From Fistulifera solaris (Eukaryota): 64,000 bases of DNA. The DNA is taken from the NCBI GenBank assembly GCA_030295235.1, contig AP026124.1, positions 620,001-684,000 of the forward strand, in the 5' to 3' direction. The notes under the pieces were generated by a model. That model did no database searches. It was not told the origin of the DNA and worked only from the letters and a program-made list of their open reading frames with translations. Of the stretch, positions 1 through 64,000 are shown piece by piece. Position 1 is the first letter of the stretch. Each line of letters starts with the position of its first letter. The position numbers and the translations under genes were made by a program.

Positions 1-565
1 ATTTTTCGCTTTTCGCGTCCCTCTCGTCTCTCGTCTACTGCTCGTTCGTTCAGCGATGTTCACAAACGACAGAAAGCCGGCCAAGACTTATCAGCAATAA
101 AAGCAATCGAAGGTGAGTTAATGACTAACAAAGAGAAATTTATATGAAGATGATTCAAAAAGGATGTCAAGAGAGGCATTTGTTTCCGCAAGTATTTCGT
201 TTGCGTCGAGATTCGGGAGAAACGAAAAGGGTCGTCATTTTGGCGGCATTTCCGTCCGACGCCCCGCGTTTTCGACACTGTGCACTCTTGCCTTGCGATG
301 CGTCGACGAGTGATTAGTTTCTTTAAAGTCTACATCTATTTCAATAAGAAATGGTATCCATCATTGCTGCTGCGCCGCGTGCAGCGGTGACGAGAGTCAT
401 TGTCTGTCGTGGTTTCTACGGATCGATCCTACGGCGCGAAAGTGCGCGTCGTGCTTCCAAAACCACTCAAAGTGAACCTCCAATTGCATTCCGTCATCTG
501 ACCCCGTCTTTTTCGCTTTCATTATGTTCTTTCTCCGTCGCGTTTCTATTACTCCATAATTACAG

Positions 566-1477
566 ATGTCCAGCTCTAGCGAATTTATCATCAATTTCCT
601 TGCCGGAGGTGTGTCTGGCGCTGTTGCCAAGACTGCTACGGCTCCCATTGAGCGTGTCAAGCTCCTCATCCAAACTCAGGATGCTAACCCCAAGATCATC
701 AGTGGAGAAGTCGCCCGTTACAATGGCATCGTCGACTGCTTCTCCCGTGTTGCGAGTGAGCAGGGTATCAAGGCTTTCTGGCGTGGAAACTTGACCAACA
801 TCATCCGATACTTCCCTACCCAGGCCTTCAACTTTGCTTTCAAGGACACCATCAAGGCCCTTTTCCCCAAGGCTGACAAGAACACTGAGTTCGGAAAGTT
901 CTTCGCCATCAACATGGCATCTGGTGGTCTTGCTGGAGCCGGTTCGTTGTTGATCGTCTACCCCCTCGATTACGCTCGTACCCGTCTTGCCTCTGATGTT
1001 GGTTCCGGAAAGGCCCAGTTCAGTGGCCTCCTTGACTGCCTCAAGCAGACCATCAAGACCGGTGGTCTTGCTGCCCTCTACAACGGTATTGGTGTGTCAA
1101 TTGTTGGTATCATCCCCTACCGTGGTGTCTACTTCGGATTGTTCGATACCATGTCCGGCTACAACCCCTACCAGAAGAGTGATAACAATGTTCTCCGTGC
1201 CGGATCTAAGTTCGTGTGCGCTCAGTCATCTGCCATCGCCGCCGGTTACGCCTCATACCCCTTCGACACCGTCCGTCGTCGTCTGCAGATGCAGTCCGAG
1301 AAGCCCAAGGCTGAATGGGTCTACAGCGGAACCATGGACTGCTTCGGTAAGATCGTCGCCAACGAAGGTGCGGGTGCTCTTTTCAAAGGTGCGGGTGCCA
1401 ACGCCCTCCGTACCGTCGGTGCTGCCATGGTACTTGTGCTTTACTCCGAGATCACTGCTTTCTTCAACGCCAAGTAA
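566..1477 (+). CDS. AAC: Mitochondrial ADP/ATP carrier (adenine nucleotide translocator)
   Basis: Intact 303-aa ORF with three carrier repeats (APIERVK, YPLDYAR, YPFDTVRRR), WRGNLTNIIRYFPTQA and the RRRLQMQ variant of the RRRMMM signature. Strongly biased codon usage. Confidence 0.97.
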   Translation: MSSSSEFIINFLAGGVSGAVAKTATAPIERVKLLIQTQDANPKIISGEVARYNGIVDCFSRVASEQGIKAFWRGNLTNIIRYFPTQAFNFAFKDTIKALFPKADKNTEFGKFFAINMASGGLAGAGSLLIVYPLDYARTRLASDVGSGKAQFSGLLDCLKQTIKTGGLAALYNGIGVSIVGIIPYRGVYFGLFDTMSGYNPYQKSDNNVLRAGSKFVCAQSSAIAAGYASYPFDTVRRRLQMQSEKPKAEWVYSGTMDCFGKIVANEGAGALFKGAGANALRTVGAAMVLVLYSEITAFFNAK

Positions 1478-2740
1478 GCTTATGTAAAGCGGATAATGTA
1501 ATCGCGATGTTTGGATTGATTATTTTCGTATTTGTGGTTATTCAACGAATTCAATTGCCAAGAGGGACAAGCTAATATCAAATGCAACAATAGGCTTTTT
1601 TATCTTAATGTGTATTAGTTGATCTACATGCGAAGTAATCTAGAACTGGAGTGCCGTTGTAAAAACACTTACACAATTTTTCGGACGTGGATGAATGCGT
1701 GCCTGGCATTAGACGAAAAGGCGCTCCACGGCTTCTGTATCGTGCATTGCTCAGTCTTTCCTCTTTCATTTAGATCTAAAGTTTTCGATTTTCAAATCGT
1801 TCCGGAGCAGATGACTCGACATATTATGTTGTCGATCCACTCCTTCAAATCAAGCGTATTCTTTTGCATGCAATAATTAGGACAATTTCCCTTGTGTCGA
1901 CAAGAGACAACATGCTTGCACGATCTTGTCAGTAGAGAACATTTGTTATGATGAAACCACATACGCCACTTCCTGAGTAACGATGCGCGATTTAATACAA
2001 GTGAGCAATGTCTCTTCAATTTGGCTAGATCAGCAGCACCTAAGGCTTACTCTACACTTTGGTCGAAATGCTCGTTTGGTAATACATTGATCCGCTGGTC
2101 GCTTGAAAGCACCAGTACGGAGTATCGCATCAAGAAGCAAAAAAGGTGGCACGCGTTTCAGTGTAAAGGTGCTGCTCCACCCGTGCCAATGTAGATGCCT
2201 TGAATCGAGAATAATCGAGACCGATCTTGCTTGCGAGATTTTCGATTGATTCGATCACATAAGAAGTTAGAGTAAAACTACTGGTACCGTACCTCAAAAT
2301 AACTTGTTATGTGCGGTGTGCGGTCTATTTCATCCACTTTTCTCCGTTTCCGCGTTTTGTTGCTCAATAATCAATAACTAAAACAACCAGTGTCTCTGTG
2401 CTAATGTCTTATCATGCGTGCCACATCAACGTAGTACAGTAAGCTTCAGTACTTTGTATCCTGTAGGATTGAAGCTAGGCGGTAGGCGGACAAAATTCCC
2501 GTTTCTTTTTTCTACCAGTTATATGTTATAAAGTGGGCCGCTAATTCGCGTGGGAAGAACTTGCTTCTTTTTCCGCCCCCAAGACAAAGGGAAAAAGCGG
2601 CTTCACAACTCGCAACAGCAATACAAACTACATGGTACCAACGCTTTCTCCAACTTTCATCTTCAGTTGTAATATTAACAAACCCGCAACAGCAACTATT
2701 CAACTTCGGAAACACGCCACGTGTGTCTCTCTATTTCAAT

Positions 2741-3356
2741 ATGAATCGAGATTGGGGAATGAATCAGGTGTTGAACGCGTCCCCGCCTCTATCCGCTGAG
2801 GATTACGAATACGAAGAATGTGCTCCGTCACGACGGGACAGCCCGATCGCTTTTTGCGGAAAGGGATTCAAACCAATTCTTGATGTTCTAGTAAAGGTGA
2901 TCATGCTCCCCTGCCGGCAGATCGCTTGGCTCGTAAGCAGCGGATTGTTGGTCGAAGAGGAGGTGTCGGGCAATTACAGCTCGTAGAAAACGCCGCCAGG
3001 GCGGCACTCGACACAAACGAATCCGATGACGAAACTGGCAATGGCATCCAGCGGGAGAGCTTACCAAATTCTTCCTTTAACGGTCCACAGCCCATGACGG
3101 TGGATCGAACGAGTCCGCGCAAACGAGCCAGAATGGGATCGACCCATGCTGCAGAACCTGATCCTTCTGTAGCGGCAGCTGGCAAACTTTTGAAGGTCTA
3201 TCCACACTAGATGACAAAGATGAAGAGGATCCTGTTCGAGGTGTTGTTCGGAGAACGTCGCGGAGAACTTCGTACGATAGTAAAATCAAAGATGCAAAGG
3301 ACGATTTCTTGCTCTTATCCGCATATGCGACGAACGCATCACAGCTAAAGCGATGA
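2741..3356 (+). CDS. Hypothetical protein (~200 aa), split by two apparent single-base frameshifts
   Basis: ATG 2741. The frames join at ~2895 (KPILDVLVK/GDHAPLPADRLARK) and ~3183 (AAAG/QTFEGLSTLDDKDEED) and end at TGA 3354-3356. No recognisable domain. Confidence 0.5.
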
Positions 3357-3520
3357 ATTGAATGTGAAATCAGTTCGAATGTCTTTTTCAAATTAAAAGT
3401 TAAACTTTAGAACACCATAATGTTAAGTCATTACAAAGTTCTTTCAAATAAACCGAAGAAAGTGCCTAGACTTCGAAAATCTTCGTGTAGATTTATTGTT
3501 CCGCGTTGTTGTTGTTGTTG

Positions 3521-6500
3521 TTAGCCATTGTACTCCCAAAGCTCCTTATCCAGAGCGATGCGGCCCCATTCCTTACTCACAATCGAAGCGTTGTAGATAT
3601 CGGCGTTCGTTAGGAAGCTGAATACATTGAGGATGGTGTGTTTGGGCTGTTTGGGGTCGCCGAACAGTGATAACATTTCTTCCTCGGATTTGCTCTTGCG
3701 CGACGACGAGGGATCGAACTCTATTCGTACTGGGGGCGTTCGAGGCGCAGTATTCTTCGATGCAGTGACCGGCGTTGAAGTTTCTGGACAGGGTCGCTTC
3801 TTCGACGAAGCAGATTTAGTCTCCGTGGCTTTTGTTGACTGGTCCTCAGGCTTGTAATGTTGCATCATGGCGCGCATTTGCATTTCGTGAGCTCGCTGCT
3901 GCTGGCCAAACATAGGTGTGACTGGAGGTACACCAATAGTGGAATAACCGATATGACCCATCACCGATGAAGTCATGTAAGCTGGGTGCATATAGCCACG
4001 GTGAGACATAGTTCCTTGTGACATTTGGTGACCATGAACCGCCCCAGCTGGCAAGTTGCTGCTTCGCATGTTGCCGGGGGAGACAGGAGGGCCCTGTTGC
4101 GGGGCACGCTGTCCTTGCCAAACTTCATGGGCCACTCGAACTGCATATTCGGCGCCCTTAGAATCCTTCATTTTTCTCCTCTTGTCGATCAGCGTCTGAG
4201 AACCAGCCAGGTTTTGACAATCCACGCATTTACAGCTCGGTCCGCAAAATTGCCCGGCAACAAAACACTGTGACAAAGACACAACACAAAAAATGAGAGG
4301 TGACAAGATAGCAACAAAAAAATTTAACCAAAAGACTCACATCGCAATACTTTTTGAGGCAGTATGACCGCTTGCATCTGCAGCCGCTCGTACTTTGTTG
4401 AAATGCTGTGGGGTTCTTGGCGCGAGCATTCTGAATCGCTTTCTCTCTCAAGTCATCAAACTGAGGAAGGTTGTTGCAGTCCACGCATTTGCATCCGTCG
4501 CAGTACGCTTTCGCGGAAAAGCAAAAGCAATAAAGCTTGAGACACTTCGAGTTTTTGCAATTACAGGACCTCTTCACAAAATCACTTTCTTTCGTTGCGC
4601 TGTCTTCACTAGCCGGGACGCTCTTGTGAGAGGTTTTGACCGTACTCGGTGGGATTAATTTTGGTAGTTCTGCAGGAGTTGAAGAAGATAGAGTTGTCTG
4701 AGTTTTGGGGGTAGATACTGGTTGTATATTCTGAAACACATGAGATTGCGATGCGTATCTGTGAGCTTGGAGATGTGGTTGCGCATACATGTGTGGCGGA
4801 TAAGCATTTCTGTACGCTTGTGCCGAATGGTATGCTACGTTTGAGGCTCGCATCATGTTATTGATCCCTTCGAAGGATTGCTGTGTACTTGCATACTTCG
4901 CTCCGACTTGGCCGAGTTCCAGTCGCATTCGGTTTCGAGGAGCAGATGGCATCTGTCGATCCAATGTGCCATCGTTCCACAATTTCGTTGGCTTAACTTC
5001 ACTTGAAGGTAGAACAGGTGATGCTTGTAGAGACGTCGAAGCGCCGATTCGAGAAGCACGAGAGATAGCGCTTTTCGAGGGTGAAACTTTGGTAGCTGAA
5101 TTTTTCGTAGCTTTTCGGACAGGTGACCTGGTCACTCCATGCAACGCTCCAGAAGGTGGTGCGGTGATGAACTCATTCAGAAAGCCTGAAAAGGAAGAGT
5201 CCTTTTTCAAAGATCTTTGTGGCAAGGGGGGAGCATCGATCTCTCCAGAGCTCGATCGCGTCAAGGCGATCTTTGGATGATGTTCGTCGCCCGAAGGTTC
5301 AAAGTAGACAAGCGATGGACCGACAGGTGAGAAAGCATCCGCCAATTGTGGATCAGGCGTTTCCACCATCCCAAAACTGGATGATAAACCAAAATGAGGT
5401 GAAGCACGAAGAGGGGATCTATTAAAACCTTTTCCAGGAGGCGAACGAAAGAGATTTGAGGTGGGTTTGTTGCTCGGTGTCATGGCCATGTTGACCGCGT
5501 TTAAACGAGTCAAAGGAGATGTTCGCGCAGACGCGGCAAACAAATCGTCGACAGGCGGGGGAGAGCGCCAAACCGGGTCAGTGTTGTAGTGAAAGGGTCG
5601 TCCATGAAAGTGTCCGGGTGTCGCGTGTGCAGTCGACATGCTTTTCTGGTGCCATTCTCGATCTTGGCCGTAAGGAGTTGAATAATCGGAAAATCGCATG
5701 GATTGGTAATGTGAGAGCGGCGGGGAGCCATGAGGTGAAGCAAATAGAGACGAGGACCTATGATCACGGTAACCCGAAGGCGATCCTCTTGGCGGTGAAT
5801 CGCTTTCACCGAACGAACCAAGAGGACCTTCCCAGATCTCAGTTGACTGAAGGGGGTCGTGGTGGCTGCCAGTGGTGTCCATATTGCTCGCAAGGGGCGC
5901 TGAAGCTGAAGCCTGTGTTGTTGATTATTATGAATAAAAGGGTGGAAAAGCCCGCGACAAGATTCGCGCCATTTCGTTGATAATAGCAGTTGCAGTCGTG
6001 AATACGTCACAATTAGGAAAAACCGTTGCAATCGGTAATCGTGATACCCGTTGATTCGCAATGAAATCCGTATGGACGAGTTTTTGACCGACCATAGTAA
6101 CCATGTCAATGCATTAAGTAGTATTGTGCGTAGCAAAAATACATAATGAAATTACGATGACAACGGGGAAAATCATCAACAAGGCAATCGTGCAACGAAA
6201 CAAGGAGGGAGGAAATACGAATTCGAAACAAGTCAAGTAAGAAGGAGTTGGAAAAAATACTTCAAGAACAGACAAAAGGCCATCGATTTCATTGTAGCAA
6301 TAATCGTAAACGTACCTTTGGAGATTTCCGAAGCATTTTGAACCGATGGATAGAAGATGAATTACTTCGAGCTGGTGTTGCATCTAGATCACAGCGCGCT
6401 GAGCCATGATCCTTGCCTTTGCGTGACTGGGGTTGGGTATCGGCTGGTAATGTCGTTTTTCGAACAATGCTCTTTGTTTGTGAAGATTTTGGAACTTGGC

Positions 6501-6639
6501 TAGATGGAGGCAGAAAGTCGCTGTGTGTACTCGTGCTTTCTGATTTTGTTGACGATCGTTTGCCCGTTGACTTTGAATTCTTAGAATCTTTTCGTATCGA
6601 TGTATCTTCCGCTGACTGACCTCTTGAATGCGGCTGCAT
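3521..6639 (-). CDS. Tesmin/TSO1/LIN54-like CRC (tandem CXC) protein with C-terminal F-box-like motif
   Basis: Two CXC domains (CNCKNSKCLKLYCFCF...; CRCKRSYCLKKYCD|CFVAGQFCGPSCKCVDCQN) with the KNPTAF linker. Intron 4268-4340 joins them in frame. Predicted exon 1 (6316-6639) splices in frame through intron 5913-6315. C-terminus reads PKHTILNVFSFL...ASIVSKEW...LW. Confidence 0.85.
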
Positions 6640-8485
6640 GGTTTGATTTAAAATTTCCGCGCTTATCGCTTGCAAATGTAAAGCTTTCTAGAATAGTCTT
6701 TCCTCTGCTGAGCGTCACAAATCAATTAAACGAAAAACTCCCGAATGCTCTTTAATCGATGGATCACCCGATTTTTAATGCAAGAGAAGAAGTGACAGAG
6801 AAAAGCGGCAAAGATGCACCTCAGGTGGTGACGATCTCTCCTGAGTCTCTTCGCGCGCCTGAACCTCGCCTGCTCTGTTCTCGCTGTGGAAAAGTCCTGC
6901 TAGTGAAAGCAATTTTCCAGACAACAAAGCTACTGATATCGGCAATTGTTGGATTGATAGTGACGTGATTTCTTCTATGTATCGAAGCTACAACGCCACT
7001 AATTCTATTGTACTTCTTGATGATAACCACGGTCGGTGGAGCACGGCCGCGTTTTTGCATCGCTTTGGCGCCACAAATGTGAGCTCAACATGACTGGGGG
7101 CAAGTCCGGCGCCTTTTCACGTGCGTATGAGGTGCTGCTAGGAAACTTCCTCCTGCTTAAGTATCATTGCCGTTGAAGTTTACTTATGGGATCTGGATAA
7201 ATTTCCATCCGATTTAAACGCACCGAGTTTATGGGTCGAAATTTGATAAAAAGATTTCAATCTGCGTTTTAATATAATTTTTACTGGAGAAATAATCAAA
7301 TATTTTTTGTTTTAGTTTCCAAAATGAGAATCTTTTTATAAATTCATTTTAGAATCTCATTTCATCAGAAAACGGAGATGTAGCTTGTATCGAAGTCCTG
7401 GTTGCTATTTTCCCCATAGAGTGAGCGTAATTTTTGGCGGCGAGCTCGGCGGCCAACGAAAAGCAGGAGATGCTCAACGTATCTATTTTGGCTACTTCTT
7501 GCTTCACTGTCTTAAATCTAGGTTTTCCCAGAACTCAGGATTACCCAGTCTAGGTTTGAAATCGCAGGTTCCTTAGTTCCAAGCTTCTAAATAAGCTAAG
7601 TATGAATCCGACAGTTTTCATTAGAAGTATTGCAATTCGTTGCATCTCTGATAACTAATGTTGTCCAGCATCAAAAAACTGTGACCTTTGACGATTATTT
7701 ACCATGTTATTGCTGACCGTTGCATGCTATGCTGGAATAAATTTTTCCTCTTGCACATAAATGAAACTATAGTACATTAAGCGTCAACCTCAATGAGTCT
7801 GAGTGCATCTAGATGGACACGTCCTGGTTACGAGGTGTAACTTCCTACCTTCTCGCTTGGAATCGACGCGATACTCACGAAAAACAGCTAAAACTTCTTT
7901 TTGACAGGCAAAGCGTTAGTTTGACATGCCGATCACGCCAGAGGATGTGCATCCACGATTCTTCCGAGGCAGCGAAGACAAATTAAATCCAAAACTAAAG
8001 GTCTATAGCTTGTTTATTATTTCAAAAGAAACGAGGATAGCTTTTTGAAGTACGATTCGCACGCTCGTAAAGTAAGAAACACCGGAAACTGATTTAGATA
8101 TGGTTATTAGAGTTTACCGGAAACCCTAGAAAGCTAGATAGTAGTAATGTCGAGATCCATTCCGTTTTGAGGCTCGGTGTAAAAACTCAGTCACGTGTCG
8201 CAACGAATACAAACTGCAGTATCCACTGGCCGTTGAATAGTACTTACACAGCAGTGGTTGCGGCGGTTGGACGAATTCAGTTAGCTTTGGTCGGTTGTTG
8301 CCGCAACAGATAGATAGGTGCAGATGTCGCGACAACTACGTGACAATAATATCATCTTCGACAAATTGACGACAAGATTCAACACAATAATTCTACAGAG
8401 CCGATATAGGAGATAAAAAGTGACAATCGATAGGAGACGCTTTGTGGGACTCGTTCTTGACTGATATCCAACGCATTCAATCATC

Positions 8486-11400
8486 ATGTCGAGAGACGGC
8501 TACCCCATGGGCGGCCCCAATCGGCGACGACAAACGATGAAATCGGGCGGTTTGGGGACGTTCATGGACGATCCTCGATCGCGCAGCCGGGGACGCTCGA
8601 AATCAAAGGATGCCGATTTGTCTATTATGAGCGGCGTGTCTGGTGTAGACAGGATTTACGATACGATACCGGATGAGTATCTTTACAACTCCAAAAATAT
8701 AGAGCCAACCTTGTACTTCTTGCCGCGGCTGCTGGAAAACAACGCAGAAGCTAGAAGGGATCCTACAGCTGTCGCAGGGAAAAGAAAGCGTATCACCTTA
8801 CGCTCAGAAACTTGATCAAAGCGGCTGAGGAAGATGTCCGCCTTCACCGGGCGAGAGTGCAGGCAGCTCAGATCAAAGACGTTCGGTTGCTGCGGAACTA
8901 TCAACTGGAAACAGATCCAGAGTATAAAGAGCGCACAGATAGGTTCAAGGAACGCCAGGCTCTCATCGATGAGCTAAATGATCAAGCCCATGCTATTCTG
9001 GAAGGACTACATGACAACCAAGATGGCCAAGGGTTGACGCAGGCGGAACGAGCGCAGGTGCATCTAGCACGTTGGCAACGTGCGCTGGAGCTCTACGTAC
9101 ACACGCAACACGAAGGTATGGATTGGCAATCCATTTTCGAATATTTACTGGGAGGCATTTCGGAAGATCAAGATATTAGCCAAGTGTTGCAAGAGGCGTC
9201 CCAACTATGCTCGGCAGTTGTTGATTCGACGACGCAAGCATTGAAGGACGCAGAGGCATATGTTGCCGATCTTGAGTCTCCATACCTTATTCGGCTGGAA
9301 GCGCATTCCCTGTATGCTAACGAATGTATGCGACAAGTCGGCGAAATCGAAGACCAATTCAAAACGTCTGGACGCACCGCTCTACAGATCGGGCATCAAT
9401 TGGAGCACGCTGAACTAAAGCGCAATCAGTGCGAGGCCGCTTCGATGTTGATTCGTCGCTGGTGGATGATGGAGAGCCTTGCTGAAACTGAGAAGAATAG
9501 TGGAAAGCCAATTGATGTAGAAGCTGAAATTCGCGGAATTATTTCTCCGGGTGCTTGCAAACTGGATCCTTTGTTTACAAGATCAGAAAACTCGCTTGAT
9601 GCCGCGAAGGCATTGAAACAGCTACGGGCCGTTGTTCGTTCAAGAGGAAACGCAGCGGCGACGGGAAGTGCAACCACGGCAATGACTGCGGACAAAGCGT
9701 CGTCCCGTCGGTTCGCTATTACAGCAAACTTGATTACCAGAACGAGCGACGCGGTCGAAGGACGCCTATTGAATGCGTTCTCCGAAGTCTATGGCGCTGG
9801 TGGAATCTACGATTTTTCTTCAAAGCCCAGACCCGGAGCAATTGATTGGCGCGAGCTTCGAGCACTGGCTCAAGCTTTGCTATTGTTTGATTCGGGACGG
9901 AATCTACATAAGCGCTATGTGGACATGGTAGTTGGTTCGCGATTCCCTGAGCTGTTTTCTCCTCAGATGGATGACGGAGATGAAGATACTATGTACTTTA
10001 GGGAGGCGTCAGACGCGGATGCCACGAGAAGCAAGCTCACAAATCTGTTCCAGAGGGTTGGTGAAGTTTGTACGGCTGAATTTGAGTTGATTGCCCATGT
10101 ATTTGGAGCCGATGAGAATCGAACTGATTTGCTGGATGGGAACGAGGAAATGCCGCTTGTCGTGGCGAGGGCACTTCTACAGCGCGTGGTGAGTGATCCT
10201 TCGCATGGTCTACAAGCTCGTATCAACGCCTTGTTGGCCAGCATTGACCGTCAAGGCGATTTGGAAGCTGCTGCAAAGAAGCTTGATACATTTGTCGTGG
10301 TCCACGAGAAAGCAGCAGGGCTTTTTAGCCTTCTTATTGGTGCTGCAGAAGCAATGGCGTTTCGTGATGAATCATCCGGCACGTCCAAAAGTTCGTCGAA
10401 AGCAAATCAAGGAAATGCAGTGGAGTCTCTTAAAGGCTTTCTGAGATCTCAAGAGCTTGCGATCACAAACGCCCATAGACAGGCCTATGTCAATTTGGAG
10501 CTACGATTAATGCATCACGATTGTTGCAATATTCTCGATCACGCCGGTTGTGCCATGGTCAAGAATGCCCCATTGCGCCCTGATCCAACTTTGGCAGAAA
10601 AAGGAATTTTGGAAGAATTCCGCGCCCCTGTGTTGCCGCTACACAAAGAGTCTCTTAAGCGTATTGGGTTCACAGGAATTCTTGCTGGTCCCCTCAAGCA
10701 ATCTTTGATGATTCAAACTCTTGTTCGTGGAACAGATTCGCTGGTGCGAGCTAGGCTCATGTTCGGAGCCAATAAACGCAGTGGGGAAGCAACTTCACGA
10801 GTAATTCTAAGAATTTACTCTCAGATGTGCTCTTTCTTTGGTGAAGCCTTTCTTTTCCCATTGTCGAGACAATAGGAGACATCTTACCTGTAAGCGCCCC
10901 TTCTCAGCCACCTCAGTTACCTTTCGACGAGGAACAAGAGCCGCCGGATCTTGGTGTTGCAGCTGCTTTCTGGGTGTGTCTAGAGCATGTCAGCTCTGTT
11001 GCCAAAGCATTTGATCGAGAGCTGTGGGCTGAAGGTCGTGAAGACAGTCAGCGAGTTTGGGAAACGTTAGAAGAATGCGGGGACAGCAACTCAATGGCTA
11101 TTGCACGAGAAGAACGCGTCTTGTTTTACACGAAACTTGAAAAGCGGGGCGAGGCGGCCATTCTAAAGGCGCTGAATACTTTGAGCGCGCATATGCAATG
11201 GATCATTGTAACCGGAGGCGAATCCATGTTGGCAACGGGTGGTACACGCATACTGAGCTCTCTGACTGGACAATCAGGTGGTCCATATGCGATTCCTGCC
11301 AACACAATTGCTGAAAACAGCAACAGTCCAGCTGTCAAATCTCTACTGTATTGTTTGCGGCGTCAGCTTCCGTCAATTCAGGCAGCACTTACTCAAGAAA

Positions 11401-11849
11401 CCCTGACTCGATTCTGGACGGCTCTTTCCATGCGCATGTATGATATTTTTGTTTCGCGTTTGTTGCAGTATTACTATATTACAACTGCAGGTGCTGTTAT
11501 ACTCTTGGAAGATATCAAGTCGATGACAAACGTTGCGCAGTTGGTTGGAACAAAACATGATCATTGGTTGAAGTTGATCGAACTCGTCGCTCTATACCTG
11601 CCGTCTCCTGGTGGAATCACATCGATGTTGACAGGCCCCGAAGGAGACCCTGGAAAGGGTTTGTTTGCGAAAGTCGGTCGTGACCAAGCTTTGGTATTTC
11701 TTAGCCGACGACAAGATTACCGCTACAAGGCAGCGGCGGGAATGAAAAAGAGTTCGTGGGTTACGGACATGCTGACGAGCTTGAATGTGACCGACCCAAC
11801 CGATGGAGTAGTCAACATGAGTCTTTTCGCAGCTAGCAGGATGGGTTAA
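8486..11849 (+). CDS. SEC10: Exocyst complex component Sec10/EXOC5-like
   Basis: Three ORFs join at homopolymer frameshifts (~8780 GGG, ~10858 CCC). IGHQLEHAELKRNQCEAASMLI and the C-terminal ITTAGAVILLEDIKS...LIELVALYL resemble conserved Sec10 segments. Confidence 0.75.
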
Positions 11850-12435
11850 GCTGCGCAAATGTTCGCTGGCTACTTCTGGCTCTGCCTCCTAACAGGTGGA
11901 TTCGTTTAACAATGGTATGGAGCACTCTGTATTGGTTTTCTGAATCTTATTTATCTTTGAGAACTATATGTAGCAAAAAGGCGTAGTTGTGGTTGCGTGT
12001 TGCGTTCACCGATCTAATGGGACTAGGTTGTTACTCCATTTCTCGTCATCAATTAGCGTCCAAAAGTCACTAATATTGCTAGATGGTACATGGTACAGCA
12101 TTATTGCAATGCTCCTCTTCGCAATGCCTCTAAAATCTTTCCCGTTCCAGCAATCCAGATTTTACTATAGCCCTAAAGTGCTTGTTTTTCGCATGACTGA
12201 CTCTCTCTCTAGAGATTTCAGTCAAACATGAGAAATCATACTCCGTAAGGTTACCTGGAAAAGACTAAGGGTATAATGCGAGGCATTTAACCTTATTGAT
12301 GGTAACAGGGGAAAGCGTTCTGATGCTTTTGCGATTATCGGCATCTGCATCAGCATTGGCAAGAAACACCTGAAAGCTATTACAGAGTACCTCAAACAGT
12401 AACTACAGTATCACTAAAAGAAAGCAACTTTGATA

Positions 12436-13503
12436 ATGAATGAAGACAAGAAGCGAAAGCCCTTTCTAAAGCTTATCGCGAACTCCAGCAAGCGACCTCG
12501 AGTTGCTACTATTTCGTCGAGCGGTGGAAAGCGCAAAGCTGTTTCGAGCAGCGCCACCGATAACGGAGGAGTAGGAGTGGAAGCTGTGGGGGAGACCTCT
12601 GTTCCACCAAAAAAGGGCGACTTGGAAAAAGGTTGCGGTGCATTATGTAGTGATCCGAACGCAGATTCTTGTCCACCAAAAATCGAGTCTCGCGAATGGG
12701 TCTGTTTAATGTGCACGCTGCACAATTCCGGTAATCGCAAGCGATGCCAAGCTTGCGGAACCCGTGAGCCGATTATGAATGATGCTCCGCCAGTCGAGGT
12801 GCTCCATGATCCGTTATCTCGGACGGTATATTCAACGCCTGCTTTGAATAATATGCAACAAAAGGACTCTTCGATAGTTATGAAACTTGTTAAGAAATTG
12901 GATACACCGATGGAATCACGGGTAAATAAACCGAAGACACCGATTCAGAGTCCGTCAACTATCATGAAAAGCGATAACAAAAGTCGTGCTTTGGCATCTA
13001 CTGCCAATAGTGAAATCGCTTCGTCCAGTAAACGAAATGGAAACAACGAAAGGAGCCCCTCAGCGCCTACAGGTCTGAAAACTACCGCATTCACGAACAA
13101 GGAATTATCTAAGAGTGAGAATTCTGTTAGTGCTATCAGGGATGCACGATTGGCACCAGCGCAAATCCCTCGCGACCAAGAGACTCCAATAATGTTGCAT
13201 GGAAATCAGGAACAGATACAACAAATGCTCGTCTCCATTGTGGATAGAGTAGAATCTCTGAGCAAACATATCCATGCCCATAGGGATGATATTCAGAGTC
13301 TTCGTATACAAAGTGAAGAAATTCTAATGATGCAGAAACAGACTCTTCACGAAACCCAAGAGATGCGAGCCTCTTTGACAAATTTCCTATCTGGACAAGA
13401 TGCTGAGCATTCTCATGCAGGACCTGCAGAAGCATTCGCCATTCGGGTTTTGCAAAGGGAGTTTCGCAAGAAGCAACGAATGGTGGAAACACCAGGATGG
13501 TGA
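12436..13503 (+). CDS. RanBP2-type zinc finger + coiled-coil protein; truncated tandem paralog of the downstream CtIP-like gene
   Basis: WVCLMCTLHNSGNRKRCQACG fits W-x-C-x2-C-x3-N-x6-C-x2-C. The N-terminus (KKRKPFLK...KRPR) and VYSTP align with the 14072 gene. No SAE2 domain follows. Confidence 0.7.
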   Translation: MNEDKKRKPFLKLIANSSKRPRVATISSSGGKRKAVSSSATDNGGVGVEAVGETSVPPKKGDLEKGCGALCSDPNADSCPPKIESREWVCLMCTLHNSGNRKRCQACGTREPIMNDAPPVEVLHDPLSRTVYSTPALNNMQQKDSSIVMKLVKKLDTPMESRVNKPKTPIQSPSTIMKSDNKSRALASTANSEIASSSKRNGNNERSPSAPTGLKTTAFTNKELSKSENSVSAIRDARLAPAQIPRDQETPIMLHGNQEQIQQMLVSIVDRVESLSKHIHAHRDDIQSLRIQSEEILMMQKQTLHETQEMRASLTNFLSGQDAEHSHAGPAEAFAIRVLQREFRKKQRMVETPGW

Positions 13504-14071
13504 CAGGAATCGCTTTGTGTTGTGTCTCTCTTATTGCGGCTCTCATACATTCAAAGTGAAAGCCGTTGTCTTAAAAAGCTTGGCGTCTCAGTTAATTGAT
13601 GCCTTAATAGCAAGATTGCTGCCCTGCTTGATTTGAACTCTCATGCGATGAGTTTTAGAGTCAGTCGTCCAACGGTTTAAAAAAGAGATATTATAGGAAA
13701 GTAATTACTAGTAGAGGAGAAGGATTGATCTTGGTTTTGATAGTTAAGAATGGGATCCAGATTAGACGTAGTCTCGTTTGTCGCGTGATGCCCAGAGTCA
13801 GAGGAGCGAGGACACATAGTTTTTAGTCACGCATATTGACTCCCCCGATCGCGCCAGAAACTTGCGTAGAGATTGGTACTGAGTGTACTGCACTGATCTG
13901 GTCGGCAGCAAATGTCGGATGCCCACATGCACATCCCACATCCACCTCGCTCTATCTTTTACCCTTCTTTTCTTGTTCGACTACTACGTACTAATAAGCG
14001 ATAAAACACATTGTGAAACGTAAAAATCATCATCAAGAAATAAACAAAATCAAGCAATCTGATACTATCGA

Positions 14072-15959
14072 TATGACATCTGTAAATAGTGACGGCAAGA
14101 AACGAAAGCGCTTTCTCAAGCATATCGTTAACAAGCGACCTCGAGCAAATCGTGTCTCGTCAAGTGGTGTCAAAGAAGCAGCTCCGAGCGCCACCGAAGA
14201 CGCAGCAATTGTCGTACAAGCAACATCACAGACATTATTATTTGGAGAGAATTCTGATTTGAAAAGTCCCAGTACCTCCACGAGTGATCCATGCACACAT
14301 GTTTGTCCTGAAAATAAAGAAAACGCGACAATCAAACCAAGGGGTTGGAATTGCGGTAGCTGCACTCTTCTAAATCCCGAGAATCGTAAAAGATGTACAG
14401 CATGTGGGTCTCGTAGACCGATTGCGGATCCATGTGCGGTCTCTGATCCACACAATGCGGTGTATTCCACTCCTGGAAGGGTACATCCCATGCAAATACC
14501 TGCTGACACGTTAGTCGATAATATGCGTTCGGATGAGTTGAAAACACCCACAGTAAAAAAAGGCCGACGATGTTTCGACGCTAAATGGGAATGACTCGTC
14601 ACGACGAACTCCTAGACAATCGATTTGCGATCTGCCATCTGAGGTAACTGATGATAACGAACGCTCTGCGCAAAGGAAAGGCAGTAAGAGACCCGCCCTG
14701 CAATCGGTATGCCTACGAATATCATCCCCAGAAATTGAGAAAGACAATCCTTCCAGTCAAATGGTGTGCGCCAATGCTGTCGAGAATGCCCGGCTGTTAC
14801 CACATGACCACGAAACTCTGACGAATGGACACCAAACACTTACTTTGGCGAGGGTTCTTAATGAACTGAGGAGCATGAACGAGCTCATTCGTATCCAGAA
14901 AGACGACATTGTAGATTTGACCAAACTTGTCCGCGACCAAAACGAAGAGATTCGGATTTTAAGAGAGCAGAATGTCGACATTTTGTTGGCACAAGACCAG
15001 ATGAAATCGTCGTTGGTCATTTTGGAATCGAGGAGCAATGCCAGGCAGCCTAACGTAGATCCAAAAGAAGCGCCAGTTCAAAGAACGAGCCATCGAGTGT
15101 CACTCCAGAGGAAAGACACGCTGATGTCATATGGGAAGGTTGCGAGGCGACGCCACGTCGACAAGAACATTCCCCCTGTAGAAAAGCACACTCCGCATAC
15201 CGATATTCACTCTCTTACCGTTGAGCCGGTATCGAAATTGGAAAATCCAGATAAATCTGTGTGCGACGACAATGCAGAAAAACTATCAACTTTTTCACAC
15301 CGAAACGAGATCCAAGCCGACCATGCAGCCAAAGACAGTCAAAAGCTTCCTTCATCACCTCCTTCGCCAGCCGCGTCAACACAAACCATCGATCCGGATG
15401 CTAGTTCACAGATGGCTGATTCAAAGGAATCATCCTTGTCCAAACTATCTTTTCCTGATCGTTTGCTGAAGAACCGAACGAATCAGAATCTACCCAAGCA
15501 AGTGTCGAGAGCATGGGTGAATAATAAACATGCCCGTCAGTTCATAAGCGAAATGGAAAAGATATTCCAAGAAAGGCATCAGCGTCCTGGATGACGACGC
15601 GTCCAAAGCTCACTTCGACGGCTCCCTTTTGTAGCGCCACGAATCCAGGACAGGATACTCTCTTTGAAGAAAGCCCACAGCCCAAGTATGCTTACAAAGA
15701 AACGGTCCGCTGTCGTAAAGATCGGCAAGCGTTGCCATGTCATGATTGCGATGAATGTCGTTATTGGTACCTGACGCTAAAGAATACGGGCCATGACTTT
15801 AGTCAAGATCCGTTATCCTTCAGTCGCCATCGCTCGCGATTTCAGCCGCACGAATCCCCCGTCGATTTCTGGGAAATGTCGTTTGTTGATGAACGTAAAG
15901 CTCGACAAGCCGAGGAAGTGGAACGCCAGGCTCGAGAACAAGAAGAAACTGAGAAGTAG
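14072..15959 (+). CDS. COM1: CtIP/Sae2/Ctp1/COM1-like DNA end-resection factor with N-terminal RanBP2-type zinc finger
   Basis: C-terminal SAE2 signature YKETVR..DRQAL..CDEC..YW...SRHR...SPVDFWEMSF (CxxC-RHR), a central coiled coil, and WNCGSCTLLNPENRKRCTACG. ORFs join at frameshifts ~14557 (A-run) and ~15534 (C-run). Confidence 0.85.
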
Positions 15960-15989
15960 GCATCCGTAAAGCTCACAATAAACTTCTTT

Positions 15990-16562
15990 CTATAATTTTT
16001 TATCATTCGGTTCCGGTGAGACTACTTCCTGTCGCGTGGCAATTTCAAAATAGGAGTGTGCACCAACTTGTTTCGTTTTGTGCTTTAGATAAGATTCCCA
16101 GACTTGTTGTGCTTGCTGTTCCTCGCTTGGTGATGGTTTGGATGATGCATGCCGCACTGGTGTTTCCCTGACACCCCGCGGAGCATCGTAAATATCTGTA
16201 TCGTTGAGCGCGTCCATTTCCGGGCAAGAGAATTCCGAAATTTGATGGATCATATGCATCATGTTGCCAAGATCCTGTCGTAACTGTTGTTGTTCATGAG
16301 AATCAATTTCGTCCAAATCAATCAGCGCACGCTTGGCCAGAATTTCGATTTCTGCTTGTGACATTGGTTCATGTTTCTGATCCAGCCGAAGATCAGCAAT
16401 TGACCATGTCGGGTCGGGAAAGCAATCGGCTAGTGAAGATTTGCTAGTGCCATTTCGTGTTGACAAAAGCATTATAGAGGGTCGGTTGCGCGCCAGTGTA
16501 CCGGCTACGAATTGCAACCTCGCAGTAGGGCTGTTGCGCAGGAGTAAATGGGAAAGTTTCAT
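15990..16562 (-). CDS. Probable mitochondrial Glu-tRNA(Gln) amidotransferase subunit C/F-like protein
   Basis: Arg/Ser/Leu-rich presequence, then PTWSI...IEILAKRALI...LRQDLGNMMHMIHQI, resembling the GatC/GatF pattern. Confidence 0.6.
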   Translation of the reverse strand: MKLSHLLLRNSPTARLQFVAGTLARNRPSIMLLSTRNGTSKSSLADCFPDPTWSIADLRLDQKHEPMSQAEIEILAKRALIDLDEIDSHEQQQLRQDLGNMMHMIHQISEFSCPEMDALNDTDIYDAPRGVRETPVRHASSKPSPSEEQQAQQVWESYLKHKTKQVGAHSYFEIATRQEVVSPEPNDKKL

Positions 16563-16936
16563 GTCAATTCCTTGGCCTTCAGATCCTAGAAAATGTGATG
16601 ATGTGGTACCTGGTAGAGGCCCCTTCCATGTTACAGTATAACATCGACTTTTTACTTTTATTTGTTCACGAGGAGGAGGAGTCGTCACGAGTATTCCAAC
16701 TTACTCCCAAACAGGGGACAGTCTGTCCTTCCCCCTTGGCAACAGCCTACTCACTGATGTTACACAAAACAGCGATCTGCACTGTATATACAACGTACTG
16801 TATACTGCGGGTCAAAACGTGTGAGCAAAGGAAAAAACGTTTTCCCCCAGATGTGATCTTGTGTTGTAGTACTACGTATGTCAACTTGCAAACAACAACA
16901 TTCAGTTCTACAACGCGAATCATCAGCGAAACTAGA

Positions 16937-18373
16937 ATGGGACTTTTTGAGGAGTTACCAGCTCACCAATGGCGTTACCGAGTTCCGGAGTTTCGATTAC
17001 ATCGAGAGCCAGTTCATTTCAAAGAATTGGTAGATGGTTTGCAAACACAAAAGTGTCTGATATGGCTTGCAGAGGCAGAAATGTTTGTTACCCATCGTGA
17101 CGCTGTTTGGAGTCATGTGCACGATTTCAGAAGCTGGTCGTTTTCTGTCGCAAGAAACGACCGGGATGTCTGCCAATCTCCGTTCCGATTGTATGCCAAA
17201 ACTACTACCGTCGTTGAAGACTCAATTCTGTTCCGTTTACGCGACGACTATTTCCGCCGCTTAGTATTCTCGCATAATGAGTTTCCGTTCGCTCATTTTC
17301 CATTTAGCGAAAGATTTGTTGGAACCATTCTGGGGTCCAATCCGAGTAGATGTCACGAATTTCGCGAGTTTGTATTTTCCCCAGAACAGTCGGCTGCGAT
17401 GGTCAAGCAAGCTACGCCAGTCCAGTTGGTTCTCACAAACTGCGAGGTTGCAGATGAGGGAAAGCTATTTTCCAAATCATTTAGAAACAGGTCAGAAATG
17501 TTTGGATCGCTCACTCTCCAGGGCGAGCTACCTATTCGTGGCAAGCACTTTTCGTCGTTCTTACGACACCTTGATAAAGACTTGGCAACTCTGGATAAAT
17601 TGAAGATCGAGGGCGCTGTTGTTAACCGACTCGCTTGTCCCTTGTTAGCACAAATTAATGTCAGGGAGCTGATTTTACAACGTTGCGTGTTGGAAGACGA
17701 CGGTGAATCACTGATAAATGCGATATCATGTGGTTCTGCGACATTTCAGACCTTGTCAATTGACAGAATACACGGTGGCTACTATCATTCTCAATCTACT
17801 TCGTCTTTGAATAGAGTTCTCAATCACTTGCTACATGCCATTGGAGACGAAAAGTGCAGAATCAAACATTTAAGAGTTGGATATCCTAACTTCGATGTTC
17901 CGGTATCGCTCATCGATACGCTGCAGAACAACCAGAAGCTTGAATCACTTTGTTTGTGCAACGCGAACATACCAACAAAATTCTGGATACGGCTTTTGGA
18001 CGAAATATCGCGACATCAGTCACTGAGTCTCTTAGAATTGGAGAATATGTGGAACTTCGATCAACATGAAGTTGCGTATCTCAGAGAAATGTTAGCCACG
18101 AACTTTCGAGTGGAAGTCTTGATTAATCGCGAACCTATTGTCAAACAGGACTGGCTGGACCAATGGGATGAAGTCGTCTTCCCTCAGCTTTGTTTCAATC
18201 GCTTTCGTCGGGGTGTTACCCAACTAGGTACCACTGTCGATGAGTCGAGAAAAGTTGGCTTGTTTGGTGCTGCTCTTCTCGCGAACCAATTTAGCCCGAA
18301 ACGAATTGGTCTTCTCATGAGCATTCACGCTGATACGCTAGTTTGTCTATTTCAGACTCCCGTTGACGTGTAG
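16937..18373 (+). CDS. Hypothetical RNI-like/degenerate LRR protein
   Basis: Intact ORF from ATG 16937 with repeated LxxLxL units (LDKLKI, VRELIL, IKHLRV, LESLCL, LSLLEL). Confidence 0.75.
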   Translation: MGLFEELPAHQWRYRVPEFRLHREPVHFKELVDGLQTQKCLIWLAEAEMFVTHRDAVWSHVHDFRSWSFSVARNDRDVCQSPFRLYAKTTTVVEDSILFRLRDDYFRRLVFSHNEFPFAHFPFSERFVGTILGSNPSRCHEFREFVFSPEQSAAMVKQATPVQLVLTNCEVADEGKLFSKSFRNRSEMFGSLTLQGELPIRGKHFSSFLRHLDKDLATLDKLKIEGAVVNRLACPLLAQINVRELILQRCVLEDDGESLINAISCGSATFQTLSIDRIHGGYYHSQSTSSLNRVLNHLLHAIGDEKCRIKHLRVGYPNFDVPVSLIDTLQNNQKLESLCLCNANIPTKFWIRLLDEISRHQSLSLLELENMWNFDQHEVAYLREMLATNFRVEVLINREPIVKQDWLDQWDEVVFPQLCFNRFRRGVTQLGTTVDESRKVGLFGAALLANQFSPKRIGLLMSIHADTLVCLFQTPVDV

Positions 18374-18881
18374 CAGGTTTTTACCAGAAGCTTTTATTTT
18401 TTATTTTTTTTGCTTTCGTCTCGCATGATATGATTTTCTCTTTCAAGTATAGCAAGCTGAAAGCCTGTAATATGGTGTTGAAAATGGTCGCATTGATCGT
18501 CGAATACGTCAAGTTTCTAAAGAACACAGCTAATAATCAGTCCTAAATCGCCTTAGATCAAGGGGTAAGTCGTGTCGGGAGTCGAAAATCAGAGCTCACG
18601 TAGAAATATCACGTGGAATAACTACTAGATAGCACAGAACAGCAACTTCACGATAGTTACAGTACGAACTTGCCGTTCTACTACTAGATATCGAACTTCT
18701 TATGGTGATGCTGGCGCGCACTCTGCGTCGAGTTCGACACTTCTTGTTCCTTTTCATCACGAGCTGTGTACCTGTGTAGGATTTGTACTGCAACTCAACT
18801 GCAAAGCGAGCAGGAAAATCTCCTCCCACAAAACGAAATCATCCTTTTTTTCACAGTTCCGCGCAAACGCTCTTCAACAAA

Positions 18882-19906
18882 ATGTCTACAATCGAGCTTA
18901 TTAAAGAGGCTATTGCGGCTTTAAAAGACCGTACTGGATCTTCCATTGTGGCAATCACTAAGTTTATCGAAAGCGAGAAGAAGGTACGAGTTTATAAAAA
19001 GAGTTATCGTGTTTTTTGGAGCAACGAATTTTTCGAGTTGGCGACAACGCGCGTTCTTCGTCGACATGACTCACATCCCACCAGAAATTCGCGTTATAAA
19101 CCCCAATCTTTCTTCTTCCATTCACCTTATCTGTCAAGCATCTCTTTAACTTTGATGATGTGAGGTTTTGGGTCGAGTTGGGTGATGGCAGGGAGTGCTG
19201 TAGCAGTTTTATATTTGACATTGAGTTGTACATGAAATTGACGTTGATTTTGTACGGGAAATTGTGAGGCATGATTTTACCCCCTTCTCGACGCTTTCAG
19301 CACCTTTTTCACAACCACTTCTTCAATCGACTCTTACCTCACTCTTTTCTCTTTTTATTTTAGCAAAATGTCAAGAAGCACATTCTAAAGGCTGCTTTGA
19401 AGCGGGGTGTTGAAACCGGTACTCTCGTACAGGTCAAAAATTCGTACAAGGTGTCCGCCGAAGCCAAGAAGAAGCCGACCAAACCTGCTGCCAAGCCCAA
19501 GATTGCGAAAAAAGTAAGTTTCTTTCTGAAATACTTTTTGTCATATGCTCTTAGAAATTGATTTTCGTGCCATACTTTATTATCAATCATTATCTCATGA
19601 CCGGGCTAAACGCTGATACAGACGACAGAGAAAAAGGTGTGTTTTATGGCTAACAGCGCCGTTCATCTATACCGTTTACTAACCAACTCTATCTTTATAA
19701 AATAATCACAGCCTGCAACTGGAAAGACTGAAGCATCTAAGAAGAAAGCTCCGTCTGCCAAGAAGGCCACAGTCAGCAAGAAGAGCGGCAACGCTGCGTC
19801 GAAGAAGACGACTGTTGCCAAGGCGCCTGCTGCCAGCAAGAAGAAGGTGACATCATCCAAGAAGGCTGTTGCGACGAAGGCAAAAGTTGCTGCGAAGAAG
19901 CAGTAA
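18882..19906 (+). CDS. Linker histone H1 (4 exons)
   Basis: Exons 18882-18983, 19364-19513, 19622-19636 (15 nt) and 19712-19906, all GT-AG and phase 0. Globular domain IKEAIAALKDRTGSSIVAI...LKRGVETGTLVQVKNSYKV and a Lys/Ala-rich tail. Confidence 0.93.
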
Positions 19907-20696
19907 GCAAGGAGCTGGGAGCATTTCATTCGATCTCCGACAATTATCCGTTGCATGGTTGATGTTTGTATCATACACTGAAAAGATAGACTGTACCTGC
20001 TTGGTCTTAATAACCAGTAAAAACTTTGAGTCTATCTATGAATACCGTCTATGGAGTTAGGCTCATGTCGTCAATACTAGAGAAGCACTGCGTTAACCCG
20101 TTGAGGAGATCTTCGGAGGATTTAGGGCATAGACCCAATGGGCAGAGCGTAGAAAATGCCAGAATTACTTTGGCGCCTTTCCGTTCTGGTTAAATCATGA
20201 CTAAACAACTACTCATCTCAGCCATGATCCTTGCTATGGTCGTGAATCAAAGTCATTTTCAAGTTTCAAGCACCCCAGGTAGACCAAAGCGCTCTGGTTC
20301 TAGCTTTTGTGTGCCTCCCTTGTAGTTTTCGTTTTCAGTCGATTCTTCGGTGTCCTTTACCGGAAAGACAATGCATACAGCACTTTCGAGAAGACATCCT
20401 ACTGTACAATCCCCTCTTCAACGGATCCAATTTCCATTCCGTTTACAGGTACTCTCACTCTATCAAAAGGATGCTCATGTAGCTTGTTTTTCGTTTAGGT
20501 TGTAGTAGAAAATTTTTGAGCTTGAATCTGGCTACCTGGTACGCGTGCGCGGAGAAGTGAAGAGGTTGCGCAGTCGCCAAGCCTCTTTGTGCTTTGCGGA
20601 ACACGATGCACATCACGACGACTTGTTCTTCATTAAACTTTTTTATCGCCTCTATTGTTTGCATCTTCTTTCGGTCCTCAACGTTGTGAAGCGGCA

Positions 20697-21113
20697 ATGC
20701 GGACTGACATTCTTTCGAAACGACTCTTCTATGTTGGAGGTTTTGGCTTGCCCTGGTTGTGGATTGTTCACGTTCTGTACTGGCGAGGAGACAAAGAAGG
20801 AAATTCAAGCGAAGGTCTACTAAATCCAGATGATCGTAAGTACAGCTTTATTAGCAGCAATACTGAAATGGCATCGGTCGTTTAATTTTTGTTTCTCTAC
20901 GCCACAGACTTTCACGACGAGCCGACAGAAATGTCAGCAGATGAGATTAAAGAAGCAGCAGCGAAATGGGTAAATCGATGCAGAATGTGCTCTGGGCTTT
21001 TCATCATAGCGTGGATTGTATGGATTATTTCGGCGCAGTTGCTGAGAGATATTGTTTTTCCGACGACGTGGTATATGCTAAGTCCGAATGATGCAGCCGT
21101 AACAGGGTGGTAG
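20697..21113 (+). CDS. PEN2: Gamma-secretase subunit PEN-2 homolog
   Basis: LSKRLFYVGGFGLPWLWIVHVLYW matches the PEN-2 N-terminal motif, followed by a second hydrophobic helix. Intron 20836-20907 joins in frame. Confidence 0.8.
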
Positions 21114-21352
21114 GCGGGTTTGTTGTCATCGACGATACGAAATGATATGCTAGAACAATGGGCGAAATGGCATTCCGTTGATGTCTATAACGGCTGGTTC
21201 TTCAAATACTGAGGCCCTCAATACGCAAATACTATCAGTATTTCTTTGCCAATGAAATACTCGCAGACCAATTTTATTTATGTAAAGATTCTACAAAATT
21301 AACACCGTAAGAATGACTACATTTTTATGTTTGAAACTAGTGTGAAGTAAAT

Positions 21353-23089
21353 CTAAATGTCGTTTGCAGCTCTCAATAAGTCAGGCTTGGCTCGAAGCAC
21401 TGCAAATAGCGTTGTGCGGGCCCCTTCCTCTCGTCGGAGAAGTCGGCTAGAAGGGACGTGATGAGAGCCTAGTTCATTGTCACCAGTGGTGAGGCGCTCG
21501 TTCGCTAGTAGAGCTAGCACATGTGGATAAAGAGCGGGTGGGATAATCTTTTCGCTATGCAGAGCTGGTGGGTGTGCTTTCATCAAAGTGCGAAGACCGT
21601 CGTCCCAGGTTCTTACCCCCGCTTTCAGTGCCATCACCAGCGGAAGTTTGCCATTCTGCCCGTGAGGTGTGAATGCTCCTTCTGGAAATCGCTCTAGTAG
21701 AAGCTTTAAAACCTTGTCAAAAGGATTCGTTGTCTGTGAAACGGTCGCTGACGAAAAGAAGCTCATCGCTTCGGAGAGGACGCTCAAGTCATCGGCATTT
21801 GCATCTGCTGGGACCGTCATGGCCGCAGCTGCTGCCATGAAGCTAGGATGCGTTTCGTTGAGACGGGATAGAAATGAAGATGCAGTGGCTGCTATGTGGA
21901 TAGGGAGGTTTCCTTCTTCATCCATCTCGCGGACTTGATGCGGATGAAGGGACAAGGCAAGACGGATAACTTCTGGCGGGCATCCGTAGCCAGTCAGCCC
22001 CACGGATGCATGAACAATACGAAACTGTCGACGCCCGTACTTCGCATTGCAACCTTTCTCTTCTTCGCTGTCTTCTACTGAAGGGAAAGAAGCCCGAATT
22101 GACTTCCCAAACATGCTGGGCTTCGGGCTGGTTGCAGCAATGCATTCCGTGGCCCAAGACGCTGCCTCTTTTGCGACGGCAGCCTCGCCCGGCGATCGAC
22201 AGCCCTGCTCGTGTAAACTGCGGAAATACTTGCTTTCTCGCTTCAACCTCTCTTCAGCTAAGCGGGCTATGATCCATCCGGCCCGCTTCCATAGATCGCC
22301 CAGATTGGCATGAACTGTCATGGCAGCTGCTAACGCAGCCTTTTCAGGTATGTCCTGGTGTTCACGATGGAGGCTGTCGACTCTTGCAATCACCACTTTC
22401 ACACGCTCCCTGTATCGTCGGAAGAGAAGTGCGAGTGGTGTCTGACCAGTGGCATCTTTCATGCCCAAAACATTAACTTCAACTTGTGGCCCTGTGCCGC
22501 TTGATAAGTACGTGACGTCTTCTTCGACGTCGTCGAAATCTTCTTCCAAAGCACAGTGATTCTCAAAACCCATCATGAGGTTACCTTCTCTGATTGATTC
22601 CTCAAAAAGCAAGCGAAAGGCATCAATCTCCAGGCCTCGAAAGGACATGCATGCATAATGTATGGGTGCTCTACCCATCCTGGACAAGTCAGCAGTCGGA
22701 GAAACACTTTTTCCTTCCGCATGAGTGTGCTGCTTGGCACACTCTATTAAGGCCCTCATCGATTGAGCCGAGCAGCGATGGCTTGCGGCTACGTGCAATG
22801 GCGTCGCACCTTCGTGGTTCGAGATTCGACTGGCTGAGCGTAATGCCAAGATTACAGCCGGAGGAGGGTCTAATCGACATGCTACATGCAGCGGAGTATT
22901 TCCAGTTACCTCGTCTTGATAGAGCGTCTCGGAGGGGTGCCTACGAGCACGACGAATAACTTCTTCCCAGGACCGGTTTTGGATCAAACAAATGAGTGTC
23001 GAGGGATGGAAGTGACGCATGCGACGGAGACGTCGCTGAGCGAAAGAATAAATAGGATTGCCTCGGAGGTCAGTGAGCAAGTGCCTCAT
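21353..23089 (-). CDS. Ankyrin-repeat protein
   Basis: Intact 578-aa ORF with GNTPLHVAC, GATPLHVAA, GRAPIHYAC, GQTPLALL, GNLPIHIAA and GKLPLVMAL. Confidence 0.88.
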   Translation of the reverse strand: MRHLLTDLRGNPIYSFAQRRLRRMRHFHPSTLICLIQNRSWEEVIRRARRHPSETLYQDEVTGNTPLHVACRLDPPPAVILALRSASRISNHEGATPLHVAASHRCSAQSMRALIECAKQHTHAEGKSVSPTADLSRMGRAPIHYACMSFRGLEIDAFRLLFEESIREGNLMMGFENHCALEEDFDDVEEDVTYLSSGTGPQVEVNVLGMKDATGQTPLALLFRRYRERVKVVIARVDSLHREHQDIPEKAALAAAMTVHANLGDLWKRAGWIIARLAEERLKRESKYFRSLHEQGCRSPGEAAVAKEAASWATECIAATSPKPSMFGKSIRASFPSVEDSEEEKGCNAKYGRRQFRIVHASVGLTGYGCPPEVIRLALSLHPHQVREMDEEGNLPIHIAATASSFLSRLNETHPSFMAAAAAMTVPADANADDLSVLSEAMSFFSSATVSQTTNPFDKVLKLLLERFPEGAFTPHGQNGKLPLVMALKAGVRTWDDGLRTLMKAHPPALHSEKIIPPALYPHVLALLANERLTTGDNELGSHHVPSSRLLRREEGARTTLFAVLRAKPDLLRAANDI

Positions 23090-23833
23090 TTTTCAAGTCA
23101 ATGATGGTCGTTGGCTTGGGATGTCGAGGAGTGAAATACGATGCTATTTAACGAAATGAATTTGCTCGCGGTGGATTTATCACGACTAATGGCTGACTTT
23201 TGTCAAAGAATGATCTCGAGAACTTCCTTGACTCGCCCGAGACAGAACAGGAAAATAATGGGGGGTGGTTCGGAATCACGAATCTAGCTCTACTATGTAG
23301 TTGAAGTGTGAAGCGGTAATCAGCTTGTTGACGGCCGGATCTATTTTTTGTTTTTCATTTAGTACTTTTGATTCCACTGTCATCTTTGACCAGGTCGATG
23401 TGTCCCGAGTGTCGTCGTTTGATGCTTGGGGCTGGGATGTGCGTTGAAGCTTCATTATGTGTAAAGTGCTTCTTAACCAGTAATTAGTCGACATCGCTGT
23501 AACGATTATACACATTAGAGTACAGAGAGACGAGACTGGACGTAGCATCATGATGAAATGCACCATCGAGAGCTAGAGGGTAGTTTTCATTGGGGCTGGG
23601 GCTTGTCGATTGCCGATCCCCTAGCTAATTCATCAAGCGTCCAAAACGATAGCAGCATCTAGCTACTCTTCAAAGGCATAAATAGATCCATCCTATTATA
23701 TATGGAGTAATATGGTTGCTGCTTAATTTTGAGTCGGACTATTGCTTCGTCGCGTATTCCAACGGTGCTGCCATCGTCGCGTATTCAAAGGTTGCTGCCA
23801 AAGACACACACTAATTTCGTCGTCGTGCAGATA

Positions 23834-24905
23834 TTACAGTGCACTCAACTTGTCCCATGCTACCTGTCCGATTGCGGCATCTTGCGCTCCTGTTCCTGTC
23901 AAATCGACAACAATCAGTTCGTCCCCCTGTCTGCCTGGTTTTCCATTCACCAACTCTCCAAGTTCAGCATAAACATCGGATTCCGTCATAACACCTTCTT
24001 TCAAGGCGGATCGTAGTTCGCCAACTTTTGACGTTTGTTTCGTCAAATCACTAATATATTTGCTAGCCTTCAAAACGTCGACCGGAATTTCTTGTTTCGT
24101 CGGTTGATCACTTCCCGAAGCGATAATAGTCGTACCCGGACGTAGATCATTGAGCTCTAGTACGGTATTTCCGCCGGGTGTTTGAGTGAAAATCACATTC
24201 GACATACCACACAGTTCGGCAGAACACCTTGCCACTTGAAAGTCTAATCCAAGTTCGCCACTCATATCTGCTGCGAACTCATCGGCTCCAGCCAGCCCAT
24301 AAGCAACCCCTCTGAAGTTCGGTCTCACGGCTTTCGCCGCACGTGCCATATTCCTCGCAATTGCTCCACAACCAATAAATCCTATTGTTAAATAGTCGTC
24401 GGGTCGAGTGGTATATTTGAGCGAAACAGCACCTGCCGCACCTGTTCGAAGATCTGTCATGAAGCGATTTTCCTGGAAGACTGCCAAGGGAGCACCTGTC
24501 ACAGCGTCTACCACGATGAAGACTCCGGAACCGGCTGGTAAGTTTTTCTCTAGGTTCTTGTAGAAAGATACGCAGGCTAGTTTGACGGTGAATGTTTTCG
24601 TTCCGGAAACGTAACCACCTTTTATGTGACAGTCACCGGGGCCAGCAGAAGCTGTTTCATGGATTCCGATATGCATAGGCATAGGGACATCGACTTCCCC
24701 CCTTAGCCAAAGCACCAAATGCGGCTTCGACGGATTCGATGGCGTCGGCGACGGAAAGATTTGACGTGACAGTTTCGTAGTCAAACAAGCGCGGAGCAGG
24801 GAAAGCGGAGGTTGCCAGGGCGCGGCGGCTCGCTGCAGCAGAGCATGATGTGAACTTTCCCGCGTTACGAACCAAGTGACGAGATGCAATAGAGAACAAA
24901 GTCAT
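23834..24905 (-). CDS. OCD: Ornithine cyclodeaminase/mu-crystallin family protein, probably mitochondrial
   Basis: TDLRTGAAGA, Rossmann motif IGFIGCGAIA and DLTGTGAQDAA. The N-terminal part lies in another frame, joined at a G6 run (~24700). Arg/Ser-rich presequence. Confidence 0.9.
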
Positions 24906-25241
24906 GTTGATATTGTAGTCAATTCTATCCTTGAATAACTTTGTCGATCAATCATATTAAATGCAAACAACACGCGCAGTATTTCGAGAGATCTTTTTCT
25001 TCGTACGTGGCAACATCGACGTCATGTTTACGTCACTTCCGTTACCGGTAGGACTAAGACGTTTGCGTCCGTCTTCCGTCTTCCACTCTTCGTCTGCCTG
25101 CCTATCGGTCATATCGTCGCAAGCATTCAAACAAAATTCCTCCCGATAAAACAAACCATGACATGTGATCATTAAGCATTATCATTACCTTGTAGCTCTG
25201 TTTCCTCCTTGAACATTGCGTCTGTACCGTTCAAGATCATA

Positions 25242-28200
25242 ATGGATCAACTCTTTGAAGAGATATTCTCTGCGGGGGAAGGCTCGCCTCGGGAAGGATT
25301 CCTACGTCGTCTCGATTGTGCGAAGCGGCTGGTTTTGGAGGGAGACGCAAATACGCGCTCCCGTGTCGATATTAAAACGAGTTTATCTCGGCTTTCTCGT
25401 CGTTCTCCGTGGTTTGTTGATCAGGGTTTAATTAGCGTTCACCACGAGCAAGAGATGGCCATGGCTTGCTTCTTTTGGGAATTTGGAGCATTTTTTAAGT
25501 TGAGGACAGTTCTTGAATCCTTCGCCAGATCGGTTTCTCTCCTTCGAAACCTCAGTGGCACATTTCTAGAACTCTATCTAGAGCCCGACTTCTCTTTTGC
25601 TAAGTTATTTGACGAAACTGGCAGCGGCATATTCTGGTTGCCTGAAATTCTCATGGAGGCCTCTCCGCTGATCAATCGTTACGGAGAGCAAGACAATCGA
25701 CAAAAAGAGTTTCGGAATCAGCGATGGGAAGTACCGCTAGTATACATGCTTTGCGGTGTAGGTTTGGAACTGTATCGCGGTACAGCTTCAATGGCGGAGC
25801 TGTTTGATGCGCTCAGAGCGTCTCTCAACAAGCTGTCGTTTACGTTGCAATCTAGCCGAGAGGCCGGACTGGCTTTGTTTATGTTAGATTCGTTCTTGTT
25901 AGATAATAAAGTTGGAAAAGCCTTACCAGGGATGACGTTGGAACTCTTAAAAAAGAAGCTTGCTGTCCAGAGGTTTGTGGATCGTTCTTTGTACGACGCA
26001 TCTTGGCATTGTCTCTGACAACATTTTTGTTTCAGTTATTCCAGCCTGCACACCGCTGCAAAGGCTGCTTGCCTTTCGCAGACGGACATCAGTGCAAGAT
26101 GCATACAACTTCTAATGAGCTCTGAGTTTGACAATATAGATACAATTGGGGACGATCTGCTTCGTTCATTTTCTATCGGGCCTTACATCAAAGAGTTGGA
26201 CAAAAGAAAGACTCCATCATCAAGCATAGCATTTCACAAACGATGCGCGCTGACATTCTGCAGCCGTCTTATCCCTTGCACGCTTTCATTGAGTATAGAA
26301 TCATGTTTGGTCGCACGTTTGAAGCGATTCAAATAGCTTCAGATATGGAACATCATCAAATCATTTTTGGTCAACGGGCTGTTGAAGATGCTTACAAACT
26401 TGTCGTCAATCATTACTTTCAATCGAACATGCTACTCTATGGAACATGGCAGAGTAGTTACGCCCAAGAATACCTTCATTTTACCGGCGTGCTTGGTTTT
26501 GAAGTTCTCCTTCAAACAGTTGCTAGCCTTCCAACCTATTTTCCAGCGTCGCATTATACTTCTGAAGAGCGACACTATATCTCGACGCAATGCACTAAAA
26601 GTGTGATTTCTCTCTTGGTTCATAAACGTGGAGCCCGATTGGCGATTAATTTAATGTCAAAGTACATGCCAGATGTCATTCCTGAATTCTCGGATATTGA
26701 CAGGGGCATTGACTGGGCCAAACGAATGATGAAACAGGCCAATCCTATTCCAACTTCAATCGAGAGAGAAGAAGTTGGTCCTTTAGTGAGAGCAAAACTA
26801 TATTCGTTAATGGGACGGATGGAGCAAGTAGAAAAGTCATCTGAGTCGGTCATGGAGCAGGAGGATGATGAAGAAAGCGTGCTGTCGACTAGCATTCTAG
26901 AAGTGAACGTTTTCCGAGGCACTGAAGGAGCCATTTCACAAGGAGAAGATGGATATGACGCCGAAGATAGCCAGGACCACAGCTTAACTGAAGATGATGA
27001 AGAGCCGCGTACACCTTCGCTCTCTGGGATTGCAGCTGCATTGATTCCTAAAAAGAGGAATAGCGAAAGTGAATTCTTTTCTTCGGAGCACCCAAATGCA
27101 TCCTTGCAACTAGATCCAGGGTATGATGCAGATAGTCAAGGTCAAACAGATGTCGAAGAAGTTAGAAAAACAAAGAAGCGCAAAGTGGAAACTGGCTACG
27201 AAGCCGGCGAAAGTCAGGGACATACCGATGAGGGAGGAGGAAGAGGAGGAGGGAGTTTCAAGAGAGAACATAGCTGACGAAAACACTGCCGGGTCATTAT
27301 CTTTTGTTTTAGCGGAGACAGAATCACAGAGACACGGTACTCTAAATGGGGTGTCTCGTGCAAGAGACGAGACACCATCTGATGGCATGAGTGCTGCTGA
27401 CGAGCTTACAAGTTGTCATGATGAAGATATTGGTGCGGTATCGTCAGAACTAGATGAGGGTACTGGACCATCCGCCCCTATATATTTACCAGCATCAATT
27501 TCACAACCTCGAGGTTCAGTGTTGGTTCAGTATGCAACGGAAGCACAGCAGAATTTTTTGTCAGGGCAACTATCTTTCGTCGATAGCTCTTTCGCGACCG
27601 ATGACGCTGTCTTAGAATGTGCCTCTCAAGCTGCAAGTGTTGAATCTATAGGTTTGTCGGAAGCGGGGCACTCTGTTGGGGACCATGTGTCTCATATGAA
27701 TAAACCCGATGGCTTAGGTGCCGAGCTTGCACAAGAGTCCAATCATCAGAATGATGTTGGCGCACATGAGAACGTTCATGACTCAAGCCCGCCGACCATT
27801 GAAAGGGATCGCTCGCAAACTGAAACGAATGAAAATAGCAAAGAATTTTATGACAATTCGAATCACGTTTGGATGGAGCGTGATTCCGAGCAGGATGGAC
27901 GAGAAGAAAAGTATTTCGAAAGTGATGCGTCGACTGATCAGGTCACACAATCAGATCAGCCCGTGATGGTATCGGCGTGGAAACGTCCGTTTGCTGATAT
28001 GGAAAACGACAACGATAAACAAGATACCAACGATAAACAAGATACAAGCACCAAGGGAGCTGCAACTAATGTAGCAGACGCTTCATGGGAAGAGCCGATG
28101 GTAAAGCGACCGCGTCGCGAATGTTTTTCTAACGACGAGAAGGACGCAGAAACATTCGAAGACATGAACTTACATACGCGAACCGATGATAGTCAGCAAT

Positions 28201-29906
28201 CGTCTCTTTTGGAGTTACAAGCGGAAAATGGTTGTGGTGAGCAAGCTTTCCGTGGTATTCACGACACAGCCCTATTCTCAATTCGCGAAGACGCTGAATA
28301 TGTTACAGCAGAGCCTCAAAACTTGTCGTCAGCCAATCTAGACATCGATAACGGGGTGAGTGAGGGTGCCTGCTCCGACAACCAATCCGGGGATCAGATT
28401 GACAACGATCAATTGGCTGTGCAAAAGGAGGAGCGGACAATAGAAACTGTTACCGAAGAACATTCTGTTGCTTCTTCGATTGCACAGGAAAAGCCTCCAC
28501 GTAGCACGAGGAAAAATAAAGCAGCCGACGCAAATGTAGAGCCGTCTTCGCCTATGAGCACTATACAGGACCAGGCAGCAATTGTGAGAGAAGAAGAGCA
28601 TTCCATGGATACTTCAATTGCACAGGAAAAACCTCCAGTAAAACAGAACACGAATTTTGCAGCGGCAGCTTTGGGAACCCCTTTGCGAGTGACTCGCAGT
28701 CGAAAGGCAAAGGGTGGAGATGACGACGAACATTCTGTTGCTTCTTCGATTGCACAGGAAAAGCAACCCCGTGGCATGAGGAAAAGTAAAGGAACTAGTG
28801 ACCAAGCAGAAACGGGCGGAAAAGAAGATCATTCCATTGCTTCTTCAATCGCGCAGGAAAAGCCTCTATGGAAACAGAACCCCAAAATAACAGAGGCAGA
28901 ATTAGGCACCCCTCTTCGCGCGACCCGTAGTCGAACAACCAAAAGTGGAGACGATGGACATTCCGTGGCTTCTTCGATTGCACGGGAAAAGCCTCCACGT
29001 AGCACGAGGAAAAACGAAGCGAATGAGAGCCGAGCAGCCATGGGTGGAGAAGAAGATCACTCCACGGCTTCTTCAATTGCAAAGGAAAAACCTCCAGTAA
29101 AACAGAACACGAATTTTGCAGCGGCAGCTTTGGGAACCCCTTTGCGAGTGACTCGCAGTCGAAAGGCAAAGGGTGGAGATGACGACGAACATTCTGTTGC
29201 TTCTTCGATTGCACAGGAAAAGCAACCCCGTGGCATGAGGAAAAGTAAAGGAACTAGTGACCAAGCAGAAACGGGCGGAAAAGAAGATCATTCCATTGCT
29301 TCTTCAATCGCGCAGGAAAAGCCTCTATGGAAACAGAACCCCAAAATAACAGAGGCAGAATTAGGCACCCCTCTTCGCGCGACCCGTAGTCGAACAACCA
29401 AAAGTGGAGACGATGGACATTCCGTGGCTTCTTCGATTGCACGGGAAAAGCCTCCACGTAGCACGAGGAAAAACGAAGCGAATGAGAGCCGAGCAGCCAT
29501 GGGTGGAGAAGAAGATCACTCCACGGCTTCTTCAACTGCAAAGGAAAAACCTCCAGTGAAACAGAACACGAATTTTGCAGCGGCAGCTTTGGGAACCCCT
29601 TTGCGAGTGACTCGCAGTCGAAAGGCAAAGGGTGGAGATGACGACGAACATTCTGTTGCTTCTTCGATTGCACAAAAGAAGCCTCCCTCAAGTCAGAAAA
29701 AGAGTAGAGTAACAAATAGGAATGCCGAACCATCACAGGCTACCGGACAGACTGAAGTTGATGAAAACAAAGAAACAGTCGCAGGCATAGCAGCATCTAC
29801 TCCCATGCGTGTGACGCGCAATCGAGCAGCTAAGATTGCCGAGGAAGCTGCACAAAGCAGGGTCCTTCGAAGCCAGAAAAAAACAAGAGGTGCAGATCAA
29901 AAGTGA
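25242..29906 (+). CDS. Large protein: helical N-terminal half (tentatively ELYS/HOS1-like) and acidic/basic disordered repeat tail
   Basis: Four ORFs join through intron 25973-26035 and frameshifts ~26207 (A-run) and ~27232 (G-run). The ELYS resemblance is weak (LHAFIEYRIMFGRTFEAIQ plus overall architecture). Confidence 0.6.
28612..29673 (+). repeat. In-frame 459-bp (153-aa) tandem repeat, ~2.3 near-identical copies
   Basis: Sequence at 28612 recurs at 29071 and 29530. Identical antisense ORFs at 28614/29073 and 28829/29288 confirm the 459-bp period. Confidence 0.95.
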
Positions 29907-30053
29907 GAACCTGTTTTTAAGATGCTTTAAGGAGTCTAGTAACATCACGGACTTAATACTGAACAAATAAATCACGATAGCATTTAACAAAAAAAAACAA
30001 CGCTACAGCTGCTTTAAAACAATGAAGAGCAAAACATATTAATAAAACATTCT

Positions 30054-32037
30054 TTACTTGTTCGTCAAGTTTGCCATCAGATGAGGATCGTTTGCAGCAA
30101 GTTTCGCTATCCTTAGCATTTCTTGATCATGGTACACACTCTTACTGGGCGACGCTGCAGGTTTATCACTTGCTCCAGTCGAATCAGGACTACCGATGAG
30201 CCGCCGAGCGCCAAGCTCAGCTTCTAGTTTTGCTTTTGCCTTTGCCAGATAGCTTTTCGATGCTGAATTCTCAGGGTCGTATTTCAATGCAGTGGTATAG
30301 GCCGAAACCGCCCCAGCGTAATCTTTCATGAAAAAAGCGACTAAGGCCAAGTCGTGCGTGCGCTTTGCCATAGTTGGGGTTTAGTGCCAGAGACTGCAGA
30401 GAGTCTTTTTCTGCCTCTGGATACCTCTCCATGTAACATAACGAAGCCGCACGGTTTGAATAATAAACGTGTGAATTAGAGCCATTTGGACAGCATTGAA
30501 TGGCTTTGCCGTAAGCATCGAGAGCTTCAGCGTACTCTCTTTTCGACATGCAGCTGTTGCCAATAACCTTCCACTTTTCTGCTTCGCGTTCTCCAGATGC
30601 GTTCACGTAGAGGTGTTTCTGATTCGAGGATTTATCCCACTCGCTCACTACGGAAAAGCTAGAGCTTAAGGTCGTAGGATTGTCTACGGGTTCCGCCAAA
30701 CGCTTCGCGGCCTTTTCGAGATAATTCTTGCTGCTTTTACTGTCGGGTTCATATTTCAGTGCCACAGTGTATGCTTCTATAGCTTGTCTATAATTTCCAA
30801 GCAAAAACTGTGCCAGCCCCAAACGGGCGTGGGCTTTGCCATAGTCAGGTCGAAGTGACAAGCTGCGCTCCGAATCCAAAATAGCTTCATTGAACCTCTT
30901 CATGCTAACCATCGCTGCGGCTCGATTGCTGAAATAAACATGAGAATGAGGTCCTGAAGGCGATATTTTCAGGGCCTGAGTGTAGCAATTTGCTGCCTCT
31001 TGAAATTCCTTGTCTTGCATATGCGTATTTCCCATAGACTTGAATCTTTCTGCTTCTTGAATGTCCTTTGGGTTTTGGACCGACGACGAAAGAGGCCCGT
31101 AATCTGAATCATCGACGTTCTTTGACGGCATTCGACTTTTAGATCCTGGTCTCTGTGACGCACTACCACTTTCAACACGTCCACTTAGCGCTTGCTGAAT
31201 ACGTTGAGTTCTACGCTGCATCAGCTGTTCTGCCGCAGAATGAACAGCCAAGTCTCCCATAGTGTCGTTCTCTTCTTTCGCAGCAATTTTATTACGAAAC
31301 TTCGCAACAATTTTACGATAGCGATCTTCATAGATTCGTTTCTGATAGCTTTGCAGATCCTCTCCTCCCAATTGCTCAACACTCGAGGACGATGTTGGGT
31401 CGAAGAAGCCTCTCGCTTGTACTGCCTGAAGAAATTGATGAAAGAGAGGAGACTGAATCATGTCTTTCTCTGCTTCAAGCCGCGTTCGAGCCCCTAAACT
31501 AGCCAGGCCAGCAGTTGCGATTTCTCCCAAAGTGAGAGCGCCTTTCAAAGCAGGCCCACTCGCCAGACCATTCAAGGGGTAAAATCTGTAAACATTGCTG
31601 GGATGCGAGTCGTCGTATTCGTACCAATAATCGTCTTCCTCTTTCTGTTGACCCAATTCACTGTCTCGACTGTTCCCTTCATTTCTAACGTAAAGGATCT
31701 CACTTTCCATCGCAGAGAGACTAGGAAGATTTTCCCTCAAAGATTCGGCGGGTAGTGTAGCATGTGTTCGAGCTTTGTCGAAATATGGATCACTATCTCT
31801 GCCCAAGTGACTCGGAGTGACAAAAGCACGCCCGAGTGCCCAACACGCAATTGTCAAGTAGTCGGCATCCAGGCCCTCCACGGAACGAAGAGCATGTGGC
31901 GGGTAAACTCTCCGCAGATCTCTCAAATAATCGAGACAAAGCAACACGAGTTCGTTTTCATTCGGAAGACTGTGAAATTGCCCAGGATCACAGGGATCTT
32001 CCTCCAAAGCAAGATTTTCACCTGTGATGTCTCCCAT
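30054..32037 (-). CDS. SGTA/Sgt2-like co-chaperone with two TPR domains
   Basis: Two triple-TPR blocks (AERFKSMGN...YFSNRAAA...PDYGKAHARLG; AEKWKVIGN...YYSNRAAS...PNYGKAHARLG). N-terminus ELVLLCLDYL resembles the SGTA dimerisation region. Frameshift at a T-run ~30333. Confidence 0.85.
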
Positions 32038-32697
32038 TGCTTGTGATTTAATATTGTCGATGTCTTTTGTTTTGTTGTAGCTTCTATTGCTTTTCAATAA
32101 TGTAAAAAAAAGTCTAGGTTGTCTCACACTTTGTAGTTTGCGCGTTTGTGATTGCGCACCAATTTTTGTGTAATACTATCCTGTATGAAAATCTTATCTG
32201 AATACCGCTTTCATTGTTAAGTATTTGTTGTGGATATTAATAGTTCAATATAAAGTGTATAAAGAATATCCTGAAATGTATTGATATATAATGGATACTA
32301 TGCGACGGTTGGCGAGTGGGTTCTAATTAAGAAGTGCCGTGAAAACGAGGAAAGGAGCCGATGGGCGACGATATGAGATTTCGTCGTACCAGTTCATAAA
32401 TATCTAATAATTATTTTAGTGGTTGCCGTACCGGTACAGGCAATCAGTAACGGTTAGAAAGGTCGGTCACAACCCAGTGATCTATCAAATGCACAGTGAA
32501 CGGAAAGAATAAATGTCATTGTGACATTGGAAGTCCCATCAAATACTACTGAAACGTGTAACGAGACTAAATAAATTTCTTGGAATTATGACCTTATTCA
32601 CAATGACCCCGAAAAGCTCACGAATTTGCCCCCATGTGACCATCATTGATCTTACGATCCAAGCAAAGACCCTGGTTTTCGTGTGCCTCTTGGCATC

Positions 32698-33932
32698 ATG
32701 CAGATCGATTCCCATGCTGGCATTGACCACCAAGAAGAACCTTTTCTTCGAGAGGTATCAGCGCAGTCGACTTCTAGTAAAAGCGCCGGTCCGGCGATGT
32801 CTCTTCCCACCGGTTTATCTGCCCTAATACAGGCAGCAACTTCCCACCTTGGAATTCCTGCTGATCAACCGAAAACTGCAGTCACACACTCATCAAACAG
32901 AGTCTTCGCTGTACCAAAGTCCGATGATACCAGTGAAGAGGGAGTCGATGGGCCTCAAAGTAAACCCAATCAATCTAGAACACCAGTAATGATCCCAGAG
33001 CCAGATCCCAGGAAGCAGTCTTTTCCGGAACTGCTAATGACTCTTGCAATGGATCCTTTGAACGTTGATACAATCGCTTTTCTTCCAGACGGAAAATTTT
33101 TTGCTATACGAAGTCAAACTTTCTCTCTAAAGCTAATGACAGAACATTTCGTGATAGAAACGTTTGCTGCGTTCCTTGAGGTACTAGAGGATTGGGGTTT
33201 CACTAGAGTCAAAAAGATGAGCATTGTCTCGGAATTGAAGTGTTCCACCATCCTTTGTTTTTAAAAGGTGATTGGATTAGATGCTCTCAGATTGAATACG
33301 GAAAATCACCCACCGAAGTAAGAATCTCAGCGCTCCCTGAGAGAGCTCGCTTAGAGTTTTCGTATTCACCACCAGATGATAGCGAAAAATCTATCGGAGT
33401 TCATTCAAAACGAAGGCTCTCACCAGATTGTGCTTTAAACCGCGAAGCTGTTACGACTCTATCATGGCAGAAGAAGAGGGCTGATAATGTCTCGAGCTAT
33501 CTTCAAAATAGCAGTAGCCGTCGGAGTAGCATGACTTCAGCGGCATCCGATCTACATCCTGATGCGTCCTTCACTGGTGTGAACCGCACTGACGATCTCA
33601 GAAGCATCGCGCTAGCGATAACAGCAGATAAACTTCGAATCAGATGCGGTGATTTACAATTAAAGGGATCCCAGCCGTTGATAGACTGCGCAGTCCAATC
33701 TGCAACTCAAAATATTGTCACTGACGCTATTGAAACATTGCTCAGAGACGAGACTCATACACAAGAGACATATCGGAGGCACGAACGCGAGCTTTCTAAG
33801 TCATCACTTCCGGGCTTAGTTCCGATCAGTAAACAGCTATTTTCACTAGTCAGTGAAGACTTGTGCGACCATAGCACGGACGCCAAAGCATCCCCTAAAT
33901 CAGAGGAAGAAGACGAGCGTCAAACTGATTGA
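32698..33932 (+). CDS. Divergent HSF-type DNA-binding-domain protein
   Basis: SFPELLM...IAFLPDGKFFAI...FAAFLEVLEDWGFTRV...FHHPLFLKGD. Frameshift at an A-run ~33213. Confidence 0.8.
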
Positions 33933-34137
33933 GCGAACTATGTATTGCTGAGCCGTTTCTTTGCTGTCAACCATCGATTGTGCAACCTGAAGGTATACCT
34001 TAATACACTCAAGGATGAGCACTCCAATCGAACGGTAGACCAAATGGTATGACATCATCAATGAAGCGTCTTTAAGGTAGTATCATCTACTAGAACTTTT
34101 GTTTAAATAACACTTATCTTAAATTTTCCCCACAAAT

Positions 34138-37100
34138 CTACTGGAGCCATAAGAAAGGTTTCCCAGGAGTCGCATTTTCGGCCAGATTATTGGGGGCATC
34201 GGCAGCTTCATCAGTCCCTAGTTTGACGACGTTTAATTCTGACACGTTTACTTGCTTCATGATATATTCCTTGACCTCATCCAATAGAGCCTTTTGATCG
34301 AAGGGCATTTGAACATCCATAGCGGAGGCACCAACATCTTGAACTTCGCTTTTCACGAAGGATGCGTATTGCATCGTGTTTTTCAAAAGCTTCTTGTCCG
34401 AAACATTTTTTGCCGCCCAATCTTTAAGGTCTTTCCCGAAGGTAGACGGGAAGCCCGTGCCCGGTTGAAACTGCTCTTGCATCCAAATCATAACTTTCAC
34501 CTTCCAGTCAGGGAATGTGTCAGACACAAGAATTGTTGCCCTGCTGTAGCTTTTTTTGTGTTTTCCTGCGGTAGCACGGAAATCTCTCAAGCTGGACATC
34601 AAAAATTTAACTTGCCTAGTTAGCATCTTGTCTTCTTCATTCGCTTCCGGCCATGGAGCATGCACGGCTAAACCAGCTTCGCCGGTTTCCTTCCAGAGAC
34701 TTTCCGACCTTAATTGGTGTAAGTAGTGCAACCCATTAGCCTAATGAGGGACACAACGTATTTTCATTGACCACTGCGTCACTTACCAGTGCGGGCAAAT
34801 CGGACAAATCATTATGATAACACTTCGCGCCCACTTTCGAACCACATCGGCATGCATGGCTACATTACTATCTTTGCACCAAGAGCGGTAAAAGTCACGA
34901 GCAATCAGCATTTCGAACCAACCCTGTTTCAAGCCCTCTTTAAATTGCATCGTCGAGAAAGCTTTCGCGGTGGCTTCGATATGCCGGTTCGTTTCATTGA
35001 TCAAAATTTTGTCCATTGTATTCATTTCACCTGAGCGGAGATCAGAAGAGGACAACGTTTCTTTGATCCATCCTTCTTCGGTCACCAAAGTAAGAATCGC
35101 AGCGTTCGCTGTATCTCGTTCAAAGTTTGCATCATCAAGCGAGTCGCCAGCGTCAGCACAAGCAAAACGAGTTGCATCGGCCCCGTATTCATCGATGGTC
35201 TCATTCAGAATCAAAAATTTCCTTTACTTTTGCTCATCTTTTCAGCGTCAACAAGGACGTGACCATTGCAGTAGTAACTTTTAGGCCACAGATTTGGTTC
35301 CTCCTCCCAAATCGCTGCGTGGTTGAAGAGAGCCATTGTCAAATGGTTTGGGATCAAATCTTTAGCACTCACACGTAGGTTCATCGGATACCAGTATCGG
35401 AATTCGGAGCGCATTTTGTCAAGAACATTCTGAGAAATCTTTGTAGACGGCATGGGACCATTTCGATAAATATAGTCGAACACTTCTTTTGTCAAGTCCT
35501 CAGGATTAATTTTGCCAGGTGACAACTCCTGGTTACCGTTCAAATTATTCTCTCCTTGAAGGTAATGCGCAATGGTGTAATAAGCCATGTAAACGGTACT
35601 ATCTGACAAACTCTCAATGACCCATTGCTTGTCCCACGGAAGAAATGTCCCTAGTCCAAACTGTCGTGTACACGCCCATTCCTTAAGCCAGCCCACTGTG
35701 TATTCGTAACGGCTTAAAGCGCTGGGGTCATAAGCGTCAAACGCGTCCGAATTCAAAACGTGCTTCCTCACAGCTTCACTCCAAGTCTCTTCGCCATAAG
35801 CAAGATACCACTGATCCGTAGCAGCAACGACGCACTCATCGTTTGTTCTCGAAACAACCTTAGACTCCGGTTCAAAATACAGGCAAGCAAGACCATCTTT
35901 GATCATTTCTTCCTTGATGATGGGTTTCGCCTCGCTGACCTTCTTCCCGCTGTGAGGACCGAAGGTCATCATTCCCATGGTGAAACCTTTTAAGTATGTC
36001 TCGTCTTTGGCTTGCGTGAGTTTCGCCTTGTCATTAATTGAAACGATTTTTAGCTTTTCACACATGTAGACAGCAGATGTATTCCCGTATCCTTCGATAG
36101 AAATGATAGGCACTACGTTGTAAGGCATGACCATATCGTCTGTGATGTCGAATTTCGCACGAAAATCCGGTTTATCCTGCAGCACCTTCAACGAAATATA
36201 ATCGTCTGGAGCATCGCTGGGAACCGAAGTAACGATGCCAGTTCCTTTTCCCATGCTAATCGTCAATAGCGGCAAAGTGTATACTTTCTCGTAGGTTGCC
36301 AAAGGTGCTTTCAACGGCAGACCGAGAAGTTCATCGCCGGTAAAGTTTTCCAAGCACGTGATTTGACCGAAATCCTTCGTGAAATATTCATTGCCTTGGT
36401 ATGCCTGGCAGGACAAACCGCGAGCCGCACGAGCGCTCATGATAAAAACCTCATCGGTTGCGTCAATTTGATAAGCACCATACTCACCAGTAGGAAGAAC
36501 AAAGCAGTTGGTTTGTCCGTACATGGTTTCAGGACGAAGCGTAGCAGGAACAAGATAGACTGGTTTCGTTCCCGCTTTTTCGAGCAGCGCCTCCATTTTC
36601 GCATGACGTGCTTGACCGTGATCCGGTGGAAGAACCTTCAACTTAATTAAAACGTATTCTTGGGGACCGACGCCTTCGCCCTCGGAACGATCATGATCGG
36701 CACAGACTTGACCATCAACCAAGCTGTAAACGTTATTCCTTTTCCCAAATAAGATCTTGCCTTTTTCGCGAAGCACTTCAAATTGCCAGCGAATGAAAGC
36801 ATCATAGTAAGGGTTCACGAAGGTGGTGATGAACGAGCGTCTCCAATCGATGCAGGAGCCGAACTTTTTCAAGTGATCCACTCCAAGGGGTGGAAAATAG
36901 GAAAGCCAGTGGAGGGCATCCTGAAAGGCCGGAATCTCGTCTTCACTCTGTACCATTTTTGAAAGAATTTTCCATTGGCGAACAATCCCTCCACCTGTTT
37001 TTTTGCACGAGCTTCGTCTTCTGACCTTTTGCTTTGTTTTCAGGCTGCTGCGCAGCTGCCTTTTCAGCCTCTTCCTTTTCTTTTTAGCATCTGAGCCAAA

Positions 37101-37574
37101 ACTTCAGGATCATCCTCTGGGAACTTGGGCGGGCAACCGAACTCTTCGATCTCGGCCTTTAGTTTGTTCGCAGCCTGTAGGAAGGTGGGACTGATGAGAA
37201 TTTCAAGTTCACAACATCACCCAGCAGCAAGCTGCTCTTACCGCTTGAATAGGCATTCCTGTGCAATGAAAAGCAAAGGGGAAAAGAACATTCTTTCCCT
37301 GATGGCGCTCAAATTGCGCCCGAAACAAAGCTTTCGTCAAGCTAAAGCCGTGGCCGATGTGCAAGTGACCGTTCGAGTACGGATACGGAAACGTGACAAG
37401 AAACGACTCCTTGGTTTCGTCCGGATCCGCATTGAAAGCTCGGTTTGCTTCCCACATTTGCTGCACGGCAATCTCATTTGCGCGAAGGCTATCGCGTTTC
37501 CCCGTTCCTTTGTTGACATTATCTTTGATCGATAGGTCTGCCATTTGAGAGATAGCTTCTGCTGTTGGCGTCAT
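34138..37574 (-). CDS. LARS1: Cytosolic leucyl-tRNA synthetase
   Basis: [53 protein letters not shown] and KMSKS. Introns 37175-37241 and 34709-34786. Frameshifts ~37000 and ~35215. Confidence 0.97.
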
Positions 37575-38246
37575 GATCTAACTGCAATCCCTTTCCTAAA
37601 GTCGAACGAGTTGTGATTGCTTTGTTATGAAGCTTACAGTCAACAACGGATTGTTGGTTGCTTCAACTTCGACAAAAAGATTGCTGCCAAGTGTTTGAGT
37701 TGCGATTTTGAACGCGAGAAAAAAGAGGAGGGGCGAGGAGCTCATTGTTCTGCCGCCGTCCGTCAAGACCTGGGTGTCGTTTCCGCGTGTCCAAGAAAAT
37801 CGGGACTGGAAATCCGACAACGGCACTTCGTGAATTACCAGTAATACTGGTAAGCACAAAACAAAAAAATTAGTGTGTGCTTTCCAAAGTTCAAGGCCAT
37901 TTCGTCGGAAAGTGTACTGTGTACAGCCGCCCCTTTCCAACGAGGAGGTGTGTCGTCGTTTACTCGATGTGATCCAGCAGTCACACCTCGCACACCCGTT
38001 GCACCGCTCACGAGCACAAAAAGAAAGTAAGTTGTTGCCGCCTCTTGATGAGTCACTAAGAAACAATTCAAAACTTTCCATTTATCTACAAAGCCTGGAA
38101 AAGTCTTTACTTACGACAGCAATCAACGCAAGCGCATTCCCTTTGATTTGTATCGTCGATTTGCCGGTACAGTTAAGGTTGTTAAGTGGGTCTTCCAAAA
38201 CTCCATTGATTATCACGTCAACCGAGACGACTAAATAAGGACAAAT

Positions 38247-38700
38247 ATGGCGTCTGCAGAGGAAATTATTGACTGGGACGAGGCCATGCAGCAATGTGGC
38301 GAAGACGAGGAATTTTTGCACGAACTGCTGAATGATTTTCGTGGCGAACTCGAGACTCAACTAGCCAGTATTGCGGAAACAATTCAGGTGCGTAGCCAGC
38401 CGCGGTGTTACATCGACCGACACCCCTTCTCACAATTGCATACCTTATCAGAATCCCGGGGAAGCCCCTTATCATCTTATCATGCGCGCGGCTCACGTTG
38501 TCAAAGGAGCTGCGGCTAATTTAATGTGCGGCCAGCTACGAACAGCAGCGATGAATCTAGAACAAACCTCAAAGCAAGTTCACGAAGCAGGAGGGACCTC
38601 AGCACCTCAAGACATTCAAGCTCAGGTGCAACTTCGATATTCAGAGCTACAGGTAGCTGTTCAGAACTACATGGAGCTCCTAAAAACTCTAAACATTTAA
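38247..38700 (+). CDS. Stand-alone histidine phosphotransfer (Hpt) protein
   Basis: AAHVVKGAAANL (HxxKG phospho-His motif) and D...DEEFLHELLNDF. Intron 38388-38451, phase 0. Confidence 0.9.
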
Positions 38701-38946
38701 ACAGAGTAGAAATGTTTGAATTTGTGTTTAATATACTACTCCGTATGCTTGTAGAACGGAGACTCTGTTCAATTTTATTTAGCGTGTGAATCAAGCCAGG
38801 ATCGTAAAGCAGTAAGTAAAGAGAAAGGACAGACAGCATGAAGGAAAAAATGATTTTATGGTTGACGTTAGGTGGGGTTACAGTTACTAAACTTCCCCAT
38901 ATAACCTTTTGGATATCTCCATAATTTTCACAACAATAAATCTCGT

Positions 38947-40052
38947 TTAATCAGAAGACAAGAAGTATGCAACTAGATCTCGAGCGCTAACAACGCCGAT
39001 CAGCCTGTCCTGTTGATCGACGACGTACAATCGATTAAATCGTACCTGAGCAAAGGTTTCAAAGATTGCCTGAAGTGTGTAAGACTGGCTGCATGTCCGT
39101 AACGCATCGGGTGTTGTCACGTCTTGTCGACTTTGTGACAGAATCTCCGACAAAGGCAGTTCGAGATTCTTGACAGCATGCTCAGCGTCTGTCGCCTTTG
39201 TTAAAAAAAGTAATATCGGATCTGCTGTAAACGCCTATGATCTTGCTTGTGTTTGGGTCCACCACAGGCAAAGCCGATAAATTGTTTTGATGCATTAGTG
39301 CTAAAGCATCAGACAGACTTTGATTGGGATGTGCCACAATTAATGCACTTCCGTAGGTTCCTATACTCAGCTCCGAAATGGAATCATCAAACAGCCTTCT
39401 TTGTTCCCTGAAGTGCAATACCAAGTGCTCTAAAACATTTGTGTATGTAATGCACGCCAGGACACGCATGTCCTCAGTAAATACAATCGGCAGGAAATCG
39501 TGCGAGTTCCTGTGAAGCTGTTCGCAGGCTTGTTTTAAAGTACAAGCCGAATCCGCCCTAACGAACGGCCGGATGCAGAAAGGATGATGGCCGCTTTTTC
39601 GGCTATCTTCGGCAGCTTCTCGCAAAATCTCGGCAATACCGCGAGTTGCAAGGGCAGAAATATCTTTACCTGTAGCCTTGTAATATCTGGAGTATATCAA
39701 TAAAGTCGGTCACAGTCAACATCCCTACAAATTGACACTTGACAGGGTCCCAAAGGGGAGCAGCCAACATATCTGCGCGCAACAATCTATCGTTAGATAG
39801 ATTATTTAATCAGAAAGATGATCTGTAAAAAGACTTACCATGCTCAACAAGTGCATAGAAAGCAAGCTGGATAGGAATGCGTGTGTCGAATACAACAACT
39901 TTACCGCTCGCTCTCAACACAGAAAAACAAGCGTGTTGTTCTAGGAACTGCAGAATCGCCTGCCGACCCGCTTGGCGCACTACTTGCCGTTCATTCTGCA
40001 TCACGGTTGTCGAAGACACCCCTTGATTAATTGCAAGAGTCTCGGATTCCAT
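38947..40052 (-). CDS. SNF4: AMPK/SNF1 gamma subunit (CBS domains)
   Basis: SGKVVVFDTRIPIQLAFYALVEH|DMLAAPLWD, LTVTDFIDIL, SALPVVD, YSRSDI and RLYVVD. Intron 39773-39838. Frameshifts ~39690 and ~39205. Confidence 0.93.
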
Positions 40053-40590
40053 TGTAATTCTAAATTATGGCTTCACAAAGCGCAGATTCAAGTCAATAGA
40101 GCGTTATGACCGATAAACAAAGTATGGGCGATAGAAAGGATACTCGGTAGCGAAAGAAATCAGAGATTCTAGCTTCTTATCGGCCGGTTGCAGCAAGCCA
40201 AGGGTTACTCAGTGCTGCGTTAGAATCTTGTGGCCTGCCGCTACAACACAACAAGCAGAATGGCACTTGACAACCATCGCAGAATGCTTCAAGTGCCACA
40301 ACGGTGACAGCAAAAATATTGCGTTGTGCAGGTGGTACAGAATGGCAGACGACTAACCTTACTGGGTTGGGATAGTTGAGGGATAGTAATCGATGAATCC
40401 GGTCGCTGATTGTCGGGACTAAAAGATAGCTGATAAAAGGAGTCAATTGGCGTAACTCCATTAGTTAACAACTAAGGCAGTGGAACGATCATTAATACCT
40501 AAAGAGTAGATAATCAAGTAGTTGTGTATATGTTTGAAAAAACCAGTACTTAGTGTGATTATGAATCATCATCAGTAATAAGATATGTTT

Positions 40591-41175
40591 TTATGCAGCA
40601 GTTGCTGATTTCTTGTGAGCAGTCATTGTTGCTTTGGTTTCTCCCACAATCATCTTGTCAATCTTGACATTGGTAACGCTAGTCTTCTTCTTCAAGCCGT
40701 CAGTAAACGCATGAGCACAGAAATCGCTGAATTCGTTACCGTTCACATCTACGGATGTGACAGTGGATGCCTTAGCCAAGGCATCTACCATCTTCATGGC
40801 ATCCTCGTCGACTAGCCCGCATTGAACAAGCTCGATGCTTTCAAGTGCCGAAGCATAGGAAACGGAACTAATAACTGATTTGGCCCCGAAACACATTCCT
40901 TTGACTTGCAGGTGCTTGAATTGGGAAGCCGTCACAAGAATTGTAGATATAATAAGGCCCAGATCGACTTCGGCATCCGTGGCAACGACGTTTCGAAATG
41001 TCACAGACTCGAGAGGCTTGCCCCGGAAGTGCTTGGCAAGCGCAATCATATCTTCTTCATCGCCATCAATCGTCACATTGTCCATGACAAACTTGCTAAA
41101 CTTGCCTGCCGCCTCAAGCTTGGCCCTAATCTGTGCGAAAGTTGTGTGAGTGCTGGATATTTCGAGTGTTGTCAT
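40591..41175 (-). CDS. Small RNI-like leucine-rich-repeat protein
   Basis: LESIELVQCGLVDEDAMKMVDAL and VTSVDVNGNEFSDFCAHAFTDGL repeats in an intact ORF. Confidence 0.75.
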   Translation of the reverse strand: MTTLEISSTHTTFAQIRAKLEAAGKFSKFVMDNVTIDGDEEDMIALAKHFRGKPLESVTFRNVVATDAEVDLGLIISTILVTASQFKHLQVKGMCFGAKSVISSVSYASALESIELVQCGLVDEDAMKMVDALAKASTVTSVDVNGNEFSDFCAHAFTDGLKKKTSVTNVKIDKMIVGETKATMTAHKKSATAA

Positions 41176-42145
41176 GATCACAAACTGGAGAAAAGGTAGT
41201 CTGTATTTTTTGTTTCGCTCTCCAGAGTCAGAAAATCGTGTTTATGAGAAAAGGAAAAAGATGAGGAGCGAAACACTGGCCAAAGAGCATCCTTCCGCAT
41301 GGCTCAGATGCGAATCTTCAAAGTCGGTTCAAGAAATAAGTGGTTGGTTCGCATTCGACATGTACTCTTGTCGACTACCAAGACACATCAAGGTTCTCAT
41401 TCTGTCCAGAAAACCATTAATTTATGTAGTCTGTAGTGTGACTCCTCCTCGATGCTCGATGCTCGAGCCTTGCCTCGTCTCTCGTCTCCCTGAAAAGAGA
41501 GGTTCCTTGGCAACCACTATACATGCAAGTCACAAGTCACAATAGGGCAAACCTTGTTGTTCTTTGCCCTTCGGGTTTTTATTTGGGACTTGCGAGCTTG
41601 CGAGGTGAAAATAATGCGCCAGAAACGACGATAGATTCGAGTCACGTTTTTCCCAGTACTTGTACACAGATGGGAGATACGACATGCTATCGATAGAAAA
41701 CACCAAACACTATCATTAGGGAATCACATTAATCACTACAAAGTACTATATGCCCAAAGTGTTGGCAACCTTTTTCCACGACTCACATTCAGTCATGAAC
41801 CGAGATAGTTACAAGTCAGACTGCTACTATAATGCCGTTCGTTCTGCGGGCTCAGTTGACTACCAGGTAATTTCTTACACACTTCGATCTGCGCTTTGAT
41901 TCTTGTTGACGAGTAAACTTGAAAATTCTCTCGGATCGTTGTCTTCCGCGGCTTTGATAAACCGCACCACGACTGACTTTTAGTCAAGAGCAAAGCCTAA
42001 GAGCCTATTTTTTTCAACTCTTCACGCATCGCAAATGCTTTGTTCATTCCGGACATGAAAAAAAAACAAACGACGATGATGATTTGTTTATTATTTGAAC
42101 ACGAAAGTAAATACCTCTCCGTAATCTTCTGTCAGCATTATTCAA

Positions 42146-42550
42146 ATGCCACTAAATAAGCGGGAAAGATACCGAAATTTATCTTGTTACATGGATCGGC
42201 GAGCATGTCGTTCAAGTCGCTCTCAGTCGCCCCCATAAGTTGAACGCCGTCAATCGGGGCATGTGGAAAGAAATTGGAGAAGTTTTTATCGTCGCTTGGA
42301 ACGATGGGGGATGGATGCCGGTGCGTTCTCTTAATTGGAAATGGGGAATCGTTTTTGTGACCGATACGTCCTTGATGCCATCGAACAGAAGGGAGATGCG
42401 GCTCACATAGGAATCGCGTTTGCACCTCTCATTCGCGACTTGCAAGCCTGCTTCACGTCACTTGAAAAGTGCCCGGTACCAGTCGTAGCAGCTATTCATG
42501 GAAATTGCATCGGGGCGGGTGAGGGCCTTATTTGTGCAGCGGATGTAATG
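42146..42550 (+). pseudogene. Degraded fragment of an enoyl-CoA hydratase/isomerase (ECH1-like) gene
   Basis: HVVQVALSRPHKLNAVNRGMWKEIGEVF, CRCVLLIGNGESF and CPVPVVAAIHGNCIGAG...ICAADV occur in shifting frames. The oxyanion 'AGxD' segment is missing and homology stops after AADV. Confidence 0.75.
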
Positions 42551-42988
42551 ATGTTTGGGATGTTGTCTTTAGGATGGTGCACAGATGACACCATCGGTAT
42601 ACCGGTCTTTAAGTAAAACTTATGCGCATCGGTACCCAGTATTTAAGTAAAATTAATCGTTGTATAGTACCGTTTCCATCGTAACATAGTCACACCCGTA
42701 GACACGACGTACCAAATCACTATACATCATAGTCACACCCGTTTTAACTACACTCTACACTCCCACGTGAAAATATCACCCCCCCCCCCCCCCAGATTTT
42801 CTTTATATATACTCCGTATGTGAAAATACCACATGTTTAGATTTGTTTCACGATGGCTTGTCGATTGTCGATTGAATACCTGGTACCTGGTACAACTCAA
42901 CAACGACAACGCAAAGAATAACGAAATTCGAAAAGTAAAGCATGCACTTCAACACATAGAAACTACTCTCATTTCTTTAAGATACTCA

Positions 42989-43938
42989 ATGGAAGGGGGA
43001 CTTGATCACAGCAGCACATCGACAGAAGGTAGAACGGCACACACAGCGACGTTCATGGATGTAGAATGCCTCGACCAAACTTTGTTGCGTTTGATTGAAG
43101 GTGCGCTCTTGCCTCTCTTTCGTGATGCAACGTCATCAACGAAGGCTTATGCGAAGCTCCTTGCGCTTCCGCTTATAAAATTTGCTACTGTTGTCGCCAC
43201 AAGAGGACAAACGCCCGCAACTCAAATTCTAAAACTAGAACTTTCTCCTAGAGCGTCGAACGCCCGTTCCTTTTCTTCGCGCTTAATATTCTTCGCTCTA
43301 CTCAGCTCTTTGATACCAACATTAACTGATCATCTTTTGGAATGGCTAAAAGCAAAAATACAGTCCAGACTGGAAGAACACCCGATAGAGGAATCGGATA
43401 TGTCAAAAGAGCGCGCGAAAGACAGCGACTCGTGTTCATTCTCATTCAAAAGACCATGTCTCGGATATTTCCGCTGGCGCGACTATGTTGCTTGTTAGCC
43501 TGCTGGTCGGGTATAAGCCGAACTCCCATTTTAGCTATGCTCGTTTCCGGTCTCGGCTTTCAGCCCAAAGGTCCGGAAAAACCACGTTTACACGTAGACT
43601 ATGCACACCGACGGTGGCTTCAACAGGAAGCCACATCAACAGCAAAACTTTTTCTGGCCGGCCTATGGATGTTATCGAGTTGGAAACCCGTCATCGATGC
43701 TTTTTTATGGAAACCTCTGGCTATTCTAGTTCCATTAACCCGCGTACCGCAAACCGCAACACCTACGAAGTGCCCTATCTGCAAGAGTGAAATGAATGTC
43801 CCGGTACTACTATCTTGTCGGCATAAAGCCTGTTACACTTGTTTCTATGCAGACCTGGACAGTTCTAAAAGGGCGAGCTGTCGAATTTGTCGAAACCACA
43901 CTCAAGAATCTCAGGCGGTGCTAATTGCATCCTCGTAA
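42989..43938 (+). CDS. PEX2: Peroxin-2-like RING E3 ligase
   Basis: MDVECLDQTL, GQTPATQILKL and VDYAHRRWLQQE, with C-terminal RING CPIC...CRHKACYTC...CRIC. Frameshift ~43407. Confidence 0.8.
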
Positions 43939-43976
43939 ACGTTGATTGAAATTTCTCTACACTGCAGAGTCCGCCA

Positions 43977-45187
43977 TTATTCGCAGAAAGTGGTAGGCAG
44001 TGTGAATGGATCACGCAGCCATCCCAAATTCGTGGTTTTATCGCAATGCCCCACCATGGCCTGACGCAACAGCTTTAGAAGCGCTGTTGTAATCGGTCCT
44101 CCTGGTAGTGTTTGACCGTAAGGAAACACGACTTCAAAACCTTCTTCGCCGTCACCGGTAGCTAATCTTGCAATTGGGACGAGTTCCGCTGCCGTTCCGG
44201 TGCAAAACGCTTCTGTGGCATTCTTGAACTCTCCTAGGGAGACATCACGGCTACTTGCTGTAACATAACGTTGCCCAGTGCTTTCTTCCATTGCGCAAGA
44301 GAGCTCTTGTGCATGGAGGGTAATGAGATGTAAAACAGTTTCACGAGTGACCCCAGGCAGAATCGTACCCCGATCCAAGGAAGGAGTGACGATCTCCCCA
44401 GTCTTCAAAACTAAAAATACGTTAGCTGCAGATAATTCTTGGATCTTGGCTTGTTCTAGCTCCCCACCTTTGTACGTCTCCATTTCAAGGAAAAGGTTGT
44501 CCATGAAACCTTGTTTTTTACAATCCACAAGTGGCTTTATCGTAATGGCATAATTGGAACTGCATTTGACCGCACCTAGTCCACCACGAGCCGCACGAGC
44601 TCTTCGTGTCTCTACGTGCAATTTCAAACCAGCGCTAGTTCCTTTGAAGTAATTACCAGTAGGGCTTACATACACCAAAAGGTGATTTCAGGAGAAGGAT
44701 ACAAGCCCAATTGTTGACCCGTCCCCAGCAACATCGGACGGACATAAAGTTTCATTCCTTCTCCCATCGGAGGTATCAATGTTTTGTTTGCCTGAACAGC
44801 AAGTTGAATTGCTCGCATGAACATCGCTTTATCAGGCATCGGTAAACACATTTCCTCGGCGCCCTTCCTCATCCTTTCATAATTTCGATCTGCACGAAAT
44901 ACCACAGCCTGATCGTCTGACCGGCGGTAACACTTGAGACCTTCCCACACCGTTGTACCATAATTGAGGGACGTTGTCGCTGGATGGAGGTCCAGAGGGT
45001 GTTTTTCGTAAGAATAAATAGATGTCAGTAACGACCCGGAGTCTGTTTCGAGGTCATAATGCTCCGTAGTCCAGACATTCGTCGTCTTGATGAGAATGTA
45101 GTAATTATTGGAAGGAAGATTCAAATCCCAAGGAAGTGAGCTAAAGTCCACTTGCTCCAGAGGAGATGGAACCGAAGATGTTGACAT
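43977..45187 (-). CDS. BCAT: Branched-chain amino acid aminotransferase (PLP class IV)
   Basis: LNYGTTVWEGLKCY, LYVRP, GAVKCSSNY, ELSAANVF, ILPGVTR and EAFCTGTAA. Frameshift at a T-run ~44678. Confidence 0.95.
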
Positions 45188-45555
45188 GGTCGTGCTTTTG
45201 AAGAATGTGAGAAAGCTTTGGAAGAACAAAAAATGTGATGTTTGTTCGCGTTCCGTGTCTCGCGAAAAAGTGGTTGACATCTCCCCTTCTGTGACTTAAT
45301 CTGCTACTCCGCCCGCCCGTGTGCAATCCTTTCCCGTTGAATGAATGATGGATGTGTACCGGTTGCGTGTCGCATAGGACATCTATTGAAAACGTGAGTA
45401 CTACGTTATGTGTAGCCGTAATGAGTCACACACGACAGCGACTGTTGATGCGCGATCTTTTCACTTTAACATTGCATCTCTATTATTTCATGACAAGGCG
45501 CACCATTTTAACGTGAAGTTCATTTAGTTACAACTCCGTACGACTCATATTCACC

Positions 45556-46518
45556 ATGTTTATGTCTACTGTGAACGCTGTTTTCACTCTTCTCTCTTAT
45601 GCTTCCATGGGTATGGCTTTTACGCCAAAGCCGATGCTGCAACAGACTCACGTCAGTACAACATCTCTCCAGATCGGGGGCATGTTTCAAAGTTTCTTTG
45701 GAAAAACAGATGCCGAAATTACGGACACTGTATTTTTTGATGTCAGTATTGGTGACCAGCCGGCGGGTCGCATCGAAATGGGACTTTACGGCAACGTAGT
45801 GCCCAAAACGACAGAAAACTTCAAGCAACTTTGCACCGGCAAGCCAGGATTCGGCTACGAAGGCTCAATCTTTCATCGCATTATCCCAGGTACGGGACTA
45901 TTGAATACAGTATCGTTGGATGAAAAAATGTAGTAACTCACACAATTTTTTGTTGCTTTCAGGTTTCATGTGCCAGTAAGAAACATTATTTTTGGTTAAT
46001 GTTGTTCGATCCGCCTCAACTCACACACCTTTTTGTTGTATCATATTTTCATCACGTAAATACTAATACTCTTAGAGGGTGAGTCAATTTTGCATCCAGG
46101 TATTCTTTAAAAGGTGTCTGACGAAAACGTCCCTGCAGAGGCGACTTCACGAACTTTAACGGAACTGGTGGTAAATCGATTTACGGAAAAACATTCGCCG
46201 ACGAGAACTTTGACATTGCTCACGGAGGTCCCGGTACTTTAAGTATGGCTAATGCTGGGCCCAACACGAATGGAAGTCAATTCTTTATCACGACAGGTAA
46301 GTGGCATAACGAACAAGGTTTTCTCGTCGACGACTCAGGACTAAGATGGAATGACTGCTTTTCTCCATCCAGGCGCTACACCGTGGTTGAACGGCAAACA
46401 TACGGTTTTTGGAAAAGTCACAAAAGGCATGGAGATTGTTCGAAAAATTGAGGCGAAAGGCTCTGAACTCGGAAGACCGTCGGCTGAAGTCAAGATTACA
46501 AAAAGCGGTGCTCTGTAA
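45556..46518 (+). CDS. Cyclophilin-type PPIase, plastid-targeted; 5 exons including 13-nt and 3-nt microexons
   Basis: Exons 45556-45889, 45963-45975, 46076-46078, 46139-46296 and 46373-46518 give FHRIIPGFMCQGGDFT...[18 protein letters not shown]...[12 protein letters not shown]. Signal peptide followed by MA-FTP. Confidence 0.93.
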
Positions 46519-46713
46519 ACGCTGCGCGTCAAACGAATACTTTCAATTACAGTATAGAAGATTGAGTTAGTAACAGTGTTCTTCTGTAGAGTTTTTAATA
46601 GCTATTTCGTCTTCAACGTGGGTTGTGTATGCAAAGGTATTTTGCAAGAAGTGGCCCTTTGATTCTCCATGTCGTGAAACTATCTCAGATTTCGACCACA
46701 TCAACTCGACTTT

Positions 46714-47407
46714 TCAACTCGATGCATGCAAAAGCCTTCTCGACAGCCTTGTCGCCTGAATGAAATGAAGCATGTTTGCCTCCGATGACGATAGAGGTAT
46801 GAATTGACCGTTCATTTGTCCTCCATACATTTCTTTTTCTTTCTTACTCTTTTTCTTCCTCTTTTTCTCTCTCTTTTCCTGGTCTGAATAAGATTGGGCG
46901 GAGATTTCCTCTTTACTCATGTCTCCGGTCCGAACTGATTCTCCTGTACTCGAGCTGGCAACACTCTCACTACGTCTCCATTTGGCTAGCTTTTGCGTAG
47001 GCGCGGCGCGCATTCCAAATCTTGCTCCACCAGTGGCCTCGAATAGCTCTTCATCGGTATACTCGCGTTTGCGTTTGCTCGATTTTTCTCTTTTTCTGTT
47101 TGCTCCCAAGCCTGGCTAACGTATCGCCGAGGCTATCTTTCCACCATTGCTCTCCGGCGGCACGCTTTTCTGTGGCAACTTTCTCAATACCAAGCCCCGC
47201 CTTCTCCTCTCTTTTCTTCACTTTTACATGAGTTGTAATTCCGTCCCGTTTCTTACCGAGACCGGTCCCTTCCGTCCACCCCATTTTCTCCAGTTGCTTC
47301 CTCGCGAAGGCTGACGTTGGCGCTGATAAATGTTCTTGCAAAGAACTTCCATGTTTCTTGCGAAGCTTTGATCCGGCCAAATCGACCATTACGTCTGCAG
47401 TTGCCAT
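46714..47407 (-). CDS. G-patch domain protein (PinX1/Pxr1-like)
   Basis: FARKQLEKMGWTEGTGLGKKRDGITTHVKVKKREEKAGLG, then YTDEELFEATGGARFG and a Lys-rich tail. Frameshift ~47090. True stop may be 46812. Confidence 0.85.
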
Positions 47408-47899
47408 TATATTCTATCTTTGAAGGTCAATAACACTGCGGGTGATTAAACAAAACGCGAAAGCAATGCTCAATGTTGTGTTACGTCGACGAAATAAAAA
47501 ACGGAGTTAACAAGAACTAAAAAAGAAACAATGGTGGTAAAAAAGCAACATCATGCGGACAGGTGGACAAACCGAAACTCCGACATCATACCACTGACTC
47601 GGCCCTCATTAAAAGTCGGTCATGGATGAATTTATGGTGAATTAATTATTGTAAACACCTATATACACCCGGTAGTGTTCGACAAGAATGACAAAATAAT
47701 CTGGAAGACAAAAATGATATTCTCTATCGTTACATACATTGTTTAGAAACGAGTGAAGGTACATTTGCGATCCGCCATTGTCTTCTGTCCGTTCTGAGAG
47801 ATTTATGCAAATAATGGCAAAAACGTAACACAAAGCATGCTCAAAGCTAGACTTCCATCAAACAGTTTCCGATTGAATGGACGAATGCATGTGATCTCT

Positions 47900-48855
47900 C
47901 TATCCTTCGTCGGTGTCTGACAGTGAAGCTTTTGGGTCGTTTAGGCTGCCTCTAAATAAAGTGTCCAAACCATTCGTTGAACTTTCACTCAATGAAACTT
48001 TGTTCCGCGATGAAAAACCGTCTAAACTTGGTATCTCCTGGACACCTTTGACCATAACCTGCTGCATTTGCATCATTTGTATGTGCTGCATCTGCATTAG
48101 TTGCATCTGCTGCCACATGATTGGGTTAGACTGCAAAGTCATCTGGGGACCCGGCATTAGCATTGTAGGACATCCAAAGCTTCCGATTGGACCTTGCATA
48201 TTCGCGAAGGGCTGCGGATGTGATGGTACATAACTTACTTTGGTTCCAGAGTTGTTTGACATTTGTGTACAAAGTTCTGGGTTGTCCCGCGAAAACAATT
48301 TATGGTAATACGAACCCGTTTCTGGACCACGCGAGACTCGACTGAAGCCCCAGCGATTCAGCTTCCTTGTAAAGGAGGCAAATCGACTCCCTCGAAAGTA
48401 CAATGGAAGGATTTCCGACTCGAAAACTTTCTTTTTATGAATCATGAATGCATTTCCGTGATCGCACCAAGAAATGATATGTGCATGAGACCCATCCGAC
48501 AATATATCCATGAGCTAGTGTTCGTTGCAAAGTATCAGCAAGGCAAGTATTTGTAAAAGGTGTAAGGTTTGCGATCCGGAAAACGTTAAATAACTGCGCA
48601 GTGGAAGTGTCGGAGGTCTTACGATCGGCTACGAGCTACGTCCGTCTCAAGAAGCGGCTCTCACAATGATTCTCGAGGAAGAAAGTGTACGAACGATGAC
48701 ACCGTAAGCGCCTCACTTACTTTCTGCGGAAATGTGCGCGTAGAGTCATCCGCGAAACCTTTCGTTTTGTTATATTGATCCATTGTCATTGCAAAGGCAG
48801 CATATTCATTCCCTCCTCTTCCGACAAACCCAACGGAACTTGTTTCGTCTACCAT
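47900..48855 (-). CDS. Heat-shock transcription factor family protein
   Basis: TFPQK|LMDIL...IISWCDHGNAFMI...FASFTRKLNRWGF...YYHKLF. Intron 48515-48720. Gln/Met-rich tail. Start codon uncertain (48855 or 48789). Confidence 0.9.
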
Positions 48856-49592
48856 ACTCTTCTGATTGTCTGGTGCGCTCTGTTCCCGTGAATGAGAGCT
48901 ATAAAAAGATTAAAGTCGGTTCTATGGGTATTGCTTGATGCCCTCGATCCAGATTGTAACTTCATCATGATGGTCGAGGAATAGATACGTAGTACTCCGT
49001 ACCAGGTACCGTACCTGGTACCGGTACCTACCGGTACCGTTATCGTACTCCGTAATAGTGATACTCGATACTCCATCACACCGGTACCGGTACCACAGGT
49101 GTTTTAACTTGTATTGCTATGGTATGAAGTGTGCGGGAAGCCTTGAATCGATAATACTTCAGTCCCGGGAAATGTCGTTGAGCAGATGACTTTGCCATAA
49201 AGTTCGAAGACGTAAACAGGAAGTGAAGCTAATATTTTCATTGATATTGTCGATGTACATTATTGGGGTAACCGTGTGTGAACCAACAATATTGTTTCGG
49301 TCGCGGATGATGTCGATGAAAACTGTTTCAAGCAAACAACTCTGCCCTCAACGCTCAACAAATGGTGGTCTTAGTCGCTGAGGCCAAATCTAATGGGATC
49401 ATAGTCCGCTGTATAGCTGATATTTTCTTTCCAGTTCCGCCAATATTCCCTGTTCGACACTTGACAAGATTATCACTAAGAGTTCACCACCTAATCCGTA
49501 GTCTGTATCGTTTTAAAAGGTTAGTCTACATAGATTAGTGACCGATAAGGCCGGCACTGCCTTCAGGTTTCTCAGCCGTGTTGTTCTTGAGT

Positions 49593-51084
49593 CTACTTGT
49601 TTTCACCACTGATCTTCTTTAGCAAGAAAATGCTACTCAACGAATCCTGAACTGCTTTGTCAGGGGTCGATGCCCCCGAAGTAACACCCATGACAACGTC
49701 CTTACTAAGGTCTTCGATGAATTTCTCTGTGACGATTTCTCCCGTCACCGTGCGGTGAGTGATGGTGTTATCAGCACCAATGCACTCCGCGCGGTCGATG
49801 TGGAAAGATCGGATACCGGCGTGGTGCGGAATCTCCAAAAGGTGAGCTGTATTGGAAGAATCCCATCCTCCGACAACCAAAATAAAATCAAGACCATCAG
49901 TCTTGGCAATATCAACGAGCTCGACAACCGCGTCTTGTCGTTCCTGAGTAAGCATGTTAACGTGAGATTAACGTCTTACTAAAAGAAAAAGGAACCTCAT
50001 GCCTTACCTGTGTAGCATCACAAATGGTATCAAACTCCATGTAATGGTTTTTGATTTCTGCAGGACCGAATTTCTTCATCATTGTCTTCTGCAAGAGCTG
50101 GCCAATTGCTCGTGTCTCCTTCTTGTACATAGTGGTCTGATTGGCCAATCCAATCTTCTGGAGCATAACGTCAGGGTCGAATCCTTTGCTCACAGCTTTT
50201 TCAAAATGCTTCATGAAAGCTTCTTTATCACCGCCGTTAAGAATATAGTTTGAAAGCATTTCGGCTTCTTTCATATCTTTGACACAAATGTAGTCTTCGC
50301 AGAAGGAGGTTGTTGCCACAGTCTCCTCGTGTGCGTATTTCCCATGAATCACACTAGTCATGCCCGCTTTTTGGTGCTTATCAACAGAGTTCCATACTTT
50401 CGAAACCCAGGGACAAGTAGTATCGACCACTTCAACGTTCTGTGAATCTAAGTTGAGTATTGTCATCGAGCTGGGATCAATACCTCATGAAAATTCAGGA
50501 AGACTTACCATCTTATCAAAACGGTCCATTTCCTCGAAGGAAGCCCCAAACGCCGGTAGAATCACAACATCGCCTTCCTTTACAGTGTCAAAATTCTTTC
50601 TTCCGTCATCGAGTTTCTCAATGAACTGCACATTCATATCCTCGAGCTTTTCGTTCACCTCAGGATTGTGGATCAGTTCATTCGTGATGTGCACCGTCTT
50701 ACCCGGATAATGCTCCACAGCTTCGTACGCAAGGGCAATACTACGCTCAACACCCCAACAGAATCCAAAGTCCTTGGCAAGGTATACTTTTACACCGTCG
50801 CGTTCCATGATATAGTTGCTTTCTCTCAATTGCTGGACGATTTCACCTTTGAATTGTTCCTCCATACTTTTCTCGACTCCTTCTCGAACTTCCTTGAATC
50901 CTTGTCGATAGAATTGGGGAGACTTCATCATGCGCAAACGTTCTTCCTTTTTGGATAAGGCACGTTCCTCGGTGGAGGATGATTGCTGAAGAAATGTAGC
51001 TGCGCGAGGACTTACAGACATGGGCCGGAATGCATCGGCACTCGTCACCGCAAAAAGAGCCAGGCAAAGAGACGAGAATTTCAT
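49593..51084 (-). CDS. ispH: HMBPP reductase (IspH/LytB), plastid MEP pathway
   Basis: GFCWGVERS, LIHNP, DTTCPWV, NQTTM, DTICDATQERQ, SSNT and GVTSGASTP. Signal peptide followed by ADA-FRP. Introns 50440-50508 and 49944-50007. Confidence 0.97.
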
Positions 51085-51675
51085 TGTATCGTTTCGAATT
51101 TTACTTTGCAACACGTAAAAGAGGAAGATCACTGATGTCTTCCTTTGACGAACAACAATACTAGATTGACAAGGGTGCTCGATGTGTTAGCGGGCATGTC
51201 TGCAACACGGCAACCAACAATCCGTCAAGTTCGAGAGGCAAAAAAACGTGCACATGGATCTACGGAAATTGCGTTCAACATTCGGGTTCACGATGACGTG
51301 TAAATTGTACTGAAATAGTTTATAGTAAATCATGACGAAGTCACGCAATGATGTTGGTGACGACTAATTCGTGAATAAATCAACATCACCAAATCGTGAA
51401 TCATCGTCGTGGCACACAGCACACACAGATCTATATCTCGAACCTTACCGCATCATTTTCTAGTTCAGCGAAAGAAAGGCTCCGTCGCACAATGAAAGAA
51501 AAGAAGCGCGAACTCAAAAATCGAATACAGTAAATATTAAGTTTGCATTTGGATCAGTTGTATTCGAAGAGTGCTGAACTCTCTATACAAGTAAAAAGCT
51601 TGATATTTAATTCTTGCTCCCATAAAGTTGAAGCATTGAAGAAGGCGTGTCGAGGCTAAGGTTGACGCAAGAAAA

Positions 51676-52557
51676 ATGAGCAATATCCACGGTCTCTTCA
51701 GCGGGAGAAACGACGACGATGATGACAGCGACGATGAGAACAACCGATTTGTGGGAGGAATTGGTGAACGCGGCGGTGGAAGGTGAGAACGAAGAGGCAT
51801 AATCTTCATGTGTTTTCATTGCCTCATACGGCTTTTGCTTACTGCCATCGTTTTAACTCACCGCGCAGCGGCTTGGCGGTTCGACCAAATCCAGAATCGA
51901 TCTTCTCGCGGGCTGAAGACGCCACAGCAGACGATGAAGGTCAAGTGCAACGCACTATAACTATGGTAAGCGTTATGTCTTCTCGTCGCGAGAGTGCTTT
52001 TTTAAACAAAAAAATTAATCTTGTTGTAATCGCGTCAAAAGTATCGAGACGGTTTCGTTGTAGATGACGGCCCTTATCGCCGGTTAGATGATCCCAGCAA
52101 TGGAGACTTCCTTCGCTCACTCGCCATGGGACGAACACCGGCGGAGCTAGCGGGCGATGGAGATGTCGTGGTAGGATTAATTGACAAACGCAACGAAGAG
52201 TACGTGGAAAAATTCCAATCTTTTTCGGGTGAGGGGAACAGTCTCGGTGGCACCGCGAGCGTAAGTACCGACGGAGCATTCGATCCAGCATCGCTTCCGG
52301 AGAGTCCTCCTCCCGTGGACGATCGCAAACCGTTAACTTCCATTCAAATACGCCTCCCGAACGGAACCCGTCGTGTGGTGCGCATCAACTTGTCCATGAC
52401 AGTCGGCGATCTCGCGGCGCACTTGCGTTCCGATGCGGGCTCCGAACCCTTTCGCCTTGTCGCAGGATTTCCTCCGAAACCATTGACCGATGCCAGTGCC
52501 ACCGTGGAAGGAGCTGGATTGAAAGGCGCACAGGTGTCACTGCAGAAAGTAAACTAA
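51676..52557 (+). CDS. p47/Shp1/NSFL1C-like p97 adaptor (SEP + UBX)
   Basis: TITM|YRDGFVVDDGP (SEP), FSGEGNSLG (SHP box) and IQIRLPNG...GFPPKPL (UBX). Introns 51783-51868 and 51966-52041. Confidence 0.93.
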
Positions 52558-53180
52558 GATTTTAGTGTTACGCGGAACTTTCACGGGAATTTATAATGCT
52601 AAATTTTATATTAATTGAAATGTTATAACTGTGTTGAGTAGACTGGTCGCTTTAATTGTCTTCAAGGCTAGTTGATTTTGGTGTAGTTACGGTTAGCGAA
52701 CCTAGCTTGGAGGGAACTTTTTTGAGCGCCCATCTGTACTCAATGACATAGAGTAAATGAAACGCGGGCGGAGGCCATAATTCCAGTAATAGCGCTACGT
52801 ACTACATTTTGATTCGGTCTCGATCATTCGCCAACGATCCGCGCCAGAACCACCCAGCACTTTTTATATCATAGTCAGAACGCCACCCGCTCCGGTGCAA
52901 TTTTGAGCCCATTTTGCGTGTGGTGTTCGCGGCGACAAATAATAATAAGTTCATTGACACAGTTGACCGCGCATACTTTACTTTGTTGATAGCAATTGAC
53001 AATCAGCAAACTTTTTGACTGCTTGTTCATTCAACAGATCGTCATTGTCACAGCCCTCTCGATAATCAACTGACACTTCGATCGTGAGCCAGCAACTATA
53101 TCGACGCTTTCGTAGCACGACTATCATTTTCTCGTCCCTCCGTCTTTTCCTTCGACTGCGCTCTGCAATAAGCTAGAGAG

Positions 53181-55278
53181 ATGTTTTATTCACAAATCAT
53201 TCTCGCAAAGAAAGGCCCTTTGGGTAAAATATGGCTGGCAGCTCATTGGGGTGATAAAAAGCTTGCCCGTCCGGCCATCTTCTCTACCGATATTTCTGCT
53301 TCAGTCGATAGCATTGTTCACCCACAAGTCCCGTTGGCTTTGCGTGTATCGGGACACTTGTTGCTCGGTGTCGTCCGAATTTACTCCCGAAAGGTCAAAT
53401 ACTTAATGCACGATTGCCATGAAGCCATGGTCAAGATGAAGACGGCCTTCCGGTCCGCGCAGGATAAAGCAAACAACGTGAATGGCAACATTACAATCAC
53501 CACCCATGCGGCTGGTCGTGGCAGCAACTTGAACGTCGCGAACTTTGGGGAGGCGCAAGATGCTGTTGCTGCTCTCATCGTGGATGAAGCTTTCTACGTC
53601 CCTTTTGATATCAATGACGATGCCATTGCGGAAGATTGGATTCCGGCAGACGTGGGCGACACGCTGGACGCCAGTCGAACCGAGTCAGTTGTGCGCGGCG
53701 GAACTTCGCCGGGAGCTGCTTATGATAATTCCTCGCTCTTCAATATGACAGACAATATGCGGAACTCGGACGAGAATGAGTGGACTGAATTCGATCCTGA
53801 TGAAGACAACGTTCCCGGCGCGGAAGAATCCACCGTTTCGGATATTGAAATTCGGCGAGCAGCGGATGAATCATTACAGTCAGGCTCACTGGTAAGCGAT
53901 ACAAGCATACGTCCTCATCTACTTTTAGTGAATGGACCTGTTCTGAAGCTTGTTTCTTCCTCGTTCACAGAATGCACGGGTCTCGTTGCAAGGTGTCCAG
54001 AAACGAATCGCATCACCCGGTGATGACGACGACATGAATGTACCTTTTCCCGATGATGACGAGGAAGATCTTCCCCCGAACTTTGATAATGATGACGCAG
54101 CTGGATTCGGTGAGAGTCATGTAAGCATGAACCTATCTCTCTCTCGAGACGATTCGACCGCAGAGAAATCCACCACTGGCAATGCCATCAACATTGGAGG
54201 GCTGGACGACAGTTCCAACGAAGGCGACGAAACAAAGCGCAAGCGTCGGACGTCCAAGACAACTCGCAAACGTCGCCGTATTCACATTGACGAACGAACG
54301 GAGTTACGAGGTACGGAGGTCAAAGCCTCTCTTGAAGATACGAGTGATATTACGAACACTTTCTTTGTTCATCCAGCAACGTGGGTCGAAGGTGTTCCCC
54401 AGCAGGGCAAGGAGAAGAACGATCGAGAACTTCTCCGGTCGTACTTGTCGTTTACGAAACAATTCACCCGACCTGCTATTGCAGAGGACGGGCAACTTGC
54501 CCCAGTTTTGCTGGAGCTCTGGGCCCGCAACGCTGCCCCTGTATTAGGGAAACCCTTTCCTTACGACGAAGACCAATCTGCGGAAAATGAAGTTGAATTA
54601 CCTCGACGGGGAAACGACGACGAAGAATTGAGTCGGAGAGAATTGGTTGACCATGAAATGCGTCCCAACCTTGACGACGACGATGCATTGGTACCACCAC
54701 CCGATGATGACGAAGACATGCCTCCCGTCAATTTCAACGACGACGATGACCCGCATAACCAGAACGAGTTTGGACTCGAGGCTACATTTGAAGAGAAGAG
54801 TAAGTTAGCCGCGCATGTCGAACATATTGTATTTACCCCATTTTTGTCTGACTTTTGTTTTTGCTTAGGTCTGGGTGATAGCCGATACTCCGATCTTGGT
54901 ATCTCGCTCGGTATGGCCAACGACTTGAATGAAGATCTCATTGGCGAGGATGACGACGATGATCCACGTCAAGCTACTGGCGACGAGCTAGTTTCAAGCA
55001 GTTCGAAGTGGCACAAACACACAATCACCGTGTACAATTTTCTGAAACGAAAGATGGCCGACCCGAATAGCGAAGAAGAGGAAAACGAGGACAAACCTAG
55101 CGTCCTTGTGTTCGACGATTTGAGCAAGAATTGTTCTCGTCGCAACGCTGCTGCTGTTTTTTTCGAGTTGCTTCAGCTAAAGACCTGGGATTACGTCGAA
55201 CTTGGTCAAGAAGAGAGCTATGGAACAATCAAAATTGCTCCCGGAGCCAAATTCTCTGAAGAGGCCCCATCTCTTTAG
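53181..55278 (+). CDS. RAD21: Cohesin kleisin Rad21/Scc1
   Basis: [23 protein letters not shown]...[18 protein letters not shown] and C-terminal [12 protein letters not shown]...QEESYGTI. Acidic ExxR separase-type sites (DIEIRR, VELPRR). Introns 53892-53970 and 54800-54868. Confidence 0.96.
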
Positions 55279-56165
55279 TTCGATTGCCATCAACTCTATG
55301 CGGCATTTCGATAGGAACTGTGACGTCAACGTGTGTGACATGGCTATCCGATTACTTGATGTGGCAACAGCAAAAATTTATTTTGATAGACTATGAAGAA
55401 TTTAAATTGTAACCATACCTCTTTACTTTTCTTTTCTATCTGATAAAGCAAATCGTGCAATTCCATGGAAATGGTCAGTGCTTCATTTTTGAAACATAGT
55501 ATAGTACGGAATCATGCTAAACCCTTGATGTGCGACGATGACTCGCAAAACCACTGACGTTCACATTCCCATTCGTTCGCGGATATTGTTTTCGTGTCCA
55601 TGTCAGAACCGCAAAAAGATCCTAAATCTAACAATGTATTACAGCAGCGTCATAAATCTCTTTCTTTGAGAGAAGGAGATAATCAACCACGTACATGCGT
55701 GGCCATGCATGAACATGAAGCATGTTGAAAACTGAACATCGGTATCATGGAGTAGACTACCAATAGACCACCCAGCACGACGCTAAACATGAGGCGGCTT
55801 CTCGCGCGTTCTTTCCGCTTTTTCAATAACCCTTTTCGACGAAATCTTTCTGGTATAGATTTGGGCCATTCGTGAGGGGTTTAACTATCGATTAGCAACA
55901 ACAAGGAGAAAAAGTGTGGGAAATTTGCTTTGTACCAGTACCAGGTATCGTTGACGGTTTCGAAAAGGATCGTACAATAAAGTAGAGAGCCGTTTCGACA
56001 CATTCACTGCGTAGTACCTGTCTGGCCGTCCCCGGTCCCAGCTGTCGGCGGTCGGCGATGGTTTTTGGCTGTTTGCTTTTATGTGTCGGCGCGCATTCTG
56101 TTGCTGGGATAAAGACAAGGTTGCGGAGTCTTTATTCAATTCACAAATATTCGTTAAATTATAAA

Positions 56166-56940
56166 ATGTCTTGGAAAGCGGGATTGTCACGCTACTTGCC
56201 GAGCTTGCGATTTTTCGCTTGCCCCAATAGCCCCTCGTCGCGAGGTGTCATGTAAGAACTTTCACAAATTGCTGCTGCTCGTTCAACGGTAGCCGTGTCC
56301 ACTCCTCACATAATTATTTGCTGTGGTCGTCTCATCACACGAAAGGCAATACTATGTAAAGAATTACGATGAACTGAAATTGCTGAACCCCAATTTCCCT
56401 TTAATGATGCGCACGGTGGAGAACGCGATGCCGGCGGTTACCACCGAGCTCGAATGGACAATGGATGATCTCTTTCGCTTCATGATTCAGACCGGCCGTT
56501 TCCGTGATAACAATGGGACCATTTCTGAGGCACGCGTGGAAGCCGCGAAGGCATATCTAAGCACTGACTGGAAGAAAATGGCAGTCGAACGGTGGAAGTC
56601 TCCTGGATTCGATCCAGAGAGACCCTACCTGGATGAAGATGAGCCGGAATGGAAAGACAACGCTCAAATTAAAAGTGATCTTGCTACGTACTTTAACATG
56701 AAAAGCGCCATAAAAGAGCAGCTTGATATTATCAAGAGTGGTCCTAACGACGAATTCACCCGCGCAGAGAATGCTCTTCTCATGTGCCAACGAGTTGACC
56801 TGTGGTGTGCTGGACCCAAAGAAGTCGAACGAGCAGTACAACATCTTTACAAGCTTGGTCGTAAGTTGAATGAGCGCGAAGTGGATTACCCTGCTTTCAT
56901 CGCGGAGTTTTACCCTGGAGTCGATGACATGGCAGCTTAA
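56166..56940 (+). CDS. NDUFA2: Complex I subunit NDUFA2/B8-like protein with large internal insertion
   Basis: MSWKAGLSRYLPSLRFFACPNSPSSRGVM|QYYVKNYDELKLLNPNFPLMMR matches the B8 N-terminus. Intron 56252-56345. Confidence 0.8.
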
Positions 56941-57184
56941 ATTGAGTGCCGTATAAACCCGAAGGAATAGTTTTTAATTCATTAATCTGTTCCCGTTTGT
57001 CCTTCAAAGGGTGGCTAAAAGGAAAAAGATGATGTACGGATCGTGTCTCCTTATGTATGATGTTTTTTTGAATATTTTGGTTATTTTTGGTCGATTACAA
57101 ATAACAAGGAATACTGAGCAACAAACAGAAAGGGAGTTTTAAACAGAAAGGGAGTTTTTCTTTCACAACTCCGCATGGATCTAT

Positions 57185-58004
57185 TCATCCAGATCGAATA
57201 CCCCCAATAAACCCAGCCGCGAAACCCGAACCTGACGGCAAATTGTATGTCAATACCTCCATCAACTTGTCGTAGGCCAGTTGTCCATCACCGCGATCTA
57301 TCTTTCCGTCCTTATTCATATCAAAGAATCCTTCTACTTCTTCTCGCAATTTTCCATGATTGACTGTGATGTATCCTTGGTTTGCTAGTGTTTGCAAGCC
57401 TATGAATCCCAAGCCTTTGTTTATAGAAGATACCAACGCAGACGATTGGACAAAGAGAATGTCAATTTACGACACATGTAAGTCGTTTCAATGATCTGAA
57501 CAAATGTCAAACGTACCAAAAATGAGCCCCGCAGCTTTTCCGACCTTTTTCATTGCAAAACCAGAGCAGTAACCTGAAATGAACCCGTACGAGACTTCTG
57601 TGGGGAGTCCTGTGTCAATGGCGCTTTGCACCTAGCATTGTATTGCAAAGTGAAGGATTCAAAAAGTGGGAATAGATAACATATTAGTACTCATCGTCAA
57701 GACTAATCTTTTCAACATTATCAATTTCGCGTACCTTTTGTCCTGCAGTAACAGCCAAATCGTCCCAGAATGATCCAGTCGGAAAATGCGCGATTTTGTT
57801 GAAGTCGAGTGATACTTGTTCCTCTTTCTTTTCCTCCTTAGGGATGACTTTATTTCTCGAAAACCATCCACCAAACATTCCCCTACTTTCCTGGCAAAGA
57901 GTGTTGGATTCATTGTTGGAATAGTAGCCAATCATCGTTGCCCCAGTCATCCAGACCATTTGTCGTTGCAGGTGCATTTGATTGAAAGCGAATCGAGAAA
58001 GCAT
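57185..58004 (-). CDS. FUN14-family mitochondrial outer-membrane protein
   Basis: Exons 57735-58004, 57517-57631 and 57185-57414 give SYGFISGYCSGFAMKKVGKAAGLIFGLGFIGLQTLANQGYITVN...GFAAGFIGG. Contains an EF-hand-like DMNKDGKID. Confidence 0.88.
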
Positions 58005-58708
58005 CCTTTGAAGACGATTGTTGATTTGCCGCGAGCTGTTCTGTGGCGTTCAAGAAATAGGGACGATACACAATGACGTCTGATATCGTTTTCAATAATC
58101 TTTATTGTGATAAGTTTTCCTTAGACACTGACACGAACCTTTTGCTTTCCAATAATTCGTCTTCAAGCGCTCTACCGCATTGCCGCAGAAGAATTGTTTT
58201 GTGACGTCGTGTGTCATTGTAGACGTAGTACTCGTGACAGAAATCCAGTCGTGGTGAAAATCGGACAAAACTTTGGACGGGAGACGGGAAGCTTATGACG
58301 TCAAAAAATGACGTATTCATTGCAAATGCTGTCTCACCATGATTCCTTACCAGTGGCAGTGGCAGCATGAAATTACGGAAGAAAAGTATGGAGTATACCA
58401 GTACAAGCACCGGTACCGGTACCGTACCTCAAGGATGAAAGAAACACCGAAGCGGACAACATTTTTTACTTCGTGACTCGTGACTAAAATCTAGTCGTGG
58501 GTCTTGGTAAAAAAATAAATGTTTCGTTAACGTCGTTGTTTAACCTTGACCTTACCGTAATCACGAATCACTGTCGATTTTTTGCCGACGCAATAGATCA
58601 GAAATTGCAGTGCGTATCGTAGTACGTACGGGCATTCGCTTTTTCCTGCAATAGTGAGCTTGTTATATAGCATAATCGACATCTTGCACACTTCTGTTAT
58701 CAACCAAC

Positions 58709-59641
58709 ATGTTTGCTCTTTCTCGCGCATCTGTTCGCAGCGTCTCTCGCTCGGCTCTCCGAAGGTGAGACATCATACTCGCTTGGCATCCGTTTTTCTC
58801 TTTTTTCCCCGTCCACTCATCCTGTCGTTCGTCACTTTTCGCCCTTAAACAGTTTCGCAGCTGTCCAAACGGCTGATAAGCACACGTTGATCTTGGTTCG
58901 TCACGGAGAATCCACATGGAACTTGGAAAACAAATTCACCGGTTGGTATGACTGTCCCTTGAGCGATAAAGGACACGAAGAGGTGAAGGAGGCGGGTCGT
59001 TTGATCAAGGCGGAAGGATTGTCAGCGGATATCGCCTTCACGTCGCTTCTGCAACGTGCCATTCGAACTCTCTGGCATGTGCTAGAGCAAACCGGACTCA
59101 TGTGGATTCCTGTTCACAAAGCGTGGGAGTTGAATGAACGTCATTACGGTGCTTTGCAGGGATTGGATAAGCAGGAGACTGTTAACAAGTACGGCAAAGA
59201 TCAGGTTCTCGTATGGAGACGTAGTTACGATATTCCGCCCCCGACGGTGGATAAAAGCAGTCCTCATCATCCCTCCAACGATCCTCGTTACGCGGGTTTG
59301 ACTTTCCCGAGGAATTCACGGAATCCCTCGCCACAACCCTCGACCGCGTTGTTCCCTTCTGGAATAAGACCGTTGTGCCTGAAATCAAGAGCGGTAAAAC
59401 TGTGATGATTGCTGCTCACGGAAACTCTCTCCGCGCTTTGGTCAAACACTTGGATGGCATCGACGAGGCGACTATTGCTGAGCTCAATATTCCCACTGGT
59501 ACTCCCTTGATCTACGAGCTGGATGATAACTTGAAGCCCATTCCGCAAGTTGGAGCTATTGCTCCTTTGCAAGGGCGTTATTTGGGTGACCAAGATGCTA
59601 TTCGTGCTCGAATTGAGGGTGTCAAAAATCAAACCAAGTAA
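58709..59641 (+). CDS. gpmA: Cofactor-dependent phosphoglycerate mutase with mitochondrial-type presequence
   Basis: [34 protein letters not shown] and IPTG. Exon 1 (58709-58764) encodes [18 protein letters not shown]. Intron 58765-58852. Frameshift ~59307. Confidence 0.95.
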
Positions 59642-60663
59642 AGCGTTTTGTTTCATGATAGGTTCTTTGTTCTAGCTCGTTTTCTTCCTGATTTACAGAT
59701 CAAATTGTTGCTGTTTGTTTATCCTAGAACGCAATAAACTCGTACTCCGTAACATATCCTTATAATTTATGATTGAACTACAGTCGTGGAATCATCGTAA
59801 CCTTACGACCGACACTCTCGAGAGAGCTATAGGTGAATACCGAAGACTATGATCTCATACGCAAGAATTTTCGACGCAAAGAGTCAAGCGTGTATTTCCA
59901 ATGTCTGAAGGTGTTATATGATAGGTAAGACAAACATAGCTTTCGATGCTGGCTGAACAAATAATGGAGTTGGGTAGCATTCTGGCTCGGAAGGAAGCAT
60001 GCTCGTGACTGAAATACAGTCGTGAATGGTAAACATTGAAGACACAACGATTTTCAAGGCTTTTTGACGCAAAGAGTCAAGTGTGTATCTTCCAATGTCA
60101 CTGAAGGTGATAAACAAGTTTAGTTTCCATGCTAGCTGGTTTGATACCAACAAAAGTATCCGGTTTGGCCTTTCGTAAAGCACAATACTTGTTATATGTT
60201 TTGCTCGTAAGGTTCGCGCTATTGTTGGGATTGCTACGCTAAGGTTAAGGTTTAGGTTTGATAGGCGTTTATTGATTATTGAGTCGTCGTCGAAGACCTA
60301 TTTGCGGAAAAGTTCATCGACGAAGATGCACACAGATGACGAGAGAGTTGATACTGTACCCCAGTTGCGAACTCTGACTTGCTAGTTTAGACTTCCTATT
60401 CACACACAATTATCAGTTATTCTTGTGTTGAATCAAACGTTTTAGAGTTGGATTAACTGAGCGGATAAACGCAACATGGCAGCTTGCTCTCGATCGGTGT
60501 ACCCTCCAGCGGTCGTCAAGGCCGTGCAGCGCCAAATGAAGAAACGTCAGATGGGGCCAACATCGATTCCCAAGTCTCTGGAATTGAAAGAATGTATGGA
60601 AAAGACAAATTTGAAAGATGTAGTGGTAAGTTGACACTTGATTAATTGTTGGTAATGTATTGA

Positions 60664-61350
60664 ATGATAATCTCATCGCTCTCCGATCAGTTGATTGAAG
60701 TCAAAACCGATAAGGCAACGAAGCATGTGGACGAAGTAGATGTGCTTCGGGGACAGGAAGTCATTAAACGTCATACGGGGAAGAACGGGGCCTTTTGTTT
60801 CGTCGTTCGGCGACCAGGTAAGAACATAATGTCTATATACTTTCAAGAAAACTCGGCAACTCACAATTATGTTTTCACGGATTGCATAGGATGATTCTAC
60901 TGCCGCGAGCAGGCACTCACACTGTCTGTCCTCGCGGCTATTTATCCGGAAGTCTTCGAGGGGTTTCAGATCTTTGGGATTATCAAGGAGACGGGGGTGG
61001 ATGATGAAGGTTTGGTAGAATTTGTTGACAAATACTTTGATTTCCCTCTTTACTGCGACAAAACATTTTCATTTTACCGAGCTCTGGGTGATCGAAAAAT
61101 TGGAATCAAAGATATTCTCAATCCTCTATCTCTTATCGGGATCTTATGCGATTCGATTAAACGCGTGGTAGAAAAGTCGGTTGATGGGAATTTTTACGGC
61201 GAAGGAATTGTCCAAGGGGGATACATTATTTTCAATAAAGATGGAAAGCCACAATGCATGTACCAGGAACAAACGGGTGTGGATATTCGTGTGACGGAAC
61301 TTGTTGCAGCACTCGATGCTGTTCGCGGTAACACGGCTACAAAGGGATAG
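60664..61350 (+). CDS. Selenoprotein U / PRXL2 (AhpC-TSA_2) family protein with selenocysteine UGA
   Basis: Exon 60664-60817, intron 60818-60889 and exon 60890-61350 read VVRRPG-TGA-FYCREQA, with TGA (60892-60894) at the first Cys of the family RRPGCxxCRE motif. The frame stays open to TAG 61350 and includes GEGIVQGG. Confidence 0.88.
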
Positions 61351-61366
61351 ATGAGCTAAAACAAAA

Positions 61367-61433
61367 GCGGCATGAATGACGGTGAAGTCGGTTATAAGCA
61401 GCCTAGCAATCGGCTTTCTTGAAAAAATGACGC
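61367..61433 (+). promoter_or_regulatory. Eukaryotic SECIS element
   Basis: Helix I GCGGCAT/ATGACGC, core ATGAC(61376)...TGAA(61420), helix II GAAGTCGGTT/AATCGGCTTT and apical unpaired ATAA. Begins 17 nt after the stop codon. Confidence 0.82.
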
Positions 61434-61579
61434 AAAATCATTTCAACTTGACCAGATACTGGGTATAGACACAGCTCCAGAAAATTTTGAGAAAGAATGG
61501 AAAGAATTCTACCCAGACTACTTAATTTTACAGGCTACTCGCACACAAAGCGGTGCCGTTATTTATTTCTTGGAAAGGA

Positions 61580-62852
61580 TTAAACGGTTCGCTGTACTTT
61601 GCGTTTCCAATGATGCTCTTCCTCTTTTTGTTGATTGGCGAGAACTTCGTATTTCATTTGGAATTGGTCTCTAGCGTTCATTGCCCGGGCACGTTCCGCC
61701 AAATGAGGATACTCGTCGTCTAGCTTACACAATAGTTTCCACGCCATGCGCTTTCGTCCCGTTCGAGTCTCAATCCAAACGCGATCAAAGTTGCGAGGAG
61801 AGCAAAAGTTTTGTGTAACGCCCACCGTATCAGTCAAGTTGAGAACAGCACTATCAAAAAAGACCAAAATGAAGCATGAGAATCAACAACACCATATAAT
61901 CAAATGACACAAATCTCGTGTTTGAACACTTACTGCCACCATCCACTGGGAATGAAAACGGTTTCCCCGGAATTCTGTGTAAATTCATAGCAAGCAAAAC
62001 CTCGGTACTCGTCCATGTGCTGACATGCTGCCGCTTTGTGCTTGATTCGATCGAGAATAAAGGTGAAATAATGAACGGCTTCATCATCTTCATTGGACGT
62101 AATCAAGCCTTTTCCTTTCACGATGCGTTTGGGAACATGAGGAGGGAAAAGTACCCACCTCTTTGCCCATGAATTAAAGTATTCCATGCACTGGTTCCCA
62201 AGGGATCGATATGAACGGTTGTTCCCGAACGCTTGGGTCCAACGAGAAACCATCGATACGGCGGGCGTCGGGACTCGGAAACGAACCGAAATAGATCATC
62301 CCGAAAGTACGAAGGGACTTGATAATCGGTTAAAATGCGCTTGGCGTACTTGTCCTCGTCGAAATTGGAATCGAATATATAGAGTGGCGAGTCATCTTTA
62401 TTGTTTCGGAGATACTCCAGAAAATATTTCAATCTGACTTTGACTTTATGGCCATCATCATCCTCCCCGCACTTTAATTTGCGGTTTTGCAACTCTTCAT
62501 CTTTGGTTAATGCTTCCAAATCCCAACTGGCCACCGCAGGCCATGGTTCGGTCCTTTCCGCTGAATCGTAACCTTCCGGAATGCCTTTGATGACGCACGG
62601 AATTTCCTTGGCTTCATAATGTTCGAAGAAATCTTCCTTAGTCAATGTCCGGGCATCGAGAATAGCGGGAATGTCGACCGGGGCATTTTCGTCGGATGGA
62701 ATAAAATGTTCGTATTGTCGGTGTTCATCGGTCAGCGACTCGAGATAGCGGGGAAACTTTTCGGCCATGCCATCCACTTCCCAGTTTCGAAGACTCGGTC
62801 GATGGAGGCGTTTGGCCTCTTCTATTGATTTTTTCCAGTTTTCTGTTGTCAT
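61580..62852 (-). CDS. JMJD6: JmjC-domain protein JMJD6 (lysyl hydroxylase/arginine demethylase)
   Basis: KCGEDDDG, DDSPLYIFD, RPPYRWF..GPKRSGT..HIDPLGTSAWN and PSGWW|HAVLN...TQNF. Intron 61851-61933. Frameshift ~62165. Confidence 0.95.
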
Positions 62853-63453
62853 GAGAGGAGATCTTACTGTACACGTTCGTTGATTAAAAGTTGCTGGCGG
62901 CCCGTCGGCGGATGGTAAGTCGGACAAGGACAAACTGAGCAAAGTAGGGAAAGGAGACTTCCAAAGGTACGGCTCTAGCGAATGAGAAATATCGACACTT
63001 TGTAGTCTCTTTCAAGTGTGATGTCTCAGATGATAAAATACTACAGGGTATGAAATAATGAGGCGAAAGTCCAACAAGGTGATGATGAATGGCAACGATG
63101 AAAATGACTTCGGATTTTCGTTCCTCAATAAATAAACGGCATTCGGCATTCGGCCATCGTCATCGAGGGACGAGGGATAATTTCTCGTCAAGGGATCGGG
63201 CTATTTGCAACAGCCACTCATCAGAAACGTTTTTGACGTCACACTCACATAGCTTATGGCTCTCATCTTGGGCCTTTTTAACGTCGTACCAGGTGCAGAC
63301 GATTGGCCTGAATCTGAAAGGCGTCGGACGAGATTTTTGATTTTTTTTTGTTTTTCGGAAATCTTTTGCGATGAGTTTGCTGCATGCCCCCATCAACTGG
63401 TGTATGGACGCCTTGATTGCATCAATTTGACAAACGAATCGCCTTCATTCAAC

Positions 63454-64000
63454 ATGGTATTAGCACTGATCGGTACTGGAGTGGTATGTTAAGGGAAATC
63501 GGTTCGAAGCGACAACGACTCCTCGCTTCTTTCACTCGCTCATTCGTTTCTTCCGTCTCCCCTTTAGGCACTCGGCATCGTTCATGTTTTGACAGGCCCT
63601 GATCATCTCTCGGCACTCGCGACACTGAGCGCGAATAATGACAGTCATACAGCTTTCTTTCTTGGTGTGCGATGGGGAGTCGGTCACTCTACCGGTCTTC
63701 TAACAGTTGGGGTAGTCTTCATATTAATGTCACTTTCGTCGAATCAAGAAACCATTGAGATTCCCGAAGGCGTTTCACACTTTTTCGAATCCATCGTAGG
63801 AATATTCATGATCTTATTAGGTATTTACGGAATTCGACGTGCGCATCATCGTAAAAAATACGGAATTGTTGTCGGATCGAGATGGGTTAACACGTGTCGC
63901 AATGCAGGAGGACTGGGATGCCTCCGTCATTCGATCACGTGCGGGCGAAGGAGCTGTAGATGACGACGAACAAAACAATCGTGATGAAGACGAACAAAAG
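63454..64000 (+). CDS. Nickel/cobalt transporter-like (NiCoT/UreH/DsbD_2-type) membrane protein, runs off the window end
   Basis: GV|ALGIVHVLTGPDHLSALA and LGVRWGVGHSTG with multiple transmembrane segments. Intron 63484-63567. Frameshift ~63856. An in-frame upstream ATG at 63256 is possible. Confidence 0.8.

Follow-up and report, generated by a model that had tools for sequence, protein, structure and literature searches.

A transcript-supported three-nucleotide exon in a diatom cyclophilin gene (Fistulifera solaris)

The stretch of DNA analysed here, 64,000 nucleotides in length and called the window in what follows, carries on its forward strand, from 45556 to 46518, a five-exon cyclophilin gene of the nuclear genome of Fistulifera solaris, which we read from the sequence and joined by coordinates (all features of the window given below lie on this strand). 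Its four introns, with lengths of 73, 100, 60 and 76 nt, all begin with GT and end with AG. Exon 1 (45556–45889, 334 nt) holds the start codon ATG, encodes an N-terminal presequence along with the first third of the cyclophilin domain, ends in ATC CCA G, and is identified by a PF00160 match of 40.4 bits (profile positions 2–48) as well as by its 100% identity to a deposited protein of 116 aa (P0001). It is followed by intron 1 (45890–45962, 73 nt, GT..AG), a phase 1 intron within the Gly codon of IIPG, and by exon 2 (45963–45975), whose 13 nt encode (G)FMC together with the first two bases of a Gln codon and end in CA. Intron 2 (45976–46075, 100 nt, GTAAGA..TTAG) contains near its 3′ end a TACTAAT branch-point-like site (46061–46067), with the likely branch A at 46066, 9 nt before the last intron base, followed by a short pyrimidine stretch and the acceptor AG at 46074–46075. 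Exon 3, the microexon, consists solely of AGG (46076–46078), that is, the third base of the Gln codon and the first two bases of the first Gly codon of QGGDF. Directly behind it, intron 3 (46079–46138, 60 nt) opens with the donor GTGAGT (46079–46084), ends in GCAG and holds a CTGAC branch-point-like site at 46118–46122, 17 nt before its end. Exon 4 (46139–46296, 158 nt; PF00160 43.0 bits, profile positions 54–115) opens with A GGC GAC TTC and encodes (G)GDFTNFNG...FFITT(G), and intron 4 (46297–46372, 76 nt, GT..AG) separates it from exon 5 (46373–46518, 146 nt; PF00160 42.5 bits, profile positions 111–157), which completes the domain and closes with the stop codon TAA. The matches of the exon-1, exon-4 and exon-5 pieces all lie above the 21.7-bit cut-off of this profile, whose length is 159.

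The ultra-short exon is embedded in the layout TACTAAT-N7-AG/AGG/GTGAGT, with canonical AG and GT flanks and the CTGAC of intron 3 downstream; on its upstream side the sequence reads TACTAATACTCTTAG/AGG/GTGAGT. An earlier note on this DNA had described a 13-nt exon ending in CA, a branch point, an acceptor, the three bases and a GTGAGT donor, all of which are present in the sequence where it had located them, and the start of the next exon with A GGC GAC was confirmed at 46139. Its claim that inclusion yields QGGD and skipping an in-frame QGD was borne out by joining the pieces: with AGG the coding sequence measures 654 nt and specifies 217 aa with QGGDF, and without AGG it measures 651 nt, remains in frame and reads QGDF. 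The frame is open only with the small exons, hence the 217-aa product, and since AGG completes the Gln codon and supplies two bases of the first Gly codon, it establishes the normal Q-G-G-D-F spacing of the family. Elsewhere in intron 3 (46097–46105), an acceptor-like CAG directly abuts a donor-like GTATTC in the manner of a ‘zero-length exon’; this site is probably unused, since the flanking pieces would measure only 21 and 39 nt. RNA structure in the region 45950–46160 appeared unremarkable (−42.4 kcal/mol, z −0.46, with 57 of 200 shuffles folding equally well).

As regards the expectation by chance, the AGG at 46076 is the sole AG-NNN-GT in the 163-nt interval 45976–46138, and only AGG or GGG restores Gln-Gly. 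The heptamer AG[AG]GGGT, which restores both frame and residues, turned up in 192 out of 20000 163-nt pieces drawn at random from the window (∼1%), and in combination with a GTRAGT donor it occurs a single time in the 64-kb window, both strands taken together, at the 46076 exon. Two other AGG triplets, at 46098 and 46112, were considered as sources of the three bases and rejected, being without AG before or without GT after them.

Transcript evidence was drawn from three public runs of one study (X1–X3), whose kind (RNA) was guessed, not recorded, and whose assembled contigs, a type of data that drops rare isoforms and gives no inclusion levels, were aligned to 45450–46650. One contig of run X2 (record 10; 249 nt, depth 5.59), with 0 differences over 236 bases on the window, was placed at 45775–45891 and 46138–46256 with 13 letters ‘between’. 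Since 45890–45891 (GT) are equal to the first two bases of exon 2 and 46138 (G) to the last base of AGG, the 16 letters found between 45889 and 46139 correspond to the 13-nt exon plus AGG. The order in this contig is exon 1, the 13-nt exon, AGG and exon 4, the last covered to 46256, with introns 1, 2 and 3 spliced out; the aligner was unable to place the 13-nt and 3-nt exons. One assembled contig, from one run presumed to be RNA, documents the microexon in mature RNA, where it stands between the exons that flank it in the gene. The search of transcripts proposed in the earlier note, for the included junction (...TGTGCCAAGGAGGCGAC) versus the skipped one (...TGTGCCAAGGCGAC, also ...TGCCAAGGCGAC), met the predicted included junction in this contig with no mismatch, and found none with the skipped junction among the contigs of the three runs, which as assembled contigs drop rare variants. 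A second intron-removing joint in the same run, located at intron 4 (record 11, 46293>46370, cut +3, GT..AG), indicates that X2 holds spliced molecules; this contig is ∼8% off the window and probably represents the homeologous copy. Contigs ∼7–8% off the window were observed in X1 and X3 too, and fit a second, homeologous copy of the gene in an allodiploid organism. The unspliced genomic form appeared in X1 (record 6, 45711–46196). That contig contains one extra A behind 45922 in the A-run of intron 1, a homopolymer length difference.

The public record of this gene is truncated. A protein search with the exon-1 ORF returned 919 proteins at E ≤ 0.001 among 933 candidates, and the best match, P0001 (‘hypothetical protein FisN_1Lh305 [Fistulifera solaris]’), is 100% identical, counts 116 aa and ends in ...IIPGFMCQ. 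In this model intron 1 was removed correctly, exon 2 was read into intron 2, CA+G was taken as Gln, and the TAA at 45977–45979 as the stop codon; a stop at ...FMCQ locates the annotation failure exactly at the microexon. No full-length model of the gene was found among the exon-1 ORF matches of 75–242 aa, and both the second half of the gene and its homeolog were absent from the matches of the protein search with the exon-4 ORF. The anticipation that predictors and aligners would miss such an exon proved right on both counts, with P0001 cut at ...FMCQ and 13 letters left unplaced by the aligner in X2 record 10. Passages of PMC5935921 describe F. solaris as allodiploid or allopolyploid, and the other copy of the gene (P0003, 96% identical, 127 aa) is also deposited as a read-through product whose stop precedes the microexon; its tail matches the read-through of the window, which is consistent with the homeolog having kept the 13-nt exon along with its GTAAG donor. 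Likewise, in Amphora coffeaeformis the genome-derived P0117, compared to the transcript-derived P0115, has ‘MCQ’ swapped for 21 unrelated residues, so that another predictor failed at the same spot. This mismatch suggests that tiny exons or shifted splice sites were mis-modelled in a second diatom. P0117 is also without the ‘SQF’ found further on.

Read from its sequence, the gene product is a presequence-bearing, single-domain cyclophilin and a putative peptidyl-prolyl isomerase. The active-site stretches around Arg/Phe/Met/Gln, Ala-Asn-Ala...Gln-Phe and Trp-Leu...His, the residues listed for human cyclophilin A, were found in the translation, and the same stretches align between the diatom ortholog P0011 and cyclophilin D. 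Human cyclophilins D and A (PDB 4tot and 1ak4) belong to the same family PF00160, and P0011 matches cyclophilin D over the whole domain with an E of 8.9e-72, reading FMCQGGDF in the diatom versus FMCQAGDF in the human protein. Unlike the human cyclophilins, the diatom protein possesses an N-terminal presequence of ∼50 residues with a conserved A-F-x-P stretch, and its activity is predicted only. Within the presequence (45556–45700), the F and P of the A/S-F-x-P stretch, which follows a hydrophobic N-terminus, are kept in 12 of the 12 diatom sequences of alignment A1. This stretch resembles the motif at which signal peptides are cleaved in the plastid-targeting presequences of diatoms, and the cyclophilin may be plastid-directed.

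Only with AGG included are the Gln and Asp of the Q-G/A-G-D stretch separated by two residues. Such a two-residue spacing was observed in 146 of 146 motif-spanning proteins, out of 239 fetched, and in alignment A1 the seven of 12 sequences that run through the motif all read FMCQGGD, then F or M. Scored with a profile of six full-length diatom orthologs (67–75% identical to the spliced product), the form with AGG reached 372.8 bits, compared with 364.6 bits for the form without it. The near-invariance of QGGDF put forward in the earlier note holds for the spacing, but not for the first Gly, which is replaced in the QAGDF of human cyclophilin D and in that of the relatives L036–L038. A first Gly that varies within a fixed Q-to-D spacing points to length, more than the identity of the residue, as the constrained feature.

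Relatives of the gene were collected by a scan of metagenome contigs with alignment A1, which yielded 347 matches to the pattern, with 108 relatives confirmed; the 80 best of these 108 were classed by intron position. In 57 loci (56 by pattern, plus L066) the coding sequence runs uninterrupted from FHR to QGGD, although some of these may be transcript contigs. Four loci (L009, L010, L012 and L013), identical over 643–900 bases, have a phase 1 intron after CAA G, a position within the AGG of the window; two others (L011 and L072) have a phase 0 intron after CAG, and one (L041) an intron after CAG with a GC donor. Three loci identical over 900 bases (L036, L037 and L038) combine the intron-1 position of the window with an intron after CAG, and one (L006) bears its intron in the Asp codon (GGT GGT G/AC). 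Nine loci of another cyclophilin type, recognizable by HRVIK.DFMIQGGDF (L068, L070, L073, L074, L075 and L077–L080), share only the intron-1 position, which is also used in L036–L038 and L040, and in three loci (L019, L025 and L040) introns lie a few codons upstream. Counting the two of the window, there are five intron positions within nine coding bases. Several of these loci show small exons of their own. In L036–L038, a related diatom cyclophilin gene, a 14-nt exon (766–779 in L036) is the counterpart of the 13-nt exon of the window and is followed by a 31-nt exon (871–901), and L040 presents an 11-nt exon at 2844–2854, encoding (R)IIP(G), between an intron in an Arg codon and the intron-1 position of the window, in a contig that ends soon after. 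In the high-GC relative L041 (∼2683–2976), the intron at the Gln/Gly boundary starts with GCGAGT and is apparently a GC-AG intron.

The 13+3 layout itself appeared in 0 of the best 80 of 108 relatives, all drawn from metagenome contigs, and a pattern for the acceptor of the window had no match in the same best 80 of 108; the closest relatives, known by their proteins, are the homeolog P0003 (96% identity) and P0002/P0004 (82%). In the comparison of intron positions suggested in the earlier note, introns do sit at shifted positions around the same codons, but the layout of the window was not recovered, and it looks lineage-specific on these sequences. The deposited tails of P0005 and P0006, from a relative 70–76% identical, continue with FMCQG and then with the same six residues that come after IIPG in P0005. 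They are compatible with a 16-nt exon. The intron that they point to could lie after CAR G or after CAR GG. In P0005 (76% identical), YVPSVG follows both IIPG and FMCQG, so that two neighbouring introns seem to share their first ∼18 bases, a feature that hints at intron duplication. The read-through tails of P0121, P0124, P0139 and P0147 could also hint at acceptors beside the Gly-Asp codons, but are ambiguous.

Intron 2 of the window itself contains a local duplication, which may be a trace of how this intron arose. The 3′ end of intron 1 with the first bases of exon 2 (45935–45970; branch region, T-run and CAG) recurs within intron 2 at 46018–46053 as a decayed copy in which the acceptor AG is lost. 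The two copies are identical in 29 of 36 aligned columns (74% over 35 nt ungapped), and their local score of 33 compares with a mean of 16.2 (sd 2.6) for dinucleotide shuffles, 0 of 2000 of which reach 33. Tandem Repeats Finder detected no tandem repeats in 45800–46250, and the other intron parts compared were similar only at shuffle level (the parts after the first and after the second copy, the 5′ parts of introns 1 and 2, introns 2 and 3, introns 1 and 3, and introns 1 and 4). A third copy of a 23-nt unit came up weakly in the repeat search and was dropped for want of further support. We tentatively consider, as a possibility short of an even chance, that intron 2 is young, and that an insertion copied 36 nt of the junction between intron 1 and exon 2 and split an older 16-nt exon into 13+3; this origin is based on one 36-nt repeat, and the remainder of intron 2 resembles nothing nearby.

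Taken together, the data make it very likely that AGG is a genuine three-nucleotide spliceosomal exon, included in the assembled transcript and supplying the spacing of QGGDF; most likely, the exon is constitutive. Where an organism has short introns, pairing of splice sites takes place over the intron, and exon length is of little matter. The introns on either side of AGG, at 100 and 60 nt, are of this short kind, and both come with a complete set of donor, branch-point-like site and AG, which argues that splice sites would be paired across each intron (intron definition) and not across the exon. The three exonic bases would then simply be positions −3 to −1 of a strong AGG/GTGAGT donor. The distance from the branch A of intron 2 (46066) to the donor of intron 3 (46079) is 13 nt, and complexes assembled on a branch site and a donor 13 nt apart should collide, so that introns 2 and 3 are probably removed stepwise. 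Removal of the first of the two, whichever it is, would join AGG to a larger neighbour. Passages of PMC4674806 state that adjacent spliceosomes may be hindered in their binding when an exon is very small.

Compatible with a genuine exon, but in our judgement quite unlikely, would be a regulated switch in which AGG is skipped under some conditions, giving, in frame, a QGDF protein whose active-site strand is shifted and which is inactive or altered in function, without triggering NMD. Skipping would by simple arithmetic preserve the frame (651 versus 654 nt), the exon is tiny and its branch-to-acceptor distance short (9 nt), and the 3-nt exons of animals treated in the relevant passages of PMC4674806 were alternative. 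Nevertheless, only the included form was seen, albeit in contigs that drop rare variants, the GTGAGT donor and the TACTAAT/AG acceptor are both strong, and a one-residue spacing occurs in 0 of 146 proteins of the family, which would leave a QGDF protein without natural precedent. Most coding microexons of plants are also mostly included, according to parts of PMC8831610. More improbable still is the extended proposal that conditional skipping of AGG turns off or re-purposes a probably plastid-directed foldase without mRNA decay, with a young, duplication-derived intron 2 having enabled the switch.

Even less credence is due to the idea that the extra bases arose through misassembly, or derive from a processed DNA copy or non-canonical sites, and not from 46076–46078. 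The evidence for inclusion is indeed a single contig of modest depth (5.59) from a run of guessed kind, and 46138 would accommodate the last G of AGG just as well; yet both sides of the contig match the window with 0 mismatches, versus ∼8% for the second copy of the gene, the extra letters agree in full with the prediction from the one canonical AG-NNN-GT that the interval contains, and they restore the universal Q-to-D spacing. The least probable reading of all takes the 116-aa model as right and the gene as decaying, so that this copy would make a truncated product only and the homeolog would do the work. It could appeal to the deposited model, which ends at the TAA of intron 2, to the allodiploid state of the organism reported in passages of PMC5935921, and to the expression of a second copy, as read from the contigs ∼8% different. 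It is opposed by the spliced contig of the same copy, which continues in frame into exon 4, by the intact state of the downstream exons, whose frame is open and whose Pfam matches are full, and by the canonical sites kept in all four introns. An included AGG exon is the reading that we retain.

Exons of comparable size have been described in other eukaryotes. Arabidopsis APC11 contains a constitutive 1-nt exon, and the smallest alternative exon known at the time measured 3 nt, according to passages of Guo and Liu (2015, PMC4674806). As far as those passages go, the exon described here is like that of APC11 an ultra-short coding exon between ordinary spliceosomal introns, required for the right protein and mis-annotated in public records; the APC11 exon, in contrast, is 1 nt long, belongs to a land plant and was proven by reporter constructs, whereas ours is 3 nt long, belongs to a diatom and is documented by one assembled transcript contig. 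The same passages treat animal 3-nt exons, which are identical in size and also leave the frame intact whether included or skipped, but are alternative and regulated, and lie in long-intron genes under exon definition, whereas the introns of the diatom gene measure 60–100 nt and no form other than the included one was observed. More than 2000 plant microexons of 1–15 nt, many of them unannotated or mis-annotated, are reported in parts of Yu et al. (2022, PMC8831610), together with adjacent microexons of 5+12 nt in a rice transcript and GTRAGT donors beside the 1-nt exons of VPS55. On that portion of the paper, the diatom exon resembles plant microexons in its adjacent pair (here 13+3), its strong donor and its omission from annotation, but plant microexon clusters are conserved across land plants, whereas the diatom 13+3 was found in 0 of the best 80 of 108 relatives. 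Microexons of Drosophila have been catalogued as well, as parts of PMC8042270 indicate. In the literature that we searched, nothing linked microexons to diatoms or to a cyclophilin gene; the nearest was a paper on homo-repeats, judging by its title and abstract (PMC4891720), with micro-exon terms and a single mention of stramenopiles. Since plants and animals already have known exons of 1 to 3 nt, the diatom exon brings no new principle; what it adds is a transcript-supported 3-nt exon of a diatom cyclophilin gene, together with a corrected gene model and unusually mobile intron positions.

Our findings correct the public record of this gene from a 116-aa stump to a complete cyclophilin of 217 aa, and indicate that diatom genes can carry exons at the lower size limit, exons of a kind that defeats gene predictors and read aligners alike. 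As the Amphora model is wrong at the same three residues, more truncated or garbled diatom models of this kind are likely to exist. The varied intron positions, together with the duplication inside intron 2, make this a good locus for the study of intron gain and sliding. Moreover, it offers a compact natural example of how the spliceosome handles two introns that lie three bases apart.

Follow-up and report, generated by a model that had tools for sequence, protein, structure and literature searches.

Does the in-frame TGA of a thioredoxin-like gene in Fistulifera solaris encode selenocysteine (Sec), and does a hairpin behind the stop codon of this gene represent a SECIS element? The locus in question lies in a 64,000-nt stretch of contig AP026124.1, which was analyzed as a whole and is hereafter referred to as the window. 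An earlier sequence-only reading of the window had proposed a gene with a two-exon plan that encodes a 204-aa UxxC selenoprotein of the PRXL2/SelU type. Our analysis indicates that the locus very probably contains a genuine selenoprotein gene of the SelU family (SelU/PRXL2, PF13911), consisting of three exons and encoding 245 residues, for which we infer Sec incorporation at the UGA codon. The encoded protein is an additional SelU member and is ordinary as a protein. Selenoprotein U is already known from diatoms, and the gene alone therefore only corrects an annotation. More weight is carried by a survey of the hairpins that follow such genes, in which the apical adenines, commonly regarded as nearly fixed in eukaryotic SECIS elements, are mostly missing at that site from the diatom-type elements.

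Gene structure and transcripts

The spliced reading frame of 738 nt starts at ATG 60476, encodes 245 residues and is distributed over three exons (Table 1). The UGA is codon 94 and is followed by a Cys at codon 97. Exact removal of both introns was observed in contigs of the transcript runs X2 and X3, and the intron 2 joint is represented by one contig in each run. Joining of the exons at intron 2 generates CGA CCA G/GA TGA TTC TAC TGC (the slash marks the joint), which corresponds to RRPG-TGA-FYC-REQA. The splice product that had been read from the sequence is therefore confirmed, as are the 151 open codons beyond the UGA, which extend to the TAG stop codon. The start codon and the exon count that had been proposed require revision. 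The ATG at 60664, from which the 204-aa product was derived, is located in the spliced-out intron 1, and the 50-codon first exon had been overlooked. Accordingly, the UGA does lie 2 nt into its exon, but this exon is the third one and not the second.

Table 1. Coordinates of the gene, its 3′ hairpin and related loci (window positions unless a locus is named)
Feature	Position	Strand	Description
Exon 1, coding part	60476..60625	+	50 codons (MAAC..DVV) with an N-terminal Cys4; from spliced contigs and homologous N-termini
Intron 1	60626..60690	+	65 nt, GT..AG, phase 0; skip of 65 in runs X2 and X3
Exon 2	60691..60817	+	ends in the RRP-G motif
Intron 2	60818..60889	+	72 nt, GT..AG; splits the Gly codon preceding Sec (phase 1); spliced out as 72 nt in X2 and X3
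Exon 3, coding part	60890..61350	+	AhpC-TSA_2 (PF13911) domain; TAG stop at 61348-61350
In-frame TGA (predicted Sec94)	60892..60894	+	U94-F-Y-C97; Cys97 codon at 60901-60903
SECIS-like hairpin	61367..61433	+	helix I, GA-AUGAC / UGAA core, 12-pair helix II, one bulge, 14-nt apex
Hairpin parts	helix I 61367-73/61427-33; A-UGAC 61376-80; helix II 61381-93/61408-19; AA 61396-97; UGAA 61420-23	+	
Other UGA genes, each followed by a 3′ hairpin that has the same core	L047/L048, L056/L057, L066/L067, L076/L078, L005-L007		GPx, SelT-like (Rdx), MsrA, TrxR (GCUG end), SelU paralogs
eEFSec	L096:793-2583, C12	-	two Pfam eEFSec_4th stretches; partial twin on C11 (L097, L098)

The transcript contigs originate from four runs of a single study whose material is only guessed to be RNA; the X1 contigs are unspliced, and the X4 contigs do not cover the joints. 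The spliced contigs start near 60385, and the contigs end at 61448-61457 with the hairpin included. The TGA is covered by a spliced X3 contig (record 16) and by an unspliced X1 contig (record 3) without any other letter. An X2 contig (record 9) has a single deviating letter at an unlocated site within 60888-61100; no deviation is tabulated at the TGA itself. The transcript check that the sequence-only reading had suggested for the TGA and the junction thus came out positive for both in the contigs of this one study.

The host genome of 51.7 Mb contains two copies of nearly every locus searched. The second copy of the gene (L002) exhibits an identical exon plan and the same TGA, with a 66-nt intron 1 at the same place and a 70-nt intron 2. 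An intron-like break at the place of intron 2 is also found in L022. In exon 1, the two copies differ by seven synonymous codons and one non-synonymous codon. For codons 94-244, the counts are 25 synonymous and 1 non-synonymous, which indicates that purifying selection is strong downstream of the TGA. Homologs of exon 1 are present in proteins and loci from elsewhere, and no hydrophobic leader was seen in the exon 1 product. In many of the homologous N-termini, a Cys is among the first four residues (MAAC, MAC, MSC, MATC and MSAC; 60476-60487 in the window), and this early Cys could possibly be a lipidation or metal site.

On its 5′ side, the gene is preceded by a phosphoglycerate-mutase-like gene (PF00300; 58671-59641, + strand) whose coding sequence falls into two overlapping frames near 59300; the split would represent an assembly indel or a broken allele. 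Two similar stretches of ~90 nt (59840-59960 and 60050-60140) are also located upstream of the gene and, by eye, have a GACGCAAAGAGTCAAG core. On the 3′ side, a frame-broken convergent gene (61580-63011, - strand) has no Pfam match at E<=0.001 and presumably resembles a JmjC/JMJD6 protein. At 61850, loose contig ends in X2 and X4 continue with sequence from ~61935, which suggests an intron in the convergent gene.

Conservation of the UGA codon

TGA is found directly after RRPG at 26 of 28 homologous metagenome loci; one of the other two has TGT, and one lacks coverage of the site. Four of the 26 TGA loci are near-identical, and two more constitute a pair. The expectation that homologs would have Cys or Sec at this column is thus confirmed by alignment. 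Open codons continue for 144-194 positions after the TGA in 21 metagenome TGA loci, with the exception of L035, in which an intron-like break occurs six codons after the TGA. In 219 homologous protein records, the Sec column is occupied by Cys (73 records), Trp (16 records) or Ala (1 record), and the other 129 records are without the motif, many of them starting downstream of it. The same genome also contains a Cys-type SelU paralog pair (L004/L008, RRPGCVLC) that is not followed by a significant hairpin and of which L008 is frame-broken.

Protein family and proposed chemistry

The encoded protein matches PF13911 (AhpC-TSA_2) with 52.2 bits, compared with a cut-off of 27. A profile search of the PDB retrieved only human prostamide/prostaglandin F synthase (PGFS; E 8e-13), in which the RRFGCVVC sequence aligns with the motif. 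A structure predicted for the intron-retaining reading, with exon 1 omitted, has a pLDDT value of 72.9, and a Foldseek search with this structure yielded PGFS as the top match, followed by peroxiredoxins. The NCBIfam SelL-related model gave 15-18 bits on two homologs, compared with its cut-off of 120, and 0 on the SelU protein. In the available parts of the sources, prostamide/prostaglandin F synthase is identified as SelU3/PRXL2B (PMC3473315; bioRxiv 10.1101/2025.05.29.656587), two SelU are listed for Thalassiosira pseudonana (PMC2375036), and more than half of 36 algal genomes are reported to have Sec-SELENOU (PMC7539508).

In the proposed mechanism, SBP2 would bind the hairpin ~480 nt downstream of the UGA at its kink-turn core (AUGA/GA), eEFSec would bring Sec-tRNA, and UGA94 would be decoded as selenocysteine. 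The Sec94 residue, located before the thioredoxin-fold helix, would function as the attacking residue, form a selenenylsulfide with Cys97 and be re-reduced via the thioredoxin or glutathione system. A catalytic cycle of this kind is general to thioredoxin-fold UxxC proteins. Most likely, and with moderate confidence, we infer a cytosolic reductase acting on peroxides, lipid (endo)peroxides or protein disulfides.

Architecture of the 3′ hairpin

The hairpin with an AUGA/GA core and two helices that had been noticed behind the stop codon is indeed present. Its core contains the A-UGAN / KGAW quartet in the form of A-UGAC / UGAA. Helix I consists of 6 pairs, helix II has a single bulge and 12 pairs (14 in the twin), and the upper stem has an energy of -9.2 kcal/mol. 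None of 100 dinucleotide-shuffled versions of the 260-nt UTR attained the core-plus-helix score of the hairpin, and 3 of 246 window tiles did; scores of at least 20 and at least 15 were obtained by 3 and 17 tiles, respectively. Plain folding energy was not above that of the shuffles (z values of -0.55, 0.40 and 0.38). The Rfam SECIS_1 model (RF00031) gave no match at the locus or genome-wide, where 121 of 987 candidates were scored. Clear Sec genes of the genome (GPx and TrxR) are also without an Rfam match, and the result therefore reflects insensitivity of the Rfam model here rather than the absence of SECIS elements. Comparison with SECIS models, which the sequence-only reading had named as decisive for the hairpin, thus gave a significant result in our own core-plus-helix scan and none with Rfam.

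The apical adenines are displaced from the standard register. An AA is located 16 nt after AUGA in both copies and thus deviates from the SECISearch pattern NTGA-10-13-AA-15-39-GA, which, in the available text of its descriptions, places an unpaired AA (or CC) 10-13 nt after NTGA (PMC2375036, PMC1802603). The adenines that had been cited in favor of a SECIS element do exist at 61396-61397, but they are off-register and unconserved among homologs and are therefore not the supporting signal that was assumed. Between the two copies, three stem substitutions are observed, all of which are one-sided and keep the pairs, and no two-sided compensatory change was found.

Survey of hairpins downstream of UGA genes

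To cover elements without apical adenines, a simple scan of our own was used, which searches the 260 nt after the stop codon for an RTGA..GA core with an adjoining helix and does not require AA. A hairpin was regarded as significant when it outscored 95 or more of 100 shuffles. The homolog survey comprises 25 loci, consisting of 24 TGA loci (5 from this genome and 19 metagenomic) and 1 Cys locus; L020 and L021 (no UTR), L035-L038 and L041 (stop not located, introns) and L042 were omitted. The metagenome loci are likely to be from diatoms. A significant hairpin was identified in 20 of the 24 TGA loci, and none was found within 260 nt at the other four (L006, L019, L026 and L034). At the Cys locus, the hairpin is not significant, with a score reached by 91 of 100 shuffles.

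The significant hairpins share their core. AUGA opens all 20 of them, and GA precedes it in 18, although the scan did not request it. An AA at 10-13 nt is present in only 2 of the 20, and 14 have none anywhere 8-18 nt after AUGA. Within this genome, significant hairpins follow the coding region in 11 of 13 UGA-gene UTRs versus 1 of 23 non-Sec controls; the 13 UTRs belong to SelU, GPx, SelT-like, MsrA and TrxR genes and are mostly twin pairs, corresponding to ~7 independent genes. An AA at 10-13 nt is restricted in this set to the MsrA pair (13 nt) and L006. The GPx and SelU-paralog hairpins have U-rich loops in which AA is missing in both twins or in one, and the best-scoring hairpin of L076 adopts a pairing different from that of its twin. 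The SelU paralogs of L005-L007 are a tandem pair and intronless. Two hairpins of the same core occur in one 3′ UTR at L033 (778-839 and 982-1043) and at L016 (2269-2340 and 2436-2504). Overall, the hairpin probably functions like a SECIS and probably falls into a relaxed class, with a fixed GA-AUGAY..YGAN core and with freedom in helix length and apical adenines.

The outcome depends on the search pattern. A first scanner, in which the MFE stem had to close at the core and AA was required, missed the gene's own element. A second scanner with a forced AA produced good matches at few loci, and the shared core emerged once the AA demand was dropped. A loose pattern search of the genome returned ~24,900 matches and was uninformative. 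Our own RNA model (R2) recovers its training elements and their twins and, at E<=1, none of the SelT and MsrA elements, and it thus provides no independent test. Covariation counts were reached by 0 of 500 shuffles for four of five measures; these counts are circular, since pairing was the criterion by which the elements had been chosen. In the available parts of earlier work, apical adenines are described as typical but not invariant (PMC3753652, PMC13059024, PMC11227280), and in a mammalian assay, expression was lost when they were mutated (PMC1802603).

Sec machinery and tandem domain 4 of eEFSec

The genome encodes a tRNA-Sec with the anticodon UCA, SepSecS, SBP2 and eEFSec. The SBP2 protein matches human SBP2 with an E value of 1e-20. 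Six tRNA-Sec genes score above the Rfam cut-off, including tandem pairs on C27 and C29. In both copies (L087/L088 with L011; C3 and C4), tRNA-Sec is located directly 3′ of a ribosomal protein L7a-like gene. The long L7Ae frames beside tRNA-Sec were considered as SBP2 and rejected by sequence; we take them to be ribosomal protein L7a.

The eEFSec protein contains two domain-4 units, which are mutually homologous with a probability of 96%, and human eEFSec aligns with the first unit only. Among named proteins, its nearest match is from F. solaris, with 95% over the region searched. Both units are found in 120 of the 120 closest eEFSec homologs listed, a set biased by the query. Among named proteins, which include no stramenopile besides diatoms, two domain-4 units are present in 7 of 7 diatom eEFSec proteins, and the tandem arrangement occurs in 0 of 18 proteins from green algae, haptophytes and animals with their relatives, 17 of which have one unit and 1 of which has none detected. 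The non-diatom count comes from a second search under a limit of 608 residues, which excludes most tandem forms by design; of the 109 new proteins in that search, 4 have two units. Searches of the ESM Atlas with the second domain 4 gave no match, and those with the complete protein led to generic eEFSec clusters only. A cluster look-up put a name to a single homolog, from the diatom Grammatophora. In mammals, domain 4 contacts the SECIS apical loop, as described in the available text of PMC12254956. A literature search, from which subscription papers were mostly excluded, retrieved no description of diatom SECIS elements without AA or of a tandem domain 4. AA-less SECIS elements and the tandem domain 4 co-occur in one lineage, and we hypothesize that they are linked.

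Discussion

Several explanations of the UGA without Sec can be weighed. The TGA could be a true stop codon of a dead gene or of a 93-aa product, a sequencing error, or a site removed by alternative splicing, and such a view might draw on the frame breaks in other genes of the assembly and on an in-frame AG at 60952 that would bypass the TGA. It is extremely improbable, given that the same TGA recurs in the second copy, in the contigs and at nearly all of the homologous metagenome loci and that purifying selection downstream is strong. The contigs use only the acceptor at 60889, which answers the concern voiced in the sequence-only reading that splicing could exclude the TGA, and the 60952 acceptor would delete the active site. 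Alternatively, a variant code or a leaky stop could cause the UGA to be read as Cys or Trp without selenium, as the 16 Trp records might imply. The one Trp record that was matched to DNA (P0025 = L021) has TGA at this column and is therefore a gene-caller artefact, and TGA terminates ordinary genes in this genome (L059, L060, L077 and L079). Together with the Sec machinery genes and the specificity of the hairpins to UGA genes, these observations render a selenium-free reading very improbable. The proposal of a UxxC selenoprotein with a PRXL2/SelU thioredoxin-like fold is thus sustained by the TGA/Cys columns, purifying selection, the conserved hairpin and the Sec machinery.

The class of the hairpin is less settled. 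It could be a canonical type I SECIS with a long helix, in which case the loss of AA in homologs would reflect wrong or partial picks by the scanner or would fall within the looser models of SECISearch3. In both copies, the gene's own element retains its AA on the 5′ flank of a 10-nt loop, the AA of the MsrA pair is at a canonical distance, and helix 2 lies within the published range of 11-16 bp (PMC2647825, available text); taken by itself, the gene's element is thus compatible with a long type I SECIS. The accessible portions of two reports also indicate that SECISearch3 grades rather than filters on apical nucleotides (PMC3753652) and that the T. pseudonana selenoproteins were discovered through a SECIS search (PMC2375036). 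Still, a canonical type I assignment appears unlikely in light of the upstream GA that is common to most of the chosen hairpins, the U-rich loops of the GPx and SelU-paralog hairpins, and the majority of hairpins that are devoid of a nearby AA.

We therefore prefer the relaxed class, from which a broader and tentative picture can be drawn. The diatom Sec-insertion interface may have been remodelled such that the extended core is kept, the helix II length and apical adenines are released, and domain 4 of eEFSec is in tandem; the two changes would be linked, and pattern searches would undercount selenoproteins. As a whole, this picture is possible rather than probable. With AA-poor SECIS elements and a duplicated eEFSec domain 4, diatoms, which are genetically tractable, provide a natural setting in which to study the roles of the apical loop and domain 4 in UGA recoding, and the survey improves the pattern by which hidden diatom selenoproteins can be searched for.

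Comparison with known systems

The protein shares with SELENOU/SelU (PRXL2A, B and C, corresponding to SelU1, 3 and 2) the PF13911 domain, the RRxG-[U/C]xxC motif, Sec/Cys pairs, a 3′ SECIS and occurrence in diatoms, but differs in its N-terminus, which is extended by 50 aa that are conserved and include an early Cys, and in a SECIS that is off the standard spacing. Human PRXL2B (PDB 9us9, 9usa) is the best PDB match (profile E 8e-13, fold E 4.6e-6), and its CxxC aligns with the UxxC; the identity in the structural alignment is ~18%, and Cys is found there in place of the Sec here. The hairpin resembles eukaryotic SECIS type I (Rfam RF00031) in its AUGA/GA core with an unpaired A, helices I and II, location in the 3′ UTR and upper-stem stability. 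In contrast to type I, the AA is located at 16 nt here and is absent or misplaced in most homologs, the GA before AUGA is conserved, and an Rfam match is absent. Human eEFSec (PDB 5izk, 7zjw; domain 4, PF21131) aligns with the diatom protein over domains 1-4 (E 3e-79), but the latter carries an additional, C-terminal domain-4-like unit.
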